Source: Basidioascus undulatus (lineage: Eukaryota). From it: 32,347 bases of DNA. Shown here piece after piece: positions 1 through 32,347 of the stretch. The stretch lies in assembly GCA_000826855.1 (NCBI GenBank), contig JTLS01000092.1:1-32347 (forward strand), in the 5' to 3' direction. Position 1 is the first letter of the stretch. Each line of letters begins with the position of its first letter. The notes under the pieces are model-generated. The model was not told the origin of the DNA, did not search any database, and saw only the letters and a program-made list of their open reading frames with translations. Both the position numbers and the translations under genes were made by a program.

Positions 1-135
1 TTCTCATTCGAGGCCGCTGCCGCGGCTGCGCGGTCGGCCTCGCCGCAGCCGTTGGCGCGCTCGTGCGGGCCTTCGCCGCCGCCTGTGACGGAGCCGTCGC
101 CGACGCAGCGCAGCGGGGCATTCCGGCCCTGGTAA
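1..135 (+). CDS. 3' end of an unidentified gene (Ala/Pro/Ser-rich tail ending in FRPW)
   Basis: Frame 1 is open from base 1: FSFEAAAAAARSASPQPLARSCGPSPPPVTEPSPTQRSGAFRPW, TAA at 133-135. Composition then shifts abruptly to pyrimidine-rich, UTR-like sequence. Confidence 0.6.
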   Translation, partial: FSFEAAAAAARSASPQPLARSCGPSPPPVTEPSPTQRSGAFRPW

Positions 136-955
136 CCCCTCTCCTCCCTCCTTCCATAGTTCGTTTTGGACACGGACCCCGTCACGAACACTGTTGGCTC
201 CCCCTCCATTCGTTTTGGACTTTCGCGCCCTCTCCAGTGCCTTGCTATTGCCTCTCTCGCTTTCGTATCCCCTGCTCCCATTGCATGTTCGTCTCTTAAT
301 ATCGTAGCCGTTGCATCACATCTCGCATTCGCATGTTTTGTACCCCACTTCGTTCATTGCGCTCGCTCGACACCAAAATGACACACACACAAATTATATC
401 TAGTCGCACTTCTTGCATAGCCTACCATCTCACATTGCAATAATCCACAATGTCTTTCCAAATCTAGCCCATGTAATCGCTCGCACTTGTTCGCCACAAG
501 TGATAACCTGCCGTTGATGACACCCTTTCTGTGTGCGTGCTGTATGTGTCCCACGTCGTTTCAGAGCGTTCGCACGGTGCAGGGTCAACAAGGGTGAAAC
601 ACGCCGAAGGCAGTACGCTGCGTGAAATTTTACAGGCTGTGCCCTGAACAGCAATCCATGAAGCTGAAAAGTTGCTTGGCTGAAGCGTCTGAAGCGAAGA
701 AGAGGCTCCGGCGTTCCGAATGACCCTGACGTAGGTGTAGGCGTTGAGACGCAAGGCGGCCCTTCCCCCTTCTTGGCCAGAAACGATCGTCTCCGCTCGC
801 TCGGTGCCCGCCTTGCCGGCCTTTTCACTTGCACTCACACGACCATTATCGCCAGCCCCGTCACGGCGTCGTCCCAGGGCGAGCAGATACCCCTCCGGCC
901 CCTCCACCGCCGACCCGCCGCCGCGCCATCGCGAGCGACAGATTCTCAGGCCGGA

Positions 956-3900
956 ATGAAGTTCAGGTGCGTGCGTGTCTGGTGCTTGCTCAGATGCGGG
1001 GGGCCTTGGATGGACGACAGTTGCCTGTGTTCGGCATTCAGCCGCCCCGCTGTCGTCTCTGTTCTCCTCCGTTCCTTATCCACCGCGTTACATCTCCCCC
1101 CGGGCTCCCGGCAGAGATAGCTGACGATGGCATACACCCTCATTCTCGCCCCCCTCTCCGCCCTGCGATATGACTGCCATTAGTCACTCGCTCCAGATCA
1201 ACGCCGTGCCGGAATGGACGGACAAGTACCTCGCATACTCGAACCTCAAGAAGGCAATCTATCAGCTCGAGAAGGAGCAGACGCCCGACGCGGCCGTGCC
1301 GTACTCTGACGACGCCGAGGGCGAGATCCTCGAGTCCGCGGCACTCCTCCGCGAGCCCAACCAAAGCGCCAGCAACAAGATCTTCATCCCCCTCCTCGAC
1401 CGCGAGCTTCAGCGCATCGTCGCGTTCTACACCGACAAGGAGCGCGAGCTCGAGGCGGACAGGGAGGCGCTGCTCGGGGACATTGAGCGCGTCGAGGTGG
1501 CCGAGTTCCCGTATGGCGAGGGGGATGGTGAGGACGAGGAGGGCAGTGATGAGGGGAGCGACGATGAGGACGTCGATGCTGTCCCGAGGTTGCGGAGGTC
1601 TTCGGGAAGCAGGAGGAGGCCCAGCTGGAGGGGCAGGAGGGCTAGCAAAGCCGGTGAGTCGCTCGGGTCAGGACTGCAGACGGAGATGGACAGGAAAGGG
1701 ACCGCTGACGCCGGTGCAATCTAATAGACCTCTTCTCCGACCCGACGCGTTACAACGAGTCTCATCCGCACGACACCGACCTGCGTGAAGCGCACTATGC
1801 GCAGCCCGCCCCCGACTCCCCTGAAAGCTCCAATCTCCTCCTTCCGCCGGCCTCGGACGGCGGGTCCAGCAGCCACACCAGGTTCCCGACCGATGCGACC
1901 CGACGCCCGCGCACGCTCAGCAACCCCTCGAACGGCCACAACCGCTCGCCTTCGGCCCCCAATAAGCGTCCGTCCACGCGGCGCTTGAGCATGAGCTTCT
2001 TCGGACGCAGGCGCTCTGCCACGGCGGCGGAGATTGCACCGGGCGAGGCAGGCGCGTCGGTGTGGACCGCCGAGAGCGACTACGCGATCGACCAGCGCAT
2101 CATGTTCAAGCGCCGCATCACCGACCTCTTCGTCGCGTTCTCGGAGCTCAAGCAGTATGTCGAGCTCAACCGGACGGGCATGAAGAAGATCCTCAAGAAG
2201 TGAGGCGCCCTTTCCCTTTCGATTCGCGTTTTGGAACGCTGGGAGCTGACGAGCCCGGCGACACGCACAGGTACGACAAGATCACGGACAACGACCTCAA
2301 GGACACCTTCCTCGAGCAGGTCGTCGATCGCGCATACCCCTTCCAGAAGGGCACCATCGAACGCCCGGACGAGTCCATCCTCTCGCTCGCCCAGGCGTAC
2401 GCCAAGGTCGTCACGCTCGGCGACGTCGATCTCGCTCTAAAGCAGCTCCGCAGTCGTGAGTAATCTCGCTGCTTGAACAGAGTCCGTGCTCGAGCTGAAA
2501 GCGTTCTCGTCTTTCGCCTAGATCTTCGCGAGCACATCGTGCTCGAGCGCAACACCGTTTGGCGCCAGGTGAGTCTCGTTCTGGCTGACTGTATTATAAG
2601 TCTGCAGCTGATCATGCGTCTCCAGATGGTCGGCCAAGAGCGTCGCGCGCATGGTATCAGCCTGTCGCAGCCGCAACTGGCCATCGCCAAGGCGGGCAAG
2701 GCGACGGGCATCGCGCGCTACGTGCCCTCCTGGCTCTCCCGCCGACTCGTCGTCTCCACGCTCGCGGCTGCCGTGCTCATGGCCGTTGTCGACGCGGACA
2801 TCTACGACCGGCCCGAGGAGCAGAACTGCCTCGCCATCCTCATCTTCTGCACGATTCTGTGGTCGACCGAGGTGGGCCTATGTAACTGCGTGTCGACCGG
2901 GTAGGTCATTTCGGCTGACGGAAGCTGGAACACCCAGGCCGTCCCGCTCTTCGTCACCTCGCTCATGGTTCCGTTCCTCGTGGTCGTGTTGCGCGTGATC
3001 CGGACATCGGACGACGAGCGCGCACCGGCGAATGATGCGGCGAAGTGAGTTCTCTGACCGCGATGTGCTAGACGCGCTGTCCTAAAGTCGGTCGTCTGCT
3101 AGGTACATCTTTTCGCAGATGATGAACCCGACGATCTTCCTGCTCCTTGGCGTAAGTTGCTGCACCTGCATGCTGAGGCATCCAGGAGACTGAGCTTTCG
3201 TTCGCAGGGCTTCACCATTGCTGCTGCGCTCTCCAAGCACGGCATCGACCGCGTGCTCGCCATGCGCGTCCTCAGCCTCGCCGGCACGCGCCCGAGCTTC
3301 GTCCTCCTCGCGCATATGGCCGTCGCGTGCTTTGCGAGCATGTGGATCAGCAACGTCGCCGCCCCCGTACTGTGCTTCTCTCTTATCCAGGTTCGTCACC
3401 TAGCATCTTTTGGACGCTTCCATTCCAAGCAGGCGCTGATCGTCTTCGGGACAAGCAGCCTATCCTTCGCAAACTTCCGCCAAAGTCTCCTTACGCCAAG
3501 TCTCTTATCGTGAGCTTTGTGTCACAGTCATCAGGTGGGCTGAGCTGATGCACGTCCCTCGCAGCTCGGCATCGCTCTCGCCGCCAACATCGGTGGGCAG
3601 GCGTCACCGATCGCGTCAGTGAACCTGTCTTCTGATGCCAATTCAACCGGCTCACACACTTGTGCACGTCCAGCTCGCCGCAGAACCTGATCGCACTGCA
3701 AGCGATGGACCCTCCGCTCGACTGGCTGCAGTGGTTCGCCATTGCTCTGCCCGTCTCCGCTATCTCCCTCATCCTCATCTGGCTGCTGCTGCTCCTCTCG
3801 TTCGGTTCGGGCCGCGGCACGGTCATCAACCGCATCCGGACGAGCAAAGACTCGTTCACGCCGACCCAGTGGTTCATCGCCGCCGTCACGATCTTCACGA

Positions 3901-4926
3901 TCGCGCTGTGGTGTGTCGAGCACACTATCGAGCCTGTCGTCGGTGACATGGGCGTTATCGCTATCATTCCCATCGTTGCGTTCTTTGGTACGGGGGTCCT
4001 CACTGCCGTGCGTGTCTTCCGGTTCCGTTCGCATAATACTCTAGGCAGTGCTGATTCTTCTGGTCCGCATTCACAGCACGACTTCAGTTCGTCCGGCTCG
4101 TTTAGTGAACACCGTGAAGCCTGCGGCTGACCCACACTCTCACAGACTCGTTCCTCTGGACTATCGTGTTCCTCGCCGTACGTCTGACACTGTCGCTTCT
4201 TGCAGCGGTAATTGCGCTTGCTCACTTTGCGTGCATTTAGATGGGCGGTATCGCTCTGGGTAAAGCGGTCGTTTCGTCTGGCCTCCTCGACTCGGTCGAC
4301 CAATTCGTCAACAACGCCGTCGCCGGCATGGGCGTTTGGCAGATCCTCGCAGTCTTCAGCGGTGTGCTTTTGCTCCCATATTTTGCGGTGCACGTCTCAG
4401 ACCCTGACTTGAAACACCCACAGCCGTCGCTCTGGTAGTGTCCACGTTCATCTCGCACACTATCGCCGCTGTCCTGCTCGTCCCCATCGCCGCCCAGGTC
4501 GGCCAGGGCTTGGAAACGCCTCACCCTCGCCTTCTCATCATGGTGCGCCTGTCCGCACGTCTGACAGACTCCACAAACTGGGTTGACTGTGCTCGGGCAG
4601 GCGACTGCGCTCATCTGCAGTGCCGGTATGGGCCTGCCTGTCAGCGGCTTCCCCAATATCAGGTGAGCTCGAAAGACCCGCAGCTTCGCGATACGCCTCA
4701 GTGCTGACAGTCCGCTCGACTACAGCGCCGTGAGCCAGGAGGACGAGATGGGCGAACGATACCTCTTCACCGGCGATTTCCTCAAGAACGGCATACCCGC
4801 GTCGATCCTCGCCGCGGTCACGGTGGACACCGTGGGATACCTTCTCATGCGCCTCCTGTGTGTCTTTCTCTCTCTTCAACCGTCGGCTCCGTTGAACACT
4901 GACCCTTCATCAACAGCGGTTTGTGA
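956..4926 (+). CDS. PHO91: SPX-domain low-affinity phosphate transporter (PHO87/PHO90/PHO91 family), multi-exon
   Basis: ATG at 956 and intron 967-1183 give MKFSHSLQINAVPEW..YLAYSNLKK (SPX start). Later motifs: ELKQYVELNRTGMKKILKKYDK, LREHIVLERNTVWR, ASMWISNVAAPVLCFSLIQP, GIALAANIGG..SPIASSPQN, DFNSFLWTIVFLAMGGIALG, MGLPVSGFPN. The last micro-exon ends in TGA at 4924-4926. Which yeast paralogue is the orthologue is not resolved. Confidence 0.93.
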
Positions 4927-5258
4927 GGTGTCTTTCTATCTCGCGCTTATCGCATTCGCATGTATCGGAGTTGGGAGTCATGGACGAATACCCCACGTCT
5001 GAATCCTGATGGGCGGAGTTGCAATACGTGTGCTGACACTCGAAGATTGCAACCGCTGGTAAGGACTTGCGCAGACCGAGTACGTTGAATGATTGTCTAC
5101 TCGTTCAACGCCCATCAGCCAGAATCATTTGAGACGATTTTTTTCCGATCTCATGGACTGATCTGACCCTGCACGGTGGTATAGGTCGCAATGGCCTCAG
5201 TCTGCGACACCAAGGCTCGATGGTACAAATCCGCCCCCTGTGTGCATGCTCCTTTCGC

Positions 5259-5929
5259 GAGGCCTGCCCCGAATGCCTGGGTCTCCGCTGCGGTTCTTGA
5301 AGGCTCGGGCTTCCCGGCAGCGTCCTCTTTCTGTTAGATTCGAAGCACCCAGGGAAGGTCTGGCTGACCAATACCCTCTAATGGCTCCACCCAGGCCCCT
5401 CGGTTTCTCTGCGGTCTACACCCTTCGGTCACATCGTGCCCCGAGTCCAACTCGCATCTCCCTGTGGGTCGACATCCCTGCCCCTCTCCACATCTTCAGC
5501 CCTAACAGTCCTATGCAGGCCCTGACCCTCGAAGGCAACGCCATTCCGGGTGAGACTGTCCGCGCTGTGTTCGACCCCAAGGAGGGGGCGACCAAGTACT
5601 GTGAGTCAACGGTTGCGGACTCCGACCTTTGCTCGACTGACTGAAGCGTGTGCACTTCTCCCAGACGCCCAGTCCTTTCCGACCCGAACCCTACGACGCC
5701 CATTCAACTCGACGCCGACAACTCGTTCACCATCCCGGACGTCCTCGCCGGTCAGGTCTACATCATCATTACCACCTCCTCCGGCGCCATCGACGACGGG
5801 AATGTCGGTACGTCTGCACTCGGTGGTCAGCATGCAAGTTCGAACTCCGAGCTCACCATGCTGTTTGACTCTCCAGCTGCTGGCCCCGCTATCGTCGCGG
5901 TGGCCGATCCCTCCACTCAGTACGACTAG
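5259..5929 (+). pseudogene. Decayed, 5'-eroded Rds1-like/ferritin-like (Ferritin_2) gene
   Basis: Exon relics read EA(C/R)(P/H)-NAWVSAAVLEGSGFPAA, PLGFSAVYTL, VTSCPESNSHLP, PMQALTLEG..KYYAQ-LSDP..FTIPDVLAGQVYIIITTSSGAIDDGNVAAGPAIVAV. This matches my recollection of the C-terminal half of fungal Rds1-like proteins. Frameshifts lie at ~5271, ~5426 and ~5673. Confidence 0.75.
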
Positions 5930-6338
5930 GATAGTTTCTCTTTTTCTTTCCCCTTCTCAGGGAGCCACCTCTCCCGGAGCCACTTCTCCTCATCTTTGTT
6001 ATCCTTGTCTCGTAGACATACCCTTATTGCATGATTTCCTGATTTTCTATGCAAGCGATCGAAGACTGCGATGCTAGCCCTCTCTGTGACCATTGAGTAC
6101 GAAGCAGCCGACTGTTGCGACCAAGGCGCTTGAGCAGAATGGCTGCGTCCAAGCGACGACGTTTCTGTCGCCCATATGCCGTCATTTAACCAGAACATTT
6201 GGGGAGCACCAGGCGCCCGAAAGATGCGAAAAAAGGATCGTCGATAACAGGCTTGCGGCACTGGAAATTGACGTGCTTTCACGTCGAAAGCGTCTCACTG
6301 TCACTTCTCACTCTATGCAAAGCCTCCGTCTGCGCACT

Positions 6339-7492
6339 CTACAAATAGCGGTCCACCTCTCCAAAGCTCTGCACGATCGTCTCCCCATGCCTCTCCTCCT
6401 CGCTGAGGGGCGCGTTCCCTGGCCGGTCGAGGAGGAGCGTGCGCACGCCGACTTGCCTCGCTGCGCGGGACTCTGTCGGACAGGTGCGCACATGAACATT
6501 CTGGCAAGGATCTATGAATGGAGAAATATATGCACCCCTGAAGTTGTCTGTCAGGAAAAGGATCTTGGAAGGCTCGAGGTTGATGGCGGCGGCGATGGTC
6601 GTGTATGAGGAGGACTCGGTCTTGAGCCCGGAGGTGGTGTCGAAGTGGCCGGAGAAAAACTGCGGGCAAGAAATAGGAGGTAATCAGCGCATAGCAATAC
6701 CGGGGAAGCTGAGCGCAAATGTGCATACAGGAAGCAGGTCGCCCTTGTCGGAATATCCGAAGAGCAGCTTCTGCGCTGCGATGGAGCCGGAGGAGTAGAC
6801 GTAGACCTTCAGAGGCGGGTTGGAGGTAGTCCATCGTTGGAAGGCAACGGGGACGTCGGGGTAGACGCTACGTGACAGAGAGGACGGGTGCGTCAGCGTC
6901 GGACGGAAAGGTACGCATTTGTGAGAAGACATGAACGTACACGCCTTTCAGCTCCCCTGACGCATATCCACCTTTCCAGATATCGCCTACCCCAAGCCCA
7001 TTCTCTCACGGTTAGCCATTCTGCACAGCTCCCAGTCCAAACAGCGCGAAGACGCACCCTGCATCCCCTTGAGCGCCCCGACCTTGCGGTCTCGATCCAT
7101 CCAAGCTTCCACGTTGCGCACAGCGGCCTGCACCGCATCATCTACCTCACCCTCGGGCACAGCGACGGATCCAAATTCGCTGTTTTCGCCGTCCTGCGAT
7201 GCCTGCTCGCGGATGAGCGCGATGTGCGGTGCGCCGGAGGGTGTTGCCAGGAAGGAGGACACGAGGCGGCGGGCGAACGGGAACTGTGTAGGGCCGGGTG
7301 AAAGGTCAGGCCTCGAGGGGCCCTGGCGTGCTCGAGTAGGGATGGGGAGGGTCGACGGACGAGTATGTCGTGAACGAAAGTGATGGGCGTGGTCGTGCCC
7401 TCGATCTGCGTTCAAGCGGAGGTGAGGACCCTGAACGCAGTGACAGGCAGATATATGCGTACGTCGATCAGTACGGCCTTCGTTTGCGACAT
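6339..7492 (-). CDS. UTR4: Enolase-phosphatase E1 (HAD family, methionine salvage)
   Basis: Spliced product: [105 protein letters not shown] at 6339-6341. Confidence 0.95.
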
Positions 7493-7912
7493 TTCGATGG
7501 ATCGAGATGTATATTTGACGTCCGACTGCAGACGAGCAGATAGGTGGTGAATCGAAGGTCCGAATGGGTAGTGAGGAGGGGACAGCTGGTGATTTCACGC
7601 ACGACTTCCGTGTTCCTTCAACGCTCTTCGCGGCCTCGAGTAACATCAGCATCCCATCCCTATAGCGTCCTAAACGATTCCGTCCTTACCTTTGTACAAT
7701 TCAAGCGGAGCGAAGTCAAAGGAGCGTTTCGAAGAAGGCAAGGCCCGCGGGAATTCACTGGGCAGCATGTCCCACGAACCCTCACGCCGGTTCCGGCTCT
7801 TGCGGGCCGAGGGTCGCCTGCCCCTTGCGTCTTAACATGCAGGCTGGCTTGCTTTGGGGGCGAACCTCTCATCTGTTTTCTCATCCACTATACACAAAGC
7901 CGAATAAACAAT

Positions 7913-10900
7913 ATGGCGCTCACCGCTTTCCAACACACCGGCCAGCTCCTCTATACCCCTCAATCTCCCTCGACCTCGTCTCGGATCGACTGTTTCAGGG
8001 ACAGGATCAACGAGAAGTACGGGCTGCGGCTGGGTAACTACGAGCAGGTGGGTCTTGCTTCTCAATATTCCCCAGGTTATTCAAACTGAACGAGGAACGT
8101 TTAGCTGTGGCAATGGAGCGTCGACCATATTGACCAGTTTTGGGGCGAGTGCTGGGAGGAGGTGGGCATCGTGAGCAGTAGGAAGTGGGACGAGGTGCGT
8201 TCCCAATGTCCGCACCTTTCTCTGATATGTGTTCAGAACTTACCTCATGGAAGGATGTCGAGCACAGGTAGTCGACTCTGCTGCGCCGATCCAGTCAATC
8301 CCGCCCTGGTTCAGAGGCGCGAAGCTTAACTGGGCAGAGAACATGCTCGTCTGCCGGTCCTCGACCAAGGTCGCCCTCGTCCAAGCCAGTCCGTCCATCT
8401 TATCAAATTATATATCTTGAACTGCCCTCACACTATCTCGGACAGCCGAGCCTTCGCCGCCCACCGGCCCCATCGCTTCGACCCTTCGCCGCGTAACGTA
8501 CGCCGAGCTGTATTCGCTCGTCCAGCGAGCCGTGCGCACGCTTCGAGCGTGGGGCGTCAAGCCTGGAGACCGCGTTGGAAGCTACATGACTAACTGCATC
8601 GAGAATGTCGTCGCTGTTCTGGCCACTGCATCGATCGGCGCGATCTGGAGCTCCGCCGCGGCCGACTTTGCGCCCGAGGGCGTCGTCGAGCGGTTCGAGC
8701 AGGTGCGTTGTTGTATTGAAATTCCCTACCGGAGATTTGACTGAACACTGTGTCTAAAATAGATTCAACCCAAAGTGCTCTTCTCGCTCTCGTCTGTGCA
8801 GTACAACGGCAAGATGCATGCGCACATCCCCAAGCTCGACACGGTCGCTGCCGCTCTGACAGCGAAGGGCATCGCGCCCGAGAAGGTCGTGGTTGTTGGC
8901 GGCGAGGTTTCGGAGGGCCACATCGGGTGGGATGAGTTCTTGAGCGCCGGTCAAGGCGCGGAGGATGGGAAGGCGGAGGGTGAGATCGACTTCTACCAGG
9001 CCGACTTCGACCAGCCGCTCTGGTGCGTTCGTGTGTACCGCGTACGCTTCCACGGAGTAGCCGCTGACTGCTTGATCGATTTCCAGGATCCTCTTCTCTT
9101 CCGGAACGACCGGTACGCAGCAGTCTCTTCCCGCGTGGGCAAGTTCTTGAGCAAAGCACTGATCTTACGGGCCGCAACTGCAGGCAAGCCTAAGCCGATC
9201 CTGCATCGTGCGGGAGGGATGCTTCTGCAGGTGTGATCTCCAGTGGTACCGATAAAGCGTTGACGAAGCTAACAGTCAGGGTTGATGCTCGTCAGGCTAA
9301 GAAAGAGCACATTCTGCACTCGAACCTCACGCCGGACGACGTCTTCTTCTACTTCACCACGCGTTAGTCTTGGTCTTTGCACGTCACGGCCGGACCGAAC
9401 TGCAGCTGATCAGCCTCACGAATGTGATCAGCCGGCTGGATGATGTGGAACTACCTTGTCCAGGGCTTAAGGTACCTTCTGCGTCGGTGCTCATTGTCCA
9501 CAGCTGCCTCGCTGACGGTTGCGCAGCGTCGGCTGCACCCTCGTGCTGTACGACGGGGCCCCTCTGCAAGATCCCTCCATTCTGTGGCGGCTGGCCGAGG
9601 AGACAGGGATGACCGTGTTCGGGACGAGGTGAGCTGCGCTTCTCCAGTTTGCGGACGAACGCACCGGATCTAACATGAGATCGAGGGTACAGCGCGAAAT
9701 ACCTCGAGGTCCTGCAGCAGAAGGGCTATGAGCCGAAAAAGCACCACGATATCTCCCGCATCCGTACGCCTTGTGTAATCATTCATCCTTTCCAGCACGA
9801 CGATATTGAATGTCCGGCTCGCCCACAGGCCAAATACAGTCGACCGGCTCTCCCCTCACTCCACCTCAATTCGACTACGTTTACTCCTCCATCTCCCCGT
9901 CCGTGAACCTCGCCTCCATCGTGCGTCCTGTCCCCACGCTCCCCCTCTTCGTGGCTGATCTCTTCACCACGTCCCGCCCAATTGCAGACCGGCGGCACGG
10001 ACCTCTGCAGTCTCTTCGGCGCGCCGCTCGCGTCCGGCCCCGTTTATCGCGGCGAGATTCAAGTCCGCGGCCTGGGCATGGACGTGCGCTCGTGGGACGT
10101 CGACGCCGGTCGGGAAGCTGCGCCCGGACAGCCTGGAGATCTCGTTTGTGCCAAGAGCTTCCCGATCCAGCCGCTCGGGTTCTGGGGAGAGGAGCTCGGG
10201 GAGAAGGGCAAGCGGTATAGGGAGAGCTACTATTCCCAGGTTGAGGGGATGTGGTGTACGTGCTTGCTTGATTCAGAGGTTGGTTTTGTCGGTAGGGGAT
10301 CGAGAGACTGACGGTGCGGGACAAGGAGGATAGACCACGGCGACTATTGCATTCTGACGCCGCATCGAGGCGAAATCGGAGCAGGCATCGTCATGCTTGG
10401 TCGATCCGACGGTATCCTGTGAGTCCCCTGCGCAGTAACCCAATTTTCCCGTTTCCACCATTCTGATCACCCTCTCATCTGGGCGTTTAGCAACCCCGGC
10501 GGCATCCGCTTCGGCTCATCGGAGATTTACGACTCGCTCTCGTCCCTGCCCGACGCATCCGCCCCGCTCGTCGACTCGCTCGTGATCGGCCAGACGCTGC
10601 CGCAGTCGGGCGACGAGCGCGTCGTGCTCTTCGTGCAGCTCGCTGCCGGCGCGGTACTGAATGATGGGATGATCGAGAAGATCAGGAGGCACATCAGGGA
10701 GCGGAGGAGCCCGAGGCACGTGCCCGAGCGCGTCGTTCAGGTGCGGGACGTACCGCACACGATCAACGGGAAGAAGGTGGAAGTGCCGATAAAGAAGGTG
10801 CGCTTGCGCTCTGTTTCACTTCGACTTTCTGTAAGCGACTGACGGTGATTTCCTTTCCCCAGATTATCAACAAGATGGGCGCCGGCATTGCAGGCATCAA

Positions 10901-10985
10901 CCGTTCGACCCTGCGCAATCCCGAATGCTTAGAAGAATATGAGAAGCTCGGAGAGACGCTGAGGGAGGAAGTGAAGGGACGATGA
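7913..10985 (+). CDS. Acetoacetyl-CoA synthetase (acetoacetate-CoA ligase), multi-exon
   Basis: Motifs PPWFRGAKLNWAENML, GAIWSSAAADF, ILFSSGTTG|KPKPILHRAGG, GWMMWNYLV, STGSPL, TGGTDLCSLF, HGDY..LGRSDGIL|NPGGIRFGSSEIY, RSPRHVP, INGKKVEVPIKK. TGA at 10983-10985. Divergent from UTR4. Confidence 0.93.
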
Positions 10986-11599
10986 AAAGGCTGTAGCCGG
11001 AGGAAAGGGATGGCGGTTGTGGGCTCCTGCATCCGGGCTGCGAATGTATCGACAGACTCGACGTATGCCTTGGCCCTTCAGTTTGCCGAATTGTCTGCAT
11101 TCTGGAAACGGCAGCTTTCTTTCAATGTCTTCTGCCTTCATCAAGTTCTTATAAATTGCCACTGAAGACGCCGGAGATGCACCAACGCTAGACCGCTTGC
11201 TGGGAGCAGAGGCAGCAGCACTGATTTGCAGTTGAGACAAAAGCACTCTATACATCCGAGGGTTCCTTGATCGGCGGAACGTTGTATATGCATAGGCCTT
11301 GCAGGTCGCAGCAGGCAAAAAGATCAGAGGTACCTTTTGCGAAACGCACCTGTCATGTTCGAGAAGCACATTGGCTGAGCTATACACAACGAGTCAAACT
11401 GCACAAATGTGTAGCAGAGCCAGGGAAGATGTGCATGAAATTGTACTTCCTGTATTATGTAGTTGCCAAGAAACGGTGCTATCTACGGAGCGACCCTAAT
11501 GACATACCAGATTAGGCGGAGAGTCAGGACCGATTGTTTATTCGTTCGCATGCCGCCTGTTCATGTTCTCTTGATCTCTGACCAAGACCAACCTCGAGC

Positions 11600-14385
<2,786 letters not shown>

Positions 14386-15095
14386 AGACGCTCTGACTAG
14401 AGGCTTCTTGTTCTTTGTTACACAGGTTCTCTGCTCGAGATCGCGTATGTTGCTGTGTCGAGATGAGCCAGCGTGCCTGGCGATATGCGAGCGCTATGTC
14501 CAGCTGCGAGCGGCCATCTGTTAGACCTTGAGAGCATGACGATCCCGTTCTTCGCATTTCAAAACTTAGTGGCGCGAGCGAATGAGTACCGACCAGTATC
14601 CTGTTTTGCGTTTCCTCGCTCTGTAACGCCTCGAAGGGATAGAGCAGGGATCGTCCGCAGCGCCCCGAGCGTTACAACGCCACGGTAAGCGGTTAGTCAT
14701 ACGTCATATAATAGCTTTCGATTGCACCACATCTTGCATCGAAAGCGCCGAGCAATATTGGGGGTCATGTTGATCGAGTGAATGGGCTCGCGGAAATCGA
14801 GGAGGTCAGTGAGCGCGATCGAATACGTCAGTAGAACACCCCCGCGCGAAACACACGACCTGCCGAAGCGAGAGGGTGCGAAGAATCATAGAACATGCGC
14901 AGTACAGAGGTCGTGTGCGAAGTGCGAGAAGAAGCGGCGTGAGGGCAGGGGTGGTGAACGGAGAAGGGAAGTAAGGAGGTGGGGCATGGACCAGACGTGA
15001 CGCCCGCGTGGTTTCCTCGAACTCCAATGCATGGCGGCAGTAGTAGCAGCGGCAGCACCGGGAGACCGAAAGCGACCGTGGGGACGAGCGGACGC

Positions 15096-16067
15096 TTAGG
15101 CAGCCTCGGCCTTGACCTTCTTGGTCGCAACAGTGCCCTCCCCTGTGTAGCGGAGCAAGAAGGACGAAAGTGGTATGTACACGTTAGTACGGCATGGAGG
15201 ACTGGGACGGTGGAACGCAGGGTACGCACGGAAGCCGTTCTTGAAGCGGCGAGAGACGTGCTGCAGGTGGCGCATGCGGCCAGTGCCGGTCGTCTTCCTG
15301 CGCTTCGCCTTCTGGCCCCAGTTGTACGAGCGGAGCTTGGCCGAGGGGTAGCCGCACTGAGCACAGGCTGTGGGGCGGTCGGAGGAAGGGGCGGAGGGGA
15401 AGGCCCAAGGGAAGGCAGTCGGAGAGGTGGTCCAGTTGAGGAGGGTCGAAGTGGGACGCGAAGAGGTGGATAATGGAGTGAAATTGTGTGGAGCGGGGCG
15501 GCGAAGAGCGGAGGTGGTGAGAGTGCGCGGGCGGAGGGGCAAAGAGGGCAGAATTGTCAGCGTGCAGCTCGTCCCGACCGCGTCCCTCCCCGCCCGTCCA
15601 TTTCCAGCGCCTCAAGCTCCCTCCCAGCTTCGCCCAACTGCCCGGGAAACAGAGAAAGAGATACGCACTCTTGTGCTGCTTGTGGAACGCCCTGTTGCCG
15701 CAGCGACGGCAGAGGGTGTGCGACTTGGTGTGACGCTTACCGAACGAGGAGGTACCCTTCGTCTGTGCGCCCCAAGTTCCCGCCCAAAGTCAGCATAACG
15801 ACGCCCTCGCCGCCTGGACAATTGTGTGTGTTGCGCGTAGGGTGTAAAAGAGGCGGGGGTCCTCGAGAAAGCGAGCGAGCGAGTCCGTCGTCGCCAGGAG
15901 GCCAGAGGCCCGCCCGCCCGCCTCGTAGTCCAGCCGCCTCCCGGCCTCGAATCCAGCCCAGCCAGTGCGAATTTCGGGACCGCACGAGCACGAGCGTGCT
16001 CCCAGCGGCGTAGGGTGTCGATTGGGATGGTGTAGGGGTGCATTGAGGGACCGTAGGGACTCGCCAT
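15096..16067 (-). CDS. RPL37: 60S ribosomal protein L37 (eL37), 4 exons
   Basis: Exons 16067-16065 (ATG only), 15762-15669, 15367-15230 and 15142-15096 give [93 protein letters not shown]. The first intron has a GC donor (GCGAGT). Confidence 0.97.
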
Positions 16068-18476
16068 CGCTGCCGGATCTTGGTGGGGACGAGGGTGAAG
16101 GAGGCGCGTTCCCCTCCTTCCTTCTCTCGTCCCCTCGAGTTTTCGAAGCGAGCGGAAATTAGTTAGTCATCAATTTTGCAGCATTTTTTCTCCTTTTCAC
16201 CTTCGCCCTCGTGTTGTTTCTTTGACGTGCTACTCCATGTAGAGTTGGGAACCTAATATTCAGATTAATCCAGAAGAATACTTCGAGTGAATAGCAAGTT
16301 AACAGGCAACCCCAGTGTTTTGTCGACCTTGGGCAACTCGCCCCATTCGGACTCCGACTTCGCCGTCAAGCTCGTCCCGACTGCGTGACACGCTCCCCCT
16401 CGAATAGCTTATTTCAAGCATGTGATATGAGCAAGGCATGTCAAGAGGAAACCTCCCCCACGGAGCCGACGATGTTCTGAGGCAGGGATTGAGGATTGGG
16501 CATGGGCGACCGGCGCGTGATCCTGACCGTTCACTCGCTCCGCACAACCCGACGCTCCACTCAGCTGGGATACCCAGGAGCACTCTAAAAAGCCTTAAGA
16601 AGGCAAAAGGAAGCCGCGTTCTGACACATAAGGGCGGGAAGGACTCTTGACTGTGGCACGGTTGGCACAGCAGATGGCAGCAGCCATGGCCACGTCCCTG
16701 CACCCAGATGTGCGTCTCGTTAGACCTCCTCTCTCACTGATTGGGGATACTGGGCCTGGAAAGACGGAACGACGGTGTTTCGATGACAAGCCTCCCTAGA
16801 TATGCTCGGTGCCAGTACCGTACCAGTGCGTTTTCAGACTCAGCTATCTTATCACGAAACCTGACATAAGTGACAGCTTGCGCTCGCATGCCATGACTGT
16901 ATAGCTACACAAACTGACAGGCATTCCTACCGTTGGTGCAGTGCATGACATGGCAGCCAGACGGAATTTAAGGCAGCCGCTGTTGTTATCCCTGGAAAAG
17001 TTTATATAATTCCATTTTTCTCGTTCCTTTCAAGTACATTTACCAAAGGCGACAGTCTCTGCCCGTCTTCGAAGGTGCACCTGTGCGTGTCCCTTGTGGC
17101 TGTTCGGGTAAGACCTCGGGGAGCTGCATACAAGGTGCAAATTGCGTCGAACGTGAATATACCATTCAGCCCTTCCCTTGGGCTTCAAGCTTTCCCGTTA
17201 GAGCGGTGATGAAGGTCTAGACGTTCTGCATATGATAAGAACGACCAGCAATACAACCTTGGGCAAAGCACGAGGACCGCCGCATAAGCTGGCTGTACTC
17301 AATCGTTGGCTTACTATTGCTTCCTGAATAAAAGGTTATATTTTGAAACCCCCGGGCACACAGGAAAGAAAGTCCTCCGGTTTCTTGCGCTTTCGGGGAC
17401 ACGGGGGAACTGCCACTCAGTGGGAAATATCCTGCAAAGAAATCAATGGGTGTTACTCATTTTTTTCATTCGATTCGATGTTAATCTCCCCATGCAGTGA
17501 TAGCTCGCATGCTTGCGGATACGGTACTTGACACGCATCTTGTTCGCAGCCTCCGCACGGCTCTAACAAAGAGTTGCCTATCTTCCTTCAGACTTATCCG
17601 AAGTACAAACAAGAAAATGCACATGTCTATGTTCAAAAGGATCCACTTGCAAACACTACCATTGAACACCCCACCGATATCCGGTTGCTAACTTATGTCA
17701 GCTGGCGGTGTTCTTTTCCTTCATCCGATCCGCCCAGAGGACTCTGGAGCCATATCGCCTCCCATGTGACCTCACTCAATCATGATAGCCCAGAATTTTC
17801 AAACGCCGGGGTAATATTCGACCTTCCAAGGAACGTTGTTGCATCGAGGCCATAACAAGCTGAAGGGCATCAGCTTCAACTGCCGACGAAGTCTGCCGTT
17901 GATGATATAGGACGTTGTCAGGACGACCTATCAGAAATTCTGCACTTTTCTGCTCGATGGGCCCAAATCTCCTCGACACTGTTTGAATTCGCGCGTCCAT
18001 GTCGACACCACGGCCGCGGCTTGCCAGGTCACAGTAGACAGTCTTCGTACTGCTGGTTCGATTGTTGGATTTGGTATTCCGCTGTAACTCCAATGGCAAG
18101 TGGTGGGGCCCTTTATGGGCAGATATTCAAGCTGCCTACCCGTAGCGTTGGGCGATGCTTGCGGGAAACATTGTTTGGCGCCTCATCAGCGGCAGGGCTC
18201 ATCACCGCAGATGTCTCCTTGCCTCATTGTAGCAAGTTGCTACTAGTCAGACTCGGTTAAAGTCGAACGCAAGCGCTAGTTAGAAAAGGTCCAAATTATC
18301 TCTATATGCTGAAAAGTGAAAGGTCAGCGAGGCGGTGAGTTGATAGCGAGGGCGCGTCGCCCCCTTTCACGCGCCAACCCCCCCGGGAATCCAGGCTTGT
18401 CCCTCGACCTCATCCTCATACCGCACCTTACCTGCCCGCTCGGTGACGTCTCAGACCCAATTCATCAAAATCAAAC

Positions 18477-21400
18477 ATGTCGAGCGCACCTCCACTGGGT
18501 ATTCCGATAGTACAAGTTTCTGGTCCTCCAGAAGTCTATACGTAAGCGCCCAGCGACTGGGACGTGGGGATGCCGCCGCGCCGTTTCGCTGAAGCCTCCT
18601 CCATAGGGAAATTGATTCGGACGACTGGCCTTCTGAGGAAAGCGAGGAAGAGATCGACGAAGATACCATGGTCAATATCATTATGGAGGGTGAGCTGTCG
18701 ATATCCTCCAAGTGACGCTGATCCGGCATTCCGCCGTCTTCCGAAACTCACCTCGAGCGCGTTATTACGCACAGCCCAGGAGGCGTTCACCGCAGAGCAG
18801 ATTGACGCCATGGAAGAGGACCTCAAGGAGATTGGTAAACATATTCGCACTTTTTGTCGCTTTTGTTTAAGCGACGCTCAAGCACGTGGGCAGGTCTTTT
18901 CGGCTTCATTAGGAAATACGTGGTGGAGCGGCAAATCCCCATTCGCAAGCTCCTCCTCGCTTTTGGCGTTCTGCTGGTCAGCCCATCATCAGCGCACCGT
19001 CAATTCCATGGATCTAACAATATGTGTGGTCGGTTCAGCCAGCAGCGTACAACGACCCGACTATCGGCGAGGAGGCGCTCCTTCCTGTGTGTTCTGTCCG
19101 CAACTCCTCTTTTCCTCTTCATGTCTAACGGCATTCCACAGCTCCTTCGCGTCGCTCTCGCACGCATACTGCGGCAACGCGCGAAACTTCCAAATATTAA
19201 CACCATTGATGACGTCGTGCACCTCCTCAGAACGTCGCAGCGCATTATCGTGCTTTCTGGCGCTGGGGTGCGTTCTCCCGCGCCTTGAGCTCAAAGCGAA
19301 CCAGGCTGACACGACACGTCCTTCAGATTTCCGTTAGCTGCGGAATAGTATGATAGTGTTTCTTGTATGTATCTGCACAACTGCTTAGTCGAGTTTCTGC
19401 AGCCCGACTTCCGCAGTTCAACTGGCATATACCAACGCTTGAGGGACGAGGGCACGTACGAGCTAGACGACCCGCAACAGATGTTCGATAAGGACTTCTT
19501 CCTCGAGAACCCGAGCATATTCTAGTACGTGATGATCAAACCATTGCGGTATACTACGCAAGTACTGATGACTCCGTCGACCTCGCAGCTCTTTCGCCAA
19601 GGAGATCTTCCCCAGCAACTTCACTCCCAGCCCTTGCCACCGCTTTATCAAGGTACGTTTCTCCCGAGATAGTTTATGACCATACGATAAACCGTGCGTC
19701 CCAGCTTCTGGAGAACAAGGGAAAGGTACGTGACCCGATCGGAGAGCGCAAAAAAAAAATGCGAACACTCAACTAACTACTTCTCAATAGCTTCTTCGCA
19801 ACTACACTCAAAAGTGAGATCATCCTCATTCATCTACCAAACGTGTGATTAACGAATTTTAACCCGCAGTATCGGTGATTAATTAGCTCGTGTTCTAGAC
19901 GTGTTCGGCCAGTGCTGATTCTCCCACAGATACTCTGGAAACCGCCTGTGGCATAAAAAATGTCCTGCCGTGCCACGGATCCTTCGCGCAAGCTGCCTGT
20001 GTCCGATGCGGCCACACTGTGGACGGCGCCGGTGAGTTGCATCAATCGTGTCGAACCTCGCGCCGCGCGCGCTGACTCTTCGCCACAGATATCAAAGAGG
20101 ACATCATGGCTTGCCGCGTTCCGGCGTGCAAGGTCTGCACGGCCAGAAAGGCCGCCGAGCGAGCCGCAGTACCCAAAGCTCCGCCACGCAAGAAGCGCAA
20201 GACGACGGGGTGGAACAGCGAAGAGTCGGAGTCGTCTGAAGAGGAAGAACAGGAGGAGGGCCCGCCGCCAGTGATGAAGGTCAGCTTTTTGCCTTCTTTC
20301 CTATTCGTCAACCTAACCGCTGACAGTACATCCGTTGTGTAGCCTTGTATCGTGAGCTCACGTTCGGTGCCCGTCTTGACGTAGCAGCTCCCTAACGCCG
20401 CATGCTCTCTGATTAGACGTTCTTCGGTAAGTGGCAACTCCACCTCACAGGAAAATACGCTAGACATCAGGATTGAATGTCATGCCTGCACGCAGGTGAG
20501 AAGCTGCCCAGCGAGTTCGACCGCCTCCTCTTCGAAGACCGGGAGAAAGTCGACCTGCTTGTTGTGATCGGCACCTCCCTGAAAGTTGCGCCAGTGTCTG
20601 AGATTCTCGGTGAGTGATCAACACTGCTGTCTCGATTGTAATTTGGGCTGACGTCCATCAATAGCCCACCTTCCCCATTCCATTCCTCAGGTGCGGTTTC
20701 GCTGACGAGCATATACGGCATTACATTGGCTGACAACGGGGCGTCCACACAGATCCTGATCAACAAGACGCCTGTACAGCACTTCACGACGGATGTGAGT
20801 TGTCTATAATATGCTGAAATCTTGTGTCGGTGCTCACGCCGTATTTCTGATCTTAGATTACTCTGCTCGGGGATGCAGACGAGGTGCGCCACATTCCGTT
20901 TCGTCGAAGAGGCGCAACGCTCACAGTTCGCTGTCAGGTCATCCACGATCTTTGCTCCCGTTTAGATTGGCAGCTTCCAGAGCCCGCCGAAGAGGGCCCC
21001 GAGGGGCTCAGGGTTGAGGAGCCTGCTGGGAAAGGCAAGACGCCTGAGATTGAGCACCTGGGCGACGAGTACCCGAAGCGCGTAGCCGAGACGTGCGCCC
21101 CTTTCAGCTACCCTCAGCCTGCTCGTTGCACTCACGCCAATATGCCCAGTCATATCTGGCTATATCCCGGCGCCGACGGCGGCAAGTACATCGACAACCT
21201 GCTGCGGCCGCGCTCGCGCCCCGGCTCTCGCGCTTCGTCTCTGGTCCGCTCAGGACCTTCCCTCGGTACTCGTTCCCGCTCCGGAGCTTCCACCCCAGCT
21301 CCGTCCGAGTCAGAGACGTCTGTCGCCAGCGCGCCGACCACCGCCGTGCCGAGCGTGTCGAACTCACCCGAGATCAAGGGCCGGCGCGGGCGTCCGCCGA

Positions 21401-21732
21401 AGCCGCGCGCGAGCGCTCCGCCGTCCCTGGCGTCCACGAGCCTCCAACCAGGCGCGCCTGCGAAGCGCCCACGTGGTCGTCCTCGCAAGTACAACCCGGA
21501 CGGCACGCTAATCAACCCTCCGGCCGGCGCGACGGGGTTCAGCGCCGGCGCATCCTCCGCCGCGGCGTCTATGGTCACTGGCGAGGCACCGCCTAAGCGC
21601 CCTCGTGGTAGACCTCGAAAGTATCCACTGCCTACCTCCACCGCTCCCGCCGCTACTGCAGCTCCCGCTGCTCCTGCTTTGTCTCTCCGCAGCGCAGATG
21701 TGAGCGGAAACGCCTCGGGCGCAGACCTCTGA
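18477..21732 (+). CDS. SIR2: NAD-dependent histone deacetylase of Sir2/Hst1 class with C-terminal AT-hooks, ~20 exons
   Basis: Motifs [38 protein letters not shown], CxxC..CxxC zinc site, [33 protein letters not shown] at 21730-21732. Confidence 0.95.
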
Positions 21733-21907
21733 AGATGCTCCGAGCGCTCTTCCCAACCCACCTTGTCGCATATTCCGCATTCTGTTAACATAGCATGATT
21801 TCAGGTCTATTTCTCCCCTCGCTAGATTTGTTGCTTCAATTGCCGTCTGTTGCTCTTGGGCGTTTTCTCATTCACTAGCTATCTCCTGCACGGCACAACA
21901 ATGCACT

Positions 21908-23024
21908 TCATGATCGCTTCTTCTTCTGTCCGCTAAGTGCCTGTGCCACCGCTCTCCGCACCTCGTCCACTCCGAGCTTGTCTGAACCGCGCGCCTCCTT
22001 GCCAAGCCCAACAAGCAGGACGCCCGGGAGGCTCGTAGGTGCTGCGCGCGCCACCCGCATCTCCATGTCCGTGCGGCGGGCCTCGAGGAGCGAGGGCGGG
22101 AGGAGGTCGGCCTTCGTGATCACCACTTGGAAATCCCAACCTTGACCAGACGTTGCTCTCCGCTGCGCATCGAGATGAGCGAGAAACTGCAGGTCTGAGT
22201 CTAACGGCGCATCCTTCCCGTGCAGCAGGACGAAGACGCGGCGCAGTCTGTCGCCCGCTCTTGTCGTCAGCAGTTACGATAGAAGGGGAGAAAAGAAACC
22301 CGAAGGCGTACAGTTGCCGCTTCTTCAAGTACTCATCGATCATTTTGCCCCAGACGTCCCTCCCTCGCGCGCCATAGCCGGGCGCGTCGACCAACGTCAG
22401 GTCCGGCGAGACGCTGAAGAAGTTGAGCAGCTTGGTATGACCCTATAGGTGGTCGAAAGTCAGTTCAAGAGCTTGTGCCGCTGCAGGGTTCAGACACTCA
22501 CCGCATGCCGTGAGGTTTTGACGAGCTCGCGGCGACCCATCAAGGCATTGAGCAAGCTGCTCTTTCCGACATTGGACCGTCCGAGGAAGAGGACCTGGAG
22601 CCTCACACGACATGACTTTGTGACAACATTTTGAGCTCATGGAAGGACTACGTACCTCGCTGGCGGTAAGATCTTTCGTGATCTCGCTTATTCCACTCGC
22701 AGACGAGACAAAACGCGGGTTGCCGGTGAACAGCTTGTTCAGGCGTTTGGCCTGGGCTATGCTCACAGGAACGGCAGCGGGGGATGCTCCCTGGTAGAAC
22801 TTCGATTGCTCAGGAGTTTCGAGTGGCGCGGTTTCGATTGACGCGGTAGGCTCTTCCTTCGGTGGAGGGGTCGGGAACGCTGATGCGACCGGCGACGAGG
22901 GAGACTCGATCGAGACCGATTGGCCGGGTGGGGCGCGAGGGAGCTGCCATGCGCTCGAGGAGTGAATGCGTCTCGCGAGCAGACGCGATGTCAGTATATA
23001 GAGGGAGTCTGGAGTAAAAACCAT
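21908..23024 (-). CDS. EngB/YihA-family GTPase (probably mitochondrial, MRX8-like)
   Basis: G1 [24 protein letters not shown]3 LVDAPGYG, G4 VITKADL. The Arg/Ser/Leu-rich N-terminus resembles a targeting peptide. The start codon is less certain. Confidence 0.9.
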
Positions 23025-23178
23025 GAGCGGTGAGAGCCAATGAGGTGCGTGATGGTAAGAGGATCAAGGGAGGACTGGGTCGAGGAGCTGAACTGCGAAG
23101 ACAGGCGGAAACTGTCCGCGCTTATTCACCGATTCTCGCGGAGGAGGCAACTCCGTTTCTTGGTCCCGGACCAGATCG

Positions 23179-24622
23179 ATGGTCTCAACCGCCATCATGT
23201 CGTCGAGCTCGTTACCGCTTCCGCCTCCCCCAACTGACCCTTCGAAATCCCTCGTGCTTACCGAGCCCCCCGCGGTTCCGCTTGAGCCCCGCGATGAGGT
23301 CCAAGTACCGGGCGAGGAGGCCGGGCAGTTGGAACCTACGGAGACTCCCGTCCCCGCCAGCGCGCACAACCCCGCCGCGCCCGTATGGTCACCACCTAAG
23401 TCACCACAGGTACTACTCGTGCTAGTAGGATTGGTGGGGTCTGGGAAGGTATATCTCCTTAGCGGGTCGACTACTCCGACGGCATTCCGGTTAATGTTCC
23501 TCCCGCAGTCAACGCTCGCAGTCGCCTTGGAGGAGCAATTGCCGGGGTGGGTTCGGGCGAATCAAGGTGCGCTGTCTGTCTCCGCTGGCGTACAATTATT
23601 GTACTTAAGCATAGTCGTGTTTCCCAAAGATGAGCTGAAGCGAAGGGAGAATGTCGAGCGCCTCGTGAGGGAGAGCCTTCTGGCCGGGAAGAGCGTAGCG
23701 GTAGACCGCACGAATGTCGACCCAGAGTACGTCCGTCGCGCGCATTTTCCGTGTGGTACCGTATTTTTTTAAATAATCCCTACAGTCAACGGAAACACTG
23801 GACGAAGATTGGGCGGGAGTTCCCGGGTGTGCAAATATGGGCCCTTATCAGTACGCCTCGCTTTGGTGTGTTTGTTTTGATGCTGCTCACAAGGTCATCC
23901 GCATGTGTAGTGGACACTCCCTTTAACGTGCGTATTTTGGCCTGCCCCGACATGTATTGTGGAACTGGCAGTCTCTCACATTGCCATGTTCCGCAGATCT
24001 GCGCCACCCGCCTTGAGAAGCGCACCGGGCACCCCACCATAAAGGATGCCGCTCAAGGCCTTGGCGTTCGTCTTACATTACAGCATGTTTACTCTTCAAA
24101 ATTCTCAAGTCCCCTTTCCAAACTGCCCAGGTCCTCAAACGTTTCGCCTCCCAATTTCGCTCGCCCTCCTCCGCGACGTACGAGGACTTCGACCGCATCC
24201 TCACGCTGCCGCCCTACCCTACCCCAACGTTCACGACCGCCGAGCTGCATAACATCCTCTCCCGCATCGCCGCGGCACCGAAGCTCGCCCCGCCTCCCGA
24301 CATCCGCAACTTCTTCGCGCCCGTCGGGCCAAGCTCGAGCGACAGGAACTGGCGCGAGCGTCGTGCCGGCAGCCAGTACTTCGGGCGCGGAACGTCGCCT
24401 AGTCGGAAAGCACCCGGGGTGGGCGCCGGCACGCGCGGGAGGGGAGGCGGCGTGAGGGGACCGTGGGATGGGAGCAGCAGAGGTGGCAGAGGAAGAGGAA
24501 GAGGCAGTGGGCATGGAGGAGGGGTCGGGATCGGCGCACCGGCTGGACCGACTGCGTCCCGTGGTGCGACTGCGTCCCGTGGTGCGGAGGCGGGTTCGAG
24601 CGGGGAGGGCGCTCGAGGATGA
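23179..24622 (+). CDS. P-loop (AAA_33/polynucleotide-kinase-like) protein with Arg/Gly-rich C-terminus
   Basis: VLLVLVGLVGSGK|STLA (Walker A), WVRANQ|DEL, SVAVDRTNVD..QRKHW, DTPFN|ICATRLEKRTGHPTI, EDFDRILTL. The last exon stays open to TGA at 24620-24622. The start could be 23179 or 23197. Confidence 0.8.
24549..24586 (+). repeat. In-frame 18-bp tandem duplication (CGACTGCGTCCCGTGGTG x2)
   Basis: Two exact adjacent copies encoding TASRGA twice. Confidence 0.9.
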
Positions 24623-25243
24623 TCCTTCTGCTGACGTTGCTGTCGCTTTGTTTACTTGCTACTGTGATCTTTTGTACGCCGCTTTGTGTCCACTGCCAAA
24701 TGTGTTCCTTCGACGTTGACATCATGCTCAGAGTGTCGGTCAACGCTCTCCGCCGCTTGATTGTTGACCAAAAATGTAGTTCGCTTGTACGCCAAATTGT
24801 CACGTTGTTAGAGTCGTTATCGACAGGACGACGATGCGACGACCGCCAAGGTCGGAGCGCGGGTGTCGACACACTCAGTGACCGGTATGTAGAGGCCTCG
24901 TTCTCGCAGAACCGGTTTCGAATATCACTTGACATGAATCTGGGTTGTACAATGGCAAGCACACGGACTATTGACGTGCCAGCGAGCACGATAGGTACTG
25001 GAACCCGAGAACGAGCTTCGATAAGACGTGTTGTGGCCGACGGTGACTCGACAAGCCTCTTGCCACACTCATCTGGGGTTGCGGTCTGAGGCACTGTGTA
25101 TAGGAACTGCCGCCAGCCGCACACGAAGTGGCACACAGAAGGGTAGACTGCGTGACGAGATTGCATCGTGAAGGCAGGAGGGCGAGAAACAGCAATGACC
25201 GATCCCATCCGCCCAACACCCCGAGACGCTTCCCGAACTACAC

Positions 25244-26068
25244 TTAAGCCTTGGGGGGAGCGGTGCCCTCGGCGAAGGTGTACGTGAGACCGCACTTGCT
25301 GTAAAGCGGCGTCGCTCGATCAGCGGCTGCTGAAAAGTCCCCCGCGCCATTCCGACAGGAACGAGAAACTCACCCGCAGTACTGGCGGTCGTGGTGCCAC
25401 GCCATGAAGACGCCGGCGCCGCACTCGGGCTGACTGGAGATCGCAAGGAGGGCGAGTGTAAGGGGCATGTCGGAAGAAGGGAATGGGGTGGGCGACGTAC
25501 GGGCATTCGCGACGGAGGCGCTTGACCTTGCCATCAGAGTCGACCTTGTAGTACTTAAGGATGGCCATCTTGACCTGTTGAACGGCGGGAAAGACGGCGT
25601 CAGCTAGAATGCCAAGGGGGGAACCACGGAAGGAACACGACGTGCCTTCTTGCGCTTGTGCTTGATCTTCTTGGGGGTGGTGTAGGTCTTCTTCTTGCGC
25701 TTCTTGGCACCACCACGCAGGCGAAGCACGAGGTGGAGGGTCGACTCCTTCTGGATGTTATAGTCCGAGAGAGCTGCACCGCCGCCGCTACCGATCAGCT
25801 CCCCGCTTCCCAGCACCCTCATCGGCAGGAATTGAAACGCACTGCGGCCGTCCTCGAGCTGCTTGCCGGCAAAGATGAGGCGCTGCTGGTCGGGGGGGAT
25901 ACCCTCCTTGTCCTGGATCTTTGCCTTGACGTTGTCGATGGTGTCCGAAGACTCCACCTCGAGGGTGATGGTCTTGCCCGTGAGGGTCTGCCCGACACCC
26001 GCCCCAAGTTCAGCATCCCCGCCTTCACCTGATATACGGGGTGTGCGTACCTTCACGAAGATCTGCAT
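25244..26068 (-). CDS. RPS31: Ubiquitin-40S ribosomal protein eS31 (S27a) fusion
   Basis: [144 protein letters not shown] at 25244-25246. Confidence 0.97.
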
Positions 26069-26339
26069 CTTGCTGATTGCTCGTCTGACCACGCCAGCCA
26101 AGGGTGATGTCCTCGAAGAGCGATGGGGGAAATAACCAGGGGACGATAGAGTGAGAAAACCTCTTGCGCGTCCGGGGTTACGGTCGCCGCGGCTCCTTGC
26201 AGCGCCTTTCACTCTTTCCTTCTCGTATCCCTGTCGCGGCGATACTAAGGCCATAAGTCTTATCTGATTTGATCAGAATCCACATGCTTTAAATTTATTC
26301 CATGCAGAGCGAAGAACCTCCGTGCACGAATTATCTCCA

Positions 26340-26800
26340 TGGACCTGTGTGACCAATGCGGTAGGTGCGTTGCAGCATGAAGACCTTCGAAGTTGCCGAA
26401 GCACATATTCACGTTTCTCAATGTGAGCACTAATGATCATGAGTGGCATTCTTGCCAATATCTCAACTACACGTTACCACTCGAGTACACCGCTGTGGAA
26501 GTGGTTGAGGAAGTCAGAAGAGCGAGCGTATTCGTCGCATCCGGGAGGCCCACCGTTGCTCACCGGTGCCAGTCCAGCCGCCTCTGGCTCCCGAGTTCAG
26601 CCCAGGCGACACAAGTTTGATTTCATCTAACACCCTCGAGCGTGTAGTCGAATGGTGTCGTTGGGCAACTCCGAACGTATAGGCTTGCCATCGCTATCGG
26701 ATCTTGGTGGGGAGGGACGACGTCAAGCGAGCCGCTCCCGTTCTCGAGACATTTCGCTGCTTCCGTTCACGCCGAGTGGAAGATATTTACTAAGTACCTG
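26340..26800 (-). repeat. Diverged copy 1 of the RPL37 5' region (UTR + ATG + intron 1), with no recognisable L37 coding exons
   Basis: CGGATCTTGGTGGGGA is identical at 26698-26713 and 16074-16089. AGTCCAGCCGCCTC is identical at 26571-26584 and 15927-15940. The matches are collinear and in the same orientation. Boundaries are approximate. Confidence 0.75.
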
Positions 26801-27123
26801 GGAAGCCTTTCAATTGGAACATATCGGGAATCGCACAGAAGCCCCACAGGCACTGGGTCCCTTCCTCAGAGACCACACCAGTCCTCGGTGGTCGAATCAT
26901 TTGAAGCTGCAGCTGGATCTCGGAAGGCTTCGGGCCTCACAGCTTGTCGACAGACGCACCGCACCCACCTGTTCATCGACTGTAGCCGGAGGCAGTTATG
27001 TGCCAAAAGAGACCGTGACGGTATTGGGCCGGTTGGATGCTTGTGGGTGCGGGAGACAAAGGGTCCCCCAAGGAGCACGGGCACATGAGAAGGAGCCGCA
27101 TGGGGTTGAGGATTAAACTATTA

Positions 27124-27195
27124 TTCCCCGTCCGGGAATCGAACCCGGGGCTGGGCGGTGAGAACACCCGATGTTAGCCACTACACCAACGAGGA
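27124..27195 (-). tRNA. tRNA-Glu (anticodon CTC), intronless
   Basis: Full cloverleaf: acceptor TCCTCGT/ACGGGGA, D arm GTGT-AGTGGCTA-ACAT, anticodon arm GGGTG-TTCTCAC-CGCCC, T arm CCGGG-TTCGATT-CCCGG. Confidence 0.97.
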
Positions 27196-27504
27196 GATTA
27201 GCTGCACTTGAGAGCTTATCAACCCAGTCGTGCTAGGCAATATCAGCGACGTCTCCGAGAGGAACTCTGATCCTGTAAGTAACGGTGGAGCCCGTTTTAT
27301 GCCTTGCATCCAACCGAATTCCCGGAAGGCTCACAGAAAACCTACACGCACAGCGAGTGACTGCACGCAGCGCCGCACAGAGGTCCACGGTCCTCGCTCC
27401 CCTCCCATCCGGCATCTTGACTCTCATTTCTTATTGTGACCTCGCTGCGAGTCGTGCTTCAAGTTTTCCTCATGAACAGGGAGAATATCCTTGGCGCCTT
27501 ACGC

Positions 27505-27861
27505 AACCAGTGTGACCAATGCGGTGCGTTGCATCCTGAACACCCTTCAAGTTGCCCAAGCACAAGCGCACAACTTGCGCTTCCCAATGTGAATATGAAT
27601 GACGAAAAGTTCCATTTTTACCGACATATCAATTGTACATCAGATTACATGGTCGTTGGAGTACTTGAGGAACCCAACAGAGCGAGCTTTTTCGCGTTCG
27701 TCGCAGCTGGAGGCACACCGTTGCTCATCGCCGTCTGCAAGTCCAGCCCCTTCTGGCTCCCAAGTGGAACCCATCGGACACAACTTTGCTCCAGTTTAAG
27801 CGACTGCAAATATCCGGTCTGACAATGTATTGGGGAACGTCTAGGCTCGCCATCGCTGCCG
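27505..27861 (-). repeat. Diverged copy 2 of the RPL37 ATG/intron-1 region; degenerate direct repeat of 26340-26715
   Basis: CTCGCCATCGCTGCCG is identical at 27846-27861 and 16060-16075. It shares TGTGACCAATGCGGT, ACCGTTGCTCA, AGTCCAGCC and TCTGGCTCCC in order with copy 1. Confidence 0.75.
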
Positions 27862-28149
27862 TCGGCGTCGCGCTCGTCCGTTTCTTTATGCGTGACAAGA
27901 AACCCCCAGCAGAAGACTGCTGCGAGACCGCAAAGCATCCTCTCAGTAATCCAAGCCGATTATAGAAGCTGAACTCTTGCCTCCTGGGTGCAATGGCTTC
28001 AGAGCGTCACGACCGCGTGCGCGAGGGAGCATATCACTTTTCATCGACGGTAGTGATGCGGTTATAGTTTGAGCGGAATCCACGTTACCTGACCATCTGA
28101 GCTTCCGAAAAATGCAAGATAAATGGGTTGCTAAGCAGTGACAGTCAAT

Positions 28150-28614
28150 GTCACATTGCTCTGTTGAGGATGGTGTTCTGTGTCGCGAGCGCGTGAAGCG
28201 TAGAAGGTCCTACGATGTCGTCGAGGGTCGCGTGTGGGATTTGGCGGGTGAACGTTAGCAGGTAGGGCGTGCACGTTCGATCGAGGTATCCCCCTCAATG
28301 TCGTACTCTGTACAGGAAGACATGAGGCTCTTGCCCCATCAAGGTGAGCTGGACAAGGAGATAATTGAAAGCTTCGACGGCCCTCGAACCGCTCAGAGTG
28401 ATCCAGTGGTACCGATGCCGCTCTGATACCAGCTACAAGGAGGTGCAGTATGCCTCAGCTACCCCTAGTAAGAAGTTTTTAGGGAAGATTGCGATTTACG
28501 TTTTAGAAGCGGTATATTAGCGCGATGCTCGCGCCCGCGTTGTATCTGCTTCTGTCGCCGATGGCGAGCTAAAAAACGCGACCATATCTCAGTGGGGAGA
28601 GCGGGACTGCGCAT
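28150..28614 (-). pseudogene. F-box protein pseudogene (3' extent uncertain)
   Basis: ATG at 28614: MRSPALPTEIWSRF-(frameshift in a T run)-LAIGDRSRYNAGASIALIYRF*N, then intron 28499-28433, then exon 28432-28307 LVSERHRYHWITLSGSRAVEAFNYLL. This fits the LPxEIW..IF..LxLVCRxW..LY..I.L pattern of fungal F-box proteins. TAA at 28503-28505 sits at the expected Trp. Confidence 0.65.
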
Positions 28615-29486
28615 TTTCTGCTGAGTTCGAGCGTCGAGCAAGTGTGATAGGAGGAAGGAAAATGTCAGGCGGTGGTGGTGGTGATGATGATGGTCGGATG
28701 GTCAAGAATGTCGCATTGGGCGGCATTCGGAGGCGGACCGTTGCCACACAACATGCACAGAACGTGGGCTTCCTCAGCCTTGTCTCAGCCCTTGCTGCTT
28801 TCTAGTTCGTAAGCACATGAAGACCATCATCTCTCTGGCCAAGAGCTACACGGAAAACGGCGTATTGCATTACCCAACTTCGCAGCTACAACCGGCAGCA
28901 ATGCAACGTTTCGCTTGCCATATCGTCGATCCGCTGATTTTCAGTTTGTGTAATCCATTGATGCAGATCAGCGCTCCCTTTACCGGTTACCTACTTTGTT
29001 CCTACCCGGCCTGAAAGACTGGGTATTGCGGCAAAAAAGCTCGCGCTGCGAAGGTTGCGCATTGCTCTCGGCTCGTGTCCGTGTTTGAGCTTGCGGAGCA
29101 ACTGTGTTGGTGGGCAAGACCTGTTCACAATCAGGAGAACGCGGTACTGCTAGCCGTTCCCAGATGGGTCCGCAACTGAACGCGCAACGGCTAAGTAAGA
29201 GCGGCATGGCAGACGTGCGGTTCTACTCGCACAGCCTCCTGCGCACTCACTCATTCCTCTCGTCGCACTCACTTAATCATCACCATCTATCAAGCCGTCC
29301 ACCGTCCATTCCATTCCTTCCAACTTTCCCTTCACCTCCCCGTGTTCCCACCTCCCACTCCCCACAACAGCACACCACAGCGCGGCGCCTGCGCCCCCTC
29401 TTCTCCTCTCCTCCTCCCACACTCCACCTTCCAGATCGACGATCGACAGCCCAACCCAACCCTAAGGCAGGCAGGCGCGACCCCGC

Positions 29487-31126
29487 CTACCAGATGAAGG
29501 GCACGAGCCTCCTCCGGTGCTTGGGGTACTTGTCGCCAAACTCGCGCTTGTACGCGCGGTGCTTCTTGTCGGCCCACTTGGCCATCGTTACAGCGCTGAC
29601 GACGAGGAAGACGGCGACTGCACACCCAACGCGAACCCATCAGCGACTTCCTTTTCTCACTGGTTCTGAGGGGAAGGAGAAAGGAAGGAAGGAACGCGGA
29701 GGGAGAGGGAGAGGGCGAGACGACCCACCGGCCCACGACCCCGACAGCGCCAGCATAGCCGACCAGCCGAGGATCTCGAACAGGTAGTTCGGGCACGAGA
29801 CGAGGCCGAAGCCGTACCCGCGCGGGATCCCGCGCTGCGTCGTTCCCTCCGGGCGGAGGTCGCGCAGCGTCGTGTGCGTGTCGAAGTTGGAGAATTGCGC
29901 GAACTGCGGAGAGGCGAGGTCAGCCGAGCCGTCGGTCAGTTCAGCCGTCCGGAATGAGAAGGGGGAAGAGGGAGGACAGAGGAGGAGGAAAGGGGAATGT
30001 GGGAAAGGGAAGGGAAGGGGAAGGGGAAAGGGACGGGGAGGGGAAGGGATGGGGGAAGGGGTGGCGAGAGGGGACGCACGAGCCAAACAGCGACGCAGCA
30101 CCAGAGGTAGAACTGATCGTCCCTGAGCGAGCCGGCGAGGTGCGGCGCAGAGTACCACGGCCCGTAGAGCGCGAGGGCGATGAGCAGGCCGGAGAGGAGC
30201 CAGTAGTGCGCGGAGCTGTTCCCCATCGGCTCGCATTAGTGCGGGAAACACGGAGAGCAGAGAAGGGGGGGGACGTGCTTCCGGAAGATGTTGCGGAAGG
30301 GCATGGTGGAGCTGGAGAAGCGGTGGACGCTGCGTGTCGGGAAGACGGTCAGGGACGAGGGGAGGGAGGAGGATGGGGTGAGGAGGCCGCACAAGAGCGT
30401 CTCGAGCTCGCGCTTTACGAAGTGCGCCATGACGAGGGCGTATGCCGCACTGTGTACCCCGCGGTGTCAGGTGGGAAGGAGGGTGGGAGGAGGGGGGAAG
30501 GAGAGAAAGAAGCACGTCTGCATATGCGAGTGCTCAAACTCGCGGCGGTAGATGGTCGGGCCAAAGTGGTAGAAGATGGGGTGGATGAGGAGCGGGCCGA
30601 GCTGGAGCGTTTGCGGGTTGGGTAAGTACGCAGGGGAAGGGGGAGGAAGTGGGAGGAAGTGGGAGGAAGTGGGAAGAGGACGGGAGGTGGATGGGGATGC
30701 AGACGCACGTATTCGACGAGGAAGACCACGCGCCAGCTGACTTGCGGGCCGAGGTCCTTGACATACACGTCGTCGCCGTCGCGCACGCCGAGGCTCGCGA
30801 GCGTCGCAGCGTGGGGGATAAGCGGCTTCTTGTCTGCGGTCGTGAGGCGCTGGCGGTCGGGGTAGAGCTGCCCGTCCATCGAGAACACTCATCAGCTTCA
30901 TTTGCCTATCCTACTAAGGATATCCAAGCACACAATAACAGAGAGAGGGGTAAAAGAGAAAGAGAAGCAGAGGAAGGAAGATACGCACCTTCCTCACGTT
31001 CCCATACACGGCCTTCTTGACATCCAGCACGGTCAGGTCCTCCGCCTTCTTCTTGTCAAACGCGAGCTTGAGGGGGAAGTTGCGCGACGGCTTGGACGAC
31101 CGCGAGTGCACCGTGAGCTGCACCAT
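29487..31126 (-). CDS. TSC13: Very-long-chain enoyl-CoA reductase (ubiquitin-like N-domain plus steroid 5-alpha-reductase domain)
   Basis: Motifs VKDLGPQVSWRVVFLVEY|LGPLLIHP, HFVKRELETLF|VHRFSSSTMPFRNIFRN|SAHYW, SNFDTHTTLRDLRPEGT..IPRGYGFGLVSCPNYLFEILGW, WADKKHRAYKREFGDKYPKHRRRLVPFIW*. Confidence 0.95.
29955..30070 (+). repeat. Polypurine (GGGAA-like) low-complexity tract inside a TSC13 intron
   Basis: Almost purely G/A with more than ten G-runs of at least 3. Confidence 0.85.
30641..30674 (+). repeat. 10-bp tandem repeat GGGAGGAAGT x3.4 in a TSC13 intron
   Basis: Three exact copies at 30641, 30651 and 30661, plus a partial fourth. Confidence 0.9.
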
Positions 31127-31679
31127 CGTTTGTTGGGGGACGAGGTGGAGTGGTGGACGGGAAAGGTGAAATGCAGAACGTGCGACGCCGACGCGTCGAG
31201 GGTCGGCGCAGGGTGCGCGGGTGGGCCGGAAGGGCGGGGTGATGAAATGCAAGCGTCGGCGTATTGTCGACTACCTCGCTGCGTCAAGTCCTTCCGTTCC
31301 TTTTCTCCATGAGATGTTTGTCCGTCTGGAAAGAAGCCGACCCAAACATGTTACAATGTGATATACATGCTCCCCAGTGGCCTCAGTGGCCTCAGCAGAG
31401 AAATTTCAGACTTTGACAGATGATTGACAGGGAACGTGCGTGCGGGCCTTCTCGCCTTTCGTCACCGCCTGTGATTGCGTCCACCTCGTCCGGGGTCTCG
31501 ACCTCGAGCCCTTCTCTATGGAAGGGGCATTCGAACGACCATGATGACCATCTCCACAACGCTCAGCGATCCAACATCGACTTGAGCATCTCTCTTTCCC
31601 CCAGCAACCTGTGAATCGCCTACACAGAGTAGAGCGCACCCGCCGGACAGCACCTGAGCCGGCACACCCGACGACTGCC

Positions 31680-32347
31680 ATGTCCCCGTCCCCGTCCTCG
31701 TCCTCCCTGAGCAACAGCAGCACCCCCCGCTCCGGACCCGGACCTCGCGGCATGCCCCCCAAGCCGATCCACCCGCTCCCGCAGTACGCGCCCTACACGC
31801 GCTCCACCTCCCGCCTTCCCGCCGCACAGCGCACAGCCCAGCCCGCGCCTTCCTCGCCCCTCGCCGTGCCCGCCTCCCTTCGCCCCGCGCCCCCACCCCC
31901 GCCTCCTTCCCTGCACTCCCGGCACTACTCCCAGAACCATCACCCCCAGCAGCAAGACGAGCAGCAGCCCCAGTCGCACTTCGCGCGCCTCGCCTCGAGC
32001 CGGCTCGGACAGAAGGCGAGCGGCCTCTGGTCGTCCACGCATACGTACCTCGCCTCCAAGGACTACAGCGCGACCGCGGTCGCGCGCGACCTGTACTCCG
32101 CCGCGCAGGGGAAGCTCGACGGCGGGAGCGGGGGAGCGGACGCATACAGCACGGGGAGCGGGGGGAAGGACAAGTGGAGCAGGGAGCGCCGGGCGCGCAG
32201 GAAGGCAGAGGAGATCGGGCAGGAGACCATCACTGTCTTCCCGGGGTGGGCGGTCACCCGTGCGCGAGGGGAGGGGTCCCGCTCCCTAGGGAGGTGGCTG
32301 AAGGATAAGGAGAAGCAGAAAGCTGAACATGGTGCGTCTCGCCCCTC
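31680..32347 (+). CDS. 5' part of a gene, probably App1-like phosphatidate phosphatase/actin-patch protein (runs off the window)
   Basis: Open frame from ATG 31680 with a Pro/Ser-rich N-terminus and ETITVFPGWAVTR, which resembles the LFPGWA/LFPSYA motif I recall from fungal App1 N-termini. A GTGCGT donor follows at ~32332. The catalytic domain is not in the window. Confidence 0.55.
   Translation, partial: MSPSPSSSSLSNSSTPRSGPGPRGMPPKPIHPLPQYAPYTRSTSRLPAAQRTAQPAPSSPLAVPASLRPAPPPPPPSLHSRHYSQNHHPQQQDEQQPQSHFARLASSRLGQKASGLWSSTHTYLASKDYSATAVARDLYSAAQGKLDGGSGGADAYSTGSGGKDKWSRERRARRKAEEIGQETITVFPGWAVTRARGEGSRSLGRWLKDKEKQKAEHGASRP

Follow-up and report, generated by a model that had tools for sequence, protein, structure and literature searches.

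Two partial copies of the RPL37 leader and first intron upstream of RPS31 in Basidioascus undulatus

The genome of Basidioascus undulatus carries two degenerate sequences that resemble the leader, the start codon and the first part of intron 1 of the ribosomal protein gene RPL37, and in which no L37 exon was detectable. Both are on the minus strand upstream of RPS31, in a stretch of 32,347 nucleotides (contig JTLS01000092.1, assembly GCA_000826855.1), which was analysed at its whole length and is called the window below. We consider, with a probability of roughly 0.62, that the copies are real but ordinary relics of an unprocessed duplication of the 5' part of RPL37 at the DNA level. They would then be genomic relics of a common type, made to look unusual by the near-absence of coding sequence.

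Gene content of the window

The window was 58% G+C and was eukaryotic with many introns, with CTRAC branch-site motifs and short GT/GC..AG introns that point to a fungus. Pfam was run on the 134 stop-to-stop ORFs of at least 104 aa in the window, and the tRNA gene was found with ARAGORN.

~1100-3500, plus strand: SPX/citrate-transporter-like gene (Pfam)
~8400-10800, plus strand: AMP-binding enzyme gene (Pfam)
RPL37, minus strand: Pfam Ribosomal_L37e on exons 2 and 3
16067-16065, minus strand: ATG of RPL37, with intron 1 directly after it
16064-15763, minus strand: RPL37 intron 1, 302 nt, GC-AG, with donor GCGAGT, branch site CTGAC and acceptor CACAG
15762-15669, minus strand: RPL37 exon 2, then intron 2
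from 15367, minus strand: RPL37 exon 3
15873-16118, minus strand: RPL37 segment resembling the copies (parent or sister), made of ~50 nt of leader, the ATG, the GC donor and the first ~195 of the 302 nt of intron 1
~18800-19300, plus strand: DUF592 gene (Pfam)
ATG at 26069, minus strand: RPS31, a ubiquitin-S27a fusion (Pfam)
27124-27195, minus strand: tRNA-Glu(CUC) (ARAGORN; 7-bp acceptor stem read off the sequence)
~29600-30500, minus strand: steroid-dehydrogenase-like gene (Pfam)

The tRNA gene sits between the two copies and is a landmark outside the repeat. The proximal regions of RPL37 and RPS31 have a purine/pyrimidine tract in common (16104-16133 and 26202-26231, 77% over 30 nt, E 0.039 with blastn).

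The layout of RPL37, an ATG followed at once by an intron, was also found in its closest metagenome relative, L001, where the donor is GT, in contrast to GC in RPL37. Ribosomal protein genes, those of fungi included, are reported to have an excess of phase-0 introns that directly follow the ATG (PMC1626468). RPL37 matches that pattern, and the ATG/G(C)RAG junction is kept in the copies; that work, however, concerns gene structure rather than orphan copies, and the RPL37 donor in our window is GC.

Limits and homology of the two copies

26285-26744, minus strand: copy 1 (blastn and alignment)
26520-26744, minus strand: RPL37-like half of copy 1, with a leader remnant, ATG at 26691-26689, donor GCAAGC and the motifs GGCTGGACT, GCCTCC, GCGACGA and GCTCGCTC
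26285-26519, minus strand: half of copy 1 unlike RPL37, aligning with copy 2 only
27455-27861, minus strand: copy 2 (blastn and alignment)
27680-27861, minus strand: RPL37-like half of copy 2, starting at CGGCAGCGATGGCGAG, with ATG at 27853-27851, donor GCGAGC and the same motif series, and without the leader
27455-27679, minus strand: half of copy 2 unlike RPL37, without the CTGAC..CACAG of copy 1

Sensitive blastn aligned copy 1 (26285-26695) with copy 2 (27455-27857) at 65% over 429 columns (E 1e-38), and RPL37 (15873-16118) with copy 1 (26520-26744) at 62% over 251 columns (E 2.6e-10). RPL37 and copy 2 were joined by two shorter matches, 16039-16075 with 27826-27861 (81%, E 3e-4) and 15873-15945 with 27680-27757 (65%, E 0.12). 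Smith-Waterman scores of RPL37 with copy 1, of RPL37 with copy 2 and of both halves of the copies with each other were reached by 0/300 dinucleotide shuffles in each case. A repeat search over the window gave colinear families, spaced 1159-1169 bp apart between 26343-26699 and 27506-27861, and 10624-10647 bp from the RPL37 5' end to the first copy. These results bear out the preliminary description of this DNA, which had reported two orphan copies of the RPL37 leader and intron 1 flanking tRNA-Glu upstream of RPS31. The direct repeats that it gave as ~360 bp are real, but they are larger, about 410-460 bp, and begin further left, at 26285 for copy 1. No further copy was found in the 32-kb window beyond RPL37, copy 1 and copy 2.

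The 5' UTR of RPL37 is kept in copy 1, as had been noticed earlier: ~50 nt of leader could be aligned (26696-26744 with 16068-16118), and just before and at the ATG 26/28 bases are identical to RPL37. In copy 2 the leader is absent; the copy ends 4 nt before AGCGATGG, and CGGCAGCGATGGCGAG at its edge is identical to RPL37 in 16/16 positions. On the other side the likeness to RPL37 stops sharply at GCTCGCTC (15873), 110 nt short of the RPL37 3' splice site. The near edge of copy 1 is 215 bp from the RPS31 start, and its far edge is 675 bp upstream of that ATG. Between the spacers next to the two copies, 26745-27454 and 27862-28620, blastn found no significant likeness.

Start context and ordered motifs

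The 12-mer AGCGATGGCRAG, which is the start context, had three occurrences in the window (the RPL37 start, 26684-26695 and 27846-27857), all on the minus strand; 0.01 occurrences were expected from shuffles, and 0/100 shuffles reached three. The ordered series GGCTGGACT..CGACG..GCTCGCTC was found at exactly RPL37, copy 1 and copy 2, and any match to it appeared in 0/100 shuffles. Both the start/GC-donor context and the order of the intron motifs are therefore kept in the two copies, as first proposed. Their longest shared block is a 16-mer with CCAAT, GTGTGACCAATGCGGT, present on the plus strand at 26347-26362 and 27510-27525 and only there. Right after GCTCGCTC, copy 1 has a CTGAC..pyrimidines..CACAG series at 26517-26493. 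This series could complete an intron-like unit of 196 nt with GC-AG borders, and a frame of 10 codons would remain; it is absent from copy 2.

A scan of metagenomes with the leader/ATG motif gave 0 matches. At 80 metagenome L37 loci only the exons were alike (75-87% nucleotide identity), and intron 1, the leader and the copies had no match at E<=0.01. The upstream region of a locus's own L37 gene was repeated in 1/60 testable metagenome loci (L051, a distant relative). In three metatranscriptome runs a fraction of 0.05 of the words sampled from the window was present.

Downstream halves and absence of L37 exons

The ~235-bp downstream halves, 26285-26519 and 27455-27679, resemble each other with a score reached by 0/300 shuffles. 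When they were compared with the rest of RPL37 (rest of intron 1, exon 2, intron 2 and exon 3), their matches were equalled by 82/300 shuffles for copy 1 and 108/300 for copy 2; with exon 2 alone, 109/300 and 112/300 shuffles were as good, and with RPS31 there was no significant likeness. It means that past the branch-point region the copies match each other and not L37 exon 2, in agreement with what had been seen before.

Decayed L37 exons downstream, which the preliminary description had named as a sign of simple dead duplicates, were looked for by local alignment and tblastn, and none was found. The L37 protein (~first 79 residues) gave no true coding-frame match better than E ~0.1 in the window with RPL37 masked, and neither did all reading-frame segments of RPL37 and RPS31 against the copies; the best tblastn matches to the copies (E 0.001-0.03) were out-of-frame serine/arginine-rich segments. 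Three candidates were rejected. A decayed exon 2 at GCTGCGGCAAC had seemed alignable by eye and was not distinguished from the 109 and 112/300 shuffles, with tblastn empty. In copy 2, a possible plus-strand remnant of RPS31 (S27a) (27541-27570 with 25679-25651, 80% over 30 nt, E 0.27) had no support at the protein level and was ascribed to chance, and a plus-strand CxQCG resembling L37 exon 3 was non-colinear and non-significant.

Exon 2 is fixed in RPL37, so a copied exon should match better than the intron part, which is 56-60% identical, and no such match was seen. The copies therefore either never held L37 exons or lost them cleanly. Because the exons are absent and the likeness is to the RPL37 leader and intron, the copies are 5'-partial unprocessed fragments, which was one of the two alternatives offered at the outset: the homology is colinear, covers the leader, the ATG and ~195/302 intron bases, and stops sharply with no exon detectable. 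A processed (retro-copied) pseudogene was rejected, since the copies consist of leader and intron sequence without exons.

Coding potential, RIP and known RNA families

No codon periodicity was found in the differences between the copies, with mismatches by position of 38/128, 38/128 and 29/129, and ORFs covering the copies had 0 Pfam families. A plus-strand ORF of 133 aa (27421-27819, in copy 2) was rejected as a gene: it has no Pfam family, no periodicity and no rise in GC3 (GC1-3 of 0.53/0.44/0.54), and its frame is broken in copy 1. As expected of a gene-fragment relic, the homology is colinear and includes non-coding parts, and there is no constrained frame; the exons of the parent are absent. 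RIP was also rejected. Over 26200-27800 TpA/ApT was 0.45-0.71 and the second index, (CpA+TpG)/(ApC+GpT), was 0.97-1.41, and the copies differ by 54 transitions and 53 transversions.

Rfam at the gathering threshold over the whole window gave no match, and with E values of up to 5 allowed in 26100-28100 and 15600-16200 it gave nothing meaningful. A snoRNA scan had been suggested for the copies; in a search for box C, 0/13 sites (RTGATGA) of the window lie inside copy 1, copy 2 or the RPL37 segment. An intron-encoded box C/D snoRNA was rejected on these grounds.

Divergence and proposed order of events

In the three-way alignment of RPL37, copy 1 and copy 2, with pairwise identities of 56-71%, 85 ungapped columns were invariant. 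Columns uniting the two copies against RPL37 numbered 42, and the other two groupings had 24 and 15; K2P distances were 0.38 between the copies, 0.59 between RPL37 and copy 1, and 0.70 between RPL37 and copy 2. From these columns and distances, the split between RPL37 and the copies came first and that between copy 1 and copy 2 second, so that the chimera was duplicated after the RPL37-like piece had separated.

We propose the following course. A piece of RPL37 that began ~50 nt, or possibly ~95 nt, before the ATG and ended at about base 195 of intron 1 would have been copied and would have landed, in the same orientation, in the upstream region of RPS31, ~10.6 kb away, where it would have been joined to ~235 bp of unrelated sequence. 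The resulting ~430-460-bp chimera would then have been copied again ~1.16 kb away, the second copy without the leader, so that tRNA-Glu now stands between the two. Ectopic repair or recombination may have been the mechanism. Afterwards the copies would have drifted, with no coding function and no sign of a conserved fold. We infer that RPL37 was the donor, that ectopic repair or recombination moved the piece, and that the copies have no present function. Either the second event re-copied the ~430-bp unit alone, or the spacers decayed faster.

In the preliminary description, retention of intron motifs without exons was held to be unexpected for an ordinary pseudogene. It needs no selection on the copies. 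The intron motifs would outlast the exons because the copied piece probably included no exon, and the ATG and donor blocks have the highest identity because RPL37 is held constant there by its own function, which makes the divergence one-sided. Some of the standout motifs would thus lie where RPL37 itself is fixed (the ATG context, the donor and perhaps intron elements used by RPL37), only the copy side having diverged, and others may be ordinary clumps of a gapped alignment.

Some observations stand against relics without function. The spacers are unlike, so that a 1.16-kb tandem duplication, if that was the second event, would mean that the copies are better preserved than the DNA around them. 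The matches between the copies are clumped: the alignment of the copies has 10 exact runs of at least 8 (4.6 expected), a count that 5/2000 column shuffles reached and that gap columns inflate, and the window variance of their matches was reached by 27/2000 shuffles, with contiguous gap columns again inflating the result. The start-codon block is well kept (16/16 in copy 2, 26/28 in copy 1), the intron-like unit of copy 1 has its donor, CTGAC and CACAG, and copy 1 lies where promoter elements of RPS31 would be expected.

Possible regulatory reuse

CCAAT boxes and first introns play a role in gene expression. We consider a cis-regulatory role of the copies upstream of RPS31 possible but unlikely. 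The core promoter, leader and intron start of RPL37 in copy 1, and perhaps in copy 2, might have been reused for RPS31, either as an alternative first exon or as DNA with promoter or enhancer activity, with the shared blocks, the CCAAT 16-mer included, as candidate factor-binding sites. The position of copy 1 before RPS31 in the same orientation would suit this, as would its leader/ATG block with 26/28 bases of RPL37, the clumping of the matches with GTGTGACCAATGCGGT exact in both copies, and the purine/pyrimidine tract common to the proximal regions of RPL37 and RPS31 (E 0.039). However, no ribosomal protein gene lies directly downstream of copy 2, since the tRNA comes first; an upstream ATG with a 10-codon frame would be costly in an mRNA that is strongly expressed; visual inspection of the sequence shortly before the RPS31 ATG revealed no CTRAC branch site; and the two ribosomal protein genes in the window are too few for motif enrichment.

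We rate it as improbable that the copies are maintained, transcribed cassettes of leader plus intron, which would co-regulate RPS31 (perhaps also the tRNA neighbourhood) with RPL37 or soak up a factor for the splicing of the RPL37 GC-donor intron. Such cassettes would agree with the clumped conservation, with the retention of the ATG/donor block and with an intron-like unit that is complete in copy 1, but not with the high divergence and the lack of a structure signal.

Possible alternative origin as a dispersed repeat

Retroelements are drawn to tRNA genes in some eukaryotes, and the two copies flank a tRNA gene. All three sequences might stem from one dispersed repeat, such as a mobile element or a solo LTR, with one of them built into the 5' end of RPL37, or a copy-like sequence might have supplied RPL37 with its leader and the start of its intron; the 235-bp halves, which have no match to RPL37, would fit. 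We regard this origin as very improbable. An essential, deeply conserved gene has its start codon and splice donor within the shared piece, and its layout is the same in L001; moreover, the 32-kb window has no further copy, and 0/80 metagenome L37 loci are similar.

RNA structure

It had also been proposed that the copies form a small family of non-coding RNAs with a defined structure, or of decoys, which arose from a ribosomal protein intron. If they came from the leader and intron of RPL37, such RNAs might, for example, titrate a factor that regulates RPL37 splicing, L37 itself. All three sequences retain the ATG/donor block and four intron motifs, and in each of them pairing between the donor and the GCTCGCTC block can be formed. 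Yeast ribosomal protein genes autoregulated through intron structure are also reported (PMC12311795). The folding tests spoke against the proposal. On the minus strand fold z-scores were -0.18 for copy 1, +0.91 for copy 2 and -1.14 for the RPL37 leader with intron 1, and on the plus strand -0.29 and -0.13, values like those of shuffled sequence on both strands. The RNAalifold covariation term, +0.34 kcal/mol, amounts to none, with low power from three sequences.

A nested hairpin comparable to that of RPL37 had been drawn in copy 1. It can be drawn, but it is not more stable than shuffled sequence (z -0.58, +0.47 and +0.19 over the nested-hairpin sub-regions), and copy 2 pairs differently, joining GCUGGA with UCCAGC where the other two use GGGAG/CUCC arms. 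The splice donor (GGCGAGY) can pair with GCUCGCU of the GCTCGCTC block through 9, 7 and, with a mismatch, 6 pairs, in invariant columns; this 'zipper' duplex was rejected, being matched by 193, 224 and 283/500 shuffled introns. A conserved structured RNA or autoregulatory intron element was likewise rejected, from z-scores of -1.14 to +0.91, no covariation and a duplex no better than shuffles, three sequences giving little power. With folding, hairpins, covariation, donor pairing, Rfam and box C (0/13) all without support, structured RNAs or decoys are highly unlikely.

Full-length RPL37 pseudogenes whose exons drifted past recognition are still less probable: the best, non-significant local match of exon 2 does fall at the same place in both copies (GCTGCGGCAAC with GCTTCGGCAAC and GCTTGGGCAAC), but it is equalled by the 109 and 112/300 shuffles given above, tblastn found nothing, and exon 2 does not outmatch the intron part as it should.

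Comparison with known systems

The copies are most readily compared with unprocessed partial gene duplicates. They share with these a colinear homology to the parent that includes non-coding parts, truncation, lack of an open frame, a place on the same stretch in the same orientation, and a later local re-duplication. Unlike them, the copies hold only one codon of the parent, the ATG, and are promoter-leader-intron fragments fused to unrelated sequence upstream of a second ribosomal protein gene.

A likeness to the introner-like elements reported from fungi (PMC4457414) is that these, too, are intron-derived sequence in several copies. They are, however, whole introns that land in genes and are spliced, whereas our copies consist of leader, ATG and ~195/302 intron bases, are intergenic and are 56-71% alike. 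An introner-like element was rejected for this reason: a partial intron (~195/302) with leader and ATG, in intergenic DNA, and three copies in the window at 56-71%.

With the autoregulatory introns of yeast ribosomal protein genes (e.g. RPL7B, PMC12311795) the likeness is that the first-intron donor can pair with a downstream intron block. In contrast to those introns, the pairing here is no better than in shuffled introns and shows no covariation, and orphan copies are not known to be described for those systems.

Meaning of the copies

The two orphan 'ATG + splice donor' sites, with a ribosomal-protein-like leader upstream of RPS31, could mislead gene finders. The copies also show that an intron and a leader can be recognisable in a duplicate just because no exon was copied. 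If the copies were transcribed, or conserved in sister species, they would represent a rare case in which a promoter/leader/intron module of a ribosomal protein gene was duplicated and reused, and such reuse, if true, would bear on how ribosomal protein genes become co-regulated.

Splice donor and introns of RPL37

The minus-strand ribosomal protein gene RPL37 contains two introns of similar length:

15763-16064, minus strand, intron 1 (about 300 nt)
15368-15668, minus strand, intron 2 (about 300 nt)

The spacing of exon matches puts the intron between L37 exons 2 and 3 at about 40-110 nt in metagenome relatives. Intron 1 of RPL37 begins with a GC donor (ATG|GCGAGT; 16063-16064, minus strand), and the closest metagenome relative, locus L001, has ATG|GTGAGT at the equivalent position (127-135). 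GC donors were also identified in both orphan copies of the RPL37 leader and intron 1 start (GCAAGC and GCGAGC). Since both copies carry GC as RPL37 does, this donor arose before the duplication which gave the orphan copies.

Between the two copies, ARAGORN identified a well-formed tRNA-Glu(CUC) at 27124-27195. Rfam gave no tRNA match in the whole window at the gathering threshold, nor in 26100-28100 at E up to 5.

Repeated sequences and upstream regions

An 18-mer, AGCTCGTCCCGACYGCGT, was found within RPL37 intron 2 (15566-15583, plus strand) and, with one mismatch, some 300 nt 5' of the RPL37 start codon (16369-16386, plus strand); the two sites align at 74% across 38 nt (E 0.004). A weaker version with three mismatches was located some 150 nt 5' of copy 2 (28001-28018), giving three matches versus 0.08 expected.

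At the distant metagenome locus L051, the 500 nt that precede L37 exon 2 were similar to a stretch about 1 kb downstream (9432-9931 and 10491-10909; 61% across 443 columns, E 3e-11).

Upstream of RPL37 and the ubiquitin-S27a fusion gene RPS31 we observed similar tracts:

16104-16133, rich in pyrimidines on the plus strand and in purines on the coding strand, at -66 to -37 relative to the RPL37 ATG
26202-26231, plus strand, similar pyrimidine-rich tract, at -162 to -133 relative to the RPS31 ATG

Their identity is 77% across 30 nt (E 0.039). The tract may be a promoter element common to ribosomal protein genes.
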